Source of the DNA: Thermoanaerobaculia bacterium
GTDB lineage: Bacteria; Acidobacteriota; Thermoanaerobaculia; UBA5066
Length of the DNA: 64,000 bases
Direction: 5' to 3'
Assembly: GCA_038245905.1 (NCBI GenBank)
Contig: JBBRRY010000013.1
Span: 20,898-84,897 of the forward strand
Position numbers and translations under genes: made by a program
In this document: one piece after another, positions 1 through 64,000 of the stretch
Layout of the letters: every line of letters begins with the position of its first letter
Position numbering within the stretch: the stretch's first letter is position 1
The notes under the pieces: generated by a model
Told to the model about the DNA's origin: nothing
Database searches by the model: none
The model's input: the letters and a program-made list of their open reading frames with translations, nothing else

Positions 1-1
1 G

Positions 2-310
2 CTCGGAACAGGGGCCTCGCCAAAGACAGGACAGACCTGCGTCATGCACTACACGGGCTGGCTCTTCGAGAACAAGACGAAGGGCAAGAAATTCGATAGC
101 TCGCTCGACCGCGGGCAGCCGTTCGAGTTTCCGATCGGACAAGGCCGCGTCATCCAGGGCTGGGACGAAGGCGTCGCCACGATGAAGGTCGGCGGAAAGC
201 GCACCCTCGTAATCCCGCCTTCCATCGGTTACGGGGCCCGGGGCGCTGGCGGCGTCATCCCGCCGAACGCGACTCTGCTCTTCGAGGTCGAGCTCCTCGG
301 CGTGAAGTAA
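2..310 (+). CDS. FKBP-type peptidyl-prolyl cis-trans isomerase (5' truncated by window edge)
   Basis: HYTGWL..G.KFDSS.DRG.PF.F.IG.G.VI.GWDEG and IPPNATL.FEVEL FKBP motifs; frame is open back to base 2 (LGTGASPKTGQTCVMHY). Confidence 0.95.
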   Translation, partial: LGTGASPKTGQTCVMHYTGWLFENKTKGKKFDSSLDRGQPFEFPIGQGRVIQGWDEGVATMKVGGKRTLVIPPSIGYGARGAGGVIPPNATLLFEVELLGVK

Positions 311-346
311 CCCTGCTTCCCCCCGGCTAGTGCAGGGGAATCAGGG
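311..346. terminator. GC-rich hairpin after the FKBP gene, possible terminator
   Basis: CCCTG-C-TTCCCC ... GGGGAA-T-CAGGG inverted repeat right after the stop codon, followed by TTT. Confidence 0.35.
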
Positions 347-405
347 TTTCCCGCCTGAAGTACTCCTAAATTACGCTTGCGGGGCTCTCCCCGCGGAGGG
401 TTTCC

Positions 406-1749
406 ATGCAGAGCCCCGTGAAGCGTGTCGTCATTCTTGGTGCCGCCGGCCGCGACTTCCACGACTTCAACACGGTTTTCCGCGACAAGCCGGACAACAA
501 GGTCGTCGCCTTCACGGCGACGCAGATTCCGGGAATCGACGCGCGCCGGTATCCCGCCGCGCTCGCGGGCTCCCTCTACCCGGACGGGATCCCGATCGTC
601 CCCGAGGACGGCCTCGAGGACCTCATCCGCAGGGAGAAGATCGACCTCTGCGTCTTCTCGTACTCGGACGTCGCACACACGCAGGTCATGCACATCGCCT
701 CGCGAGTGGTCGCGGCGGGCGCGGATTTCCTCCTCCTTGGCGCGGATCGGACGATGCTCAAGTCGAAGGTCCCCGTCATCGCCGTCACGGCGGTCCGCAC
801 CGGCGCGGGCAAGAGCCAGACGACGCGCTACCTCTCGCGCATCCTCAAGGAGCAGGGGCTCAAGGCGGTCGCCGTCCGCCACCCGATGCCCTACGGCGAC
901 CTTGCGGCACAGGCCTGTCAACGCTTCGCGACCTACGCGGACCTCGACAAGGAGAAGTGCACGATCGAGGAGCGCGAGGAGTACGAGCCCCACCTCGACA
1001 ACGGTTTCGTCGTCTACGCGGGCGTCGACTACGAGAAGATCCTCCGCCGTGCGGAGGCCGAGGCCGACGTGATCCTCTGGGACGGCGGGAACAACGACCT
1101 GCCGTTCTACGTTCCCGACCTCCACATCTGCATCGCGGACCCGCACCGGCCCGGCCACGAGACCGCGTACCACCCCGGCGAGGCAAACTTCCGTCGCGCC
1201 GACGTCATCCTCATCAACAAGTGCGATACGGCCGACGAGGGCAACATCCACGCGGTCGAGTTGGCGGCCGCGAAGCTGAATCCGAAGGCGAGGGTCCTGC
1301 GCGCGGACTCGCCGGTCGTCTGCGAGCACCCCGAGCTCGTCCGCGGCAAGCGGGCTCTGGTCGTCGAGGACGGCCCGACGCTCACCCACGGAGGCATGAG
1401 CTTCGGTGCCGGCCTCGTGGCGGCGAAGAAGGCCGGCGCAGCGCAGATCGTCGACCCGCAGCCTTACGCGGTCGGCTCGATCGAGGCGACGTACCGGAAG
1501 TACCCGAACGCGGCGGGGATCCTGCCCGCGATGGGCTACAGCGACACGCAGGTGGCCGAGCTCGCCGAGACGATCGCCCGGACGCCGTGTGACGTCGTCG
1601 TCGTCGGGACGCCGATCGATTTGACCCGCGTCGTCAAGCTTTCGAAGCAGGCCGTGCGTGTGCACTACGAGCTCCGGGAAATCCAGCCGGGCCGTCTCGC
1701 GGAAGAGCTCGCGAGGGTCGTCCCGGTCGCGGCCGGAGGAGTGCGGTAG
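406..1749 (+). CDS. Cyclic 2,3-diphosphoglycerate synthase-like P-loop protein (COG2403 predicted GTPase)
   Basis: GAAGRDFH N-terminus, RTGAGKS P-loop, EEREEYE, WDGGNND and EDGPTLTHGGM motifs; GGAGG upstream. Confidence 0.85.
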   Translation: MQSPVKRVVILGAAGRDFHDFNTVFRDKPDNKVVAFTATQIPGIDARRYPAALAGSLYPDGIPIVPEDGLEDLIRREKIDLCVFSYSDVAHTQVMHIASRVVAAGADFLLLGADRTMLKSKVPVIAVTAVRTGAGKSQTTRYLSRILKEQGLKAVAVRHPMPYGDLAAQACQRFATYADLDKEKCTIEEREEYEPHLDNGFVVYAGVDYEKILRRAEAEADVILWDGGNNDLPFYVPDLHICIADPHRPGHETAYHPGEANFRRADVILINKCDTADEGNIHAVELAAAKLNPKARVLRADSPVVCEHPELVRGKRALVVEDGPTLTHGGMSFGAGLVAAKKAGAAQIVDPQPYAVGSIEATYRKYPNAAGILPAMGYSDTQVAELAETIARTPCDVVVVGTPIDLTRVVKLSKQAVRVHYELREIQPGRLAEELARVVPVAAGGVR

Positions 1750-1772
1750 CCGTTACTTTATAGTCCCGCGCG

Positions 1773-2210
1773 ATGCTTCTCCTTTCCCGCACGATCCATT
1801 TCAATGCGGCCCACCGCCTTTTCAATACGCAGAAGAGCGAAGAGTGGAACCGCGCGACGTACGGGGACGCCTCGAATCTCGCGGGCTACGGGCACAACTA
1901 CACGCTCGATGTGTCCGTGGCGGGCGCCCCAGATGCGGAGTCGTCGATGATCGTGAACCTCACGGACCTCGATCGCATCCTCAAAGAGGAGGTCGATCGG
2001 CCGCTCGACCACCACAACCTGAATCACGAGATCCCCGAGTTCCGGACGCGCGTTCCCACGGCCGAGAATCTCGCGCGGTGGATCTGGGAGCGCGTCGCAG
2101 CGCGCATCGAAAAGGAGCGCTGGCCCTGCCGGCTCGCGGCGTTGAAGCTCACCGTCACGCCCACGTTTTCGGTCGAATTGGTTTCGGAAGGGAAAGAGAA
2201 GACTTCTTAG
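1773..2210 (+). CDS. 6-pyruvoyl/6-carboxy-tetrahydropterin synthase (QueD/PTPS) family protein with degenerate active site
   Basis: F.AAHRL, GHNY, LDH..LN and PTAEN motifs; Cys and first His of the Cx..HGH motif are absent. Confidence 0.8.
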   Translation: MLLLSRTIHFNAAHRLFNTQKSEEWNRATYGDASNLAGYGHNYTLDVSVAGAPDAESSMIVNLTDLDRILKEEVDRPLDHHNLNHEIPEFRTRVPTAENLARWIWERVAARIEKERWPCRLAALKLTVTPTFSVELVSEGKEKTS

Positions 2211-3025
2211 AAGGGGTGCCTTCTTCTCTCTCTCTTCCGAAAACTCAAATGTTCTTTTGCGCCTGCGACGCGTGCCGCGACCTCGATCGCCTCGCGCCCC
2301 CACGCGACCTCAGCTGGAGCGTGGGCGTCGGACGAGAAGACGATCGGGACGCCTGCCGCGACGAGGCTCCTGAGGAGCGGGGGAGCGGGGTACTCCTCGC
2401 CGACGGCCTTCCGGAGGCCGGCGCTCGAGACCTCGATGGCCACGCCTGCCCGCCGCGTGGCGTCGACCGCCGCGGCCTCCGCGTCGGCGACCTCATGCGG
2501 CATCCGGTGGCCGAACTTCTTCGGGAGGTCGAAGTGCGTGAGGACGTCGAAGAGGCCCGTCGCGGCGGCCTTGCCGATCAGTCGGTAGTACTCGCGCCAG
2601 AGCGTCGCCGTGCCTTCACGTTCATGCCGCGCCCCGGACCCTGGCGCGTCGATCCAGTCGCCCGCGACCCAGTGGACCGACCCGAGGACGACGTCCCAGT
2701 CGTGGGCGCGGAGGATCTCCTCGAGGGCGGCCTCGTGGCCCACGGCGTAGTCGGCCTCGAGGCCGAGGAGCACGTCGATCCGGCCCGCGAACTCCTCGCG
2801 AAGCGCGCGGACTTCCTCAACGTAGCCGGGCAGCTCGGCGCGGGTCATCGCAATGCAAGGATCGGGATCTTCGCCGGGCAGAAAATACAGGGGAATGTGA
2901 TCCGTGAAGGCAATCTCCGACAGTCCGCGGGAGAGTGCCGCGATAACGTATTCCCGCGTGGCGCCGCCGGCGTGGCCGCAGCGCGCCGTGTGGACGTGGT
3001 AATCCGTCTGGTACGCGTCCTGCAT
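2207..3025 (-). CDS. PHP-family histidinol-phosphatase (HisJ-like); start could be 3037/3040
   Basis: DYHVHT..CGHA, FTDH, GLEADY, GSVHW, THFDL and SSDAH PHP motifs. Confidence 0.85.
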
Positions 3026-3086
3026 TACTTCCGGCATCATCGACGAACCGCCCGTCGAGTGTAGTCTTTGGGGCAGAGGGGATGAC

Positions 3087-3680
3087 ATGGCGATCCGGAT
3101 CAACCGCGTTTACACCCGGGGAGGCGATTCCGGCGAGACGAGCCTCGTGGGAGGACAGCGGATCGCGAAGGACGCGATCCGCATCGAGAGTTACGGGACC
3201 GTGGACGAGCTCAACGCCATTCTCGGGCTCGCGCGGACCGCGAACCGCGAGACCTCCGGCGCGTCCGACACGGACCGCGAGCGCCTCGACGCGCTGCTCA
3301 CGAAGATTCAGAACGAGCTCTTCAATCTGGGGTCGGACCTCGCCACCCTGCCGCAGGATCGCCATCCGAAGCAACCCGTCATCGAGGCGCGCCACGTGAC
3401 GTTTCTCGAGAGCACGATCGACGACCTGAATGCCACGCTGCCGGAGCTCCGGTCGTTCGTTCTGCCTGGCGGCGGCTGGGTCTCCGCGTTCCTCCACCAG
3501 GCCCGGACGGTCTGCCGGCGCGCCGAACGCCTCGTCACGACGCTTGCGCGGCAGGAGGCGACCGGCGCGTACGCGCTCGTCTACCTCAACCGCCTCTCGG
3601 ACCTTCTCTTCGTCCTCGGCCGGTGGGCCGCGCGCGCGCGCCGCGAGACCGAGCCGCTCTGGGAGCCGGAACGGGCTTGA
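3087..3680 (+). CDS. ATP:cob(I)alamin adenosyltransferase, PduO type
   Basis: [35 protein letters not shown] and YLNRLSD.LF motifs. Confidence 0.93.
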
Positions 3681-5230
3681 CTCGCCTCGTACGCGCCGGT
3701 TTCGCCGGCCTCGTCGCCGCCTTCGCCGGGGGCCATCTCGCCGCGCAGGAGCGCCCGGCCATCTCGACGGTCGAGATCCGCCAGACGGACGTCTTCTCGG
3801 ACGAAGAGGCAGCGAAGTTCTTCCTCTACCGTTGGGCGAACGCGCTCCACATCACGACGAAGCTGTCCTTCGTCGAGAGCCAGCTCCTCTTCAAGCCGGG
3901 CGACCCGCTGCGCCCCGAGATCCTCGCGGAGACCGAGCGCAACCTCCGCGCCGTCGGGCTGTTCCGGAAGGCGTACGTGCGGGCCGAGGGGACGCGCGTC
4001 GTCGTCGAGACGGCGGACACGTGGACGCTCCTCCTGCGCGGCTCCCTCTCGAACAAGGGCGGTGTCACGGAGTACTCGATCGGAGCCGAGGAGTACAACC
4101 TCCTCGGCCTCGGGATGCAGTTCGGGTTCGGTTACGAGAAGGAAGTCGACCGCTCCTCGCGCTCGGTCTTCTTCGTGAACCCGAATCTCCTCGCGCCGCA
4201 CGCCGTCTTCCGGATAGATGCCTCCGACCTCTCGGACGGCCAGCGGTTCTCGGTCGCGTACGGGCGTCCGTTCTACGCGCTCGCGGTCCCGTGGGCCCTC
4301 GAGGGACTCCTCAACCGTTCGGACTCCAACACGAAGCTGTACGCCGGAGGGGAGGAGTCCGCGACCTGGCAGAAGCGCCAGCGGATCGCGCGCCTCTCGG
4401 GGGGCGCGCTCCTGTCCGGCGAGGCGAACGGCGCCAACCGCCTTCTCGGATCGATCGACTGGAACGAGGTGCGCCTGACCGCGGGAACCGGCCCGCCGCC
4501 ACCCGCCGGCCCGCTTTCGAACCGCCGATATCTGTTTTTCTCCGGCGGCTTCGAGCACGTCGGGTCGGAGTGGATCACTCGCCGCCAGGTCGACAAGCTC
4601 GAGCGGGACGAGGACTTCAACCTCTCGACGGGCCTGCGCGTCGAGGCCGGAGTCTCGCCGGCCTTCGACGACAACGGCGCCGCGGGCCGTCTCGCCGCGA
4701 CTTTGTTTTCGGGCACGTCGTTCCCGAAGGGATTCGCGCTCTTCACCGCGACGGGCTCGACTCGGCTCGAGAGCGGCATTCGAAACGCTCTCTTCGGGGC
4801 GGACGCCCGCGGATATGTCCAGGAGGGCGCGTTTACGATCGAGGGCCGGATCGGGACGCTCGTCGGCTGGCACCTCGACCCCGAGGTACAGATTCCCCTC
4901 GACGGGACAACGGGCGTCCGCGGATACCGCCTCAACGCCGTCGAGGGCGACCGCCGCCTCGTCGCGAACGCCGAGGTGCGCGTCTTTCTCGTCCCCGAGA
5001 CCTGGTCGCTTCTTTCGTTCGGCCTGGCGGCGTTCGGCGATGTCGGGTACTCGTGGGGGCAGCCGGACGTCTTCTGGCACCTTGCGGACGCCGGTCTCGG
5101 CCTGAGGATCGGGATCACGCGCGCGAGCAAGAACAATCTCGTGCGGATAGACGTCGCACGGGTCCTCCATCCGGACCCGCAGGGTCGGACCGGGTGGCTC
5201 GTGTCGTTCTCGTCCGGACAGGCCTTCTAG
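3677..5230 (+). CDS. Omp85/BamA-TamA family outer-membrane protein (POTRA plus beta-barrel)
   Basis: TTG start overlaps upstream TGA; signal peptide; ETERNLR..GLF POTRA; E.NLLG.G; VRGY motif; C-terminal GQAF. Confidence 0.75.
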
Positions 5231-5245
5231 CCGGCCCTCAGGCGT

Positions 5246-6193
5246 TCAGTGGATGCCGTGCTCGGCGAGCCAGCGTTCGGCGTCGATGGCCGCCTTGCAG
5301 CCTTCTCCCGCCGCCGAGACCGCCTGCCGGTAAATGAAGTCGGCGACATCGCCTGCCGCGAAGATGCCGTCGACCGACGTCTTCGTCGAGGGGTGCCGGA
5401 TCAGCAGGTAGCCGACGTCGTTCATCTCGAGCTTTCCCTTGAAAAGTCCGGTGTTCGGCTGGTGGCCGATCGCGGCGAAGTAGCCGGAGACGTTCAGCGT
5501 CCTTGTTTCGCCGGTCTTCGTGCTTTTCACGCGCACGCCCTTCACGCCCGTGGCGGGCTCACCGAGGATCTCCTCGACGACCGTGTCGAGGAGGACCTCG
5601 ACTTTCGGGTTCAGGAGCGCGCGTTGGACCATGATCTTCGACGCGCGGAATTCGCTCCGGCGGTGGACGAGATACACCTTCGTGCAGAACTTCGTGAGGA
5701 ACGTCGCCTCCTCCATCGCCGTGTCGCCGCCGCCCACGACGACGACCTCCTTCCCGCGGAAGAAGAAACCGTCGCACGTCGCGCAGGCCGAGACGCCGTA
5801 GCCTAGTAGCTTTTTTTCGCTCTCGAGGCCGAGGTACTTGGCGGACGCGCCGGAAGCGACGATGACGGCGTCGGCCGTGATCCGGCCGGCCGATTCGAGA
5901 GTCAGGGTGAAGGGTCTCGACGCCACGTCGACCTCCGTGACGGTGTCGACGACGATCTCCGTGCCGAATCGCTGCGCCTGCTTGCGGGTGACGTCCATGA
6001 GCACCGGCCCCTGGATGCCATGCTCGAAGCCGGGAAAGTTTTCGACCTCGGTCGTCGTCGTGAGCTGGCCGCCGGGCTCCATTCCCTCGATGACGAGGGG
6101 CTCGAGGTTCGCGCGCGAAGCGTAGATGGCGGCCGTGAGACCGGCGGGGCCGGATCCGATGATCGCGACCTTGTAGTGAGTCTTTGCGGGCAT
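5246..6193 (-). CDS. trxB: Thioredoxin-disulfide reductase
   Basis: GSGPAG, VENFPG, CATCDG, GGGDTAMEE, HRR and AGDV...YRQA motifs. Confidence 0.97.
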   Translation of the reverse strand: MPAKTHYKVAIIGSGPAGLTAAIYASRANLEPLVIEGMEPGGQLTTTTEVENFPGFEHGIQGPVLMDVTRKQAQRFGTEIVVDTVTEVDVASRPFTLTLESAGRITADAVIVASGASAKYLGLESEKKLLGYGVSACATCDGFFFRGKEVVVVGGGDTAMEEATFLTKFCTKVYLVHRRSEFRASKIMVQRALLNPKVEVLLDTVVEEILGEPATGVKGVRVKSTKTGETRTLNVSGYFAAIGHQPNTGLFKGKLEMNDVGYLLIRHPSTKTSVDGIFAAGDVADFIYRQAVSAAGEGCKAAIDAERWLAEHGIH

Positions 6194-6203
6194 GGCCCCG
6201 AGG

Positions 6204-6794
6204 TTACTTCGCGTGAGCGAAGTACTCCTTCGCGCTTTCGCGGTCTCCGGACTTCATGGACCTTGCACCGGGCTTCCAATCGGCGGGGCAGAGCTCGCCG
6301 TTGTCGCGCACATTCTGGAACGCCTGCAGGACGCGCAGTGTCTCGTCCACCGAGCGGCCGACGGACGTGTTGTTGATCGTCGCGTGCTGGACGACACCGT
6401 CCGGGTCGATGATGAAGAGCCCGCGCAGCGCGATCAAGCCGGCCTCGTCGAGGACGCCGTACTCCTCGGCGAGCTCCTTGCCGAGGTCCTCGAGGAGCGG
6501 GTACGCGAGGCCCTTGATGCCGCCTTCTTCACGCGGCTTCTCCGTCCACGCGAGATGGCTGTACCTGGAGTCCACGGAGGCTCCGAGCACCTCGGTGCCG
6601 GCCTTCTTGAACTCGCCGAGCCGGTCGGAAAACGCGAGGATCTCGGTCGGACACACGAAGGTGAAGTCGAGAGGGTAGAAGAACAGTACGACCCACTTCC
6701 CCTTGTAGTCGGCGAGGCGGTAGGTGTGGAACTTTCCGTTCAGGACGCCCTCGAGGGCGAAGTCGGGAGCCTTGCGGCCGACGATCTGGGTCAT
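6204..6794 (-). CDS. 2-Cys peroxiredoxin (AhpC/Prx1)
   Basis: [14 protein letters not shown] peroxidatic motif; ELCPADW resolving Cys. Confidence 0.95.
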
Positions 6795-6860
6795 GGAAAT
6801 TCTCCTTATAGAGCTCGTATCTTTACAGGCAGGGATTGTGTCCCGTCTGGAAAAGCTAGT

Positions 6861-6875
6861 TTAGACTAAGTCTAT
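6861..6875. promoter_or_regulatory. PerR/Fur-family box 1
   Basis: TTAGACT-A-AGTCTAT, 7-1-7 palindrome between divergent peroxiredoxin and rubrerythrin genes. Confidence 0.65.
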
Positions 6876-6903
6876 TTACTTGTCCAGCCGCCTTGATTCT
6901 TGT

Positions 6904-6918
6904 TTATATTCAGTCTAA
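6904..6918. promoter_or_regulatory. PerR/Fur-family box 2
   Basis: TTATATT-C-AGTCTAA; resembles box 1 and the PerR consensus TTATAATnATTATAA. Confidence 0.6.
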
Positions 6919-6950
6919 GTTAGGGAGAGTCACATTAGTAAGGAGGGCCC

Positions 6951-7370
6951 ATGGCCGAACTCAAGGGAACCAAGACGCACGAGAACCTCAAACACGCGTT
7001 CGCGGGCGAGAGCCAGGCGAACCGCCGCTACCTCTATTTCGCCGACAAGGCCGACATCGAAGGCTATCCGGAGATCGCGGGCAACTTCCGCGACACGGCG
7101 GAGGGTGAGACGGGCCACGCGCACGGGCACATGGACTACCTGAAGCCCGCGGGCGACCCCGCCACGGGCCTTCCGTTCGGATCGACGTCTCTGAATCTCA
7201 AGAGCGCGATAGAGGGCGAGACCTACGAGTACACGCAGATGTACCCCGGTTTCGCGAAGACCGCCCGCGAGGAGGGCTTCGCCGAGGTCGCCGACTGGTT
7301 CGAGACGCTCGCGCGCGCCGAGAAGTCGCACGCGAACCGCTTCTCGAAGCTCCTCACGACGATCGGCTGA
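6951..7370 (+). CDS. Rubrerythrin (short form lacking the rubredoxin domain)
   Basis: [30 protein letters not shown] and AEKSHA diiron motifs; AAGGAGG RBS. Confidence 0.93.
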
Positions 7371-7394
7371 AGACCCCGCCTCACTCACCACCAC

Positions 7395-8672
7395 ATGGGT
7401 GCCGTAGGACCTCCGATCGCCGTCAAGGACTCGGCCTCCCTGTCTGCCGAGCTCACACGCATCGCCGACATCTGCCACGGGTGCCGGCGGTGCTTCTCGC
7501 TCTGCCCGTCTTTCGAGGTCCTGTTCAAGGGTCTCGACGTGCCGGAAGTGGACGGCGAGGCAGACAAGCTGCCGAAAAAGGTCCTCGACGATTTCGTGGA
7601 CCTCTGCTACGAGTGCAAGCTCTGCCTGCCGCACTGCCCGTACATTCCGCCACATCGCTGGGCGGTGGACGTTCCCCATCTCGTCCTCGAGTCGCGCCAC
7701 GTGCGGATGCAGGAAACGGGGCTGCGGCTGCGCGAGCGGCTCCTCTCGAACCCGGACGCGCTCGGCCGGATGTCTTCGCCCGTCGCACCCGTCGCGAACT
7801 TCATGAACACCCTGCCCCTCGCGCGGTGGGCGATGGAGAAGACGCTCGGCGTCTCCGCGAAGAAGGACCTCCCCCGTTTCGTCTGGCAGACCTTCACGCG
7901 CTGGTTCGAGACGCGCGAGGCGCCGAGACTCACGGCGCCGCCGGCCGCGAAGGTCGTCCTCTTCCCGACCTGCTCCGTCGAGTGGAACCGGCCCGAGATC
8001 GGGCAGGCTGCCGTCGCCGTGCTCGAGAAGAACGGTGTCGAGGTCGCCGTCGCGTACCCGCTGTGCTGCGGGATGCCGCTTTTTGACGTCGGCGACATCG
8101 CGGGCGCCGACGAGGCGCGCCGGACGTTCGTCGCGGCGATGAAGGACTGGGTCCTGAAGGGCTACACGATCGTGACGCCCGGCCCGTCCTGCTCGCTCAT
8201 GGTCAAGAAGGAGTACCCGTGGCTCGCGGCCCGGAGCGGCGCGCCCGACGCGGACACGGCGCTCGTAGCGAAGGCCACGCGCGACCTCTTCGAATTCCTC
8301 GCCGAGCTCAGGGCGAAGGGCCTCCTCGCGCTGGACTTCCCGAAGGCGCCGAAGTCGATCGCTTACCACCTCCCGTGCCACCTCAAGGTCCAGAACATGG
8401 GCTACAAGTCGCGCGACATCCTTGCAGCCACGGGAGCGGTGGTGACGATGGTCGAGAAGTGCTCGGGCCACGACGGGACGTGGGCGATGAAGACGGAGTA
8501 TTTCGACGAGTCCATGAAGGTCGGACAGAAGCTCTTCGACGGGCTCGCAGCGGCTCAGGCCGACGTGATCGCGTCGGACTGCGCGCTCGCGGGTGTCCAG
8601 ATCCACCAGGGGATGAACATTCCGGTGAAGCACCCGATCGAAGTGCTCCGGGACGCTTACGGGCTCGCATGA
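7395..8672 (+). CDS. Fe-S oxidoreductase (GlpC/HdrD-like: 4Fe-4S dicluster plus CCG domains)
   Basis: CHGCRRCFSLC and CYECKLCLPHCP; CCGMP, PSC, YHLPCHL and CSGHDG motifs. Confidence 0.88.
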   Translation: MGAVGPPIAVKDSASLSAELTRIADICHGCRRCFSLCPSFEVLFKGLDVPEVDGEADKLPKKVLDDFVDLCYECKLCLPHCPYIPPHRWAVDVPHLVLESRHVRMQETGLRLRERLLSNPDALGRMSSPVAPVANFMNTLPLARWAMEKTLGVSAKKDLPRFVWQTFTRWFETREAPRLTAPPAAKVVLFPTCSVEWNRPEIGQAAVAVLEKNGVEVAVAYPLCCGMPLFDVGDIAGADEARRTFVAAMKDWVLKGYTIVTPGPSCSLMVKKEYPWLAARSGAPDADTALVAKATRDLFEFLAELRAKGLLALDFPKAPKSIAYHLPCHLKVQNMGYKSRDILAATGAVVTMVEKCSGHDGTWAMKTEYFDESMKVGQKLFDGLAAAQADVIASDCALAGVQIHQGMNIPVKHPIEVLRDAYGLA

Positions 8673-9259
8673 AGAAAGTCACGCTCCTGGACGTCAAGAA
8701 CCTGCACGAGTACGAGCTCATCCGCGACGACTGGCGGAAGGACATCATCGCCGTGAAGGCGAAGCGGCGCGTCCTCCTCGGGGACATCATGTCGCTCGTA
8801 TTCGAGAACCGTCTCACGGTCCTGAACCAGGTTCAGGAGATGTGCCGGGTCGAGCGCCTCGCGAAACCCGAGGCCGTTCAGAAGGAAATCGACGTCTACA
8901 ACGACCTCGTGCCCGACCCAGGCGAGCTCTCGGCCACGCTGCTCGTCGAGATCACCGAGGAAACCGACATCCAGCCGCGGCTCGACGGGCTCGTCGGCCT
9001 TTCGTCGGGTCGCCACGTCTGGCTCGAGTTGAACGGCCGAAAGATCTTCGCGCGCTTCCTCGAGGGGCAGGGGCGCGAGGATCGGATCGCGGCTGTGCAG
9101 TACCTGAGGTTCCCGATCGGAGAGGACCCGCTCGACCGCCAGGCGCTCGAGTCGGGGCCGGCCTCCGTGATCCTCTTTGCCGACCATCCGGGCTATCGGG
9201 CCAGCGCCGTCCTTTCGCCCGCCATGCGCGCAGAGATTGCCCGCGACCTCGTCGACTGA
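8669..9259 (+). CDS. DUF3501 family protein
   Basis: ATGA overlap; EYE..R, RRV.LG, FENR.TV..QVQEM.R.E and YN.L.P..GELSATL; usual rubrerythrin-operon partner. Confidence 0.82.
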   Translation: MKKVTLLDVKNLHEYELIRDDWRKDIIAVKAKRRVLLGDIMSLVFENRLTVLNQVQEMCRVERLAKPEAVQKEIDVYNDLVPDPGELSATLLVEITEETDIQPRLDGLVGLSSGRHVWLELNGRKIFARFLEGQGREDRIAAVQYLRFPIGEDPLDRQALESGPASVILFADHPGYRASAVLSPAMRAEIARDLVD

Positions 9260-9289
9260 GGCCGTTTCGAAGCCGAATAGAATCCGCCC

Positions 9290-9781
9290 GTGCTCATTCA
9301 TCTTCTCCGCCACGCCGAAGCCGAGGACGTTTCGCCCACCGGAAGAGACGCGGATCGCCGTCTGACCGAGGACGGGAGGAAGCGCATGCGGTTGGTGGCG
9401 AAGGCGATCGCGAAGCTGGAGCCTGGCTACGAAGCCGTGCTCGTTTCGCCTCTCGTGCGGGCCCGGGAGACGGCAGAGCCGGTCGCGGCGGCCTGCGGAT
9501 TGGGGCGCCCGATCACGGAAACGAAGAATCTCTCCCCGAATGCCGACCCCGTCGAGGTCCTCCACGAGCTCGCCCGCCTTGGGTTAGCGTCGGTTCTCCT
9601 CGTCGGGCATCAGCCCCATCTGGGCCGGCTTGCGGGGCTGCTCCTGTCGGGTCGCTCCGACCTCGAAGTCCCGATGAAGAAGGCGGCTCTGGCGGCCTTC
9701 GAGGCTTCCGCCGACCCGACTCTCGGGCTGGCCGAACTGAAGTTCCTGCTTCCCCCGCGCCTCATGGAAAAGCTTCCATAG
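9290..9781 (+). CDS. sixA: Phosphohistidine phosphatase SixA
   Basis: LLRHAEA, D..R.LT..G, SPL.RA.ETA and VGHQP motifs. Confidence 0.88.
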   Translation: MLIHLLRHAEAEDVSPTGRDADRRLTEDGRKRMRLVAKAIAKLEPGYEAVLVSPLVRARETAEPVAAACGLGRPITETKNLSPNADPVEVLHELARLGLASVLLVGHQPHLGRLAGLLLSGRSDLEVPMKKAALAAFEASADPTLGLAELKFLLPPRLMEKLP

Positions 9782-9859
9782 TCATGAGTTACGGCACAAG
9801 TCGATTATTCTTGACTCGTTCCTGATAGGATCTTGGGTCCTTGGAGGATCGATTTTTCT

Positions 9860-10462
9860 ATGGGTAAAAGTGTTGCTCTCGGCTGCATCGTCCTGATCCT
9901 GGTCGGCGTCCTCGTAGTCGGCGGCATGGCGGCGGGCGCCTACAACAAGCTGAACGCCGCGGATCAGGCTGTCAGCGCGGGCTGGGCCCAGGTCGAAAAC
10001 GTCTATCAGCGGCGTGCCGATCTCATCCCGAACCTCGTCGAGACCGTCAAGGGAGCGGCGAATTTCGAGAAGGACACCCTGACCCAGGTCATCCAGGCGC
10101 GCGCTTCGGCCACGCAGGTCAAGCTCGACGCGAACTCCATCAAGGACCCGGCTGCCTTCGAGAAGTTTCAGAAGGCCCAGGACGCGCTCGGGAGCGCAAT
10201 CGGCCGCCTGCTCGTCAGCGTCGAGAAGTACCCGGAGCTGAAGGCGGTCCAGGGGTTCCGCGACCTGCAGGTGCAGCTCGAGGGGACAGAGAACCGCATT
10301 TCGGTCGAGCGCGGCCGGTTCAACGACATTTCGCAGGTGTATAACACGCTGCGCCGCTCGTTCCCGACCGTCATCGTCGCGAACTTCGCCGGCTTCAAGG
10401 ATCGTCCGTACTTCAAGGCCGCGGAGGGCTCCGAGAAGCCTCCCCCGGTCAAGTTCAACTGA
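9860..10462 (+). CDS. LemA family protein
   Basis: N-terminal TM; YQRRADLIPNLVETVKG, E.YPELKA and LEGTENRI motifs. Confidence 0.95.
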   Translation: MGKSVALGCIVLILVGVLVVGGMAAGAYNKLNAADQAVSAGWAQVENVYQRRADLIPNLVETVKGAANFEKDTLTQVIQARASATQVKLDANSIKDPAAFEKFQKAQDALGSAIGRLLVSVEKYPELKAVQGFRDLQVQLEGTENRISVERGRFNDISQVYNTLRRSFPTVIVANFAGFKDRPYFKAAEGSEKPPPVKFN

Positions 10463-10492
10463 GGCCGGCTCGCGGCGCTTTCGGATTCTTGA

Positions 10493-11251
10493 ATGAGTAG
10501 ACGCGGCGGGGGGCGGAAAGTCTTCTTCTTCGCTTTCCTCTTTCTCCTCGCCTCCGCCGCCGCCGCGGGGCCCGTGGTGCCGCCCGCGCCGACGCGGTTC
10601 GTGACGGACAAGGCAGGCGTGATCGCGCCGGACGTCGCCGCCGGGCTCGAGACCCGCCTTTTCGACTTCGAGAAGGAAACGTCGAACCAGTTCCTCGTCT
10701 ACACGGAGACCGCCGTTCCGGAGGGAACGACGCTCGAGGAATACACCGTCGCGTGCGCGCAGGCCTGGAAGGCCGGGCAGACGCAGCGGAAGAACGGGAT
10801 GATCCTGTTCGTCTTTCCCGGATCGCGGAAGGCGCGCCTCGAAGTGGGATACGGGCTCGAAGGCGCGATGCCCGATGCCCTCGCGCGTCGCGTCCTCGAC
10901 GAGCAGGTGCTCCCGCGGTTCCGGACGGGCGACTACTCCGGGGGGATTTCCTCGGGCGTCTCGTCTGCGATCGCGGCCACGAAGGGCGAGTACAAGGGGA
11001 CCGGACAGGCGCGCGGGCAGCGCCGCGAACGGACCCTTCCCGGTCCGCTTCTTCTCTCTCTCCTCTTTCTCTTTTTCTTCGTGATCGTTCCGGCGCTCCG
11101 GGGCCGTCGCCGCGGGTATTCCTACATCGGTGGCGGCGGCTGGGGCTCGGGGGGATTCGGCGGGTTCGGCGGCGGAGGAGGAGGAGGCGGCGGCGGCTTC
11201 TCGGGCGGAGGCGGCTCCTTCGGCGGCGGCGGCGCGAGCGGGGACTGGTGA
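10493..11251 (+). CDS. TPM-domain protein (YgcG-like) with Gly-rich tail
   Basis: VTD.AG.., EVGYGLEG..PD, TM segment and GGGSFGGGGASG.W C-terminus. Confidence 0.9.
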   Translation: MSRRGGGRKVFFFAFLFLLASAAAAGPVVPPAPTRFVTDKAGVIAPDVAAGLETRLFDFEKETSNQFLVYTETAVPEGTTLEEYTVACAQAWKAGQTQRKNGMILFVFPGSRKARLEVGYGLEGAMPDALARRVLDEQVLPRFRTGDYSGGISSGVSSAIAATKGEYKGTGQARGQRRERTLPGPLLLSLLFLFFFVIVPALRGRRRGYSYIGGGGWGSGGFGGFGGGGGGGGGGFSGGGGSFGGGGASGDW

Positions 11252-11254
11252 CGC

Positions 11255-11704
11255 ATGGTGAAGAGTGAGAAGGCGAAGTCGTTCTTCGACGGCCTCGATC
11301 GCCCGGCGATCGTCGCGGCCATCAGTCGGGCTGAGGCGAAGGGTCTCGGAGAGATCCGCGTCCACCTGCATCACGGCGCCGTGAACGACGCGCGGGAGGA
11401 AGCGGAGAAGACCTTCCTGAAACTCGGAATGGACAAGACGATCCGGGGAAGCGGATGCCTCGTCTTCATCGCCCCGGAGTCACGAGCTTTCGCCGTGATC
11501 GGCGGCACGGGAATCCACGAAAAGGTTGGAGACGCGTTCTGGGCCGAGGCGCGGGATGCGGCTCGAGCCCGCTTCGCCGAGGGGAAGTTCACGGAGGGGA
11601 TCGTCGCGGCAGTGGACAAGCTCGGCGACGCGCTGGCCCTCTTCTTCCCGAACACGGGGCCAAAGGACACGAACGAGCTGCCGGACGAGGTCAGCGAGGA
11701 CTGA
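11255..11704 (+). CDS. TPM-domain protein (small, LemA-associated)
   Basis: AI..AE....GEIRVH, F..LGM.KT, GIHEKVG..FW and NELPDEV motifs. Confidence 0.88.
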   Translation: MVKSEKAKSFFDGLDRPAIVAAISRAEAKGLGEIRVHLHHGAVNDAREEAEKTFLKLGMDKTIRGSGCLVFIAPESRAFAVIGGTGIHEKVGDAFWAEARDAARARFAEGKFTEGIVAAVDKLGDALALFFPNTGPKDTNELPDEVSED

Positions 11705-11711
11705 CGCCGCT

Positions 11712-11740
11712 TTGACAGCCGTGTCCCGGTCTGGTATTTT
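11712..11740 (+). promoter_or_regulatory. Sigma-70-type promoter of the rplU operon
   Basis: TTGACA, 17 nt, TATTTT upstream of rplU. Confidence 0.7.
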
Positions 11741-11776
11741 CGTCGGCCGTTTTGCTCGGGAAGTTGAGGTAAAGCC

Positions 11777-12097
11777 ATGTACGCAGTTATCCGGACGGGG
11801 GGCAAGCAGGTACGCGTCGCCGAGGGCGACGTCGTGCGTGTCGAGCGCCTCACGAAAGAGACCCTCGAGAAGGGCGCGGAGGTGTCTCTGACCGAAGTCC
11901 TCGCCATCGGCAAGGACGACGGCCTCCACCTCGGCTCCCCGCTCGTCGCGGGCGCGAAAGTGACGGGCGTCGTCGTCCGCGAGACGCGCGGGCCGAAGCT
12001 TCTCGTCTACAAGAAGAAGCGCCGGAAGGGTTTCCAGCGCACTCACGGACATCGCCAGGATCTCGTCGAGATTCGCATCGCGTCCATCACGGTCTGA
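11777..12097 (+). CDS. rplU: 50S ribosomal protein L21
   Basis: MYAVIRTGGKQ..V.EGD; KKKRRK....GHRQ. Confidence 0.97.
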   Translation: MYAVIRTGGKQVRVAEGDVVRVERLTKETLEKGAEVSLTEVLAIGKDDGLHLGSPLVAGAKVTGVVVRETRGPKLLVYKKKRRKGFQRTHGHRQDLVEIRIASITV

Positions 12098-12118
12098 TCA
12101 GGCGGAGACGAAAACAAA

Positions 12119-12391
12119 ATGGCACACAAAAAAGGTCAGGGTTCGTCCCGCAACGGGCGCGACAGCAACAGCCAGCGCCTCGGCGTGAAGCGTTTTGCCG
12201 GTCAGCTCGTGTCGGGCGGTTCGATCCTCGTCCGGCAGCGCGGCACGCCCCTGAAGCCGGGACTGAACGTCGGCCGCGCCAAGGACGATTCCCTGTTCGC
12301 GAAGGTCGACGGGATCGTGAACTTCCACGACAAGGGCCGGCTCGGCCGCTACGTCTCGATCACCCCCGCGGCCCTCGTCGCCGAAAAGTAA
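12119..12391 (+). CDS. rpmA: 50S ribosomal protein L27
   Basis: [22 protein letters not shown]; ILVRQRG. Confidence 0.98.
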
Positions 12392-12400
12392 GCCGCTCTT

Positions 12401-13468
12401 TTGTTCATCGACGAAGCGGTCATCCACGTCGCCGGGGGCGACGGTGGTAATGGCTGTGTCGCCATGCGGCGCGAGAAGTTCGTCCCACGGGGCGGGCCCT
12501 CGGGCGGGGACGGTGGAGACGGCGGCAGCGTCACGCTCGTCGCGGACCGCGGACTCAACACGCTCTATCCGTTCCGTTTCCAGAGGCGTTTCCCCGCGGG
12601 CCGGGGAGGCCACGGGAAGGGCAACAACCGCCACGGAAAAAATGGGGCGGATCTCCCGGTCTCGGTGCCCGTCGGAACGGTCGTGCGCGTCCGCGACACG
12701 GGGGAGATCCTCGGCGACCTCGTCGAGGAGGGACAGACGCTGCTCGTGGCCCCCGGTGGAAAAGGCGGAAAGGGAAACGCACGCTTCGCGACGTCGACGA
12801 ATCGCACGCCGCGGCGCGCGGATCCGGGCGGCGAGGGCGTCCAGCTCGAGCTCGCGCTCGAGCTGAAGCTTCTCGCGGACGTGGCCCTCGTCGGGCTGCC
12901 GAATGCGGGCAAGTCGACACTCATCGCCGCGATCTCGGCCGCTCGCCCGAAGATCGCCGATTACCCCTTTACGACACTCGTGCCGAATCTCGGGGTCGTC
13001 TCGTGGGAGCGGTTCCGGACGTTCGTCGCGGCGGACGTGCCGGGCCTCATCGAGGGCGCCCACGAAGGCCACGGCCTCGGAATCCGGTTCCTGAAGCATG
13101 TCGAAAGGTCGCGCCTCCTCGTCCACCTCGTGGACGCCGCGGCGCTCGACGCGGACGACACCGAGCAGAACGCGGAAGCGACGATCGCGACGATCGAGCA
13201 CGAGCTCCAGTCCTTCCAGCCCGAGCTCGCGGAGCGCGAACGCGTCCTCGTGGCCACGAAGGAGGACGCGGCAACACCGGACCAGGTCGATGCGGTCCGT
13301 GCCGCCGCGAAGCGCCGGGGCCTCGCCTTCTTCGCGATTTCGGCCGCGGCGCGCCACGGGCTCGACGCCCTCGTCCCGCATCTCGGCACGCGGCTCGACG
13401 CGCTCGCGGCGTCCGCGGTGTCCACCGCGCCCGCCGTTCCCGCCTCGTCCACGCCGGTCGCGTCCTGA
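12401..13468 (+). CDS. obgE: GTPase ObgE
   Basis: Gly-rich Obg domain (REKFVPRGGP.GGDGG), GLPNAGKST, DYPFTTL and DVPGLIEGA; TTG start. Confidence 0.96.
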   Translation: MFIDEAVIHVAGGDGGNGCVAMRREKFVPRGGPSGGDGGDGGSVTLVADRGLNTLYPFRFQRRFPAGRGGHGKGNNRHGKNGADLPVSVPVGTVVRVRDTGEILGDLVEEGQTLLVAPGGKGGKGNARFATSTNRTPRRADPGGEGVQLELALELKLLADVALVGLPNAGKSTLIAAISAARPKIADYPFTTLVPNLGVVSWERFRTFVAADVPGLIEGAHEGHGLGIRFLKHVERSRLLVHLVDAAALDADDTEQNAEATIATIEHELQSFQPELAERERVLVATKEDAATPDQVDAVRAAAKRRGLAFFAISAAARHGLDALVPHLGTRLDALAASAVSTAPAVPASSTPVAS

Positions 13469-13470
13469 AC

Positions 13471-14079
13471 ATGCGCATCGGCGTTTACGGGGGCTCGTTC
13501 GATCCGGTGCACTACGGGCATCTCGTGCCCGTCGAGGAGGCGCGGCAGAGGCTTCTGCTCGACGAAATCCTCTTCGTGCCGGCGTTCCAACCGCCGCACA
13601 AGCCGTCCGGAACGTCGGCCCCGTCTCACCATCGCTTCGCGATGCTCGCGCTCGCGCTGGAGACGTATCCCGCCTTCCGCCTGACCGACTTCGAAGTCGC
13701 GCGCGGCGGGACCACGTACACGATCGAGACCCTCCGGCACCTGCGCGCGGCGCGGGCCGACGCCGAGTTCGTGCTCGTGCTCGGGTCCGACTCTCTCGCC
13801 GCGATCACGACGTGGCGCTCGTGGCAGGAGATTCTCGACGAGTTCCCGCTCGCCGTCGTCGAGCGGGAGGGCTTTCCGGCCGGAGTGCTCGCGCGCGAGC
13901 TGCCGCAGGCGATCTCCGGCCGGTTCGGCGAGTCGATTTTCTTCGCGGGCAACGCACCGGTTACAATTTCGTCCACGTGGTTAAGGCGCGCCATCCCAGC
14001 GGGAGAGGACCTGAGCGGAAGTCTCCCGGCGAACGTCGCCGCGTATCTCCGAAGGCACGCCCTGTACCGGGTCCCGTAA
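13471..14079 (+). CDS. nadD: Nicotinate-nucleotide adenylyltransferase
   Basis: GGSFDPVHYGH, PPHK, YTIETL, GSDS...W..W and ISST motifs. Confidence 0.93.
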   Translation: MRIGVYGGSFDPVHYGHLVPVEEARQRLLLDEILFVPAFQPPHKPSGTSAPSHHRFAMLALALETYPAFRLTDFEVARGGTTYTIETLRHLRAARADAEFVLVLGSDSLAAITTWRSWQEILDEFPLAVVEREGFPAGVLARELPQAISGRFGESIFFAGNAPVTISSTWLRRAIPAGEDLSGSLPANVAAYLRRHALYRVP

Positions 14080-14585
14080 AGCACGCCGTTCCACAGGTCG
14101 GACCCATCGACGACCTCATCGAGGCGACGCTGCAGCGGACGGGGGCGCGATCCGGAGCACGGGCCGCGGCCGCGGCCGCCGCGGCGTCCCAGGACGCGCC
14201 CGAGAAGTCCCGTGCTTCCGCCGACCCGGCAATCGACGAGCGCCTGACCGAACAGCTCAAGAAGGGTGTGGCCGCGCTGCTCGACAAGAAGGCCGAAAAG
14301 CTGGTCGTCCTGAACCTGCAGGGCCTCACGACGATCTCCGACTACTTCGTCCTCGCCACGGCGGGGAGTGACCGGCAAGCCCAGGCTCTTTCCGACGCCG
14401 TCGAGCTGGCCCTCAAGGCCGTGGGCCGCAGGCCGCTCTCGATCGAGGGCTACTCCTCAGCGACCTGGATCCTCCTCGACTACGGCGACGTGGTGTTCCA
14501 CGTCTTCCACGACGAGGCGCGCCGCTTCTACGGCCTCGAGAGGCTGTGGGGAGACGCTCCGGACGCCACGGCGGCGTTCCGCTAA
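14076..14585 (+). CDS. rsfS: Ribosome silencing factor (start uncertain; first GTG at 14268)
   Basis: DKKAE.L..L, SDYFVLAT..S.RQ..A, WILLDYGDVV.HVF and R.FYGLERLWGDA motifs; follows nadD. Confidence 0.88.
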   Translation, partial: VKHAVPQVGPIDDLIEATLQRTGARSGARAAAAAAAASQDAPEKSRASADPAIDERLTEQLKKGVAALLDKKAEKLVVLNLQGLTTISDYFVLATAGSDRQAQALSDAVELALKAVGRRPLSIEGYSSATWILLDYGDVVFHVFHDEARRFYGLERLWGDAPDATAAFR

Positions 14586-14593
14586 GGTATCGC

Positions 14594-15532
14594 GTGGCGG
14601 GACGTGCCGCGTCGTCCGCCCTCTTCGTGACGCGCCACCGCGGCCTCAGGGAGCAGCTCAGGCGGCTCCAACGCGCGGTCGACTCGGCCAACACGGTTCT
14701 CCTCCTCGGAGCGCCTGGCACGGGGAAGGACCGGCTCGCGCGCCTCCTGCACGAGCGCTCGACGCGCGCCGGAGAGCCTTTCGTGCGCGTGGATCTCGCG
14801 GCCGTATCGGACGATCTCTTCGAGAGCGAGCTCTTCGGGCACGAGCGCGGCGCGTTCACGGGCGCCGTCTCGGGCAAGCCCGGCCTCCTCGAAGGCGCCG
14901 GCGAGGGCACGCTCTACCTCGACCGGGTCGACGCGCTGTCGCTCCGGGCCCAGGGAAAGCTCCTTCGCGTCGTCGAGGAGCGTCTCGTGCGTCGCGTCGG
15001 AGGCACCCGTCTCCTGCCGCTCAAGGCGCGCCTCGTGGCCTCGGCCGGTCCCGACCTGCCGCGTCAGGCGCGCGCGGGGACGTTCCGGGAGGATCTCTAC
15101 TACCGGCTCGCGGTCGTCACGGTGAGCCTGCCTCCGCTGGTCGAGCGCCGCGAGGACCTTCTTTCCGCGGCGCGTTCTCTCGCGAAAGCCGGCGGCGGCC
15201 CGGCCGTGTTCACGGCGGCCGCACGGCGCGTGATCCTGGGGCACGCCTGGCGCGGCAACTTCCGCGAACTCGAGAACGTCGTTCGAAGAGCCGCGAACGA
15301 AGCGCTCGCGGACAGGGCTGGCGCGATCGACGCCGCGCACCTGAAGCTCGCCGGTCCGTCGGACCCCGAGGCGCTTCTTCACGCGGCCGCGCACGCGCGC
15401 TGGTCGCTCCGGCAGCTCACGGGCGCCTACATCTCCCTCATCCTGGACGAGGCGGGTGGAAACGTGGCGGAGGCGGCGCGCCGCCTCGGGGTGGCCCGCA
15501 AGACGCTCTACGCGCGACGGACGCGCTCGTGA
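14594..15532 (+). CDS. Sigma-54-interacting AAA+ protein with Fis-type HTH, no N-terminal sensor domain
   Basis: GAPGTGKD, ESELFGHERGAFTGA, FREDLYYRL, W.GN.RELEN and C-terminal GNV.EAARRLGV.RKTLY. Confidence 0.85.
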   Translation: MAGRAASSALFVTRHRGLREQLRRLQRAVDSANTVLLLGAPGTGKDRLARLLHERSTRAGEPFVRVDLAAVSDDLFESELFGHERGAFTGAVSGKPGLLEGAGEGTLYLDRVDALSLRAQGKLLRVVEERLVRRVGGTRLLPLKARLVASAGPDLPRQARAGTFREDLYYRLAVVTVSLPPLVERREDLLSAARSLAKAGGGPAVFTAAARRVILGHAWRGNFRELENVVRRAANEALADRAGAIDAAHLKLAGPSDPEALLHAAAHARWSLRQLTGAYISLILDEAGGNVAEAARRLGVARKTLYARRTRS

Positions 15533-15999
15533 GAATCCGGTTTCTCTTCGTCGGTAAGAGCGACGAGGCCGAATACGCCCGGGGGATCGAGCGCTACGTC
15601 GCGCGGATCGGCCGCTTCGCCGCGTGCGACGTCGTCGTCGTCAAGGACGAAAAGCCGGGCCCGAAACCCGACGCCGCCCGCATTCGCGCAAAGGAGGCGG
15701 AGCGCATCCTCGCGGCTCTTTCGCCGCGCGATCTCCTCGTGCTCGTAGACGAGAAGGGCAAGGAGAAAACGAGCGCGGAATTCGCGGTCGACCTCCGCTC
15801 CTGGCTCGACGCGTCTCCCTCGGCGGTGGTCTTCGCCGTGGGCGGGGCGTTCGGTCTGGACCCCGTCTTGCGCCCTCGGGCGCGTGCTATCCTCCCGCTT
15901 TCCCGGATGACCCTGCCTCATCAGCTGGCTCGGTTGTTCCTGACGGAACAGGTTTACCGGGCGACCGCGGCGCATTCCGGCGTCGCCTATTCCAAGTGA
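15529..15999 (+). CDS. rlmH: 23S rRNA (pseudouridine1915-N3)-methyltransferase
   Basis: DEKGK..S.EFA, F.VGGAFG and LSRMTLPHQLARL.L.EQ.YRA SPOUT motifs. Confidence 0.92.
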   Translation: MRIRFLFVGKSDEAEYARGIERYVARIGRFAACDVVVVKDEKPGPKPDAARIRAKEAERILAALSPRDLLVLVDEKGKEKTSAEFAVDLRSWLDASPSAVVFAVGGAFGLDPVLRPRARAILPLSRMTLPHQLARLFLTEQVYRATAAHSGVAYSK

Positions 16000-16019
16000 C
16001 CTCGAGGGAGACGACCAGC

Positions 16020-16409
16020 ATGTCACCTAAAGCCGCCGCGATGCCCTCCAAGTCCCTGAAGAAGGAAGCCGGCGACAAGGTCAGGAAGCGTCTCCTCGCC
16101 AAGCGCGACGAGCTCGTTCAGGATCTCGCGAAGAACCGTCAAGTCTCCGACGAGACGATTGAAGAGTCGGCGCAGGACATGGCCGACCGCGCGACGTCCG
16201 CTTACACGAAAGAGTTTGCGTATTCGCTCTCCGAGAGCGAACGCAAGATCCTGCTTCTCATCGAGGAAGCGCTCGGGCGGCTCGAGACCGGGACCTATGG
16301 GACCTGCGTTCACTGCTCCCAGGTCGTCCAGGAGAAGCGTATCGAGGCGGTTCCCTGGGCGCGCCACTGCCTGGACTGCCAGGAACTTCAGGACAAGGGG
16401 CTGCTCTAG
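16020..16409 (+). CDS. TraR/DksA family C4 zinc-finger protein
   Basis: D.ADRA coiled-coil tip; GTYGTCVHC...RIEAVPWARHCLDCQE. Confidence 0.9.
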   Translation: MSPKAAAMPSKSLKKEAGDKVRKRLLAKRDELVQDLAKNRQVSDETIEESAQDMADRATSAYTKEFAYSLSESERKILLLIEEALGRLETGTYGTCVHCSQVVQEKRIEAVPWARHCLDCQELQDKGLL

Positions 16410-16435
16410 CCCCCTCTCCCGCATAGTATTGAAAG

Positions 16436-17881
16436 GTGACACGTCCCGATCCCTTCGCGGCTCTCGCGCCGCTCCTCGCGTCGGCGCGGACGACGCCTCT
16501 CCACCCGATCCTCTTCCTGTCCGGAGACGACGACTGGATCGTGGTCGAGGGCGCGCGCCGCGTGACGGCGGCATTCCAGGAAGCCTTCCCGGAGGGAGAG
16601 GTCTCGACGTACGAGGCGACGGGCGAAGGCGTGAAGGAAGCCGTGGCGGACGCCGCCACCGTCGCGCTCTTCTCGACGAACCGGCTCGTGGTTCTCGAAG
16701 CGACGGAGCTGTTCCGCGGCAAGGGCCTCACGGCGGAAGAGGTCGATGCGCTCCTCGACGAAGCCGACGAGGCGCGGGACGACGCGCGCGTCCGCGCGCG
16801 CCTCGCGCGTAAGGCGCACGCGCTCGCCGGGGCGGCCGGCGTCGCCGTCGGCGACGATCCCGAAGACGCCGCGCGCCGAATCGCCGGCCGGGTGAAGAGG
16901 GCGGATCGGGCCGGGGAGCTTGCCGCGCTTCTCGCCCTCCTCCCCGCGCCGGAGGAAGGCGCCGAGACGGCGCTCGACCGGCTCCTGGACTTCGCCGTGC
17001 GCGCGGGCGCGTCCGACAACGTCCTTCTCGTTCATGCGATCACGCCCGACGCGCAGCACCGCGCGACACAGGGCCTGAGACGCGCGGCGCGTACCGCGGA
17101 CCTGTCGGTGCCCGACGAACCCGCGCGGCGCGCGCGCCTCGCCGCGCTCGGTCTCGAACGGGCCATCGATCGCAAGGCGCTCGTCGAGTCCGAGGTCTTC
17201 GAGCTTCTCTCGGGCCGGGGCCGGCTCGCCGCGCGGCCCTTTCTCTCGGACCTCGACCGCCTCATCGACTCCGCTGCCGGGCCGCGCGTGACCGCCGAAG
17301 AGGCCGCGCGACAGGTCGCCGACGAGAGCCGCGAATACGGATCGGACTTCGTCGAGGCCGTCGCGAAGCGCGACCTTGGAGAGGCGCTGCGCCTCCTCGC
17401 GAAGCTCCTCTCGGGAGCCAGCTTCACGGCGTTCCGCCCGTGGGGCGGCAAGGAGGACACGCCCTCGGCGAAGAAGGGGCCGCGCGGCGAGGCCGCGTTT
17501 TTCCCGCTCCTCGGCCTCCTCGCGGCCGAGATCAGGAGGATGCTCGCGCTGCGCGCGGCCCTGGACGAACGGGCGACGCCTTCCTCTTCGTCTCAAGCGC
17601 CGCGCCGCGCGGATTACCGCGGATTCGTGGATCGCATTCTCCCGGTTCTGAAGGCCGTCCGCCCCGGTTTCCCGCCGCTGCCTCTCGACGCCCACCCGTT
17701 CGTTCTCCACAAGGCCTACCTCGCGGCCCTCGGCTGGACGGCGGACGACCTCAAGGGCGCGCTCATGGGGCTGGAGGCGATCGACCGGGGCGTGAAGAGC
17801 GGGGCGGGCACGGGCCCCGAGCTTCTCGAGACCTGGCTTCTCTCCCAGCTCCACTCTCTCGGGCGGACGGCGACAGGCTAA
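16436..17881 (+). CDS. DNA polymerase III delta subunit (HolA)-like protein
   Basis: LFLSGDD, LFS..RLVVL N-terminus; HPFV..K and D..VKSG....LLE C-terminus; long insertions. Confidence 0.55.
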   Translation: MTRPDPFAALAPLLASARTTPLHPILFLSGDDDWIVVEGARRVTAAFQEAFPEGEVSTYEATGEGVKEAVADAATVALFSTNRLVVLEATELFRGKGLTAEEVDALLDEADEARDDARVRARLARKAHALAGAAGVAVGDDPEDAARRIAGRVKRADRAGELAALLALLPAPEEGAETALDRLLDFAVRAGASDNVLLVHAITPDAQHRATQGLRRAARTADLSVPDEPARRARLAALGLERAIDRKALVESEVFELLSGRGRLAARPFLSDLDRLIDSAAGPRVTAEEAARQVADESREYGSDFVEAVAKRDLGEALRLLAKLLSGASFTAFRPWGGKEDTPSAKKGPRGEAAFFPLLGLLAAEIRRMLALRAALDERATPSSSSQAPRRADYRGFVDRILPVLKAVRPGFPPLPLDAHPFVLHKAYLAALGWTADDLKGALMGLEAIDRGVKSGAGTGPELLETWLLSQLHSLGRTATG

Positions 17882-17891
17882 GATCTCCTTC

Positions 17892-20800
17892 TTGGTGAGC
17901 GAGCCGACCGGCGACCCGCGCGTGCGCTTCGACCGCCGCGACCGCATTTTCATCGTCCTCTGCCTGCTCACGATCGTGGGCGGCGCCCTCGTCTTCCGGG
18001 CCGGGTTTTCGAGAGCCTTTCCGGAGGCGTCGATCGACTTCAAGGTCACGCGCGAGGAAGCCATTCGCCGTGGCGCCGAGGCGCTTCGCGCGCGCGGCTT
18101 CTCGCTCGACGGCGCCCGCGCTCTCGCGATCTTCGACGGCGACGACGAGGCGAAGGTCTATCTCGAGCGGACTCTCGGCCTCGAGAAGGCGAACCCGGTC
18201 TTCAGGGCGACGGTTCCCGTCTGGCGCTGGTCGGTGCGATGGGTCCGCCCGCTCGAGAAGCTCGAATACCGGGCGGCGGTCTCTCCGGACGGACGGCTCC
18301 TCGCCATCCGCAGGATCCTGCCGGAAAAGGAGGCCGCACCCGATCCGGGCGAGGCAACGGCGCGCTCCCTGGCGGAGGCGGAGATCCGGGAGCTGCGCGG
18401 GATCGACCCGTCGACGCTTCGATTCATCGAGACGACGGTCGAGAAGCGCCCCGCGCGCGTCGACCGCACATTCATCTGGGAGTCGAACACGATCCGATTC
18501 GGGGATGCCGCTCTTCGCTACCTCGTCGAGATGCAGGGGGACCGCGTCGGGCGCTCGTCGCTCCACTTCGAGGTCCCGGAGAAATGGCGTCGCGACTACG
18601 AGACGCTCCGCTCGAAGAACCTCGCGGCGGGCACGGTCGCCACGCTGGGCCTTCTCCTCACGGCGCTCGCCGTCCTCGTCGTCTTCCTCCAGCGCGTCCG
18701 CCGCAAGGACGTGAAGTGGAAGTGGGCGCTCGCGTTCGGGGGGACGGGAGCGCTTCTGCAGCTCCTCGCGTCGCTCAACGAGATGCCGATCCGTCTGTTC
18801 GACTACGAGACCTCGGACGGCTGGGCGGGGTTCGTCGCGAAGTCGGTGGCGGGCGACGTGGGCGCCGCCGTGAGCCTCGGCGTGGTGCTGCTCCTTCTCG
18901 TCGCGGCGGGCGAGCCGCTCTACCGGGAGCGCTATCCGGACAAGCCGGCGCTCGGCCGCATCCTGTCTCTCCGCGGAATCGCTTCGAAGCGCTTCTTCCG
19001 AGGGCTCCTCCTCGGATACGCGATGACGGCATTCTTCTTCGCGTACCAGATCATCTTCTACATCGTGGCCGCGCACTTCGACGCGTGGGCTCCCGCCGAC
19101 GTGCCGTACTCGAACCTGCTCGGCACCTCGTTCCCGTGGCTCGGCGTCCTCCTGATGGGGTTCGTGCCCGCGACGACCGAGGAGTTCTCGTCGCGGATGT
19201 TCTCGATCTCCTTCGCGGAGCGGTTCGTGCCGCGATGGGCCGCGGTCGTGGTGCCGGCGCTCATCTGGGGCTTCGCGCACAGCACGTATCCGAACCAGCC
19301 TTTCTACATCCGAGGCGTCGAGGTGGGGTTCGCGGGAATCCTCATCGGCTTCGTGATGCTGAAGGCGGACATCTTCCCGCTCCTCGTGTGGCACTTCACG
19401 GTCGACGCCGTCTACACGGCGCTCCTTCTCCTGCGCTCGTCGGATCCGTACTTCGTCGTGTCCGGCGCCGCTGCGTCTCTCGTGCTCCTGCTTCCGCTCG
19501 CCGTGTCGCTCGCACTCTATTTCCGCCGCGGCGGATTTACGCCCGACGGGGAATTCACGAACGCGACGGTCGGTACCGCACTGGCGCCTCCGCACGTCGA
19601 GGAGGCCGTCCCTTCGGGTTGCGCGCCGCCGAGCGCGCTGAGCCCCGTGCGCGTGTGTTCCGCTCTCGCGCTCGCACTCCTTGCGTTCCTCGCGGCGCGA
19701 TTCGTTCTGCCGCGGACAGGGCCATGGGAAGACGTGAGGGTCGCGGTCGACCGGAATGGAGCGAAGGCCGCCGCGGACGCCTGGCTGAGGACGGCGGGCG
19801 ACGACCCCGCGGGCTACCTGTCGGTGGCGACGACGGCCACTGCGCTCCCGGCCCTCGAGGACCCCTCCGACACGGGCGCGGGCCTCGTCCCGTATGGCGA
19901 ATCCGATCTCGCGGAGCGTTGGCTGCTCGAACGGGGCGGCATGCCGCTCTTCACGAAGTGGGCGACGGCAATCTTTCCGGGGCCGGTCTGGAACGTCCGC
20001 TACGTGCGCGCGCTCGATGAGCACGGCGCGAACGTCGCGGTGGACGGGCGGACGGGCCGCGTCGTCGGCTTCCGCCGCTCCTTCCCGGAGGCCGAGGCCG
20101 GCGCGAGCCCCGACGAGCCGGCGGCTCGCGCGAAGGCGTCGACGGTCCTTTCCTCGTTCGGCTTCGGCCCGCTCACCTGGGATGTCGTGTCGTCGAAGAG
20201 CGAGGCGCGCAAGGCTCGAAAAGACACGCTCGTCGTCTCCGAGTCGCGTCTCGAGCACGCCGGCGAAGCGGTGAGACGCGCCGTCACCGGGTTCGCGGGC
20301 GACGTTCCGTCGCTCTTCGCCACGGCCCTGAAGCTGCCGGAGGACTGGGTGCGCTCCCGGGACAAGTCGACGGGCGCGACGTATGCCGCCATCGCGTGGA
20401 AGATCCTCGCGTGGGGAACCCTCGTGGGGCTTCTCGTCGTCGAGCTCATTCGTCTCGCGCGCGCCGGGTCGATTCCGTGGCGGAACTCTCTCAGGCTCGC
20501 GGCGCTTCTCGCGCTGCCGGCGATTCTCTCCCGCTTCCTCTCGCTCCCTCTCATCCTCGCGCGCTACGACTCGCAGTTCTCGATGCCGGTCTTCGCGGTC
20601 GTCGCGGGAGTCGGTCTGCTCGTGGGCGTGCTCGTCTCCTACGGCATCGCCCTCCTCGCGGTGGCCCTCGTCCTCGCCGTAAAGTCCGACGCGGCCGGCG
20701 CGTTCCGGCGCGGGGGCGCGGACGGCCCCTGGGCCCTCGCCGCGGGCGCGGGCGCGACCGTTCTCGTCCTCGGCGTGCGCGCACTCGCGCATGGTGTCTC

Positions 20801-21305
20801 GGCGGCGTTCCCTCTCGAGGCAGGCGTCCCGGGCTTCTCGTTTCCGCAGGGAGTCGAGACGATCCTGCCCGCTGCCATCGTGCTCGACGGCATCGTCCTT
20901 CGCGTCCTTCTCTTCGGGGGCGCCGCCGCCTTCCTCGCGCTTCTCCTCCGCGACGTCTTGAAGAAGCCGGCCCTTCGCGTGGGTCTTCTTGCGCTCGCCG
21001 TCGGCGTCTTCGCGCCGTTCGGCGCTCGGACGGCCGGCGAGCTCGCGGTGCCTGTCTTCGCGGGCGCGCTGACCGCGCTCGCCGCGGTCGCGGCGATCAC
21101 CGTGTTCCTGCGCGACGACCCGCGCGCATACGTTTTCGCGGCGGCGCTCCTCGCGGCGGCCGGAGCAGGCGCCGACCTCGTGTCGAGTGGCGTGACGCCG
21201 TGGGTGTGGAACGGCGTCATCGTGCTCGCGGTCGTGGCAGTCTTCGTCGCCCGCTTCGGTTTCGACCGGCCCCGGCCGGAAGCGCCCGCCCTGCCGGTGA
21301 CCTAG
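17892..21305 (+). CDS. Large multi-pass membrane protein containing a CPBP (Abi/CAAX) intramembrane protease domain
   Basis: TTEEFSSR, WGFAH and WHFTVD CPBP motifs; two similar extracytoplasmic-plus-TM modules. Confidence 0.78.
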   Translation: MVSEPTGDPRVRFDRRDRIFIVLCLLTIVGGALVFRAGFSRAFPEASIDFKVTREEAIRRGAEALRARGFSLDGARALAIFDGDDEAKVYLERTLGLEKANPVFRATVPVWRWSVRWVRPLEKLEYRAAVSPDGRLLAIRRILPEKEAAPDPGEATARSLAEAEIRELRGIDPSTLRFIETTVEKRPARVDRTFIWESNTIRFGDAALRYLVEMQGDRVGRSSLHFEVPEKWRRDYETLRSKNLAAGTVATLGLLLTALAVLVVFLQRVRRKDVKWKWALAFGGTGALLQLLASLNEMPIRLFDYETSDGWAGFVAKSVAGDVGAAVSLGVVLLLLVAAGEPLYRERYPDKPALGRILSLRGIASKRFFRGLLLGYAMTAFFFAYQIIFYIVAAHFDAWAPADVPYSNLLGTSFPWLGVLLMGFVPATTEEFSSRMFSISFAERFVPRWAAVVVPALIWGFAHSTYPNQPFYIRGVEVGFAGILIGFVMLKADIFPLLVWHFTVDAVYTALLLLRSSDPYFVVSGAAASLVLLLPLAVSLALYFRRGGFTPDGEFTNATVGTALAPPHVEEAVPSGCAPPSALSPVRVCSALALALLAFLAARFVLPRTGPWEDVRVAVDRNGAKAAADAWLRTAGDDPAGYLSVATTATALPALEDPSDTGAGLVPYGESDLAERWLLERGGMPLFTKWATAIFPGPVWNVRYVRALDEHGANVAVDGRTGRVVGFRRSFPEAEAGASPDEPAARAKASTVLSSFGFGPLTWDVVSSKSEARKARKDTLVVSESRLEHAGEAVRRAVTGFAGDVPSLFATALKLPEDWVRSRDKSTGATYAAIAWKILAWGTLVGLLVVELIRLARAGSIPWRNSLRLAALLALPAILSRFLSLPLILARYDSQFSMPVFAVVAGVGLLVGVLVSYGIALLAVALVLAVKSDAAGAFRRGGADGPWALAAGAGATVLVLGVRALAHGVSAAFPLEAGVPGFSFPQGVETILPAAIVLDGIVLRVLLFGGAAAFLALLLRDVLKKPALRVGLLALAVGVFAPFGARTAGELAVPVFAGALTALAAVAAITVFLRDDPRAYVFAAALLAAAGAGADLVSSGVTPWVWNGVIVLAVVAVFVARFGFDRPRPEAPALPVT

Positions 21306-22168
21306 CCCCGCACTCCGGCCTTCCGCCACTCCCACTCGGCGAGGCGTTCGCGTGCGCCGAGGCCGATCGCGCGGTGCAGGTCGACGAGGAGGCGCGACGC
21401 TTCGGGGTCCTTGAAGGGCGGCGGCCCGAGGCGTGTGAGCACGGCCTCCGGATGATCCGGGGGCGCATAGGACCCGCGGAGCGCGGCGACCGGCTCGCCC
21501 GGACGGTAGAAGAGCTCGGGTCTCTCGAGGACGTGCCGGGGGAGCGACTCCGGCGGGTCAGTCGTGTCGCGGGGCGCGGCCGGGTCGGGTGCGTCGGGCA
21601 CGGACCTGCGTTCGGGACGGGTGCGCGCGCGCTGCAGGCCCGCGAGGAGCTCTTCTCGGGGAACGCCACGGAGCAGGAACACGAGGAACGGGTCGTCCTG
21701 GAGGCGGTCGCCGAGCAGGACGGCGAGGGCGCCGGCATGCGCACACGGCCCTGGAACCTCCGCGCACGAGCACCGGAAGACGACATCGTCAGCGTCGACC
21801 GGAAGGAGCGTGCGCCCGGTGCCCTGGAAGGCGCCCTCCACGTCTTCGGGCAGGCGGCCCGCGAGGAGATCGGCGGCGAATCGCGCCCGCGCGGCCATCG
21901 CCTTCAGGACACGGCGCTTGGCGATGGTCGCGAGCGAGTGCAGGGAAAGCGACGTCTCTTCGACGTGGCCGTCCGTTGCCTTGACGTCCGCGCGCGCGCC
22001 GGCGCGCCCGATCTCGAGCGACGTGACGGCGCCCGAGAGGGCGATCGCGCGCCCGTCCTGGAGCGCCTCCTCCCAGCCGAGCGCGGCGAGGCGCGCGAGG
22101 AAGCGGAAGGCCCACCCGCTCTCGGGCGGCTTCGCGCGGGGGAGAAGTGTCTTTCGGCGGCGCGGCAT
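21302..22168 (-). CDS. SWIM zinc-finger protein
   Basis: FRCSC......CAH motif followed by DPF.VFLLRG; start overlaps the SNF2 stop (TGATG). Confidence 0.85.
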   Translation of the reverse strand: MPRRRKTLLPRAKPPESGWAFRFLARLAALGWEEALQDGRAIALSGAVTSLEIGRAGARADVKATDGHVEETSLSLHSLATIAKRRVLKAMAARARFAADLLAGRLPEDVEGAFQGTGRTLLPVDADDVVFRCSCAEVPGPCAHAGALAVLLGDRLQDDPFLVFLLRGVPREELLAGLQRARTRPERRSVPDAPDPAAPRDTTDPPESLPRHVLERPELFYRPGEPVAALRGSYAPPDHPEAVLTRLGPPPFKDPEASRLLVDLHRAIGLGARERLAEWEWRKAGVRG

Positions 22169-25100
22169 CAATGGCCTCCGTCCGTTTCGACGGCGTTCGT
22201 GTCGAGCGCGACGAGCTCCGTGAGCTGCTCGTCCGACAGGGTCGCGATCCACTGCTCCCCGGCACCCACGATCGAGCGCGCGAGCGCCTTCTTCTCCTCG
22301 ATCATCCGGTCGATGCGCTCCTCGAGCGTGCCGCGGCAGACGAACTTGTGGACCTGGACGTGCTGCGTCTGGCCGATCCGGAACGCGCGGTCGGTCGCCT
22401 GCTCCTCGACCGCGGGATTCCACCAGCGGTCCACGTGGAACACGTGCGAGGCGCGCGTCAGGTTGAGGCCCGTGCCTCCCGCGCGCAGCGATAGAACGAA
22501 GAATGGGGGCGGATCCTCGTCCTCCTGGAAGCGCCGAACCATTTCCGTCCGCGTGTGGCGGGGGACCGCGCCGTGGAGAAACAGAACCTCGCAGCCGAAG
22601 CGCTCTTTCAATTCGGCGACGAGGAGGTGGCCCATCTCGGCGAACTGCGTGAAGAGCAGGGCCGGGCTCCTCTCGGCGAGCGTCTCCTCGCACATCTCGA
22701 CGAGGCGGGCGACCTTCGCCGAGCGGCCGTCGCGCCGCCCGTCCCCCAGGAACAGCGCGGGGTGGTCGCAGATCTGCTTGAGCCTGAGCAGGAGGAGGAG
22801 AATCTTCGCCTTCCGGCTCCGCCGATTCGCCCGCCCGATCCCCGAGAGCAGGGAGCGCGTCGTCGCCTTGTAGAGTGCCGCCTGTTCGCGCGTCAGGCCG
22901 ACGAGCTCCTTCGTCTCGATCTTCTCGGGAAGGTCGGGAACGACGCCGGGATCGGTCTTGGCGCGGCGGAGCAGGAACGGGCCCGTGACGTGGCGCAGGC
23001 GGGCGGCCGCGGACGGGTCGCTGTGCCGCTCGATCGGAAGCGAAAAATTGCGCCGGAAGGCTTCGTCCGTGCCGAGGAGCCCGGGGTTCAGGAAATCGAA
23101 GATGGACTTCAGCTCGGAGAGGCGGTTCTCGACGGGCGTGCCCGTGAGGGCGGCGCGGCGGTGGGCATGCAGAGAGCGCGCGGCACGCGACTGCGCGGCC
23201 GCCGGGTTCTTGATGTTCTGCGCCTCGTCGAGCGCGAGGTATTCCCAGGTGACGCCCGACAGAAGCGCGCGGTCGCGGTGCACGAGGGCATACGTCGTGA
23301 CGAGGAGGTCCACCTCTTCGAGGAGTTCCTGGAACGCCGCCCCGCTCGCGCGGCCGGCTCCGTGGTGTACGACGACACGGAGCTGCGGCGCGAAGCGTTC
23401 GGCTTCACGGACCCAGTTCTCGGCGACGGACGTGGGGCAGACGAGGAGGGACGGCCCGATGCGCTCCCCCGCATCGCGTGCCGTGAGCAGCGTGGCGAGG
23501 AACTGGATCGTCTTGCCGAGTCCCATGTCGTCCGCGAGACACGCGCCGAGGCCCCGCGAGAGCAGGAAGCGCAACCACCCCACACCTCGCATCTGATATG
23601 GGCGTAGCGTGCCCGTCAGGCCGTGCGGCGCCGCGTATCCGGCGATCTCGCGCCGCGCGACTTCCGGGTCGAGCAGGCGGCCGACCCATCCCTCGCCCCC
23701 CACGCCGTCGATGAGCACGTCGTCGCGCTCGCTGTCGAGCCCGCCCGCGAGCCGAAGCAGCTCGCCGAGCGTCGTGCGGCCTCCGGGGCGGCGGTCCAGG
23801 AGGCGCCGCGCCCTCTCGAGGTTCTCCTTGTCGAGAAGGACCCACTCTCCCTGGATTTCGACGAGCGGAATCTGGCGCGCGGCCAGGTCCTCGAATTCGT
23901 GAGGAGTCAGGAGCGCGTCGCCCACGGCCACGCGCCAGTCGAAGTCGACGAGCGCGTCGAGGCCGAAGCGCACGACGGGCGCGTCCGCTTCGCCCGGTCC
24001 GGGCGCGCGCCCCACGAGCTTGAGGGCGACGCGTGCGAGGCTTCCGCCACCGGGCAGGCGGACGGCGATGCCGGCCTCTCCAAGGCGCGGCGCCTCGTCG
24101 GAGAGAAAGCGCCAGGCCTCGTCGGGGGACAGGATGACGCCCGAGGGATGCCGCTCTTCGAGGCTCCGGGCGACCGGCCTGGAAAGCGCCGCGGCGGTCC
24201 CGAGGCGCGCGAGGAGCACGTCCTGCGGATTCGTGAACAGGCGCCCGCGGCGCCGGATCGAACCCTCGGTCAGGGCCCAGATCTCCTCGGCTTCGAGCGA
24301 GACTTCCGGGCTCTCTCCGGATTCGAGGACGTACGCGAGTGCGAACGGGCCGCCGGCCTCGGCCGGAGGCACGACGCGGATCCCGAGCCTGAGCAGACTC
24401 TCGGGCAGCGGATCGAGGAGCGGAAGACTCCACTCCTTGAGACGCGCGAGGACGCCGGGCTCGAGCACCGAGGTGGCGGGGGCCGCGAGCGCGGCGACGA
24501 CCTCGGCCTCGGGACCGTCGCCCGCGCGGCGGCGCTCTTCTGGAAGGACATCCCTGAGGACGTCGCGCGCCGCCGCATCCACGGCGTCGTCGAGGAAGCT
24601 CAACAGCAGTCCGCGTGCGGCGGGGAGCGCGCCGTCGGGCCCGGGGCGCGTGCCCGAAGGCAGGACCGCGCGCGATACGGGCGGCATCGCTTCGGCGAGG
24701 CGGCGCAGCCGCTCCCTCTCGTGGGCGTCGTCGAGAACCGGGCGCCAGCGCGGGTGGGCGCCGTCCGTGCCGGGCGCGACACGCCGACGGAGCAGGAGGT
24801 CGAACACCCAGCGCGCGACTTCCGCCCAGTAGTCGAGGTCGTCGCCGGCAGACACGGAGAGGGGCCGCGCGCGGAGGGCGGCAGGGAGCGCGAGAAGCGT
24901 TTCGAGCGCGTGCGCCATCGGGAGGACGAGGGCGGGGACCTCGTACGCCCGGAGGACGGCCGTGAAGGGCGCCGTATAGTCCGCCGGCTCCCGGAGGGCC
25001 GGTGCGGACGGAACGGGACGCCCGTGCACAGCGGGGGTGGCGAGCGTGAGCGACGTGCGCTCGGCGTGCACGGAGACGAAGGACGTGAGGCCTTCGGTCG

Positions 25101-25239
25101 CCAGCGCCTCGAGGATCTCGCTTTGCTCGAGGGCGCGGGGGTGCCGGTCGCGCCCTTCGCGCGGGGTGAAGAGTCCCTCGCCCCAAAGGGCGAAACCGGA
25201 TGGACGAGGGACGCCATGCAGGATGATCAAGCCGTCCAT
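22168..25239 (-). CDS. SNF2-family helicase/ATPase
   Basis: LRPYQ.RG, LADDMGLGKT, DEAQNIKN, TGTPVEN, FTQF, SLRAGGTGLNL and QATDRAFRIGQ. Confidence 0.95.
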   Translation of the reverse strand: MDGLIILHGVPRPSGFALWGEGLFTPREGRDRHPRALEQSEILEALATEGLTSFVSVHAERTSLTLATPAVHGRPVPSAPALREPADYTAPFTAVLRAYEVPALVLPMAHALETLLALPAALRARPLSVSAGDDLDYWAEVARWVFDLLLRRRVAPGTDGAHPRWRPVLDDAHERERLRRLAEAMPPVSRAVLPSGTRPGPDGALPAARGLLLSFLDDAVDAAARDVLRDVLPEERRRAGDGPEAEVVAALAAPATSVLEPGVLARLKEWSLPLLDPLPESLLRLGIRVVPPAEAGGPFALAYVLESGESPEVSLEAEEIWALTEGSIRRRGRLFTNPQDVLLARLGTAAALSRPVARSLEERHPSGVILSPDEAWRFLSDEAPRLGEAGIAVRLPGGGSLARVALKLVGRAPGPGEADAPVVRFGLDALVDFDWRVAVGDALLTPHEFEDLAARQIPLVEIQGEWVLLDKENLERARRLLDRRPGGRTTLGELLRLAGGLDSERDDVLIDGVGGEGWVGRLLDPEVARREIAGYAAPHGLTGTLRPYQMRGVGWLRFLLSRGLGACLADDMGLGKTIQFLATLLTARDAGERIGPSLLVCPTSVAENWVREAERFAPQLRVVVHHGAGRASGAAFQELLEEVDLLVTTYALVHRDRALLSGVTWEYLALDEAQNIKNPAAAQSRAARSLHAHRRAALTGTPVENRLSELKSIFDFLNPGLLGTDEAFRRNFSLPIERHSDPSAAARLRHVTGPFLLRRAKTDPGVVPDLPEKIETKELVGLTREQAALYKATTRSLLSGIGRANRRSRKAKILLLLLRLKQICDHPALFLGDGRRDGRSAKVARLVEMCEETLAERSPALLFTQFAEMGHLLVAELKERFGCEVLFLHGAVPRHTRTEMVRRFQEDEDPPPFFVLSLRAGGTGLNLTRASHVFHVDRWWNPAVEEQATDRAFRIGQTQHVQVHKFVCRGTLEERIDRMIEEKKALARSIVGAGEQWIATLSDEQLTELVALDTNAVETDGGH

Positions 25240-25261
25240 TGTCGGTTATCCTCGGCCTCCG

Positions 25262-25783
25262 ATGAAAGCCCCCAAGTCGCACGAGCTTTTTCGCCGGATG
25301 TCGAGCGCGGAAGTGGCCGCGATCGTCGAGGCCGCGTGCGAGGACGACGAGCTTCCCGAGAAGATCGCGGGCGGCGTCCTCACGTATCAGCAGATTCCCC
25401 TCCGTCGCTTCACGAAGCTGCCCGAGGAAACGCGCTTTTCCTACGTGAGACGAACGCTGCGCGACAAACGGGCGACGGATCTTGGCCTGTATGTCCTCTC
25501 GGCCGCCCTCACCCGGCGTCAGGCGGCTTTGATCTCGTCGTTCCTCGAGGCCCTGAAGCTGCCCCACGACGGCCCCAGCCTCACGGTGGAAGGAGCGATC
25601 CCGGCGCCGGCACAAAAGGTCCTCGCCCGCGCGGTCGACGCCCTCCTGCGCGTGCATGACGCCCGCGACGTGTCGCTCTACCTCCACGCCTTCACGTCCC
25701 AGCCCGACGTCGACTGGCCCGTCCTTGTGAAGCTGCTCGACGCGGACGAGCGTCTCGCCTTCGAAGACCGTTCGGCGAGCTAG
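25262..25783 (+). CDS. Hypothetical protein
   Basis: Coding-like codon usage and natural-looking helical sequence; divergent from the SNF2 gene. Confidence 0.7.
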   Translation: MKAPKSHELFRRMSSAEVAAIVEAACEDDELPEKIAGGVLTYQQIPLRRFTKLPEETRFSYVRRTLRDKRATDLGLYVLSAALTRRQAALISSFLEALKLPHDGPSLTVEGAIPAPAQKVLARAVDALLRVHDARDVSLYLHAFTSQPDVDWPVLVKLLDADERLAFEDRSAS

Positions 25784-25800
25784 ACGCTCGTGCAGGGGAC

Positions 25801-27327
25801 GTGAGCACGCTCTCCGCGTCCTGGGTGCGCCGGCCCGCGTTCCTCGCCGGCCTTCTCGCGCTCTTCGCCGCGGCGGGAAGCGCCTCCCTCGGGCAGCACG
25901 TGTTCGGGGGCGTCCCACACGCCGCCGACGGGATTTCATACGCGTTCCAGGGAAGGATATTCGCGGCAGGCCTCCCCTGGCTCGAGCCGCCGCCCGTTCC
26001 CGACGCGTTCAAGTCCCAGAACATTCTCCTCGACACGACGCGGTGGTGCGGGATCTATCCTCCCGGATTCCCGCTGCTCCTCGCGGCCGGATGGCTCGCT
26101 GGCGCTCCCTTCCTCGTGAATCCGGTCCTCCTCGGACTCGCGGTCTTCGGGGTCTTTCGTCTGGGAAAGGCCCTCTTCGACGAGCCGACCGGCCTCCTCG
26201 GGTCGCTTCTGCTTGCGGTGTCACCGTTCGCGCTCCTCATGGGAGCGGGATTCATGGGACATGTCGCGGGGCTATGTGTCTTCACGTGGTGCCTCGCGTT
26301 CCTCGTCGAGAGCGGCGCGAGCGGGGCCATGCGCCCGCTCGTGCTCGCGGGCTTTCTCGGGTCCTTCGGGATCGTCGTCCGCCCGCAGGCGGCGGTGTTC
26401 TTCCTGCTGCCCGCGCTGCTCGGTGTCCTCGTCCGGCGGCGGAAAGACGTCGCGCGGGCCGCCGGATGGCTCGCGCTCGGCGGTGCGGCACCTCTCGCGT
26501 TTCTTTTTGCGTACAACTTCAAGCTCTCGGGTCATCCGCTGCGCATGGCGTACCTCGTCTGGGACCCGAATCTCTCGTTCACGTACGGCCTCTCGCCGAC
26601 ACAGCTGTTTGCGTCCCACTTTCCATGGTTCCTCTACGACCTCAATGCGACGGTCTGGGGCTACCCGTGGGGAGACCTCCCGCTCCTCGCCCTGCTTCTG
26701 ATTCCAGCGCCGCGGCGCCGGAGGGACGCGTGGCTCTTCTCATGCGTCCTTGGCCTTCTCGTCGGGTTCAGCTTCTACCGCTTCTACGAGATCAACCATT
26801 CCGGCCCGCGGTACGCGTTCGAGGCGCTCGGCGTGCTTGCGCTCCTCGTCGCGCGGGCGATTCGTGCCGGCGGAGATATCGGGGCGTCCCTTCTCGGGCG
26901 TCTCCGGCGCGAAGGGTTGGCCGCGGGCGCGGCCGCTCTCGTCGTGGCGTTCCTCGCGATCTTCCCTCTTGTGACACTTCTGCCCGTGCAGGCCGAAGCT
27001 CTTTCGCACGCCTATCACGCGCACACGCCCGAGCCGCTCCGGCGTCTCGCGGCGGCTGGCGTCGGGCCGTCGGCTCTCGTGCTCGTAGCCGGGAACACAG
27101 TCGAGTGGACGTACGGATCGTTTCTGCTCGCGAACGGGCTCGATCCGCGGCATGCGCCCCGCGTCTTCGTGCGGGATCTTCCGGAGAAGCGCGCCGAGCT
27201 CCTCGCGGCCTATCCCCGGAGCGAGATGTGGCGCGTGAACGTCACGCTCGAGCCGCAGCCGCATCCGAACGCATGGATCGACAACACGTGGGACGTCGTC
27301 GACGTCGTCTGGTCCCGGCTCCGTTAG
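25801..27327 (+). CDS. GT-C membrane glycosyltransferase (ArnT/PMT-like)
   Basis: Many TM helices; D..SY..Q and YPPGFP early loop motifs; GPRY..E late motif. Confidence 0.7.
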   Translation: MSTLSASWVRRPAFLAGLLALFAAAGSASLGQHVFGGVPHAADGISYAFQGRIFAAGLPWLEPPPVPDAFKSQNILLDTTRWCGIYPPGFPLLLAAGWLAGAPFLVNPVLLGLAVFGVFRLGKALFDEPTGLLGSLLLAVSPFALLMGAGFMGHVAGLCVFTWCLAFLVESGASGAMRPLVLAGFLGSFGIVVRPQAAVFFLLPALLGVLVRRRKDVARAAGWLALGGAAPLAFLFAYNFKLSGHPLRMAYLVWDPNLSFTYGLSPTQLFASHFPWFLYDLNATVWGYPWGDLPLLALLLIPAPRRRRDAWLFSCVLGLLVGFSFYRFYEINHSGPRYAFEALGVLALLVARAIRAGGDIGASLLGRLRREGLAAGAAALVVAFLAIFPLVTLLPVQAEALSHAYHAHTPEPLRRLAAAGVGPSALVLVAGNTVEWTYGSFLLANGLDPRHAPRVFVRDLPEKRAELLAAYPRSEMWRVNVTLEPQPHPNAWIDNTWDVVDVVWSRLR

Positions 27328-27998
27328 ACGGCGGCTGCCACCGCGAGGACGATCTCGCCCTTCACGCTCGGGCGCTTCGCGAGGAGAGCCGCGACCTCCA
27401 TCGCGCGCCCGCGCAGAACTTCTTCGTGCATTTTCGTCAGCTCGCGCCCGAGGACGACGGGCGGGTCTCCCCACGCCCGGGCGAGCGCCTCTAGGGATTC
27501 CACGATGCGGAAGGGAGACTCGAAGAGCACGGCCGTCCCGAGGTGCACGGCATGCGACGCGTACCAGCGGTCCCGCTCACCGCGGCGCGGCGGGGGAAAG
27601 CCGAGGAACGTGAACGGGACCGCGGGGAACCCCGAGATCGAGAGGATCGCGAGCACGGCGGACGGGCCCGGAATCGCCTCCACCTGGTGTCCCGCCGCCG
27701 CCGCGGCAGCGACGAGCCGCTCCCCCGGATCCGAGACGAGGGGCGTGCCGGCGTCCGACACGAGCGCGAGCGTTTCCCCGCGGGCCAGCCTCTCGAGCGC
27801 CTCGCCGACGCGGTGGTGCTCGTTGTGGCCGTGGCAGGAAATGCGAGGCGTCGTGAGGCCGAACCGCGCGAAGAGGTTTCCCGTGCGACGTGTGTCCTCG
27901 CAGTAGACGACGGCCGCCGATGCGAGGGCTTCCCGTGCCCGCGGCGACAGGTCGTCGAGATTCCCGATCGGTGTCGCGACGACGAGGAGGCGGCCCAT
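27324..27998 (-). CDS. rsmI: 16S rRNA (cytidine1402-2'-O)-methyltransferase
   Basis: VATPIGNL.D, CEDTR, VSDAGTP.VSDPG, FESP.R and RELTK.HEE. Confidence 0.95.
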   Translation of the reverse strand: MGRLLVVATPIGNLDDLSPRAREALASAAVVYCEDTRRTGNLFARFGLTTPRISCHGHNEHHRVGEALERLARGETLALVSDAGTPLVSDPGERLVAAAAAAGHQVEAIPGPSAVLAILSISGFPAVPFTFLGFPPPRRGERDRWYASHAVHLGTAVLFESPFRIVESLEALARAWGDPPVVLGRELTKMHEEVLRGRAMEVAALLAKRPSVKGEIVLAVAAAV

Positions 27999-28051
27999 CA
28001 AGCCCATTCTCTCGCGATCGCGCAGCGGGGGACGCCTGCTACGATCCGGAT

Positions 28052-28771
28052 GTGTTTCGCGGGCCGCTCGTCGCGCTCTTGTTCGCGGGCGTCACCCGGG
28101 CGGGGGCCGCCTGGAGCACCGCCCTCGAGACTCCGGCTCCCGCGGCTTCACCCGCGGCTTCCGCGACGACGCCCTCCGGGCCGGCCGTGCTCGTGGACCG
28201 CATCGCGGCGGTCGTGGGCGACGACATCATTCTCGAGGGCGAGATCCGGAAGCTCGTGGCCGTGGGGTACCTCGAACGAAAAGCCGGTGAGCTCGACACC
28301 GCCTACCGCGACCGGGTCCTCGACCAGCGCATCGTGGACCTGCTGCGCGAGAAGCAGCTCCGAAGATCGTCCGGCTTCGACCCGAAGCCCGAAGAGGTCG
28401 AAGCGCGCGTCCAGGCCCTCGAGGTGCGGCTCGCGAAGGACCGCGGCGTTCCGGCCGCGGCCGCCCTCGCGGCGGCCGGCACGACGCGCGAGGAGCTGGC
28501 CGCCTGGGTGCGCCGCGGGCTCGCGCTCGACAGCTTCGTCAAAGAGCGCCTCACGCCGGGCCTGAAGCTCACGGACGCGAACCTTCGCGCTTACTACGAC
28601 ACGATCTTTCGCGACGCGGCGAAGAAGCGAGGCCTGAAGGACGTGCCGCCCTTCGACGACGTCCGTGAGGAGATCCGCGAGGTCGTCCGCGAGCTCCGGC
28701 TCAACGCCGAGATCGAGCGCTGGACCGAACAGCTCCGGCGCGAGACCCGCATTCTCATTTACCGGCGCTGA
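28052..28771 (+). CDS. SurA N-terminal-domain-like periplasmic chaperone
   Basis: Signal peptide; VDRIAAVVGDDII..E; W.EQLR....I C-terminus; no parvulin domain. Confidence 0.65.
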   Translation: MFRGPLVALLFAGVTRAGAAWSTALETPAPAASPAASATTPSGPAVLVDRIAAVVGDDIILEGEIRKLVAVGYLERKAGELDTAYRDRVLDQRIVDLLREKQLRRSSGFDPKPEEVEARVQALEVRLAKDRGVPAAAALAAAGTTREELAAWVRRGLALDSFVKERLTPGLKLTDANLRAYYDTIFRDAAKKRGLKDVPPFDDVREEIREVVRELRLNAEIERWTEQLRRETRILIYRR

Positions 28772-31130
28772 GTTTTTCGGTGCCCGCGGGCTCGGCTTTC
28801 CGGTAGAGGATCCGGTTCGCGAGGACGCGTCTTACGTATGTGCGCGTTTCCGCGTAGCTGATCGAGGCCAGGAGCGTCTCGGCGGGCGCCTTGGCTCCTC
28901 CAGACCAGAGCGCCGTCTGGCCGGCTCCGGCGTTGTAGCCCGAGGTCGCGAGAACCGCGTCGCCGTTGAAGCGGGCGAGGAGATTCTTCAGTGTGCGTGC
29001 GCCGAGGCGCAGCGAGCGCGCGGGATCATAGAGGTCGGCATAGGCGGGCGGCGTCTCGTTCAGCTCGCGCGCGGCTTCTCCGGCGGCCGGGAGCGTGAGC
29101 TGCATGAGGCCGCGCGCTGCGGCCGGAGAGGCCGCCTCGCGGTCGAATCTGCTCTCCTGCCTCATGACGGCGTAAAGGAGATCGCGCGGGACGCCGCTCT
29201 GGTCAGCCGTTTCGGCGACGAGGCGGCCGAAGGGCCTGGGCGCGAGCCCCCGGAGGATCGAGCGGGGTGCGAGGTCGAGGAGGAAGTCGTCGGGCACCAT
29301 CCGGTCGAGCGCCTCGGCCGCGTCCAGAGCCGCGGGCCCGGCGTCGGCGTCCTCGGCGAGCCGCGCGGCGACGAGACAGGCGAGCGGCGTCGTGAGATGC
29401 GAGGCGTCGCGCACGATGGGCTCGGCCTCGACCGGCAGGCCGAGCTGCAGGAGGCGGCAGGCGGCGGCGTCTCCGCAGAGCGTGGGGAGGGCATCCTCCG
29501 GCAGGTCGGGCGCGAGCAGGACCTCGGCATATCCGGGGAGCGAACGGTACGCGAGCTTGAGGAGGTCGCGGGCCGCCGTGTCCCCGAGGAGGGCCGCGGG
29601 CAGAAGATGGATCCGGGCCTCCCCGGGTTTTCGGGAGGTGAGGAGCGCTTCGCCGAGCAGCCGCTCGCGGCGGAGAAACGCGTCGCGCGAGCCGGCGGGA
29701 AGCGCGAGAATCCGCTGCGTCGCGAGCTCGCCCGCGAGCGTGAAGGGGCGGGCGGCGAGGAGGGTGGTATAGCCGGCGAGGGCGCCCGCGACGTCGCCGG
29801 CAGCCTCGGCGACGCGGCCGCGCCAGAACGAAAGCTCGCTCTTCCAGGGATCCTTCAGCCTCCCCGAGCGCGCGAGGCGCTCCACGGGAAGCAGGATTCG
29901 CCGCGCGCCGACGCCATCGCCGGCCTCGGCATGCCGCTCCATGAGATGCAGGAGGCCCTCGACGCGCCCCGCTTCTTTCGCGAGCGCGGCCCGCATGAGG
30001 ATCGCCTCGGCGCCCGCGAGGTTGCCCTGGCGCATGAGAAGGCGAGCCCGCTGCAGCGCCGCGACGGCCGCGGGACCGACGCGCCCGTTCTCCACCTGCC
30101 GGAACGCGGCCGCCGCGGCGTCGAGCTGGCCGAGCTTCTCGAGGACCGCACCCACGTTGAAGCGCACCCGCGCGAAAAATGCGTCCGTCCCCGCAGTGTC
30201 GTCTTTCTTTCCCGTCGCGCGCCGCGGGTGGCGCGGCTGCTCGTCCAGAATCTTCCGAAACATGGCCGCCGCTTCGGCGAAACGGCCGCGCGACGCGAGG
30301 ATCCTTCCGAGATCGAAGCGGGCGCCCCAGCGCGCGACGTCGCTGCCGGAGCGCGTGGCGCGTGTCTCGCGTTCCGCCGCGAGCCGCTCCGCGAGATCCA
30401 GGTCCCGCTGCGCCCGGGCGGTTTCGATGAGAAGCGGCAGCAGCCGGTCGGAAAGGTCGCGCGTTTCCTTGCCACGGATCTCGCGGGCTAGGACGACCGC
30501 GGCCGCGTCGTCCCGTCGGGCCTCACGCAGGATCTCCTCGCGGAGCGTGGCTGCTCCGGCTTCGTCTCCGGACTGGTCGAGCGCCTCGGAGCGGAGCGCG
30601 AGGAGACGGCGTCTCTCGCGCGACGGCGCGGGAGGCCGTGCCGCGACGAGCCGGTTCAGCGCGGCGACGTCGAGGCGCGTCTCGAGCGCGTCGAGCGCGA
30701 TGCGAAGAGCCCGGCGGGAAACGGCGCCTCCCTTTCGCTGGAGGAGCGGAAAGAGGAGCTCGAGCGCGCCGAGCCCGTCCCCGCCCTCGAAGCGAAGCGA
30801 TCCGGCCGCGAGACGGGCCGGCACGTCAAGGAGGTCGTCGGCGGACACGTGGCGCTCGAAGAGCGCGATCGCCTCCTCGCGGGCCCCCGTCGCGGCCCGA
30901 GCGCGCGCCTCGAGATAGTCGAAGCGGCCGTCCTGATAGCGCTCGGCGGATTCCTTCTTCAGGGTGGCGAGCCGGTCGAGGACCTCGACCCATTTCCCGG
31001 CGCGCGCGGCGGCCGCGAGGTCGCGTTCGGCCGCGGCGTGGGCCGCGAGAGGCGAGGCCGGGAGGAGGATGAGGAACGCGAGGAGCAGTACGGCAGGGGC
31101 GCGGAAGCGGTCTCTCAGCCCGGCGGCCAC
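28755..31130 (-). CDS. Soluble lytic transglycosylase with TPR-like helical region (start approximate)
   Basis: AVMRQESRF, A.GLMQL, YNAG.G and ETRTYVRRV SLT motifs; N-terminal signal peptide. Confidence 0.88.
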   Translation of the reverse strand: MAAGLRDRFRAPAVLLLAFLILLPASPLAAHAAAERDLAAAARAGKWVEVLDRLATLKKESAERYQDGRFDYLEARARAATGAREEAIALFERHVSADDLLDVPARLAAGSLRFEGGDGLGALELLFPLLQRKGGAVSRRALRIALDALETRLDVAALNRLVAARPPAPSRERRRLLALRSEALDQSGDEAGAATLREEILREARRDDAAAVVLAREIRGKETRDLSDRLLPLLIETARAQRDLDLAERLAAERETRATRSGSDVARWGARFDLGRILASRGRFAEAAAMFRKILDEQPRHPRRATGKKDDTAGTDAFFARVRFNVGAVLEKLGQLDAAAAAFRQVENGRVGPAAVAALQRARLLMRQGNLAGAEAILMRAALAKEAGRVEGLLHLMERHAEAGDGVGARRILLPVERLARSGRLKDPWKSELSFWRGRVAEAAGDVAGALAGYTTLLAARPFTLAGELATQRILALPAGSRDAFLRRERLLGEALLTSRKPGEARIHLLPAALLGDTAARDLLKLAYRSLPGYAEVLLAPDLPEDALPTLCGDAAACRLLQLGLPVEAEPIVRDASHLTTPLACLVAARLAEDADAGPAALDAAEALDRMVPDDFLLDLAPRSILRGLAPRPFGRLVAETADQSGVPRDLLYAVMRQESRFDREAASPAAARGLMQLTLPAAGEAARELNETPPAYADLYDPARSLRLGARTLKNLLARFNGDAVLATSGYNAGAGQTALWSGGAKAPAETLLASISYAETRTYVRRVLANRILYRKAEPAGTEKLSAGK

Positions 31131-31471
31131 GCGAAGGCCCGCCCGCCGAGGAGATGAAAATGAAGGTGGGAGACGCTCTGGCCGGCGTCGGCGCCGTCGT
31201 TGGTGACGACCCGATAGCTCTCGACGGAAAGAGACTGCGCGACCGCGCGAAGCGCCGCGAGGCACTCTCCGAGAAGCGCGTTGTCGGCGCCCGAGGTCTC
31301 GGAGAGGCGCGCGAGGTGCGTCTTCGGAATCACGAGGACGTGCGTCGGCGCCTTTGGGGCCACGTCGTGGAACGCGAGGACGTTCTCGTCCTCGAAGACG
31401 ATTTTTGCTGGGATCTCTCTCCGGCCGATCCGGCAGAAGAGGCACGAGGGATCGGCGAAGGGTTTAATCAC
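31115..31471 (-). CDS. Histidine triad (HINT) nucleotide-binding protein
   Basis: CLFCRI, HVLVIPK.H, AGQSV.HLHFHLLGGR and WPPG. Confidence 0.95.
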   Translation of the reverse strand: MIKPFADPSCLFCRIGRREIPAKIVFEDENVLAFHDVAPKAPTHVLVIPKTHLARLSETSGADNALLGECLAALRAVAQSLSVESYRVVTNDGADAGQSVSHLHFHLLGGRAFAWPPG

Positions 31472-31478
31472 GCGACGA

Positions 31479-32765
31479 TTATCCGTCGATCCGCTCGACC
31501 GAGGCGCCGAGAGACCTGAGGCGCTCGTCCATGGCCGCATAGCCGCGGTCGAGATGATAGATCCGCCGGACGCGGGTCTCGCCCCTGGCGACGAGGCCCG
31601 CGAGCACGAGCGCCGCCGACGCCCGGAGGTCCGACGCGGTGACGGGCGCGCCCTCGAGAGACGAAGGCCCGCGCACGATCGCCGCGCGCCCCTCGACGCG
31701 CACGTCGGCGCCGAGGCGCGCGAGCTCGACGGCGTGGAGGAAGCGGTTCTCGAAGATCGTCTCGACGAGGTGCGACGTCCCCTCGGCCTGCGTCATGAGA
31801 GCGAGGAACTGGGCCTGCAGGTCCGTCGGGAAGCCCGGGTGCGGCGCCGTCTCGATGTCGACGGCCGCGAGGGGACGCCCGCCGAAGACGCGCACGGCAT
31901 CGGCCGTGACCTCGACGCCGGCTCCCGCCCGGCGGAGCGCGTCGAGGAACGCGCCCAGATCGCGCGCGCGTGCACGTGTCACGGTCACATCTCCGCCCGT
32001 GATCGCGCCGGCGGCAAGGTAGGTTCCCGCCTCGATCCGGTCGGGCACGATCGCGTGGGGCGACGGACCCGTCCCGGAGAGGCGATCGACGCCTTCGACC
32101 GTGATCGTCGCCGTGCCCGCGCCTGCGACGCGTGCGCCCATCGTCGTCAGGAGGCGCGCCGCGTCTTCCACCTCGGGCTCCGTCGCCGCGTTCTCGATGA
32201 CCGTCGTGCCCTTGGCGAGGGCCGCCGCGAAGAGGACGTTCTCGGTGCCCGTCACCGTGGGCGTGGGAAAACGGATCGTCGTTCCCGTGAGCCGGCCGGT
32301 CCCGCGCCCGACGCGCGACACGTGCGCATGAATGTAGCCCTTCTCGACGGCGATCCGCGCGCCCATCGCCTCGAGTGCCATGACGTGGAGGTCCACGGGC
32401 CTCACGCCGATCGCGCATCCGCCGGGCAGCGAGACGCGCGCCTCGCCGAAGCGCGCCAGGAGCGGCCCGAGAACGAGGATCGACGCGCGCATCGTGCGTA
32501 CGAGGTCGTAAGGCGCCTCGGTCGAGGTGACGCGCGACGCGTCGAGGATCACCCGACCCGGCGCCGGCCGCTCGATTGAGACGCCCATGCCGGCGAGGAG
32601 ACGGTTCATGGTGTTGACGTCCGCGAGGTCCGGCACCTCCTCGAGCGTCACGGGGTCCTCCGTGAGGAGCGCGGCGGCGAGCGCCGGCAGGGCGGCGTTC
32701 TTCGCGCCGCTGGCCCGGATGGCGCCATGGAGCCGCACGGGGCCCTTGAGAAGAAAGGCGTCCAT
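31479..32765 (-). CDS. murA: UDP-N-acetylglucosamine 1-carboxyvinyltransferase
   Basis: [42 protein letters not shown] and HLDRGY. Confidence 0.97.
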
Positions 32766-32805
32766 CAGGGGCGGGAGTGTAGCGGCACCGGCGTCCCGGC
32801 TCGTC

Positions 32806-33666
32806 TCAGAGACGAACCGCCGTGGCCGTGCGCGGGATTCCGGCGGCGTCGAGGCGCATGGCGGTGAGACGGAAGCCCGAGGTCTCGACGAGCGCGGAGA
32901 CGTCGCGCGCCTGCCCGTATCCGAACTCGAATACGAACGGGGCGCCCTCCTGGAGGAATGCGGGAAGCGACGCGAGCAGGACGCGCAGGGGGTCGAGGCC
33001 GTCGCCCCCGCCGTAGAGCGCGAGCGGGGGCTCGAACTCCGAGACCGTCTTCGAGAGGTGGGGCGCGTCGGTCACGGGAACGTAGGGTGGGTTCGCGACC
33101 ACGAGATCGAAGAGGGGCCGGCGTTGGAATGCCGAGAGCCAGTCGGACGCGATGGGGGTTACGCGCGCGCCGACGCCGTGGCGGCGCGCGTTGGCGGCGG
33201 TGAGAGCGAGAGCCGCGAGAGAGCGATCGGCCGCGACGACGTGTGCGCCGGGGCGGTCGAGCGCGAGCGACACGGCGAGGATGCCGCTTCCCGTCCCCAA
33301 GTCGACGATCCGGCGGGCACCGGCGGCGGCCGCGCGCGCCGCTTCCACGATGCCTTCCGTCTCGCCGCGCGGGATCAGCGCGCGCGGGTCGACGAAAAAA
33401 GTCCGGCCCAGAAATTCCCACTCGCCGAGGAGGTATTGCAGCGGCTCGCCCGCGGCGCGGCGGAGGACGAGCTCCCTGAAGGCCGCCCGAGCCGCCGGCT
33501 CCGCCGGTTCGCTCCGGCGGCCATGGAACCAGGCCCGGGGTCGTGCCGCGGCCCTCGCGAGCAGCTCTTCCGCCTCGTACGGAGCGTGACCCGGGCCCGT
33601 GAGGCGGCGCCGCCCCTCTGCGAGGAGCGCGCCCCAGGTCGTGTCCGGGCTTTTGGAGGACGTCAT
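32806..33666 (-). CDS. prmC: Release factor glutamine methyltransferase
   Basis: GEPLQYLLG..EF, LIPR.ETE, DLGTGSG, NPPY and EP..ALYGG.DGL. Confidence 0.94.
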   Translation of the reverse strand: MTSSKSPDTTWGALLAEGRRRLTGPGHAPYEAEELLARAAARPRAWFHGRRSEPAEPAARAAFRELVLRRAAGEPLQYLLGEWEFLGRTFFVDPRALIPRGETEGIVEAARAAAAGARRIVDLGTGSGILAVSLALDRPGAHVVAADRSLAALALTAANARRHGVGARVTPIASDWLSAFQRRPLFDLVVANPPYVPVTDAPHLSKTVSEFEPPLALYGGGDGLDPLRVLLASLPAFLQEGAPFVFEFGYGQARDVSALVETSGFRLTAMRLDAAGIPRTATAVRL

Positions 33667-33693
33667 GGGGGCCTCTTGTTTAAGATGGAGCGT

Positions 33694-35247
33694 ATGTCCG
33701 GCCCCCGGATTCTCGTCTTTTTCGGCCTTCTGCTTCTCGCGGCGGGCGTCGTCATCGGCATGCCGTCGTCGCTCGCGCCCGCGGCCGTCGTGATCGCGGC
33801 GGCCGCCGTGCTCGTCCTCATCGGCGCGGACCGGGCCTCGTACAACCCGGGTTTGCGCCCCGACCAGGTGACGTCCAGCCGCGCGGCGTTCGGCCCGGCC
33901 GTCGACGCGCTGGAATCGGTCGCCGTCTACACGCTGGAGCGTTCGGGCCGGATCGGCTACGCGAACCTGGGAGCGCGGCGAGTACTGGACGCGGCCGGGC
34001 GCGGCGTGGAGGGGAAATTGGCGTCGGAGTTCCCCGCCGCCGGTTCCGAGACTCCCGAGATGGTCGAGGGCCTGAACGAGGTCTTCGAAACCGGCAGGCC
34101 CCGGGTGGCGCGGCGGATCATGCTGCTCGCGGACGGCACGACGCGCGTCGAGTCCATCGTCTCGATGACGCCGGTCGTAAGGTACGGCAAGGTCGTCGAA
34201 GCGGCCGTCTGGCGAGTCGATACGCGCGGTCCCGTCGGCGGCGACGAGCACCGCGCGCGCCTCCTCGACTCCTCGCCAGCGGGGCTCCTCGGCGTGGACG
34301 CGTCGGGCCGGATCGAGGCCGTGAGCCGCCGGCTCGCGGAATGGGTCGGGCGCCGTGCGGACGCTCTCGAGGGGCTCGACGTCGAGCGTACCGAGGTGCT
34401 GCCCCAGGCTCTTCGCGGGCACATACGGGCGCACGCCGTGAATCGCGCCGCCCAAGGCACGCCGACCGCGGTCGTCGAGGACGACGTCGTCCTCGTCACG
34501 CCGGACGGGGTCTCACGGGTGTTCCACATCCTGGTCGCCCCGCGCCCGGGCGGAGGCGCCGATGTCGTATTTCTCGACGGCGTCTCGCGGAGGCGCCTCC
34601 TCGCCGAGCTGGACGCAGCACGTCGGGCGCTCGCCGATGCGCGCGAGACCGCCGTGGATGTTCTCCATTCCACGACGAAAGACCTCCGTGCGCGTGCCCG
34701 CGAGATCGTGGCCGCGGCACGGCGCGCGGCGGACGAGTCTTCCGGTCCGATCCAGCGCGCCAAGGCCGAAGCCGAGCTCCTCGTGACGAGCGACGCGTTC
34801 CTTGCGCGGGTGAGCGAGACCGTGCCGGAAGAGGACGGGTCCAGCCGCCGTTCGCTCGGCGGCACGGATGGCCGTCCGCGAGTGTTGCTCGTGGAAGACA
34901 ACGAGGAAAATCGCGAGCTCCTTGCCCACATGCTGAGATCCCGAGGCGCCGAAGTCCTCACGGCGGCGAACGGTCGCGAGGCCGTGGACGCGGCGGCGGG
35001 CTTCCGCTTCGACTTCGTCCTCCTGGATCTTCAGATGCCCACGATGGACGGCTTTCAGGTCCTGAGGCGGCTGCGTTCCCTGCCCGGTGGCGGCCGCCTG
35101 CCGGTCGTCGCCCTCACCGCGCTCACGTCCGACCTCGTCAAGGAGCGCTGCGAGGCCGAGGGCATGAACGACTTCGTGAGCAAGCCCGTGACGCTCGCGC
35201 GCATCGGTGAGCTCGTTGCGAAATGGGGCCGGGCGGGAAGAGCCTGA
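33694..35247 (+). CDS. Membrane-anchored PAS-PAS / degenerate DHp / receiver protein (alternative start 33685)
   Basis: Two N-terminal TMs; two PAS-like segments; C-terminal REC (VEDN, LDLQMP.MDG, ALTA, KP); no HATPase boxes. Confidence 0.75.
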   Translation: MSGPRILVFFGLLLLAAGVVIGMPSSLAPAAVVIAAAAVLVLIGADRASYNPGLRPDQVTSSRAAFGPAVDALESVAVYTLERSGRIGYANLGARRVLDAAGRGVEGKLASEFPAAGSETPEMVEGLNEVFETGRPRVARRIMLLADGTTRVESIVSMTPVVRYGKVVEAAVWRVDTRGPVGGDEHRARLLDSSPAGLLGVDASGRIEAVSRRLAEWVGRRADALEGLDVERTEVLPQALRGHIRAHAVNRAAQGTPTAVVEDDVVLVTPDGVSRVFHILVAPRPGGGADVVFLDGVSRRRLLAELDAARRALADARETAVDVLHSTTKDLRARAREIVAAARRAADESSGPIQRAKAEAELLVTSDAFLARVSETVPEEDGSSRRSLGGTDGRPRVLLVEDNEENRELLAHMLRSRGAEVLTAANGREAVDAAAGFRFDFVLLDLQMPTMDGFQVLRRLRSLPGGGRLPVVALTALTSDLVKERCEAEGMNDFVSKPVTLARIGELVAKWGRAGRA

Positions 35248-35250
35248 GGA

Positions 35251-36780
35251 CTACTTCGCCGGCTGCATGAGCTGCCAGTTGCCGGTACCGCCTACATTCG
35301 GATTGAAGCCCGCGTCGTTGGAGTGCTGGTACCCGCCCTGACCGTCCGTCCAGTGGTACTTCTCGGTGTAGGCGTGCTCGGAGGTTCCGTAGTAGGGGTC
35401 CTGCATGCGCTCGGTGCCGCGGATGTACTGCGAGAAGGAGTCGCTCGTGTGCTGAGCGCTCCGGTTCGCCGCCTGCCGCTGCGCGTCCATCGAGGCGATC
35501 ATGGAGTCGTTGTTCGCGCTGATCTGCCGGCTGAGGGCGCCCGCCGCGGCGATCCGCGAGTAGCCCGCGGCCAGGTTGCGCTCGAATTGCGCCGTCAGCT
35601 GGTTCTGCACCTGCTGTCGCCTTTGGTCCCACACGGGGTCGTGCTGGATCGAGGACATCATGTAGCCGAGGAGAGGATGCAGGCTGTCTAGCTGCCCGTC
35701 CCGCGCGCCCATGCTGTGCACGTAACCGAGGACGCGGTGGTTTTCATACGAGGTGCCCTGCGGGCCGTGGTAGGGGATGCGGTTCGGGTGCGAGAGCAGC
35801 AGGAAGAAATCCTCGTCGATCGGGTGCCCGTTCAGCGTGTAGCGCACGCGCGCCGCGAGCGACTCGCCCGCGAAGGGAGGCTTGTGGAGGGCCGCAGCGA
35901 GGTTGCCGATCGGCCTCATCCCGACGATCCTGAGGTTCTGCGCTCTCCCGCGGTAGCGGCCGATCACGAACGATCGCATCGCCTCGGTGGCCGTGATGCC
36001 GGGCCGGTGGATCATCCCGAGCGTCTTGCCGCCGACGCTTACCGAACGGTCCGCGGGCTCGGTCCAGTAGAAACATTCGGCGGGAAACGTCTCGAGCCAC
36101 GCCGAGCCGTCGGCGGCGGCGAATCGCGAGCCCACCTGCACGGGCCAGCTCGTGGCCGAATAGTTCCAGACGACGTTGCTCGTCGCGGTCCACCCATCCG
36201 GCACGGCGACCGTGCTCACGCGGAGCCCGCCCTGAGTCTTGTCCACGATCGCGTAAGGATGAAAGGTCGTGCGGGAAAAGCGCTGCGCGATCTGGCTGAA
36301 GAGACCCGCGGGGGCGGAGCGAGGCGCCGGCTGCGCCTTGCCCGCCTGGGCGCCGGGCGCGTTCCACCTCATCTGGTACAGCATCACGTAGACGACGACT
36401 CCCGTCACGGAGACGTAGAGCCAGATCGGGAGCGTCCAACGCGCGAGGCGCCGGTGCTTCTCGAACCGGCCGCGCCACGCGAGCGAGAACGTCACGACGG
36501 CCATCGGGGCGACGGCGGCGGCGAGGACCGTGTGCGTGAGGAGGATGCCGAGGTAAAGCGTGCGCGCGCCGCCCGTCCCGGGAAACCGGACGCTTCCCAC
36601 CCGCGCGTGGTACGTGAGATAGCTCGCGAGGAAGAGCGTCGAACAGGTGAATGCGGCAATCATGACGCGGCGGTGGGCGTCTCTCCGGCCCGAGCGGATG
36701 AGGACCCAGCCGACGGCGAGGAGAACGGCGCTCGTCGCGTTCAGGCAGGCGTTCAGCGTAGGCAGGTCGCGGACGGTCAC
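35251..36780 (-). CDS. DUF420-family membrane domain fused to an unknown soluble domain
   Basis: LPTLNA.LN, HR..M, FL.SYL.YH, HT.LA and HRRLAR.TLPIWLYVS.TGV.VY (DUF420), then about 370 further residues without a stop. Confidence 0.75.
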   Translation of the reverse strand: MTVRDLPTLNACLNATSAVLLAVGWVLIRSGRRDAHRRVMIAAFTCSTLFLASYLTYHARVGSVRFPGTGGARTLYLGILLTHTVLAAAVAPMAVVTFSLAWRGRFEKHRRLARWTLPIWLYVSVTGVVVYVMLYQMRWNAPGAQAGKAQPAPRSAPAGLFSQIAQRFSRTTFHPYAIVDKTQGGLRVSTVAVPDGWTATSNVVWNYSATSWPVQVGSRFAAADGSAWLETFPAECFYWTEPADRSVSVGGKTLGMIHRPGITATEAMRSFVIGRYRGRAQNLRIVGMRPIGNLAAALHKPPFAGESLAARVRYTLNGHPIDEDFFLLLSHPNRIPYHGPQGTSYENHRVLGYVHSMGARDGQLDSLHPLLGYMMSSIQHDPVWDQRRQQVQNQLTAQFERNLAAGYSRIAAAGALSRQISANNDSMIASMDAQRQAANRSAQHTSDSFSQYIRGTERMQDPYYGTSEHAYTEKYHWTDGQGGYQHSNDAGFNPNVGGTGNWQLMQPAK

Positions 36781-37559
36781 GTGTCCTCCGGGGAGCGCGG
36801 CAGTTCCGGCCGGCCGGCGGGTCCCGCGGGAAAGCGCGCGACGGCGGCGACGGCGGCCCCGAACGTCACGACGGCGAAAGCGATCGTCACGGCGAAGGAA
36901 AGCGCGGGGGACGTCCACGAGGGCACGGCGCCGCCGAGCGCGCGGCGGAGCGCCGCGACCCCGTACGTGAGCGGGTTCACGGCCATCGCCGCGCGGAGCC
37001 ATGCGGGAGCGCCGTCGACGGGAAAGAAGGCGCCCGAGAGCAGCCACATCGGGATCAGGAAAAGATTCATGATCGCGTGGAATCCCTGGGTCGACTCGAG
37101 GCACCATGCGATCGCGAACCCGAGCGCCGTGAGCGCGAAGGCGAGCACGACGAGAAGCGCGGCGGCGGTGAGGAGTCCCGCCGCGTCGGCCTTCAGGCCG
37201 GCCACGGGCACGAGGACGAGGAGCGGAAGCCCCTGGATCAGGCCGAGCACCGCGCCGCCGAGGACCTTTCCGAGCGCGATCGAGGACGGAGCGACGGGAG
37301 ACACGAGGACGCCCTGGAGGAAGCCTTCGCGCCGGTCCTCGATGACGGAGATCGTGGCGAAGATCGCCGCGAAGAGGACGACGAGGACGACTGTCCCCGG
37401 AAAGAAGTAGCCGAACGAGTCCTCGCGGAGGGACCCCTTGAAGCCGGCCCCCACGAGAACCCACATGACGAGCGGCGGGGCGACCGCGCCGACGACGCGG
37501 CTCTTCTGCCTCAGGAAGCGGACGATCTCGCGGCGCGCGAGGGCGAGAGAAGCGCTCAT
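36777..37559 (-). CDS. ABC-2 transporter permease
   Basis: RE..RF.R, DRREGFL..VLVSP, LSGAFFP and NPLTYGV. Confidence 0.92.
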   Translation of the reverse strand: MSASLALARREIVRFLRQKSRVVGAVAPPLVMWVLVGAGFKGSLREDSFGYFFPGTVVLVVLFAAIFATISVIEDRREGFLQGVLVSPVAPSSIALGKVLGGAVLGLIQGLPLLVLVPVAGLKADAAGLLTAAALLVVLAFALTALGFAIAWCLESTQGFHAIMNLFLIPMWLLSGAFFPVDGAPAWLRAAMAVNPLTYGVAALRRALGGAVPSWTSPALSFAVTIAFAVVTFGAAVAAVARFPAGPAGRPELPRSPEDT

Positions 37560-38506
37560 GCCGCGTCCTCTTCGCGGAAGCGGCGCCCGGTCTTCGCGAT
37601 GAAGACGTCCTCGAGCGAGGGCGCGCCGAGCGTCACGGACTTGAACGCGCCCGGGAACGCTTCGACGAGGCGCGGGACGAACGTGTGCGCGGCCGGCCGC
37701 TCGACTCTCACAGTGGGCCCGACCACCGTGATCCGCCCTGCCTCGGCGCCGAAACGGCTTCCGATCGCGACCGCGAGGGCGGGCGCGCCGGTCTCGTCCT
37801 TCGCCTCCACCGTCACGACGTCGCCGCCCACGGTCGCCTTCAGCGCGGCGGGCGTGTCGAGCGCGAGGAGCCGCCCGCGGTCGAGGATTCCGATGCGGTG
37901 CGCGGCCTCGGCCTCCTCGAAGAGGTGGGTCGTCAGGAGCACCGCCGTGCCCCCGCGGGCCAGAGAGCCGAGCAGCCCGACGAGATCGCGCCGCGCGCCC
38001 GGGTCGAGGCCCGTCGACGGCTCGTCGAGGAGGAGCACGGGCGGAGCGTGGAGGAGCGCCTTGGCGATCTCGACGCGGCGCGCGAGGCCGCCTGAGAGAG
38101 TCTCGACGAGATCGCCGGCGCGATCCTCGAGGCCGAAGGTCGCGAGAAGCTCGCCGATCTTCGTCCGAAGGGGCGGGCCCGAAAGAGAGTAGAGCGCTGC
38201 CTGCAAGGTGAGGTTCTCCTCGACGGTCAGCTTCTTGTCGAGGCTGGGCGCCTGAAAGACGACGCCGAGGTGCCGGCGCACGTCGCGGCCGGCCGACGCG
38301 GGATCGAGCCCGTCGATCGAAAAGCTCCCGGCGCCGGGCGGCAGCAGCGTCGCGAGGATCCGGAACAGCGTGGTCTTGCCGCCGCCGTTCGGGCCGAGGA
38401 GCGCGAAGATTTCGCCGCGCGCGACGGAGAACGTGACGTCGGCGAGCGCGGCGCGCGCCCCGAAAGAGCGGGAGAGGGAGCGGGCTTCGACGGCGGGAGG
38501 CGTCAC
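37556..38506 (-). CDS. ABC transporter ATP-binding protein (DrrA-like)
   Basis: GPNGGGKTT, LSGG, LLDEP.TGLDP, TTH and SLEDVFI..TG. Confidence 0.95.
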   Translation of the reverse strand: MTPPAVEARSLSRSFGARAALADVTFSVARGEIFALLGPNGGGKTTLFRILATLLPPGAGSFSIDGLDPASAGRDVRRHLGVVFQAPSLDKKLTVEENLTLQAALYSLSGPPLRTKIGELLATFGLEDRAGDLVETLSGGLARRVEIAKALLHAPPVLLLDEPSTGLDPGARRDLVGLLGSLARGGTAVLLTTHLFEEAEAAHRIGILDRGRLLALDTPAALKATVGGDVVTVEAKDETGAPALAVAIGSRFGAEAGRITVVGPTVRVERPAAHTFVPRLVEAFPGAFKSVTLGAPSLEDVFIAKTGRRFREEDAA

Positions 38507-38531
38507 GTGCGGCTGCAGGCTTCGGAACGCG

Positions 38532-39413
38532 TCAGACGCGGTCGAGGACGAGGAGGACGAGGATCGCCGGCAGCCATCCGATCGACGCCAGGAAGAGCGA
38601 GCGCGCGTGGCCGTCCGAGATGTCCCTTGCGAACCTCAGCGAGGACGCCAGGAACAGGAGGGTCATCACGAACGCCCCAAAGGCGTACGCGAACCCCGCC
38701 GTGCCGACGAGAGACGGCAGGAGGCTGACGGGCAGGAGGATGGCCGTCCAGAGGAGGGTCTGGCGGGCGGTGCTGCGCCCGGTCGGGTCGACGACGGGCA
38801 GGATGACGACGCCCGCCTTCGCGTAGTCGACACGGTGGCGCCACCCGATCGCGAAGAAGTGCGGCAGCTGCCAGACGAACAGGATCGCGAAGAGCGCGAG
38901 CCCGGGCAGGCCGAGTGCGCCCGCCGCGGCCGTGTACCCGCCGAGCGGCGGCAGCGCGCCGGGGATCGCGCCGACGATGGTCGAGGCCGGCGAGCGCGTC
39001 TTCATCGGGGTGTACATGCAGACGTACGAGACGAGCGTGAACGCGGCGAGCGCGGTCGTGATCCCGTTCGTGAAAAGGAGGAGCTCGACGAGGCCGACGA
39101 CTGAGAGCGCGCCGGCGAAGAGCGCCGCGCCCGCCATCGGGAGGCGACCCGACGGGAGCGGACGGGCGGCGGTCCGCTCCATCCGGCCGTCGAGATCCTT
39201 CTCCCAGACCTGGTTGAAGGCGCTCGTCCCGGATGCGACGAACGCCGTCCCGGCGAGGGTGTGGAGGAGCAGCGCGGCGTCCATGCCCGAGAGCGGCCCC
39301 TTCGTGCCCGCCACGAAGCCCACGAAGGCCGTCATGACGACGAACAGCGTGATGCGCGGCTTCGTGAGCGCGACATACGACGACAGGGCGGACGGGTTGC
39401 GACGGAGGCTCAT
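38532..39413 (-). CDS. ctaB: Protoheme IX farnesyltransferase (heme O synthase)
   Basis: LTKPRI, NQ..E.D.D..M.RT..RPLPSGR, YTP.K, GAIPGA.PP and WQLPHF. Confidence 0.95.
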   Translation of the reverse strand: MSLRRNPSALSSYVALTKPRITLFVVMTAFVGFVAGTKGPLSGMDAALLLHTLAGTAFVASGTSAFNQVWEKDLDGRMERTAARPLPSGRLPMAGAALFAGALSVVGLVELLLFTNGITTALAAFTLVSYVCMYTPMKTRSPASTIVGAIPGALPPLGGYTAAAGALGLPGLALFAILFVWQLPHFFAIGWRHRVDYAKAGVVILPVVDPTGRSTARQTLLWTAILLPVSLLPSLVGTAGFAYAFGAFVMTLLFLASSLRFARDISDGHARSLFLASIGWLPAILVLLVLDRV

Positions 39414-40366
39414 GCGCGACGGGCGGAGCTTAGCGCGTTCCCGGGGTTCCGGCAGGCACCGAGGCAGACGAGCGCGAGGACCCCCGTCACCCAGCACAGG
39501 GCTCCGGTGGCGAGGTGGGCGGTCGTGAGGGACGGGGCCTTCCGCGACCAGACGGAGAGCGCGCCCAGGAGCACTTGAATCGTGACGAGGCCGGCCCAAA
39601 AGGAAGCGGCGATCCCGAAGAGGGGCCGCGAAGGGGAGATCTTTGAAAGGGCGCCTGCGGCGCGAAAGACGAGCAGGACGACGACGACGGCTCCGAGCCG
39701 GTGGGCGATGTGAATCGGCACGCCGGAAAGAGCCAGATCGGCGGCGGAGGGAAAGAACCCTCCAAAGGAAGTCGGGAAATCCGGGATCGCGAGGCCCGCG
39801 CCCGTGTGCCGCATGACAGCACCGAGAACGATCTGGATGTAGATCGCGGCGGTGGCGGCGAGCGTCCACCGGAACGCGCGCATCGCCTCTTCACCCTTCA
39901 AAGAAATCCGAAGATTTTCTTCGACCAACTCCCTCCATGTCTTCGAGCACATGAGTGCGACGGCCGCGGTGAGGGCGAAGACGATCTCGGCGAGGGCGGC
40001 GTGCGCGGAGGAGATGGCTGGCGGAAGGAGAAGCAGCACGGTCAGCCCGCCCAGAACCGCCTGAAGCAGGATCGCCACGAAGGCGGCCGCAGCGAGCCGC
40101 TTGACCGTCTTTCTTCCTTCTAAGAAAAAAAGAATTGCGCCCAGCTCCAGGCCCACCAATGTGGAAACGCCGGCGGCGATGAGGCGGTGCCCGTGCTCAT
40201 ACAGGATGCCCCCCACCATGGGAGGCATGACCTTCCCGTAGGAGAGAGGCCAGTCCGGAACGGCGAGGCCCGACTCCGTGGACGTGACGAGTGCGCCCGC
40301 GACGAGAAGCAGGAAGACGCAGACGGCGACCGTCCGCGTTCCGACCCTCAGGAAGGCTTCACGCAC
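39410..40366 (-). CDS. ctaA: Heme A synthase (COX15/CtaA family)
   Basis: GLAVPDWP, EHGHR, LQ..LGG.TV, SAHA, HIAHR and TAHL conserved His motifs. Confidence 0.88.
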   Translation of the reverse strand: MREAFLRVGTRTVAVCVFLLLVAGALVTSTESGLAVPDWPLSYGKVMPPMVGGILYEHGHRLIAAGVSTLVGLELGAILFFLEGRKTVKRLAAAAFVAILLQAVLGGLTVLLLLPPAISSAHAALAEIVFALTAAVALMCSKTWRELVEENLRISLKGEEAMRAFRWTLAATAAIYIQIVLGAVMRHTGAGLAIPDFPTSFGGFFPSAADLALSGVPIHIAHRLGAVVVVLLVFRAAGALSKISPSRPLFGIAASFWAGLVTIQVLLGALSVWSRKAPSLTTAHLATGALCWVTGVLALVCLGACRNPGNALSSARRA

Positions 40367-41204
40367 CGGCCTTGAACGTGAACGCGGCCGGCTTCGATTC
40401 CTGCGCGCCCACCGTGACCTGCTGGGTCTGCGTGCCGAACTTCTCGTGCCACGCCTCGATCGTATAGGTGCCGGCGGGGAGGTCCTTGATCGTGTACGTG
40501 CCGTCCGCCGCCGTGACGGCGAAGAAGGGATGAGAGAGGACGCCGCAGTACGCCGACATCCATCCGTGCACGTCGCACTTGATCCGGATCATGACCTCGG
40601 GCTTGTCGAACTTCTTCGTGTACTTCATGCCCTTGACCGGCATTCCGAGGTTGAAGGCCTCGTTCTTCTCGGGGAGCGAGTGAATGTTGTGGAGCGTGTC
40701 GTCGCTGTTCAGGATCTCGAGGTTCTGTCCCGCAACCATGCCGAAGACGTGAGGGTGGTATGTGCAGCCCCTCTGGTCGATCGTGGCAGGTGCGGCGGGA
40801 GCGGGATAGGTCCCGTTGATTCCGGATTTCACGTAGACGAAGACATTCGCGAGGCCCTTGTCATTCCCGATGATGATGTCCTCACGGCTCACGTCTCCCG
40901 GATGCAATTTGGCGCAGAAGGCGTCGGCCGACATCTTGAACTTGTCGGCGGCCGGCACGGCCCCCTCGAACACGATCTTGCCGGTGATGGAAGCCGCGCC
41001 CGTCGCCCCGGCGGCGGGACTGGCGACGGAGGAGGCCGCGGGAGCGGACGTCGCGCCGTCGTCTTTCGCCGCGCCCGCGGCACGGGACGACTTGGGCCGG
41101 TCCTCGTCGTCGTCCTTGCCTCCGCAGCCGGTCAGGAGTGCGGTGCCCAGGAGAACAGCGGCCGAGAGGGCGGCAAAACGAATTCGAATGGCGGGACCGG
41201 TCAT
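40359..41204 (-). CDS. Lipoprotein with cupredoxin-like core and carboxypeptidase-regulatory-like (Ig) domain
   Basis: Lipobox LTGC; DQ.GC.Y.PHV, N.D..LHNIH, CDVH.WM and G.YTI.AWHE. Confidence 0.75.
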   Translation of the reverse strand: MTGPAIRIRFAALSAAVLLGTALLTGCGGKDDDEDRPKSSRAAGAAKDDGATSAPAASSVASPAAGATGAASITGKIVFEGAVPAADKFKMSADAFCAKLHPGDVSREDIIIGNDKGLANVFVYVKSGINGTYPAPAAPATIDQRGCTYHPHVFGMVAGQNLEILNSDDTLHNIHSLPEKNEAFNLGMPVKGMKYTKKFDKPEVMIRIKCDVHGWMSAYCGVLSHPFFAVTAADGTYTIKDLPAGTYTIEAWHEKFGTQTQQVTVGAQESKPAAFTFKAGA

Positions 41205-41279
41205 GCGAGCCTCCTCGGCGGCGTTTTCCTTATCATGTCCCCCCGGAACGAGGGGAGCGTGATGATAGACAAACGTCCC

Positions 41280-42386
41280 ATGCGCGTCGAATCCGCGGTG
41301 CTCCGCCACGTGGAGATGCCGCTCAAGTTCCGCTTCCGCACGTCGTTCGGCGAGACGGGCGTCAAGAAGTTCCTCCTCCTCGAACTCCGCGGCGAGGGCC
41401 TTTCCGGATGGGGCGAGTGCGTGGCCGAGGAAGGGCCGTTCTATTCGCCCGAGACGACCTCCACGGCGTCTTCCATCCTCACGGCGTACCTCTTGCCTCT
41501 CGTCCTCGGCAAGGTCGTCGCGTCTCCGGCCGCGTTCGACGAGGCCGCGAGGCGTGTGCGCGGAAACAGGATGGCGAAGGCCGCCGTGGAATGTGCGCTC
41601 CAGGACATGTTCGCGCGCGCCGCGAGCGTTCCGCTCGGGCGTTCTCTCGGGGGAACGCGCGACGCCATCGAGGTCGGCGTCTCGCTCGGAATCTCCCCGA
41701 CGCCCGCCGAGACCGTCGAGAACGTGCGGAAACACGTGGCCGAGGGCTACAAGCGGATCAAGCTCAAGATCGAGCCGGGCAAGGACGCCGACCGCCTCGC
41801 GGCCGTCCGCGAGGCCTTTCCGGACATCACGCTCACGGTGGACGCGAATGCGGCCTACACGCTGGCCGACGCGGACCTACTGCGCTCTCTCGACGCGTTC
41901 CGGCTCGACTACATGGAGCAGCCGCTGCATCACGAGGACGTCGTCGCCCATGCCGAGCTCGCGAAGACGCTCCAGACGCCGATCTGCCTCGACGAGTCGA
42001 TCCGCTCGGCGGCGGACGCGGAGGCCGCGATCCATCTTGGCGCCTGCAGGGTCATCAACATCAAGATCGGCCGCGTCGGCGGCCACGCGGAGGCTGTGCG
42101 CATTCACGACGTCGCGCGCGCCGCGGGCGTCCCCGTGTGGTGCGGCGGCATGCTGGAGGCGGGCATCGGGCGCGCGCACAACGTCGCGATCGCGAGCCTG
42201 CCGGGCTTCTCGAAGCCGGGGGACACGTCCTCTTCGTCGCGTTACTTCGAGGAGGACATCGTCGAGCCCGCGCTCGAGGCGAAGGAAGGGCTCATGCCCG
42301 TGCCGGCGGGTCCTGGTACCGGGGTCACGATCCGCCCTGACGTCCTCGGACGCGTTACGACTTCCATCCAGGAGCTTCGCGCGTGA
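41280..42386 (+). CDS. menC: o-succinylbenzoate synthase / N-succinylamino acid racemase (NSAR/OSBS subfamily)
   Basis: FRTSFG, GWGEC, RGNRMAKA, KLKI, DAN, EQP, DES, NIK.GRVGG, WCGGMLE and GDTS.S.RYF. Confidence 0.88.
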   Translation: MRVESAVLRHVEMPLKFRFRTSFGETGVKKFLLLELRGEGLSGWGECVAEEGPFYSPETTSTASSILTAYLLPLVLGKVVASPAAFDEAARRVRGNRMAKAAVECALQDMFARAASVPLGRSLGGTRDAIEVGVSLGISPTPAETVENVRKHVAEGYKRIKLKIEPGKDADRLAAVREAFPDITLTVDANAAYTLADADLLRSLDAFRLDYMEQPLHHEDVVAHAELAKTLQTPICLDESIRSAADAEAAIHLGACRVINIKIGRVGGHAEAVRIHDVARAAGVPVWCGGMLEAGIGRAHNVAIASLPGFSKPGDTSSSSRYFEEDIVEPALEAKEGLMPVPAGPGTGVTIRPDVLGRVTTSIQELRA

Positions 42387-43525
42387 GTGCGCGTGTCGGC
42401 GAGCTTGCCGCGCTGTTCGAAGCGCGGAGGGGCTCGATGCTCCAGGATCTCGAGTCTCTCGTCATCCGCGAGAGCCCGTCGAGCGAGTCTTCCCTCGTCA
42501 GCGAGGTCGCGAGCTGGATTGCGGCGCGGCTCGGGAAATCGGGGATCACGGCCTCGTGCGTGCCCTGCGCGGGCCGGGGCGACGCCCTCCGCGTGCGGCT
42601 CGGCCCCGAGCGTGGGGGCGCGCTCCTGCTCGGCCACATCGACACGGTTTGGCCCTCCGGGACGCTGACGGAGATCCCGTTCCGGGTCGAGGAAGGCGTC
42701 GCCCGGGGGCCGGGCGTCTTCGATATGAAGGGCGGCGTGACGGTGGCGATCGCCGTCCTCGAGGCCCTCGCGCGCGGCGACGTGAAGGCCGCCGGGGGGG
42801 TGACCCTCTTCCTGACACCCGACGAAGAGGTCGGGAGCCACGCCTCCCGGGATCTCCTCGTCTCCGAGGCCTTGAAGCGGGATCGCGTGTTCGTTCTCGA
42901 GCCGTCCGGCGACGGTGGAGCCGCGAAGATCGCGCGCAAAGGGACCGGTCTCGTAACGGCGCGCTTCAGGGGCGTGGCCGCTCACGCGGGCCTCGAGCCG
43001 GAGAAAGGGGCTTCCGCTCTCCTCGAGATGTCGCGCTTCGCGCTTTTCGCCGACGCGCTCGCGGATCTTCCCTCGGGCACCTCGGTCGTCCCGACCGTCG
43101 CGGCGTCCGGCACGGTGACGAACGTGGTCCCCGAAGAGGCGACGCTCTCGGTGGACTTCCGCCTCTGGACCGAGGCCGAAGGCGCGCGCGTCGTCGCGGG
43201 ACTCCACGCCTACCGGCCCGCGAACGCGCGCGTGGCGGTCTCCCTAGAAGGCGGCGTCAACCGGCCGCCGATGGAGGCGACCGAGGACTCGCTCGCGCTC
43301 TATCGACGCGCGGCGGCGCTCGCCCAGGCGCTCGGCTTTTCGATGCCCGGCGCCCGCGTGGGGGGCGGCTCCGACGGAAACCTCACGGCCTCGGCCGGAG
43401 TCCCCACGCTCGACGGCCTGGGGCCGTCCGGCGCCGGCGCGCACGCGCGCACGGAGCATCTCTTCGTGGACGACCTCCCGCGCCGGGCGGCGCTTCTCGC
43501 GGCCCTGCTCGAAGACGCGGCATGA
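42383..43525 (+). CDS. M20 metallopeptidase (carboxypeptidase G2-like)
   Basis: GH.DTV, GPG..DMKGG, DEEVGS, EP, HAG..P, GGGSDGN and GAH. Confidence 0.92.
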   Translation: MSARVGELAALFEARRGSMLQDLESLVIRESPSSESSLVSEVASWIAARLGKSGITASCVPCAGRGDALRVRLGPERGGALLLGHIDTVWPSGTLTEIPFRVEEGVARGPGVFDMKGGVTVAIAVLEALARGDVKAAGGVTLFLTPDEEVGSHASRDLLVSEALKRDRVFVLEPSGDGGAAKIARKGTGLVTARFRGVAAHAGLEPEKGASALLEMSRFALFADALADLPSGTSVVPTVAASGTVTNVVPEEATLSVDFRLWTEAEGARVVAGLHAYRPANARVAVSLEGGVNRPPMEATEDSLALYRRAAALAQALGFSMPGARVGGGSDGNLTASAGVPTLDGLGPSGAGAHARTEHLFVDDLPRRAALLAALLEDAA

Positions 43526-44307
43526 GCGGACGTCTCGTGATCCGCGAGCTCCGGACCCCGGACGAGTTCATCGAGACGACGCACGTCTCGAAGGCGGCCT
43601 GGGGTTTCGCCGAGCGCGCCGTTTCGCCCGCGAGCGACCTCGTGGCCGCGACGCACGCGGGAGGCCTCACGGCCGGCGCGTTCCTCGGCGGGAAGATGGT
43701 CGGGTTCGTTCACGGCATCCCGCGCACGAACAGCGGGGAGCCCTGCCAGCACTCGCACCTTCTCGCCGTGAAGCCCGAGGCGCAGGGGCGCGGACTCTCC
43801 GTGAGGCTCAAGCTCTACCAGCGCTCGTGGTGCCTCGCGCGGGGCATCCGCCTCGTGACGTGGACGTACGATCCCTTCCTCCTCAAGAACGCGAAGCTGA
43901 ACATCGGGCATCTCCGGGCGACCGTCCGCACGTTCTACCCGAATTTCTACGGGCTCATGGGCGGCATCTACGCGGGCCTCCCGTCCGACCGATTCGAGGT
44001 CGCGTGGCGGCTCACCGATCCGGCGGTCGTGCGCGCCGCCGCGGGCGAGCCCCGTCCGCGGCTGGAAGTCGAAGGGCTGCCCGTGGCGCGGAGCCCCCGG
44101 TCCCTCCCGAATGCGCAGCGCCTCCTCCTCCCGTTCCCGGCGGGCGCACCGCGCATCTACCGGACCGATCACGACGAAACGCTGAAGGAGCGCCATCGCT
44201 TCGCAGCGGTCGTGAAGCCGCTCTTCTCCCGGGGCTACGCGGTCACGGACGTCGTCGTCCGCGTGGACGGGACGCCGGCGTATGTTCTCGAGCGGACGGA
44301 CACCTGA
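43522..44307 (+). CDS. GNAT-family acyltransferase (putative D-amino acid N-succinyltransferase)
   Basis: HSHLLAV.P..QGRG...LK..QR, WTYDP....NA.LN, NFYG and LPSDRF...W; coupled to menC and M20. Confidence 0.8.
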   Translation: MSGRLVIRELRTPDEFIETTHVSKAAWGFAERAVSPASDLVAATHAGGLTAGAFLGGKMVGFVHGIPRTNSGEPCQHSHLLAVKPEAQGRGLSVRLKLYQRSWCLARGIRLVTWTYDPFLLKNAKLNIGHLRATVRTFYPNFYGLMGGIYAGLPSDRFEVAWRLTDPAVVRAAAGEPRPRLEVEGLPVARSPRSLPNAQRLLLPFPAGAPRIYRTDHDETLKERHRFAAVVKPLFSRGYAVTDVVVRVDGTPAYVLERTDT

Positions 44308-44376
44308 GCCCCGGGGCGGGGCATAATCCCGACAGAATTCCAGACGGCCCGACGGGCAAACAATGAAGGAGACACC

Positions 44377-44676
44377 ATGAAGAAGAACCTGTTCCGCGTC
44401 CTCGCTCCCGCCGCGTTCCTCCTCTTCTCGACCGCCGCGCTCGCCGTCGACGACTTCCAGGTGACGGGCAACGTCACGGAGAAGACGACCGACTCGATCA
44501 CGGTCATGAAGGGCAAGGAGCGCTTCCAGATCGCGATCGACAAGGACACGAAGGGCGAGGCGAAGGTCGGCGACAAGGTCACGATCAAGTACAAGATGCA
44601 CGGCTCGTCGATCGAGGTGAAGGGCGCGAAGGTCGCAAAGCCCGCGGCCGAGAAGAAGATGAAGAAGGCCGCCTAG
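44377..44676 (+). CDS. Small secreted protein with OB-fold-like domain
   Basis: AAGGAG RBS; signal peptide ending ALA; QVTG.V...T and KVGDKVTIKY; Lys/Ala tail. Confidence 0.75.
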   Translation: MKKNLFRVLAPAAFLLFSTAALAVDDFQVTGNVTEKTTDSITVMKGKERFQIAIDKDTKGEAKVGDKVTIKYKMHGSSIEVKGAKVAKPAAEKKMKKAA

Positions 44677-44680
44677 CTCT

Positions 44681-45592
44681 TCAGGGGGCGGTCAGCGACC
44701 AGGAGTCGTTCGACGGGTCCACGTCGGGCCCCGGACCGACGAGCGTCGCTTTGCACGTCCAGCCCGCCGCGGGGGCGGGAAGGAGTCCGGCTCCGGCAGC
44801 GCCGAACAGGACGCTGCCGGAGGCCGGTTTCTCCGCCGTCATGGCCGAAGAGCCCGGCTTGCTGCAGTCGAGGCGCAGGGTGCGCTTCACCGCTCCGACC
44901 GGCGTCACGAACATCTGGTTTCCAATTCGCTTCGAGAGGACGGCGACCCTCACGTTCACCGTCGGCGGCGCGGACATCGCGTCCTCGAACGTGATCCCGC
45001 TGATTCCGTAGTCGAACTCCGGCCCCCACGAGATCGACTTGGAGGGCGGACCGGGGCGTCCCCGGGGCGGCGCGAGCCCGACCGTGCACGTCCAGGCCGG
45101 CCCGTCGTCGAGGAGCTTCTCCGGCTGATCGGTGGGAAGGCCTCCGAAAGGATTCGCGTAGGAGGGGAACGGGATATTCGGGAAAGGCGGCTGCGCCGGC
45201 GCATCGGGTGCCGTCTGGTCGTTTTCGATGATCTTGACGTCGAGGTGCCCGTGCGCCGCCACCTCCTTCACGAGACGGCGCACCGTCCGCGCGGGAGCCG
45301 ACAGGCTCGTGCACTTCAGCTCGATCCCGTGAGTGCCCTTCGGGGAGGGATCGGCCGATGCGTTGAAAAGCCTCGCGACGACGTCGGACCCGCCCGTGTA
45401 GAACACGTTGCCGATCGTGCCTCCGATCTGCCGCTCGACGGAGGTGACCCCGAGTCCGGGCGGCGGCCCGTAGACCTGCTTCTGGGGCGCGGCCGGCGGC
45501 GTAGCGGAGATGGCGGACTTCGTCCCCGTTTCGGCAACGGCGGAGCCGGCGGCGAGGATCAGGGCGGCGAGGATGGGAACGGGACGCGGCAT
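44681..45592 (-). CDS. Secreted hypothetical protein
   Basis: GGAGG RBS; signal peptide ending AVA; Pro-rich; C-terminal DVDPSND. Confidence 0.65.
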   Translation of the reverse strand: MPRPVPILAALILAAGSAVAETGTKSAISATPPAAPQKQVYGPPPGLGVTSVERQIGGTIGNVFYTGGSDVVARLFNASADPSPKGTHGIELKCTSLSAPARTVRRLVKEVAAHGHLDVKIIENDQTAPDAPAQPPFPNIPFPSYANPFGGLPTDQPEKLLDDGPAWTCTVGLAPPRGRPGPPSKSISWGPEFDYGISGITFEDAMSAPPTVNVRVAVLSKRIGNQMFVTPVGAVKRTLRLDCSKPGSSAMTAEKPASGSVLFGAAGAGLLPAPAAGWTCKATLVGPGPDVDPSNDSWSLTAP

Positions 45593-45649
45593 GGCGGCCT
45601 CCGCCTGGAAAGACGTGCCGGGCGGCCGTGCGGCATAGACCCCCTGGGT

Positions 45650-46732
45650 TCAGGCCTTCGCCAGCTCCTGCTTGAGCTTCTCGGCTTGGAAGTGCGCGAC
45701 GAGAGGTTCGATCAGCTCGTCGAGGCGCCCGTCGAGGACGTCGTTCAGCCGGTGGGACGTGAACCCGATGCGGTGGTCCGTCACTCGGCTCTGCGGAAAG
45801 TTGTAGGTCCGGATCTTCTCGGACCGGTCGCCCGAGCCGACCATCTTCTTCCGGTCGGCGGCGTAAGCGGCGTCCTTCTTCTCGCGTTCCGCTTCGTAAA
45901 TGCGCGCCTTGAGGACGCGCATCGCTTTCGCCTTGTTCTTGACCTGCGAGCGCTCGTCCTGGCACTGGACGACGACGCCCGTCGGAATGTGCGTCAGGCG
46001 CACGGCCGAATACGTCGTGTTGACGCCCTGGCCGCCCGGCCCCGAGGCGCAGAAGAGATCCACGCGGACGTCCTTGTCGAGGATCTCGACGTCGACGTCC
46101 TCCGCCTCGGGCAGGATCGCGACCGTGGCGGCCGACGTGTGGATTCTCCCGGCGGCCTCGGTGGCGGGGACGCGCTGGACGCGGTGGACGCCGCCTTCGT
46201 ATTTAAGGCGCGAGAAGGCGCCCTCGCCCTCGACGATCGCCTGGACTTCCTTGAGGCCCCCGGCGCCGCCGGAGTCGCTCCGGTCGATGATCTCGACTCT
46301 CCAGCCGCGCCCTTCGGCATAGCGCACGTACATCCGGAGGAGCTCTTCGGCGAACAGCGCCGCCTCGTCGCCGCCGGTCCCGGCCCGTATCTCGAGGACC
46401 ACGTTCTTGCCGTCGTTCGGGTCTTTCGGCAGGAGGAGAAGGCGGATCTCTTCCTCGATGGCGCCCCGCCGGGCCCGCAGGCTCTCGAACTCCTGCTGCG
46501 CGATCGGCCGCAGCTCGTCCGCGGGCGGAAGCGTGTCGAGCAGCTCCTCGGCGCCGGCGAGCTCGGTGTCGATCCGCTTGCGCTCGCGATTCTTCTCGAC
46601 GACCGGCAGGATCTCGTGCATGGCGCGCATCGTCTTCGTCGCGAGGGTGTGATCCGCGAGAACGTCGGGCGAGGCCGCGCGCGCCTCGAGATCGGCGTAC
46701 CGGCGTTCGATCTCGTCGAGCTTCTGAAACAT
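45650..46732 (-). CDS. prfA: Peptide chain release factor 1
   Basis: PAT recognition loop (RVPATE), GPGGQGVN and [12 protein letters not shown]. Confidence 0.97.
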
Positions 46733-46772
46733 GGGAGGCGGACGCAGGCGACCCGAACGGGCCGCCGACGCC

Positions 46773-47021
46773 TCAAGCGGTGGTGGCGGGCTCGGGCTTG
46801 GACTTGGCTGCCGCGGGCTTCGGCGTGTTCGCGTAACGCTTCTGGAAACGCTCGACGCGGCCGGCCGTGTCGACGAGCTTGGACTTGCCCGTGAAGAACG
46901 GGTGGCAATTGGAGCAGATTTCGAGACGGAGCTCGGTCTTCGTGCTCTTCGTCTTCCACGTGGTTCCGCACGCGCAGTGCACGTCGACGTCGTGGTACTC
47001 GGGGTGGATCTTTTCCTTCAT
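46773..47021 (-). CDS. rpmE: 50S ribosomal protein L31 (Zn-binding type)
   Basis: [23 protein letters not shown] and GRVERF. Confidence 0.96.
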
Positions 47022-47137
47022 GGACTTCTCCTTCACGGCTTCGCCGCATGGTGAGCGACGCCGGAACCGCGGAGAATAACACGGGCGGGCCTGTTCGCGA
47101 GCGCGCCGAACCGATTGTTATTGCTAGACTTCGCCTC

Positions 47138-48799
47138 GTGCTCGTCCTCAATGTGCGGGTGCCGGGGGAGCCGGCGCGCCGAATCCTGCTCGATCGCCCG
47201 GTCCTGACGCTGGGCCGCTCCTCCACGAACGACGTGCCCCTCGGGGACCGCACGCTCTCGCGCGTTCACGCGCGAATCGAAGGCGTCGAGGGCGGGGGCG
47301 CCCTCCGGCTCGTCGACCTCGGCTCGCGCAACGGCACGTCCCTGAACGGTGTGCGTATCACCGTGCCCGTGCCGCTCGCGGCGGGAGACCGAATTCAGCT
47401 CGGCGAGACGCTGGTGGAAGTTATCGAGGAATCCACGACACGCGTCGTCATCGACGGCTTCGGGGAAGAAAGCTCGAAGCGAACGACGTTCCTGCAGTCC
47501 TCCAAGGACCTCCTGCGCCCGCACAAGCAGGCCTGGGATTCGAAGCTCGGGGCCGAAGAGCTGGCGCGCCTGAACGCGACGCTTCGGATGCTCAACGAAA
47601 TTTCGGTGGACATGCTCGGGGACATTCCGCTTCCCCGCCTCGTCGACCTCGTCCTCGAGAAGACGTTCACGTTCCTCCAGCCCGATCGGGGCCTCCTGAT
47701 GCTGGCGGACGATCAGGGCGAGCTGAAATCCGAGAAGGTGAAGTACGCGGCCGGCGTGGATCCTTCGGACATCCGGCTCAGCAAGACGCTCATCCAGTCG
47801 GTCGTCGACAAGAAGAACGGCGTCCTCCTGATCGACGCCGCCACGGACGCGGGCCTCGGAGCCGCCGAGTCGATCCGGATTCTGGGCATCACGTCGTGCA
47901 TGGCGGCGCCGCTCTTCGTCGAGGACAAGGTCATCGGCCTCATCTACCTCGAGGTGCGGCTCGGGCGGAAGAGCTTCAGCGAAGAGGATCTCCGCCTACT
48001 CACGTCCCTCGCGAACACGGCCGCGATCAAGATTCAGAACCTGCGCCTTCAAGAGGGCGCCGCGGCGCGCCAGCGCATCGAGCGCGAGATGGCGCTGGCA
48101 TGGGAGATCCAGCGCCGCCTCCTGCCGGAGGCCGAGCCGACGCTTCCCCACACGGAGCTTCTCGGACGGACCGTGCCCTCGCGCACGGTCTCTGGGGACT
48201 ACTACGACTTCTTCGAACGCGGGGACAAGTCGCTCGACGTGGTCGTCGCGGACGTGAGCGGAAAGGGAATGGGCGCGTCGATTCTCGCGGCCTCGGTGCA
48301 GGCGGCCTTCCAGGTGTGGGCCGGTGAGCATTTTCCACCGGGCCTGCTCTGCACGCGCCTCAACGACATGGTGTTCCGGCGCACGAGCCCCGAGAAGTTC
48401 ATCACGTTCTTCCTCGCGCTCTACGACCCGGAGTCCGGCTCGGTCGTCTTCACGAACGCGGGCCACAACCCCGGCATCCTCGTGCGCAAGGACGGGACGT
48501 CGGAGCTTCTCGGAGCGCACGGACCGCCGCTCGGGATGTTCGCGGGAAAGACCTACGGCTCGGGCACGTTCACGATGGCCGAGGGCGATCTCCTCGCCCT
48601 TTATACGGACGGCGTGACCGAGGCCGCGAATCCGGAAGACGAGGAATTCGGAACGCCGCGGCTCGTGGAGACGCTCGTCAACGCGCGCGCTCTCTCCGTC
48701 GAGGAGATCGAGGCCGAGCTCGGCGCGGCGCTCGTGGTGTTTACCGCCGGGACTCCGTTCGGAGACGACCGGACCTTCGTTCTCCTGAAGAGAACCTAA
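47138..48799 (+). CDS. FHA-GAF-SpoIIE (PP2C-type) phosphatase
   Basis: LGRS, SRVHA and DLGSRNGT (FHA); GAF region; SGDYYD, ADVSGKG, NAGH, YTDGVTEA and DDRT (SpoIIE). Confidence 0.9.
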   Translation: MLVLNVRVPGEPARRILLDRPVLTLGRSSTNDVPLGDRTLSRVHARIEGVEGGGALRLVDLGSRNGTSLNGVRITVPVPLAAGDRIQLGETLVEVIEESTTRVVIDGFGEESSKRTTFLQSSKDLLRPHKQAWDSKLGAEELARLNATLRMLNEISVDMLGDIPLPRLVDLVLEKTFTFLQPDRGLLMLADDQGELKSEKVKYAAGVDPSDIRLSKTLIQSVVDKKNGVLLIDAATDAGLGAAESIRILGITSCMAAPLFVEDKVIGLIYLEVRLGRKSFSEEDLRLLTSLANTAAIKIQNLRLQEGAAARQRIEREMALAWEIQRRLLPEAEPTLPHTELLGRTVPSRTVSGDYYDFFERGDKSLDVVVADVSGKGMGASILAASVQAAFQVWAGEHFPPGLLCTRLNDMVFRRTSPEKFITFFLALYDPESGSVVFTNAGHNPGILVRKDGTSELLGAHGPPLGMFAGKTYGSGTFTMAEGDLLALYTDGVTEAANPEDEEFGTPRLVETLVNARALSVEEIEAELGAALVVFTAGTPFGDDRTFVLLKRT

Positions 48800-48801
48800 A
48801 T

Positions 48802-50226
48802 CTAGAGCCCCGTCGCGCGGGACGGCGCGGCCGGCTCGGGCTCGTTCGCCTCTTTTCCGTCTTTTGCGTCGCGCGGCAGCATGCCGTGGCGCTTCAGCAT
48901 CTCGTTCAGCGTCGTCGGCTTGAGGCCGAGGAGCTCTGCGGCGCGCTTCTGGACGCCCGACGCGCGTTGAAGCGCGGCCGAGAGGAGCGCGCGCTCGTAG
49001 GCGGCGACGGCGTCCTTGAACGAGAGCCCTTCGGCGGGCAGCGCGGCGGCGCGCGGCACAGAGCGCCGGACGGTGTCGGGAAGCTGGTCGAGGTCGATCA
49101 CTCCGTGGCCGAGGACGAGCGCCCGCTCGAGGACGTTTTCCAGCTCGCGGACGTTGCCCGGCCAGTCGTGGTCGAGGAGCGCCTTCATGACGGCGGGCGT
49201 GACGGACGGCACCGCCTTGCCATTCTCGGAGGCGGCCCGGGCAAGCAGCGTCTCCACGAGGAGGGGCACGTCCTCGCGGCGTTCGCGGAGGGGCGGGAGG
49301 GGGATCGTGATGACGCAGAGCCGGTAGAAGAGGTCCTCGCGGAAGCGTCCTTCCGCGACGAGCCGGGGCAGGTCGGCATTCGTGGCCGCGATGACGCGCA
49401 CGTCGGCGTACTGAGGTTCGATCGCGCCCACGGGCAGGAACTCCCGCTCCTGCAGGACGCGCAGGAGCTTCGCCTGAGTCTCGATCGGCACCGTTCCGAT
49501 CTCGTCGAAGAAGATCGTGCCCTGGTCGGCGGCCTTGAACAGGCCCTTCTTGTCGGCGACCGCGCCGGTGAACGAGCCGCGCACGTGGCCGAAGAGGTTC
49601 GACTCCAGGAGGTCGGGCGGGAGCGCCCCGGAATGCACGGTGACGAACGGGCCCGACGCCCGCGGAGACAACCGGTGGAGGGCCTTTGCGACGAGCTCCT
49701 TTCCCGTGCCGCTCTCGCCGGTGATGAGGATCGTCGAGCGCGCCGCTGCTGCCTGGCGGATCGTCTCGAAGACGCGTTCCATCGACGGGGAGCGGCCGAT
49801 GATCTCCTTCAGGCCCGGCGGGACGTTGAGCCGCGCCTTGAGGGCGCGGTTCTCGGCCACGAGCTGCCTCTTCTCGAGCGCCTGCTTGACGACGTGCACG
49901 ACCTCTTCGTTCCGGAAGGGCTTGGGCAGGTAGTGAAACGCGCCCTGGCGCATCGCGGAGATCGCGCTTTCGACGGATGAGTACGCGGTCACCACTACGA
50001 CGGGCACCTCGGGATGCCGCGCCTTTACCTCCGAGAGAACTTCGAGGCCGGGCCGGTCCGGGAGCATGAGGTCGAGGAGCAGGAGGTCGATGGGCTCTTT
50101 CTCGAGACGCTCGAGCCCCTCGGCCGCGGTCGCGGCTTCGCGCGTCACGAATCCGGCCTTCGCGAGGACGGATCCCAGCACGTCGCGGATGACAGGCTCG
50201 TCGTCGAGGATCAGGACGGTGGGCAT
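48802..50226 (-). CDS. Sigma-54-dependent response regulator (NtrC family: REC-AAA-HTH)
   Basis: REC (DDE, LDLMLP, KP); GESGTGKE, GSFTGA, FFDEI, FREDLFYRL and WPGNVREL; C-terminal HTH. Confidence 0.95.
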   Translation of the reverse strand: MPTVLILDDEPVIRDVLGSVLAKAGFVTREAATAAEGLERLEKEPIDLLLLDLMLPDRPGLEVLSEVKARHPEVPVVVVTAYSSVESAISAMRQGAFHYLPKPFRNEEVVHVVKQALEKRQLVAENRALKARLNVPPGLKEIIGRSPSMERVFETIRQAAAARSTILITGESGTGKELVAKALHRLSPRASGPFVTVHSGALPPDLLESNLFGHVRGSFTGAVADKKGLFKAADQGTIFFDEIGTVPIETQAKLLRVLQEREFLPVGAIEPQYADVRVIAATNADLPRLVAEGRFREDLFYRLCVITIPLPPLRERREDVPLLVETLLARAASENGKAVPSVTPAVMKALLDHDWPGNVRELENVLERALVLGHGVIDLDQLPDTVRRSVPRAAALPAEGLSFKDAVAAYERALLSAALQRASGVQKRAAELLGLKPTTLNEMLKRHGMLPRDAKDGKEANEPEPAAPSRATGL

Positions 50227-50234
50227 TGTGTTTT

Positions 50235-52997
50235 TCAGGTCGCGGCGGGCAGGGAGACGGTGAATCGGGCCCCGCGGTCGGCCCGAGAAGCTCCCGCCGC
50301 GGACGTCACGGCCAGAGAGGTTACGGTCAACGTGCCACCGTGCGCCTGAATGATATCCCGCGCGATGGCGAGGCCCAGCCCCGTTCCCCCTTGAGCGGTC
50401 TTCGTGGAATAGAACGGGTCGAACACACGGGCTACCTGTGCATCTGTCAGGCCAGGTCCGTTGTCCTCCACGGAGAACAGCACGTATCCGTCGGCGGCAC
50501 GGACGCGCAGCGTGACGGCAGGTGGCGGATCTTCGGCGGCGCGAGGGAGCGTGACCGCTTCGAGCGCGTTCTTCGCGAGGTTCACGAGCACCTGGACGAG
50601 GGCGTCCCGATGACCGGAGACGGCCGGGAGAGGCTGCGCGGCCACGACCTCGAGAGGGGCGCGCCGGGCTGCTGCCTCGTCCGCGAGAGCCCAGGCGGCT
50701 TCTTCCGCGAGCGCGGCCGGTTCGAGTCGAAGGAATTCACGCGGGCGGCCGCGGGCGAGATCGAGCAGGCTGCCGACGAGGCGCGAGGCGCGAAATGCCT
50801 GCCGCTCGATCTTTTCGACGAGCGTCCTTCGGGGGTCGTCTCGCGGCGTCTCGTCGAGGAGGAGCCGGGCGAAGCCCGCGACTCCGGCGAGCGGTGTGTT
50901 CACCTCGTGCGCGACGCCCGCCGAGAGAGTGCCGAGAGCGGCGAGGCGTTCCCGATCGGCGAGCGCGCGTTCGAGTCGCGCGGTCTCGGTTGCGTCGTAG
51001 AGGACGAGGACCCGGGCGTTGGAATCCGGCCCCGCTCCCGGAAACGGCGATACCGCGACGTTCAAGACCCGCGGCCCCGAGCCGAGGTCCGCCTCGAGCT
51101 GCGGGGGCGGCGCGGCTCCGACGAGCGCGGCGGGCAGCACGTCCTCCGCGAGGACCCCGACGAGAGACGCCGCGTCGCGCCCGAGGAGAGCCGCGAATGC
51201 GGGGTTCACCGAGGTGAGCCGCCCTGCATCGTCCGTGGCGGCGATCGCCGCGGCCGAGCCCGCGACGACGTTCTCGTGAAACTGCTGGAGGGTTCGGTAG
51301 CGATCGGCCTCGACCCGGAGCTCGTCGAAAAGCCGCGCGTGGTCGAGGGCAAGCGCCGCCGGAGCGAGGACCGTTTCCAGGAGCTCCGTATCGTCGAGCG
51401 AAAGCGGCACCCGTCCTGCGCGGTCGCCCACGGCGAAGAGCGCGAGAAGTCGTCCCGACACCGTGAGCGGAGCAAGCGTGCGGAATCCGGCCCGCCGGAG
51501 GCGCGACACCGCCGATGTCGGCCGCGCGGTGAAGTCCTGGCGCGACAGCCGAATCGGTCCGAGGCGGGCCGCGGCGGGAATCTCCGCGAGCGGAAGCGGC
51601 GGGCCCCCGTCCACGTCGCGGGCGACGAGCGCGTCCGCTGCAACGGGAAGGAGGGCCGCGCACGAGACGCCGAGACCCCCCATGATGCGCTCCCGGAGGA
51701 GCTCCTGGAGCTCTCCGAGCGGCCGCGGCGACGGGAGCTCGCGCACGAGCGCGAGCAGCCGTTCGCGGTCACGCCAGGCCTCGCGATACTGAAGACGTTG
51801 AAACGCGCCGGAGAGGCCGCGCCTCACGGGCGCGAAGCTGAGCGCCATGAGAAGTCCCGCCGACGCCTGGAGAGCGCCCTTCGCATGCGGAATCCCGACC
51901 GCGACCGGATGCGCGAGGAGGATCTGGGCGAGCGCGAAAAAGCTGGCTCCGACGAGAAGAGCGCCGAGTAGCGACGCAGTCTGCCGGCCGAGCACCTCCA
52001 CGTCCCAGAGCCGATACCGCGTGAGCGAGGCGAGGAACGCGGCCGGAACGAGCGCGAGGGGCAGGACCGCGAGCGACGAGAGAATCGGGATCGACCCCCC
52101 GAGAAGACGCGGCACGAGATTCAGGAGGACGAGGGGGAGAAGGCCCACCGTGACGCCCAGGAGGAGGAACCGGACCTGCTTCTCTGTCAGGAGGTCGGTG
52201 GGGCGCCGCGCGAGGACCACGAGCCGCGCGGCGGCGAGCGCGGCGCCGAGTGCCATCCAGACGATCTGAGCGCGGTCGAGCGCGTTCACCGCGTCGGACG
52301 CGTCGCTGCTCGTCCGGCCTGAGTACACCGCCGCCGTGGCAGCCAGGAGCAAGCTGGCCGGAACGAAGGGGAGCCACGCGGGTGCTCTTCGCATCCGCCG
52401 TGGAAACGTGAAGACGAGGGAGAGCAGAAGAGCCGGGAAGAGGGCCCGTGCGGCGTCTTCGAGAAGGACGGCGGCGCGGAAGAGGCCGTCGACCGGCGGC
52501 ACCGGCGTGAGGGTGAGCACGAGCCCGACAGACAGCGCGAATCCCGCGAAGAGGAGCGACTCCTTCGTCGTTGGCGAGGGCCTCACGGCCGCGAAGCCCG
52601 CCGCGAGGAACGCGACGCCCACCGCGAAGAGAAAGAGATACAGCCAGTCCCACGAGGAAATTGGAACGTTCCGAAACGTCCGGAGCGCGTCACCCCGGAG
52701 GACGGTCAGCTCGGCGGAGCGCTCTGCGAGCCAGCGCGACGGATCGCCCGCCTGCCGCGCCTCGGCCCCGTCCACGAGCAGCAGAAGATCGCCGGCCCGG
52801 AGACCGGATGCGGCGGCGGACTCGCCGACGCGGCGCACGCGAAGACCCTCGGGCTCTCGGGAGACGAGCACGTCGGCGCGGCCGAACGCCGAGACCTTGC
52901 GCGCAAGGCAAAGCACGGAGGGGACCAGCGCCGCCGCGAAGGCGCAGATGAGGAGCCACCGCGCCAGAGAGCGCAGCCGAGGCGATGGTGACTCCAT
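50235..52997 (-). CDS. Sensor histidine kinase (PDZ-like extracytoplasmic domain, multiple TMs, GAF, PAS, HisKA, HATPase)
   Basis: V...SAA.SGLRAGD.L..VDG (PDZ); GVAHEVNTPL H-box; N, G1, F and G2 boxes (NALEA, DNGPG, FDPFYSTK, GTGLGL). Confidence 0.92.
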   Translation of the reverse strand: MESPSPRLRSLARWLLICAFAAALVPSVLCLARKVSAFGRADVLVSREPEGLRVRRVGESAAASGLRAGDLLLLVDGAEARQAGDPSRWLAERSAELTVLRGDALRTFRNVPISSWDWLYLFLFAVGVAFLAAGFAAVRPSPTTKESLLFAGFALSVGLVLTLTPVPPVDGLFRAAVLLEDAARALFPALLLSLVFTFPRRMRRAPAWLPFVPASLLLAATAAVYSGRTSSDASDAVNALDRAQIVWMALGAALAAARLVVLARRPTDLLTEKQVRFLLLGVTVGLLPLVLLNLVPRLLGGSIPILSSLAVLPLALVPAAFLASLTRYRLWDVEVLGRQTASLLGALLVGASFFALAQILLAHPVAVGIPHAKGALQASAGLLMALSFAPVRRGLSGAFQRLQYREAWRDRERLLALVRELPSPRPLGELQELLRERIMGGLGVSCAALLPVAADALVARDVDGGPPLPLAEIPAAARLGPIRLSRQDFTARPTSAVSRLRRAGFRTLAPLTVSGRLLALFAVGDRAGRVPLSLDDTELLETVLAPAALALDHARLFDELRVEADRYRTLQQFHENVVAGSAAAIAATDDAGRLTSVNPAFAALLGRDAASLVGVLAEDVLPAALVGAAPPPQLEADLGSGPRVLNVAVSPFPGAGPDSNARVLVLYDATETARLERALADRERLAALGTLSAGVAHEVNTPLAGVAGFARLLLDETPRDDPRRTLVEKIERQAFRASRLVGSLLDLARGRPREFLRLEPAALAEEAAWALADEAAARRAPLEVVAAQPLPAVSGHRDALVQVLVNLAKNALEAVTLPRAAEDPPPAVTLRVRAADGYVLFSVEDNGPGLTDAQVARVFDPFYSTKTAQGGTGLGLAIARDIIQAHGGTLTVTSLAVTSAAGASRADRGARFTVSLPAAT

Positions 52998-53010
52998 ATC
53001 GGTACTTGCA

Positions 53011-53025
53011 GCAAACAGGATGCCA
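53011..53025 (-). promoter_or_regulatory. Sigma-54 (-24/-12) promoter of the kinase/regulator operon
   Basis: Minus strand TGGCAT-CCTGT-TTGC matches TGGCAC-N5-TTGC; IHF-like TAAAGTGTTGAGA at 53050-53062. Confidence 0.75.
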
Positions 53026-53153
53026 GCAATCCGATTGCTTGGATCTGGCTAAAGTGTTGAGAAAATGGAGTTTGATAGCCGAAGGTGGGCTCAGGACAGT
53101 CGCCCGCCACGGAATCTTGAAGGGTGCCCCGGGTATTTGGAGACCTTGAAAGA

Positions 53154-55094
53154 CTAGAAAGACATAGCCAGGCCGCCCGCGAGCCTTCGGTTCAGTTTCT
53201 CCTCGTCTTCACCCTCCCGGCGTTTTCCAAGCTCCAGTGAGAAGAGCGCGCGGAGGTCGGAGCCCAGGGACCGGAGCCCCGGCACCGGAATGGACTGGGC
53301 GAGCGTGACATCCACGGCCTCGACGTCGTTGCGGAGGACGGTCGATCCGTGCATGAGCGATTGCGTGACGACGCGATAGCCGATTCCAACGGACGTTTCC
53401 GTTGCGCGGATCCGGGCCGCGGCCTGCGCGACACCCCAGGTGGCGTCGTCGGCGCGGATCGAGCCGTCGCGCGCCCCCGAGAGCTTGCCTGCGCGCATCA
53501 TGACGCGCCCGTCGAGCGCCTTCCCGAGGCGTGCGGTGGCCCCGAACGAAACGTCCGTCGCGACGTCGTTCGCGAAGAAATAGAGTGAATCGAGCCGGTC
53601 GAGAAAATCGGGATCGAAAAGCAGGCGGTACGTGCCTGTCAGCTCGCGCCGCGAGGCCTCGAGTGAGACGTTCTCTCCATCGGCGTTCTTCCACATGAGG
53701 CCGGCCTTGTAGAGGGCCCGGGAGCGCCGCGTGAGATCGGCTTCATCCGTGCCCGCTTCGCCCGCAAGCGGGATTTCCCCGTCGAGACTCCGTTCGTAAC
53801 GGCGGGCCGCGAAGCCGTAGATCTTCCAGCCGTCGCGCGTCGCGACCGCGAGCGAAATCTCCGGCGTGACGCCGCGCGAGCGGGCCGAAATGTCCCCGGT
53901 CGCGCCGCCCTCGAGAACGACGACGTCGAAGAAACGGACGCCGGCGACCGCGCCCGCGCGGGTCTCGCGGTCGAAGGGGGTCGGCTGACCCGCGTACGCG
54001 TTCATCGCGCTCCGATAGGACATCGACACGCGGGCGAACGTCGAGGAGGAAAGCTCGGTCTGGTAGCGGGCGGCGACGTCGACGGCATTGGACTCTCGCG
54101 CGAACAGGTCCGCCGCTGGTCCGGCGGAGAGGAGCCGCGACTGCGAAACGAGATGGGCCGAGACCGAGGCCTGCGCGCGCTCGGAGAGACTGCCGCTCCA
54201 GTCGAGCGAGTGTGCCGCGAAGCGGGCGCCCTCCGCGTCGTCAACCATGTTCTGCTGGCGGGTCGTGATGTGAACCGACTGACCGGATCCGATCGCTCCC
54301 GTCGAACCCGCGGACCCTGAATTCACGTCGAGCGCCACGCGGGACGCGTCCCCCGTCTTCTCTCCCGAGAGCGCCGCGAGGCGCGCATAGGCTCCCGAGG
54401 CGCCCCACCGCAACCGGTTCCCGGCGGTACCGCTGACGTCGAGGGACGCGCGCGAAAGTGACGACTCGCCGGCGGCGCCGAATCCCGCGGTGGACGCCAC
54501 GGACGCGCGGACTGGAATCGTGGCGGCGTGCGTGTCCAGCCTCGCGATCGTGAGGGGGAGGGCCACCGGCTCCGGCCCTTCGTCGAGGACCGCGAGGAGC
54601 GCGGGCACGTCGCGCAGCACGTCGCCCGGCGCCACGGCGCGCGCGATCCAGACGTCGAGAGCGCCCCCCGTCAATTCGGGGAGGATGCCCGCGGGCGACT
54701 CGAGGTCGAGCCTCACGAACGAGAGCGCGCCGTCCGAAACGGCGCGGTGCATGAGGCGGGCGATCGCGGGGCGGAAGCCCGGCACCACCGAGAGAACCGT
54801 GTAGAGGCCCTCGGCCGCGTCCCCGAGCACGAACGTCCCGTCACGGTCGCTCTTCAGGAGCCTCACGACGGTGGCTCCACCGAGGGTCACGCCTCGCACG
54901 ACGAGCGACGCGCCCGGGACGGGGACGCCACCGGCGCGCACGATGCCGCCGAGGGGAGCGGTGAGCGCCCTCGAAAAAGGCGCCCTCGCACCGGCCTCGC
55001 CCGCAACGGCGGGCGCTGCGAGGAGCACCGCCAAGGCGGCAACGGCGAAGTGCGCCGGGGTGGAGTTTTGCGTGGAGCGCATCGAAAGGGTCAC
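53154..55094 (-). CDS. Secreted protein: N-terminal carboxypeptidase-regulatory-like domain plus probable outer-membrane beta-barrel
   Basis: Signal peptide; G.V...G.PVPGA, DG.F, G.YTV and PGF.P; amphipathic strands; C-terminal Phe. Confidence 0.6.
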   Translation of the reverse strand: MTLSMRSTQNSTPAHFAVAALAVLLAAPAVAGEAGARAPFSRALTAPLGGIVRAGGVPVPGASLVVRGVTLGGATVVRLLKSDRDGTFVLGDAAEGLYTVLSVVPGFRPAIARLMHRAVSDGALSFVRLDLESPAGILPELTGGALDVWIARAVAPGDVLRDVPALLAVLDEGPEPVALPLTIARLDTHAATIPVRASVASTAGFGAAGESSLSRASLDVSGTAGNRLRWGASGAYARLAALSGEKTGDASRVALDVNSGSAGSTGAIGSGQSVHITTRQQNMVDDAEGARFAAHSLDWSGSLSERAQASVSAHLVSQSRLLSAGPAADLFARESNAVDVAARYQTELSSSTFARVSMSYRSAMNAYAGQPTPFDRETRAGAVAGVRFFDVVVLEGGATGDISARSRGVTPEISLAVATRDGWKIYGFAARRYERSLDGEIPLAGEAGTDEADLTRRSRALYKAGLMWKNADGENVSLEASRRELTGTYRLLFDPDFLDRLDSLYFFANDVATDVSFGATARLGKALDGRVMMRAGKLSGARDGSIRADDATWGVAQAAARIRATETSVGIGYRVVTQSLMHGSTVLRNDVEAVDVTLAQSIPVPGLRSLGSDLRALFSLELGKRREGEDEEKLNRRLAGGLAMSF

Positions 55095-55160
55095 GGACCC
55101 CCCTGGCTCCTATCATCCGCCCGGATTCCGCGCCGCGTCAATCGACTTCGAGACTGAGCC

Positions 55161-56072
55161 TCATGCGGCTGGTCCGAGGCCGAGCGTGGCGCGGACGACA
55201 TGCCGGGCGATCGAGGGGTTCTCCTTGAGCCGCCGCGTCGAGTAGGCGTACCAGTCCCGGCCGTAGGGCACGTAGACCCGCAGTCTGTGCCCGGCGTCGA
55301 GGAGGCTGCGGCGGAGAACGGGATCCACCCCGAGGAGCATCTGGAACTCGTAGCGTTCCCGCCCGAGCTTGAGCCGGTCGATGGTCTCGAGCGCACGCTC
55401 GACGCAGGCCTCGTCGTGCGTCGCGATGCCGACGTAGCAGCCCGCGGACAGGTGCTTGTCGACGAGTGCCGCGAAGCTCGCGATGACCGTCGCGCGTTCC
55501 TTCCACGCGATCGTGCGGGGCTCCCGGTAGATGCCCTTGCAGATCCTCACGTTCACGCCGGCGCCGATGAGGCGGTCGAGATCGCGAAGGCTGCGCTTCA
55601 AGTAGGCCTGGATCACCGCGCCCACGGCCGGAAACTTCGCCTTCAGCTCGAGCACGAGCCGGAGCGTCGCTTCGGTGTACGGGCTGTCCTCCATGTCGAG
55701 GCGCACGAACATTCCGTGGACCGAAGCGCGCATGCAGATGTCGGTGCAGTTGCGGAGGGCGAGTGCCGGGTCGATGGCGAGGCCCACCGCCGTCGGCTTT
55801 ACGGAGATGTTCGCGTCGAGGCCGCTCGCCGAGATCGCGTCGATCATGCCGAGGTACTGATCGCGCGTCGCCTGCGTCTGCTCCTCGCGGGTCACGCTCT
55901 CTCCGAGGATGTCGAGCGTCGCCATCGCGCCCTCGGCAGACAGTGCGCGAACGGTCGCGAGGGCGTCGTCGAGCGTGTCTCCCGCGACATAACGGGAGGC
56001 GACGCGCCTCACGAGCGAGCGGGGGACGAGCGGAAGCGTGGTCACGACGAGCCGGTCGAAAAGTGCGGTCAT
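55161..56072 (-). CDS. Monofunctional proline dehydrogenase
   Basis: RYVAG, LDILGE, SVKPT, DMEDS, QAYL.R, R.CKG.Y.E, ATHD, FQMLLG and YVPYG..WY.Y..RRL.E. Confidence 0.95.
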   Translation of the reverse strand: MTALFDRLVVTTLPLVPRSLVRRVASRYVAGDTLDDALATVRALSAEGAMATLDILGESVTREEQTQATRDQYLGMIDAISASGLDANISVKPTAVGLAIDPALALRNCTDICMRASVHGMFVRLDMEDSPYTEATLRLVLELKAKFPAVGAVIQAYLKRSLRDLDRLIGAGVNVRICKGIYREPRTIAWKERATVIASFAALVDKHLSAGCYVGIATHDEACVERALETIDRLKLGRERYEFQMLLGVDPVLRRSLLDAGHRLRVYVPYGRDWYAYSTRRLKENPSIARHVVRATLGLGPAA

Positions 56073-56839
56073 GTGGGCTCCGGGGTGCGGGCCAGGACGA
56101 GCGCCCTGACGTCTCTTGCTCCTGCCTCGCGAAGGGCGCGGGCCGCGGCGAAGAGAGTCGCGCCCGTCGTGACGACGTCGTCCACGAGGACGAGGACTCG
56201 CCCCCGCGCGCGAGGGGAGGCGGCAAAGGCCCCCTCCACGTTCGCGCGGCGCTCGGCGGCAGGCAGCGAGGATTGTGGAGGCGTCTCGCGCGAGCGGGAG
56301 AGGAGGGAGCGCCGCGGCGTCGCGAGGAGGCGCCCGGTCTCGTCGGCCAGAAGCATGGCCGGATCGTACCCGCGTTCGTGATTGCGCCGGCGGGTCGAGG
56401 GCACGGGCACGAGCGCGTCGGCACCCGAGGCGATCGCGACCGACCGCGCGAGAGCGGCGAGACGCACGCCGAGGGGAGCGGCGAGGAGATCCCAGCCAGC
56501 GAACTTGAATGCGTGATGGAGGGTGCGCAGCCCGCCCGTGTAAAGCCCGAATGCCGCGGTTCGCGTCACCGGCGGCGGATGAAGGCGACAGGCGGCGCAC
56601 GGAGAGCCGCCGGACGGGAGCGCGCAATGCGGGCACGCGAGCGCCGCGTCGAGTACGGGGAGCGCGGCCCAGCAGGAGCGGCATACGCCGCCGCCGCCGA
56701 GGTCGACGCGCGCCGCCTCGCAGACGGCGCAGCGCGACGGAACGAGGAGCGCAAGGAGCGGAGCGAGGAGAGGCGCGAAGGCAGGCGCGAAAAACCCGCT
56801 CCCGGGAGTTGGTTTGAGAGAGAGCTCCTCAGGCGGCAC
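56069..56839 (-). CDS. ComF family protein (double zinc ribbon plus PRTase)
   Basis: CxxC pairs; VPVP, RGY, Q..L...R..N and LVDDVVTTGAT. Confidence 0.9.
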   Translation of the reverse strand: MPPEELSLKPTPGSGFFAPAFAPLLAPLLALLVPSRCAVCEAARVDLGGGGVCRSCWAALPVLDAALACPHCALPSGGSPCAACRLHPPPVTRTAAFGLYTGGLRTLHHAFKFAGWDLLAAPLGVRLAALARSVAIASGADALVPVPSTRRRNHERGYDPAMLLADETGRLLATPRRSLLSRSRETPPQSSLPAAERRANVEGAFAASPRARGRVLVLVDDVVTTGATLFAAARALREAGARDVRALVLARTPEPT

Positions 56840-56930
56840 GACCCTGGATTCTAGACGAGAGCCTGCCGGCCTCCGTATCCGCAATATGCGTATTCTCCGA
56901 CCGACCAGCCCCGGCGTATCCTCCTTGCCG

Positions 56931-57542
56931 ATGACACTGCGATTTTCCCGCGCGCTTGTCCGGGACGCCGCTCTCGCAGCCCTTCTCGCCGGCCTCTCTC
57001 TTCCCGCGGCCGCTCAGACGAACCGTCAGTCGGAGTTTCCCTTCGCCTTCGGCGCGGGCGGATTCGCGGTGACCGACACCGGACGGCCCGCGGACGTGAA
57101 GGCGTTTTCGACGGGAGGATTCCGCGTCTTCGCGGACGTCGAGCTCGAGTCGGGCGTGTTCCTTCAAGCGCGCTACGAGAACTTCCTTCTGCCGGGTTCG
57201 GAAGTGGCCGCGCCCCCGTTTCAGCAGTCTGCGGGCGACTCTCCGCGAGTGAAAGTGAACGGAGGCAGCCTGTCCGTCGGATACCTGTTCCGGGAAGCCT
57301 GGTGGCAGGCCGGACTCGTCGCCGGCGTCGGCGTATTCGGGCTGTCGCCGCGCGACCCGGAGGCCGGTCAGGTGCCCGCGGACGTCCGCGAGACCGTGAT
57401 CGGCTGGCACGCCGGACTGCTGACGATCTTCCAGCTCGGGAAGCGCCTGGACCTCCGGATCGAGGCCACGGGATATCTCCTCAGGACCGATGCTTCACAC
57501 AAGCCGGTCCTTGTCGGCGCTTCCCTCGCCTATCGCTTCTAG
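56931..57542 (+). CDS. Small outer-membrane beta-barrel protein
   Basis: Signal peptide ending AAA; alternating beta strands; C-terminal LAYRF. Confidence 0.72.
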   Translation: MTLRFSRALVRDAALAALLAGLSLPAAAQTNRQSEFPFAFGAGGFAVTDTGRPADVKAFSTGGFRVFADVELESGVFLQARYENFLLPGSEVAAPPFQQSAGDSPRVKVNGGSLSVGYLFREAWWQAGLVAGVGVFGLSPRDPEAGQVPADVRETVIGWHAGLLTIFQLGKRLDLRIEATGYLLRTDASHKPVLVGASLAYRF

Positions 57543-57580
57543 GTAATCCCGATCACATTCGCGAGGCCCAGACGGTGGGC

Positions 57581-57609
57581 TCCCACCCGACCTTTCGGTC
57601 GGGCGGGGA
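57581..57609 (-). terminator. Strong hairpin (terminator or 3' structure of the small transcript)
   Basis: Minus strand CCCGCCCGACC-GAAA-GGUCGGGUGGG has a GNRA loop and a G-U pair; the plus strand would give an A-C mismatch. Confidence 0.6.
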
Positions 57610-57627
57610 TTGCGGCGGTAGGATTGA

Positions 57628-57723
57628 CTAACTGAGGTATTTGATGGAGGGAAGAATCTGGAGGGCCCGACGGCTGGAAGGCCGGCGGGACTGGAGGGCG
57701 GGCGTGAAGATCGTCGTATTCAT
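57628..57723 (-). CDS. Putative 31-aa peptide MNTTIFTPALQSRRPSSRRALQILPSIKYLS (or part of an sRNA)
   Basis: ATG about 36 nt after a predicted sigma-54 start site; 23 of 30 non-start codons end in G/C; followed by a hairpin; no well-spaced SD. Confidence 0.45.
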   Translation of the reverse strand: MNTTIFTPALQSRRPSSRRALQILPSIKYLS

Positions 57724-57770
57724 TTGATGTTTAGTCGAAATGTCCGTTTCGATCTCCTGCCTATTAGTAC

Positions 57771-57785
57771 GCAAGGCCGGTGCCT
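57771..57785 (-). promoter_or_regulatory. Sigma-54 (-24/-12) promoter of an unannotated small transcript
   Basis: Minus strand AGGCAC-CGGCC-TTGC; partial IHF-like sites at 57805-57817 and 57827-57839; candidate enhancer repeats at 57885-57921. Confidence 0.65.
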
Positions 57786-57928
57786 CTGGTTTCCCGAGCT
57801 CGTGAATCAAGCTACAAATTGCTAGACGCCAAAGACTTATGCCGGATTCTGGCCCATTCAGGGGGGCCGGAGGGGACGGGCCGAGAGATCGAAAACGGAC
57901 ACTCCCGGTGCAAAAACGACAGTCTGGC

Positions 57929-58387
57929 TCAGATCCCTTCGAGGAGCGGGAGCAGCGTGGAGTCCTTCTTGACGGAGAGCGACAGCTCGACGTGAGTTCT
58001 GACCACGCCCCGGATCGTCTGAATCTTCTCGCGCAGGATCACTTCCAGATGCTCCACGTCGCGGGCCCGGATCTTGAGCCGATAGCCGAAATTTCCCGAG
58101 ATCGCGTAGCACTCCTGAACGTCGAGCAGCGCCTCGATCTCCTCGAGAAAAGGGCGCTCGAAGCGGGGGTGCTCGAGGAGGACGTCCACATGCGCCACAA
58201 GGGGCATTCCGACGAGACGGGGATCGAGGAGCGCCGTGAAACGCCGGATGAAACCGCGCGTCTCGAGCTTCTTGATCCGTTCGTTCACCGACGGCGTGGT
58301 GAGGCCTACCGTTTCCGCGATTCTCGCCTGCGAGATCTTGGCGTCTCGTTGAAGAATGTCGAGGATACGGCGATCGATGTCGTCCAT
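57929..58387 (-). CDS. Lrp/AsnC family transcriptional regulator
   Basis: MDDIDRRIL..LQ.DA.IS...IAE.VGL...V.ERIKKLE..G.I; EC..ISG..Y.LK. Confidence 0.93.
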   Translation of the reverse strand: MDDIDRRILDILQRDAKISQARIAETVGLTTPSVNERIKKLETRGFIRRFTALLDPRLVGMPLVAHVDVLLEHPRFERPFLEEIEALLDVQECYAISGNFGYRLKIRARDVEHLEVILREKIQTIRGVVRTHVELSLSVKKDSTLLPLLEGI

Positions 58388-58426
58388 ATAAAATTCGGCT
58401 TGAGGGTTCGAAACCCGAACTTTATA
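58387..58426. promoter_or_regulatory. Inverted repeat abutting the lrp start codon (candidate operator or leader hairpin)
   Basis: TATAAAATTCGG ... CCGAACTTTATA, 11 of 12 positions complementary. Confidence 0.45.
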
Positions 58427-58469
58427 CGGTCGCGAGGCCGGAAGCAACCGGCTCGCCCCGGCCTCGGGG

Positions 58470-59723
58470 TCAATCGGCGGGTCCCGGCACCTCGGCCCCC
58501 TTCGGGATCACGACGACTCCGCCCTCCGAAACATGGAAGCGCTTCTGGTCTTCCTCGAGGTCGAAGCCGATCTCGGTCCGAGGCGGGATCTTCACGCCGC
58601 GATCGACGATCACCCGCCTGAGGCGCGCGTGTCGCCCAACGTCGACGCCGTCCATGAGGACGCATTCCTCGACGTGCGAGAACGAGTTGATCCGGACCCT
58701 GGGAAAGAGAATCGACCGGTGAATCGTGCCGCCCGAAATGATGCAGCCGGACGCGACCGTCGAGTCCGTCGCGATGCCGATGCGCTGGGAAACGGCGTCC
58801 GCGAAGACGAACTTTGCCGGCGGTAGCTGCCACGCGTGGCTCTTGAGCGGCCACTTGGGATTGTAGAGGTTGAGCGGCGGCGTGACCGAGATCAGGTCCA
58901 TCGACGCATCCCAATAGGAGTCCACGGTGCCGACGTCGCGCCAGTACGGGGGCAGGTCCTCGGAGCCCGGCACGCGGTTCGTCGAGAAGTCGTAGGCGAA
59001 GAGGCGTCCGCCTCCCGCGAGAAGGGCCGGGATGATCGTCCGGCCGAAGTCGTGGGACGTGTCCTGCAGGGCGTCGTGCTCGAGGGCCTCGATGAGGACG
59101 CCGGCCCGGAAGATGTAGTTGCCCATCGACGCGAGCGCCAGCTCCGGCTGCCCGGGGATGCAGCAAGGGGCGGCGGGTTTCTCCTCGAAGCCGACGATGC
59201 GTCCGTCCGCCGCGACCTCGAGGACCCCGAACCGCGAGGCCTCGGCGATCGGCACGGGAATCGCGGCGATCGTGAGGTCATGACCGCCCTCCTCGTGAAA
59301 GAGGAGCATCGGGTTGACGTCCATCATGTAGATGTGGTCGCCCCCGAAAACACAGACGTGCTCGGGCTCCTCGTCGAAGATGAGGTCGAGGTTCTGGTAG
59401 ACGGCGTCCGCCGTGCCGCGAAACCAGTGGGGCCCGCGGCGCATCTGCGCGGGCACGGGGTCCACGAACTGGCCGATGTCGAAGCTCAGGCGCCAGGTGC
59501 GGATGATGTGCTCGATGAGCGAATTCGACTTGAACTGCGTCATGACCTTGATCTTCGTGAGGCCCGAGTTGACGCAGTTGTTGAGGGCGAAGTCGATGAT
59601 GCGGTACCGCCCGCCGAAGGGGACCGCCGGTTTCGCGCGATCCCGCGTGAGCGGGAACAGGCGCTCGCCCATCCCGCCGGCGAGGACGATCGAGAGGACG
59701 TCGCGATGCTGGAGGATTTTCAC
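58470..59723 (-). CDS. glgC: Glucose-1-phosphate adenylyltransferase
   Basis: LAGG.GERL.PLT.DRAKPAVPFGG.YR, GTADAVYQN, GDHIY.M, F.EKP, SMGNY and YWRDVG. Confidence 0.96.
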   Translation of the reverse strand: MKILQHRDVLSIVLAGGMGERLFPLTRDRAKPAVPFGGRYRIIDFALNNCVNSGLTKIKVMTQFKSNSLIEHIIRTWRLSFDIGQFVDPVPAQMRRGPHWFRGTADAVYQNLDLIFDEEPEHVCVFGGDHIYMMDVNPMLLFHEEGGHDLTIAAIPVPIAEASRFGVLEVAADGRIVGFEEKPAAPCCIPGQPELALASMGNYIFRAGVLIEALEHDALQDTSHDFGRTIIPALLAGGGRLFAYDFSTNRVPGSEDLPPYWRDVGTVDSYWDASMDLISVTPPLNLYNPKWPLKSHAWQLPPAKFVFADAVSQRIGIATDSTVASGCIISGGTIHRSILFPRVRINSFSHVEECVLMDGVDVGRHARLRRVIVDRGVKIPPRTEIGFDLEEDQKRFHVSEGGVVVIPKGAEVPGPAD

Positions 59724-59796
59724 GCTGCCGCCCGATCGTACCCCGGTTCCACGAGGCGCCCGGGGCCAGGCGCCGGTCAGGTATCGTAGCGATGCC

Positions 59797-60834
59797 ATGG
59801 CGGTGAGGGATCCCTACGAGGTTCTGGGAGTCGAGCGCAAGGCGGGTGAGGCCGACGTCAAGAAGGCCTACCGGCGCCTCGCGCGGAAGTTTCACCCCGA
59901 CGTGAACGCCGGCGACAACGCCGCGAAGAAGAAGTTCCAGGAGATCGCCGCAGCCTACGAGGTCCTCAAGGACCCGAAGCGCCGGAAGCATTTCGACCAG
60001 ACCGGCGATACCGGAGGTTCCTCCGAGGCCGGCATGCCGCAGCCGCCGGGAGGCAACCCGTTCGGCGGGGGAAATCCATTCGGCGCGTCGGGACGCGGAC
60101 CTTCACCGGGGCCGGGCGCGGCGAACTTTCGCTGGTCGGGCGATTTTGGAGACCTCTTCTCCGATCTCTTCTCGGGCGCCGGTCCGGGCGCCCGAACGGG
60201 CGGCGCGCGCGGTTTTCAGAGCCAGGACGACGACTCCGCGGCCGAGCTCACGATTCCGTTTCGCGATGCCGTCCTCGGCGGGACGATCTCGCTCAACGTG
60301 CGCGCTCCGAAGCGCTGTTCACGGTGCGGCGGGTCCGGCCGCGCGGGTCACGGGGCGTGCCCGGTCTGCCACGGCGCGGGCGAGGTGGTCTCCAAAGAGC
60401 GGCTCAGCGTGCGGATTCCGGCGGGCGTCGCGACCGGCTCCAAGGTGCGCGTGCCCGGCAAGGGCCGCACCGCAGAGGGCGACCTCTACGTCGTCCTCAC
60501 GGTCGTGCCGCATCCGTATTTTTTGCGCGAGGGGGACGACATCGTCGCGGAGGTGCCCGTCACGGTGCCCGAGGCCTACCTCGGCGCCGAGATCGACGTG
60601 CCGACGATCCATGGGCCCGTGCGCGCGCGGATCCCTTCCGGCACGGCGGGGGGGCAGCGCTTCCGCCTCAAAGGTTACGGGGTCCGGAGCGGACGCGCGG
60701 CAGACGGGGACCACTACTACCGCGTCACGATCGCCATGCCGGCGCGCGTCACGGACGAGGGCCGCGCGATCGCCGAGAAGCTGGCCGCGCTCTACGACGG
60801 CGATCCGCGCGCGAATCTTCCGCGCGGGACCTGA
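59797..60834 (+). CDS. DnaJ-class chaperone (CbpA/DnaJ-like, half zinc finger)
   Basis: J domain with HPD; G/F-rich linker; two CxxCxGxG repeats; DnaJ C-terminal domain. Confidence 0.92.
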   Translation: MAVRDPYEVLGVERKAGEADVKKAYRRLARKFHPDVNAGDNAAKKKFQEIAAAYEVLKDPKRRKHFDQTGDTGGSSEAGMPQPPGGNPFGGGNPFGASGRGPSPGPGAANFRWSGDFGDLFSDLFSGAGPGARTGGARGFQSQDDDSAAELTIPFRDAVLGGTISLNVRAPKRCSRCGGSGRAGHGACPVCHGAGEVVSKERLSVRIPAGVATGSKVRVPGKGRTAEGDLYVVLTVVPHPYFLREGDDIVAEVPVTVPEAYLGAEIDVPTIHGPVRARIPSGTAGGQRFRLKGYGVRSGRAADGDHYYRVTIAMPARVTDEGRAIAEKLAALYDGDPRANLPRGT

Positions 60835-60858
60835 GAACAAGACCGCCTCGGCGGCGGG

Positions 60859-61980
60859 CTATTCCTTCTCGGACATGTCCCTCACGACCGCGAGCGCGCG
60901 ATCGATCGGGAAGTCCGGACGGAACGGAATCGTGAGAAGCGTCGTCGAGTCGCCGCGGAGATAGACGAGGCCCTTGCCCGAGTCCCAGTAGAACGTCGGG
61001 ACGCCCGACGGAGAGATGAACGTGCCCACCATGACCTGGAAAGGCTGTTCGATCTGGTCCGGCAGACGGTTCTCCGTGAACGAACGCCCGATGGGAATGT
61101 GGCCGCGCGCGAACGACGTGCGCTGCGAAAGCGTGAGACCGTCGGGTGGTACGAGCTTCGGAAGATTGTCGGGAAACGCGAGGCGGACGACCTGCTGCGT
61201 GCGGGTCGCGAGGTTCGCGAAGGACACGAGCACGGCGCCGTTCGCCCCCGCGTCGCGCTGCAGGCCGGGATGCATATACGACGAAAGCGGAAGGCCCGAG
61301 TTGTCGGTCGGGCCCGCGGCGTTGTTCAGCTCGTTGAGATTCCACGCCGTGACGTCGTCCAGCCGGAGGCTGCCGTCCTCGATGAAGACCGCGGCATACC
61401 GCGCCTGCGAGGATTGACTCTCTTCCCACCACACGATCGAGAGGATCGTGCGCGACTTCGTGAACGTCCGGCCCGAGGAGTCGGCGTCCGTGTAGGTTTG
61501 CCGGGTCACGACGAGCTGCGGATTGACGGACACATAAAGGCCCGGGTTCGGGAGGAAGCGGCCCTCGTCCCACGCTCCGCTCCGGAGCATCGCGACGTGC
61601 ACGTCGGCGAAGAACCCACGGAGCCTCGTGTAGACGACGAAGACGGTCTGTGTCGTCTCGTCGAACTCGATCGACGGGCCGAGCTTGTCGAGCGCGTCGA
61701 CGGTGCCGCCGACGATTTCGACCGACGGACGGCCGGCGGGTGGCGTCGTGCGGAGCGCCAGGACGCTCAGCGCCGCGTCGGACGCGTTCGCGCCCATGAT
61801 GACGTCGCCATACGTCGCCGGGAACACCTCGTAAAGCGTTCCGTCCTTCGCGAGCACGGCGGACGCCGCTTCGGCCCGGTTCCAAGACGCCGCCAGGCAC
61901 ACGAACGCCACGCATGCCACGAGGCCGGCGAGGGCGCGATGGGCGAGACGAGCGATGGACTGCGAGAGGCGGCGTTTCAC
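60859..61980 (-). CDS. Secreted hypothetical protein
   Basis: GTG start 2 nt after the TPR gene stop; signal peptide; beta-rich sequence with coding-like codon usage. Confidence 0.7.
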   Translation of the reverse strand: MKRRLSQSIARLAHRALAGLVACVAFVCLAASWNRAEAASAVLAKDGTLYEVFPATYGDVIMGANASDAALSVLALRTTPPAGRPSVEIVGGTVDALDKLGPSIEFDETTQTVFVVYTRLRGFFADVHVAMLRSGAWDEGRFLPNPGLYVSVNPQLVVTRQTYTDADSSGRTFTKSRTILSIVWWEESQSSQARYAAVFIEDGSLRLDDVTAWNLNELNNAAGPTDNSGLPLSSYMHPGLQRDAGANGAVLVSFANLATRTQQVVRLAFPDNLPKLVPPDGLTLSQRTSFARGHIPIGRSFTENRLPDQIEQPFQVMVGTFISPSGVPTFYWDSGKGLVYLRGDSTTLLTIPFRPDFPIDRALAVVRDMSEKE

Positions 61981-61982
61981 GA

Positions 61983-62954
61983 TCAGCTCCGGAGGTTGAT
62001 GACGTTGCGGAAGTCGAAGACCTCGAGGTACGACCGGAGGTTTCGGAACTCCGGATAGAGGCTGGCGAGACGGTCGAAGTAGGCGTGCGCGGCGCCGTCG
62101 TCGCCCGCGAGGTGGCACGTTTCCCCGAGCAGATAAAGCAGGTTCTTCTCAGAAGCCGCCGCTTCACCCGCGGCCTCGGGCTCGGCGAGGCGCTCCAGCG
62201 CCGCTTCCCCAAAATAGCGGGCCTCCGCATAACGGTCGCTCTTGAGATAGCCGAAGCAGAGGTCGCCCAAGGGGACGATCGAGTACGCGCGCGCGCCGAG
62301 AGCCTCGAGCGTCTCGAACGACTCGTGCACGAGCGCCAGGCCGTCTGGAACCTGGTCGAGCGCGATCAGGCTGTAGCCGAGGTTGTCCTGGCAGATCGCG
62401 CGCCACGCGGGCGAGAAGGGCGCGGGCGTCTGGCCCTCGGTCGCGGCCGCGAGGTCGAGGCAGCGCCGGTACGAGTCGGCGGCCTCCGCGAATCGGCTGT
62501 CGGCCGCGAGGATGCTGCCCGCCTGGTTCTCGGCCGCTCCGGCGAGGAGAGGCTCGGAGAGCCGCGCGACGAGGGAGCGCGCGCGGGCGTTGTAGCTCGC
62601 GGCGCGGGCGTAGTTTCGGCGGATCTCGTAGATGCGGGCCGCCGTGTAGGCCGCCCGGAACGACGTGCGGGGGTCACGCGTGCGCAAGAGCACGCACTTG
62701 AGCTCGACGAGCTCCTTGTCGGCCGGGCCCATCTCCGCGGCGGCGGCCGCGCGGCACACGTACATCCAGTCGGTGAAGGCCGGGTCGTTCGTCGCGTTCG
62801 CAGCCTCGAGGGCGCGGTCGTAGGCGGCGAGCGCCGGGGAGAACTCACCCTTCTCGAGCAGAAGGAGCGCCTCGGAACGCGCGGCCTCCGCGGCGGCTTT
62901 CCGGGCGCCTGTGATCGGCACTTCGGCCTCAGTCATGTCAATCAGGTCAGTCAT
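61983..62954 (-). CDS. Tetratricopeptide-repeat protein
   Basis: Repeated helical TPR-like motifs (A..AY.RALE, NQAG.IL....RF.EA...Y, DNLGY.L, YLLGE.C...GD...A..YF); start overlaps the upstream HTH gene. Confidence 0.78.
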   Translation of the reverse strand: MTDLIDMTEAEVPITGARKAAAEAARSEALLLLEKGEFSPALAAYDRALEAANATNDPAFTDWMYVCRAAAAAEMGPADKELVELKCVLLRTRDPRTSFRAAYTAARIYEIRRNYARAASYNARARSLVARLSEPLLAGAAENQAGSILAADSRFAEAADSYRRCLDLAAATEGQTPAPFSPAWRAICQDNLGYSLIALDQVPDGLALVHESFETLEALGARAYSIVPLGDLCFGYLKSDRYAEARYFGEAALERLAEPEAAGEAAASEKNLLYLLGETCHLAGDDGAAHAYFDRLASLYPEFRNLRSYLEVFDFRNVINLRS

Positions 62955-63363
62955 GACTGTCACCGCCGCCTTCGGGGGGCCGCGTCTTGTCGGCCTGCAT
63001 CTTCTTGAAGGCGATGAACTCGCGCACTTCGCGGCGCGACTCGTCGGAAAGTGCCGCCCAGTCTTCGAACGGGACGTCCGTGGCGGGTTTGACGTCTTCG
63101 GCCGGCACCGCACCCGCGGAATCTGCCGATTCGGCCGCGGGTTCTTCGAAGAAGTTGCTCATGGACAGCTCGAACACCTGAAGGATCCGAAAGAGAGTGT
63201 CGAGACCAACCTTGTACTCACCGTTTTCCATGCGGGAAAGGTCGGATTGCGTCACCCCGATGCGCGAGGCGAGATCCGCCTGGGTCAGATGCCGGCTCTT
63301 CCGGATCTGACGGATCTTCTGCCCCACGAGGAGGATCTGGGACGCACGCGGCACAGCGCTCAT
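62947..63363 (-). CDS. XRE-family HTH transcriptional regulator
   Basis: GQKIRQIRKSRHLTQADLASRIGVTQSDLSRMENG...TL..I...F. Confidence 0.92.
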   Translation of the reverse strand: MSAVPRASQILLVGQKIRQIRKSRHLTQADLASRIGVTQSDLSRMENGEYKVGLDTLFRILQVFELSMSNFFEEPAAESADSAGAVPAEDVKPATDVPFEDWAALSDESRREVREFIAFKKMQADKTRPPEGGGDSHD

Positions 63364-63378
63364 GACCGTTCGTCGTCT

Positions 63379-63406
63379 AAGATAGACCCTCCGGCCCGGG
63401 TGTCAA
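63379..63406 (-). promoter_or_regulatory. Sigma-70-type promoter of the XRE-TPR operon
   Basis: Minus strand TTGACA, 16 nt, TATCTT. Confidence 0.55.
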
Positions 63407-63440
63407 GCGGTTTCAGGGGGGTTGGAGTACGGCTACCTCG

Positions 63441-64000
63441 TTGAAGAACAAGCTCTTTCTGCTCTCTGAGCTGCTCCGCAGGGATCTCGCTGCCCGGTAC
63501 GCCGGAAGCTTCGCGGGTCCGCTGTGGGCTGTCCTCAATCCGGCCGTCGTCTGCGCCGTATATGCCTTCGTCTTCGCGGGCATCTTGAAGCTGCCGCCGC
63601 CAGCAGGGTTCCGGGGTGGCTACGTGGAGTTCCTCCTTGCGGGCCTCCTGCCCTGGCTCGGCGTGCAGGAGGCGATCATGAGGGCGACGACCTCGGTCAG
63701 TGATCAGGCCCATCTCGTCAAGAAGCTGCGCTTTCCGATCGAGCTGCTCGTGGCCTCGAGCGTGGGTGCGGCCCTCGTCATTCAAGTGGTGGGCCTCGCG
63801 ATCCTGACGATTTTCCTTCTCGCTTCGGGGCGCGGGGCCGTGCACCCGGGGCTCCTCGTTCTCGCGTTCGTATTCGAGCTCCTGCTCCTCGCGGGCCCGG
63901 TGCTGGTTCTCGCGTCGCTCAACGTCTTTTTCCGCGACATCGCGCAGATTCTGCCGCCCATCCTCATGATCGCGTTCTGGCTGACGCCGATCTTCTACGC
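63441..64000 (+). CDS. ABC-2 polysaccharide export permease (Wzm-like), 3' truncated; not in the supplied ORF track
   Basis: TTG start; LLRRDLAARYAGSFAGPLWAVLNP, FLLAGLLPW, LVKKLRFP and FFRD.AQILP...FWLTPIFY; open to the window end. Confidence 0.88.
   Translation, partial: MKNKLFLLSELLRRDLAARYAGSFAGPLWAVLNPAVVCAVYAFVFAGILKLPPPAGFRGGYVEFLLAGLLPWLGVQEAIMRATTSVSDQAHLVKKLRFPIELLVASSVGAALVIQVVGLAILTIFLLASGRGAVHPGLLVLAFVFELLLLAGPVLVLASLNVFFRDIAQILPPILMIAFWLTPIFY

Follow-up and report, generated by a model that had tools for sequence, protein, structure and literature searches.

Small RNAs of dual function, above all SgrS/SgrT and also AzuCR/AzuC, VcdRP/VcdP, Spot 42/SpfP, SR1/SR1P and rnTrpL/peTrpL, are among the closest known systems to the RNA gene analysed here. 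According to a review on these RNAs (PMC12612679), not all SgrS homologues carry sgrT, and SR1P is conserved; RpoN has 0 occurrences in it. AzuCR is 164 nt long with a 28-aa product and VcdP has 29 aa. The RNA described below, which we call the spacer RNA, resembles SgrS/SgrT in two respects. Firstly, one short transcript would combine a 5' small ORF with a separate, better conserved candidate pairing region by the terminator. Secondly, part of the family can do without the ORF. The sizes are also similar to those of AzuCR and VcdP. On the other hand, there is no sequence or Rfam relation to any of these RNAs, the promoter is of the sigma-54 type, a factor that the review never mentions, and the spacer peptide is without amino-acid constraint whereas SR1P is conserved. 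Furthermore, both translation and pairing of the spacer RNA are predictions.

It is also useful to compare the locus with the sigma-54-dependent sRNAs, namely Qrr1-5 (LuxO), GlmY/GlmZ (GlrR), CrcZ (CbrB), NrsZ (NtrC) and Pxr of Myxococcus. We know of no conserved ORF in any of these. The spacer RNA shares with them a stand-alone small RNA gene with a -24/-12 promoter, and a conserved upstream element at a distance typical of enhancer sites. It differs in that it belongs to a different phylum, has no homology to them and has no adjoining activator gene. The comparison with the Qrr RNAs, which an earlier sequence-only reading of this DNA had drawn, holds for the promoter type and the small size; it is an analogy and does not extend to homology. 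A further case, GlnZ, is reported to be cut from the glnA 3' UTR and to have no promoter of its own (PMC9731577).

The C-rich-pairing sRNAs are the third group: 6C/B11 of Actinobacteria, RsaE/RoxS of Firmicutes and the CcsR or 'cuckoo' RNAs of Alphaproteobacteria. They resemble the spacer RNA in having unpaired C-rich motifs (CCCUCC, CCCACC) that are complementary to GGAGG-like sequences, here in a high-GC organism. Their C-runs sit in hairpin loops, whereas in the spacer RNA most are found in long unpaired regions and to either side of the terminator, and the spacer RNA has no Rfam match to any of the three. Acidobacteriota belong to the most abundant bacteria in soil, and we know of no characterised regulatory RNA from this phylum; our literature searches found neither a description of the spacer RNA nor a paper on an acidobacterial regulatory RNA. 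The locus offers a testable entry point into this gap in a major soil phylum, in that its promoter type and RNA structure are defined and a candidate region for pairing can be named.

The locus

The window, i.e. the whole stretch of 64,000 nucleotides that was analysed, contains a spacer at 57543-57928 into which both flanking genes point, as the sequence-only reading had stated:

56814-57542, plus strand: outer-membrane beta-barrel protein (OMP) gene (Pfam OMP_b-brl, 1.9e-05, below the Pfam cut-off)
57929-58447, minus strand: Lrp/AsnC-type regulator gene (Pfam HTH_AsnC-type 2.4e-17, AsnC_trans_reg 5.4e-15)
57760-57570, minus strand: predicted transcript of ~190 nt (predicted start ~57759, conserved end ~57572)

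That reading proposed a hidden, sigma-54-driven small gene on the minus strand, and as a whole it was borne out: the spacer holds a stand-alone unit whose promoter, structure and location are conserved. We consider it reasonably probable that this unit is the gene of an autonomous regulatory RNA, sigma-54-dependent and of the dual-function type. The counts for promoter, structure and synteny given below are based on an alignment of 45 loci of the window's family (the family alignment).

Promoter and upstream element

Two elements lie upstream of the predicted start:

57785-57771, minus strand: sigma-54 promoter AGGCAC-CGGCC-TTGC (AGGCACCGGCCTTGC), with the -24 GG at 57784-57783 and the -12 GC at 57772-57771
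57885-57921, minus strand: upstream element TGTCGTTTTTGCAC (57921-57908), 6 nt, TGTCCGTTTTCGATCTC (57901-57885), 126-162 nt before the predicted start

The hallmark of sigma-54 promoters is GG at -24 and GC at -12 at exact spacing (TGGCAC-N5-TTGC). The motif in the spacer had been pointed out before; its GGCAY-N5-TTGC form is kept at the same place in 44/45 family loci, and in the form GGCA-N6-TTGC it is found in all 45. The distance from TTGC to a conserved GGAG is 13-14 nt in 41 of the 45, and the spacing between the promoter and the conserved 5' end is fixed. GGCAY-N5-TTGC is also present in 26/29 loci of the sister family, and the full TGGCAY-N5-TTGC form occurs in genus g18 and in the sister family. 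The pattern is rare, GGCAY-N5-TTGCR having only 25 sites on both strands of the 3.8-Mb genome. The same genome carries rpoN once (one Sigma54_DBD match, 214.8 bits) and has 28 Sigma54_activat matches, all above the cut-off, some of which are pieces of one gene; this corresponds to ~24 activator genes. Read from its sequence, the spacer promoter has the GG/GC pair and the exact spacing of a sigma-54 promoter, in a genome encoding sigma-54 and enhancer-binding ATPases, and transcription in vivo would be expected to depend on sigma-54.

The upstream element had been read as a pair of enhancer repeats. Its first half-site (TGTCG..GCAC) is present in all 28 aligned loci of the genus, but the second is confined to the 17 closer loci; at this distance upstream, other genera carry another element, also of two parts. 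We regard 57885-57921 as a candidate binding site (UAS) for an enhancer-binding activator.

RNA structure

The predicted RNA is made up of the following parts:

57706-57757, minus strand: 5' stem P1, GGAGAUCG (57757-57750) with CGAUCUUC (57713-57706), 8 pairs, enclosing a variable insert with the AUG
57723-57628, minus strand: ORF MNTTIFTPALQSRRPSSRRALQILPSIKYLS, 31 codons (ATG at 57723, TAG at 57630-57628)
57666-57689, minus strand: internal hairpin P2 inside the ORF, CCCG-C-CGGCC, loop UUCCA, GCCG-U-CGGG
57609-57665, minus strand: unpaired C-rich, G-poor stretch (23 C and 5 G of 57; CCCUCCA twice)
57610-57626, minus strand: family-invariant motif AUCC(C/U)ACCGCCGCA, 3' of the stop codon
57582-57607, minus strand: 3' hairpin P3, 11 bp, one G-U pair, GAAA loop
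57572-57581, minus strand: conserved tail A-GCCCACC-GU, 3' of the hairpin

The RNA strand folds better than its shuffles (z -2.0, with 8/200 shuffles as good), and the opposite strand does not stand out (z -0.4). Comparison with relatives, as the sequence-only reading had suggested, gave family-wide conservation and compensatory changes in the helices. Over all helices 96.1% of the cells in the family alignment are paired, and 17 pairs are changed on both sides, as compared to 6.9 +/- 1.5 in shuffles (0/500 as high) and 2-6 in slid controls; an independent MAFFT alignment has compensatory changes at 7/13 predicted pairs. P1 is paired in 95.5% of the cells (45 sequences) and its second pair is G-U in 45/45. 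P2 has compensatory changes at 7/9 pairs in the model-fitted alignment, and 4 of its pairs are recovered on the independent MAFFT alignment, where 3-11 sequences are changed on both sides. P3, described earlier as a GNRA-capped hairpin with a G-U pair that favours this strand, is paired in 100% of the cells with compensatory changes at 4/11 pairs; its loop within the genus is GAAA, GCAA or GUAA. One of its pairs is G-U in 22/45 sequences which, together with the invariant G-U of P1, agrees with the strand chosen earlier.

Two other pairings of the earlier reading fared less well. The hairpin UCGAAA/UUUCGA is found within the genus but is not family-wide, the 5' helix of the family being P1. 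A pairing of GACUAA near the 5' end with UUAGUC at the stop has to be given up: in relatives GACTAA becomes GACCAA or GACAAA while TTAGTC stays, with no compensation.

CCCTCCA occurs three times (starts at 57698, 57665 and 57651) and CCTTCCA once (57681, in the loop of P2), just as reported before. The most conserved part of the RNA is the 60 nt 3' of the stop codon, in which ATCCCRCCGYCGCA is invariant across 45 family sequences and unpaired in the consensus fold. We propose the C-rich stretch with this motif as a candidate pairing (seed) region. Behind the terminal hairpin CCCRCC is present in all rows of the family alignment A2, its counterpart in the sister family being GCCC(U/G/A)CC in the same position. 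P3 is probably a terminator shared with the convergent OMP gene; the U-tract 3' of it is short and 8-9 nt off the stem, so intrinsic termination is not assured. Where the reading frame changes (SRRP to PAGL; GRRAL to ADGPS), the nucleotide motifs beneath it are retained, and the alignments indicate that the constraint at the RNA level is universal.

Rfam, which had been suggested as a check, gave no match to any family, Qrr, 6C, RsaE and Acido-1 included, either in the window (E up to 10) or in the loci of 6 relatives (E up to 1). The best sub-threshold match in the window was CRISPR-DR9, with 20.8 bits against a threshold of 45, and it covers the terminal hairpin only.

Metatranscriptome contigs from 4 runs of 4 studies, assembled from relatives at 85-99% likeness, cover 57543-57793. 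Such contigs favour the conserved part and show neither ends, strand nor level of an RNA. In run X2 there are four short contigs that end at 57758, in X7 one that ends at 57760, and three start at 57572, which is a weak hint as contigs cannot show RNA ends. The contigs lie on the RNA body and none on 57807-57869; uncovered parts are no sign of silence.

Distribution and the sister family

One copy of the RNA gene is present in the window's own genome, and blastn matched 28/29 genomes of the genus, the missed one being 56% complete. A covariance model (R1) gave one full-length match each in 60/63 genomes of the family (Thermoanaerobaculia, Acidobacteriota) and in 9/10 genera; the tenth genus was matched by the family-wide model R2 (E 3.2e-10). 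R1 found nothing in two other families of the order (f2 0/81, f3 0/7), and R2 nothing in 135 further genomes of the class outside the family save a 26-nt hairpin match. A scan of genome contigs with a degenerate pattern was set aside as too loose: R1 upheld 21 of the 80 loci listed, with scores identical to those of family members already found, and the rest were chance matches in high-GC genomes.

The sister family has a look-alike cassette in the same lrp-OMP spacer, flipped in 26/29 loci. A cassette that turns around within one spacer shows that the unit is autonomous, and this agrees with the earlier view that the promoter serves neither flanking gene. The sister-family model R3 found nothing outside four sister-family genera among the genomes searched. 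Altogether the RNA is present in f1 and in genera g2, g5, g7 and g8 of f2, and was not found in g4 or g9; it is a single-copy gene at a fixed address in two families. The case for homology of the two families' RNAs is weak, as it rests on low model scores (20.3 and 14.1 bits, filters off) and on shared place and design; under standard filters each family's model misses the other family. P2 of the sister family, drawn by hand, is paired in 80.6% of the cells with covariation no better than in slid controls. RNAalifold on the sister-family MAFFT alignment missed most of P2.

Proposed mechanism

We suggest that an enhancer-binding activator would bind the conserved element ~130-160 nt upstream and open the sigma-54 promoter under some nutritional signal. 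In the transcript the 5' stem would tie up the RNA's own GGAG while the internal and terminal hairpins form, and this folding would leave the C-rich stretch, which is almost free of G, without a partner strand. The stretch, in particular the invariant AUCCCACCGCCGCA immediately 5' of the terminator, may then pair in trans with G-rich regions of target mRNAs, e.g. ribosome-binding sites. Hfq may help the pairing, since the genome encodes it (63 bits). In most lineages the RNA also carries a ~30-codon ORF that ribosomes probably read, so it would be of the dual-function type, with a peptide sequence free to vary and one genus without the start codon.

The reading frame

The 31-codon ORF is present as the sequence-only reading had described it, and how it evolves bears on two other explanations. 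The first is that the locus is primarily a small-protein gene, a sigma-54-controlled mRNA for a basic effector peptide of 25-33 residues whose 3' part is merely UTR and terminator. The sister family speaks for it: the distance from ATG to TAG is a multiple of three in 27/27 (lengths 87, 90, 93, 96 and 99), as opposed to TAG-to-hairpin lengths of 41-45 with residues mod 3 spread 11/10/6. In the sister-family alignment A3, read by eye, there are at least 7 indel events inside the ORF, all multiples of three, and at least 5 events of 1-2 nt 3' of the stop. The AUG is in frame with a conserved AUC-UUC in 40/41 family sequences having one, and the ORF is 93 nt long in 15 of the first 20 loci of the genus. 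GC at the third codon position is raised (0.74-0.79 vs 0.51-0.61 at positions 1 and 2; GC1/2/3 of 0.51/0.55/0.78 for the 31-codon ORF). Several sister-family members have GGAGG, GGGGA or GGGAG 6-9 nt 5' of the AUG, and genus g12 has AGGGA 7 nt 5' of it, while no Shine-Dalgarno sequence adjoins the AUG in the window's genus. A genome-wide codon reference built from long ORFs was dropped because it was contaminated by antisense ORFs.

The peptide itself does not follow this pattern. The in-frame pN/pS ratio of 1.18 compares with 0.98 and 0.94 for the shifted frames, the third codon positions are not the most variable, and the residues that are kept are those encoded by the RNA motifs; judging by these figures, the amino-acid sequence evolves neutrally. 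Nor does the frame hold everywhere: it breaks or shifts among the divergent members of the window's genus, and breaks in g17 (distances 40, 42, 45 vs 43, 46). Genus g18 has no ATG and scattered stops in 16/16 aligned loci, and there the promoter, P1, P2 and the 3' domain persist. The untranslated 3' part is better conserved than the ORF. The open frame is in itself uninformative here, since the +2 frame is also stop-free in 27/29 and 26/28, and Pfam and NCBIfam, searched up to E 10, gave no match for the peptide. We find a primary small-protein gene unlikely, even if the frame kept in the sister family could mean that a peptide rather than the RNA is the effector there.

The suggestion of a signalling-peptide precursor, made from the basic middle and hydrophobic C-terminal core of the window's peptide, is not supported, as the sequence is not conserved, no signal-like or hydrophobic segment persists and no family matches. 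A RiPP or signalling precursor would be expected next to maturation or export genes, and the neighbours here are glgC, lrp, OMP and proline dehydrogenase genes. The choice offered at the time was a peptide, an sRNA or both. 'Both' comes closest, the RNA-level constraint being universal and the alignments pointing to a frame constraint in many lineages; most lineages probably translate the ORF, with a product that is not conserved. The ORF is in frame in one family, drifting in another and lost in one genus, and this natural series may show how dual-function RNAs arise and decay.

A second explanation takes translation itself as the function: by moving along the ORF as far as a fixed stop, ribosomes would open P2 and either protect the body against Rho or control access to the seed, the peptide being a by-product. 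This would account for a frame and a stop position that are conserved without amino-acid constraint, and for a stop ~10 nt 5' of the invariant UCCCRCC motif in both families. A C-rich, G-poor composition is that of Rho loading sites, and the body has 5 G in 57 nt. Moreover, in both families the 5' GGAG has its pairing partner, CUUC or CCUCC, within the ORF. However, g18 keeps the same C-rich body without a start codon, part of the window's genus has lost the frame, and both Rho action and translation are read here from sequence. We consider this explanation decidedly unlikely.

Synteny and action in cis

The Lrp/AsnC gene lies directly upstream of the RNA on the same strand in 45/45 family loci (gap 172-227 nt), and the OMP gene lies downstream on the opposite strand, likewise in 45/45; the OMP_b-brl family is also matched in three other genera. 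The remaining neighbours in the family are glgC and a proline dehydrogenase gene, the latter on the same strand as the RNA and 782-1646 nt downstream in the 32/45 loci long enough to show it. The RNA might be a leader or attenuator of the dehydrogenase gene or, by read-through, an antisense RNA of the OMP or lrp gene; its 3' end abuts the 3' end of the OMP gene with a gap of 4-227 nt (4-6 nt to the OMP stop in genus g18). We consider such action in cis very improbable. A whole gene on the opposite strand separates the RNA from the dehydrogenase gene, and a stable 11-bp hairpin closes the conserved part. Since the sister-family cassette points the other way in 26/29 loci there is no constant downstream gene, and the sister family has neither glgC nor the dehydrogenase gene in the ~3 kb examined at each locus (0/29).

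Finally, it is scarcely credible that the RNA titrates a protein in the manner of CsrB/CsrA or CrcZ/Hfq: both families have five to six CCCNCC-like C-rich motifs per RNA, placed in unpaired regions and to either side of the terminal hairpin, and Hfq is present, but CsrA was not found in the genome, no candidate protein emerged, and motifs that are neither GGA nor A-rich fit no known sponge.

For the regulatory RNA that we favour, the position beside genes for glycogen synthesis, for a regulator that responds to amino acids and for proline catabolism suggests that it helps to balance carbon and nitrogen. One may go further and speculate that the 30-codon frame is kept because translation itself matters and the peptide does not, that ribosome passage gates or Rho-protects the C-rich domain, and that the cassette, free to flip, forms a conserved nutritional module with the Lrp-type and porin-like genes, which would make it the first riboregulator defined in Acidobacteriota; taken as a whole this seems to us quite unlikely.

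Candidate targets

A genome-wide scan for 11-mer complements of the RNA gave 216 matches with no pattern. RNAduplex, given the full-length RNA and the start region of each of the four neighbours, returned unrealistically long duplexes that were discarded. In the window's own genome the lptB-rpoN spacer matches the complement of the invariant motif over 12 contiguous bases, and rpoN was considered as a target. We judge this match to be due to chance, as a comparison of 30 relatives shows no conservation: they have GCGGCGCTAGAATC or CAGAGCTAGAATC at the site, and the complementarity survives in the 6 closest genomes only. The one constant part of the site is TAGAAT, a likely -10 box.

Layout of the locus and the sigma-54-type promoter

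The spacer between the lrp and OMP genes very probably holds a real and autonomous small RNA gene of the sigma-54 type, which makes up a new RNA family. Of the layout that had been described from the sequence alone, the convergent flanks, repeats, promoter motif, ORF, four C-rich motifs and a hairpin can be read there:

56814-57542, plus strand: outer-membrane beta-barrel (OMP) gene (Pfam OMP_b-brl, 1.9e-05, below the Pfam cut-off)
57543-57928: spacer between two inward-pointing (convergent) genes
57582-57607, minus strand: 11-bp terminal hairpin with GAAA loop (P3)
57723 (ATG) to 57630-57628 (TAG), minus strand: ORF of 31 codons
minus strand: C-rich motifs, CCCTCCA three times and CCTTCCA once
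57760, minus strand: start of GCAGGAGAUCG
57785-57771, minus strand: sigma-54-type motif AGGCAC-CGGCC-TTGC
57921-57885, minus strand: two upstream repeats
57929-58447, minus strand: Lrp/AsnC regulator gene (lrp)
beyond lrp, farther upstream on the minus strand: glgC-like gene
farther downstream, seen along the minus strand: proline dehydrogenase gene

Consensus scans for sigma-70 promoters and terminators gave no relevant match in the spacer. GGCAY-N5-TTGC is found in 44 of the 45 aligned loci of the window's family and GGCA-N6-TTGC in all 45, and genus g18 has the textbook site TGGCAT-N5-TTGC. The motif is kept 13-14 nt (TTGC to GGAG) from the conserved 5' end in 41/45 loci, which bears out the claim of a sigma-54 promoter; in the remaining four a crude search picked an earlier GGAG. 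In the 3.8-Mb source genome, both strands together contain 25 copies of GGCAY-N5-TTGCR; a single rpoN is present, and the sigma-54 activator domain is matched 28 times. Two of the activator genes, at 49303-49803 on the minus strand and at 14630-15124 on the plus strand, fall within the window; the nearer one is about 8 kb from the RNA.

A conserved element that precedes the predicted start by 126-162 nt and comes immediately 3' of the lrp stop codon is a candidate activator binding site. Its TGTCG..GCAC is present in 28/28 genus loci and the second repeat in the 17 closer ones; in other genera another two-part element is equally far upstream. The promoter is also flanked by a perfect 10-nt inverted repeat, GAGATCGAAA, at 57747-57756 and 57885-57894 (128 nt apart), that extends with one gap to GAGATCGAAA(A)CGGACA. 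Its arms are the RNA 5' end and the second upstream repeat, they occur only in the 17 closer genus genomes, and one protein could bind both sides of the promoter.

Distribution in the window's family

The stretch is single copy in the source genome. The blastn search of relatives that the sequence-only reading had proposed showed it to be conserved: it was present in 24/24 other genomes of a first genus draw and in 28/29 of the whole genus, the sole miss being a genome that is 56% complete, and in 0/16 genomes from two other families of the order. Even the most distant genus members can be aligned over a core (57796-57566) that runs from the promoter through the hairpin end. A covariance model built from the 28 genus sequences (R1) matched 60 of 63 family genomes (9 of 10 genera), each once and at full length, and none of 81 + 7 genomes from elsewhere in the order. 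The family-wide model (R2) recovered the tenth genus (E 3.2e-10), gave one g18 genome at E 0.39 only and no match in the incomplete genus member, and had no genuine match among 135 class genomes outside the family. In one g18 genome the family model also aligns full-length at a second place with a weak score (G076:C29:6203-6349, 25.7 bits, E 6.9e-4), which could be a diverged second copy.

Structure and strand of the RNA

The consensus fold consists of three helices: a 5' stem, in which GGAGAUCG pairs with CGAUCUUC and encloses a variable insert, an internal hairpin inside the ORF (P2), and P3. In the model-fitted alignment of 45 sequences 96.1% of cells are paired, and 17 pairs have both sides changed, versus 6.9 +/- 1.5 in shuffles (0/500 as high) and 2-6 in slid-partner controls. 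Because a model-fitted alignment is biased to the structure of its model, an independent MAFFT alignment of the 3' two thirds is important (44/45 sequences, one having no search anchor); it recovered 4 P2 pairs and 9 P3 pairs, 7 of the 13 with compensatory changes. The strand of the RNA, as had been proposed, is minus: it is fixed by the promoter, by an invariant G-U pair in the 5' stem, by G-U at one P3 pair (22/45) and by the fold statistics (z -2.0 on the RNA strand vs -0.4 on the opposite strand).

The 57-nt interval between P2 and P3 is unpaired and contains 23 C and only 5 G, and AUCCCRCCGYCGCA just 5' of P3 is invariant across the family. In the g18 loci (L092-L110) only 4-6 nt separate the conserved RNA 3' end from the stop codon of the OMP gene that converges on it, therefore the terminal hairpin probably ends both transcripts.

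A flipped cassette in a sister family

In a sister family, too, the OMP gene lies behind the orthologous lrp gene (56-58% identity) and converges on it, and in 2 of 4 genomes inspected the spacer holds a look-alike cassette on the opposite strand. This cassette has a perfect TGGCAC-N5-TTGCA and a C-rich RNA that forms a GGAGG hairpin at its 5' end, an internal hairpin and a terminal hairpin capped by GAAA; UCCCRCC comes after the stop codon, and the tail is GCCCNCC. With filters off, R2 gave full-length alignments there at 20.3 and 14.1 bits. By blastn the sister-family RNA is present in 39/91 genomes of that family (g7 8/10, g5 3/3, g8 13/15, g2 13/15, g20 1/1, g21 1/1; g4 0/30, g9 0/12), and in the class sample the sister-family model R3 matched 10 of the 18 genomes of that family and had no other hit. 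The unpublished genome G025 is included in these tallies and excluded from all alignments. The zero counts agree with the short lrp-OMP spacers (about 130-150 nt, without sigma-54 motif or RNA) at L302 (G027) and L305 (G040) of g4 and g9, in which the cassette is either lost or elsewhere.

Synteny was assessed by tblastn in 45 loci of the window's family and 29 of the sister family. In the former, lrp is upstream on the same strand and OMP downstream on the opposite strand in 45/45, glgC is upstream in 43/45 and proline dehydrogenase downstream in 32/45, the other loci being too short. In the sister family lrp is downstream on the opposite strand in 26/29 and upstream on the same strand in 2/29, OMP is upstream on the same strand in 25/29, and glgC and proline dehydrogenase were not found in the 29 loci.

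L304:2040-2213, minus strand: example of the sister-family cassette (loci L310-L339; flipped in 26/29)

L333 and L339 have the cassette oriented as in the window's family. As both orientations exist in the sister family, the cassette was inverted in place more than once: its address in the lrp-OMP spacer is kept and its direction is not, which argues against action via read-through into a neighbouring gene. The RNAs of the two families are likely to be homologous, since they share their location, the type of promoter, the length of the ORF and the design of the 3' part.

The small ORF

The 31-codon frame is intact in the 17 closer genus genomes (shown for 15 of the first 20 loci). Divergent genus members have the same nucleotides in other frames (SRRP becomes PAGL, GRRAL becomes ADGPS) and different stops, and in g18 the ATG is absent and stops are scattered in 16/16 aligned loci. 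An open frame says little in this base composition, since the +2 frame is also without stops in 26/28 and 27/29 sequences. Given these frame shifts, the loss of the g18 ATG and the open +2 frame, the ORF was first read as accidental, a reading that was revised in the light of the sister family. There, ATG-to-TAG lengths are 87, 90, 93, 96 and 99 nt, i.e. multiples of three in 27/27, while TAG-to-hairpin distances (41-45 nt) are spread 11/10/6 across residues modulo 3; in the sister-family alignment all gaps inside the ORF span 3 or 6 columns, and those after the stop 1-2 columns. In the window's family the ATG is in frame with a conserved AUC-UUC in 40 of the 41 sequences having one. Closer genus members, g12 and g11 have 43 or 46 nt between the ATG and the P2 end; for divergent genus members and g17 the figure is 40, 42 or 45 nt; the g18 distance to the P2 end is 42 or 44 nt.

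One of the readings proposed from the sequence alone was that the ORF encodes a signalling-peptide precursor. GC is raised at codon position 3 (0.74-0.79 vs 0.51-0.61 at positions 1 and 2). A functional peptide is argued against by a pN/pS of 1.18 in frame (vs 0.98 and 0.94 in shifted frames) and by third positions that are not the most variable, and the peptides have no Pfam or NCBIfam match at E up to 10. So in many lineages constraint acts on the frame and not on the peptide, and g18 can do without the ORF.

Expression

A few words of the stretch also occur in seven runs recorded as RNA and in an eighth only guessed to be RNA (six studies in total). In four runs, each from a different study, contigs align to 57543-57793 at 85-99% likeness, three from run X7 being at least 99% alike, and none lies over 57807-57869. 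Four short contigs of run X2 end at 57758, one of X7 ends at 57760, and three contigs start at 57572; contigs cannot show RNA ends, strand or level, and those of relatives align best at the most conserved parts. They hint weakly at transcription of the unit.

Proposed function and relation to known systems

We somewhat favour pairing in trans with mRNAs as the mechanism: sigma-54 activation would drive a trans-acting RNA whose C-rich unpaired part would pair with G-rich sites on mRNAs, and which would also carry a small ORF that is translated and unconstrained in sequence. The genome encodes Hfq (63 bits); CsrA was not found in it. The proposed Rfam scan gave no match to a known family, in the window or in the loci of relatives. 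We found no description of the RNA in literature on Acidobacteria small RNAs with sigma-54 and on Thermoanaerobaculia sRNAs, and to our knowledge neither a sigma-54-dependent sRNA nor a dual-function RNA has been described in Acidobacteriota. By its sequence features the RNA would belong with both of these classes. Its mode of action would be like that of dual-function RNAs of the SgrS/SgrT type. The way its ORF has evolved and the flips of its cassette are unusual. According to a review on dual-function RNAs, not all SgrS homologues retain sgrT, and the review contains neither RpoN nor Acidobacteri (PMC12612679).

No mRNA target was found by complementarity in the lptB-rpoN spacer, at neighbour gene starts or in a genome-wide 11-mer scan. 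The lptB-rpoN spacer lies outside the window (G000 contig C1:206440-206502; L243:364-426), and in the aligned leaders of 30 relatives its TAGAAT is constant and the bases around it vary; this hexamer is probably the -10 box of the promoter of rpoN itself.
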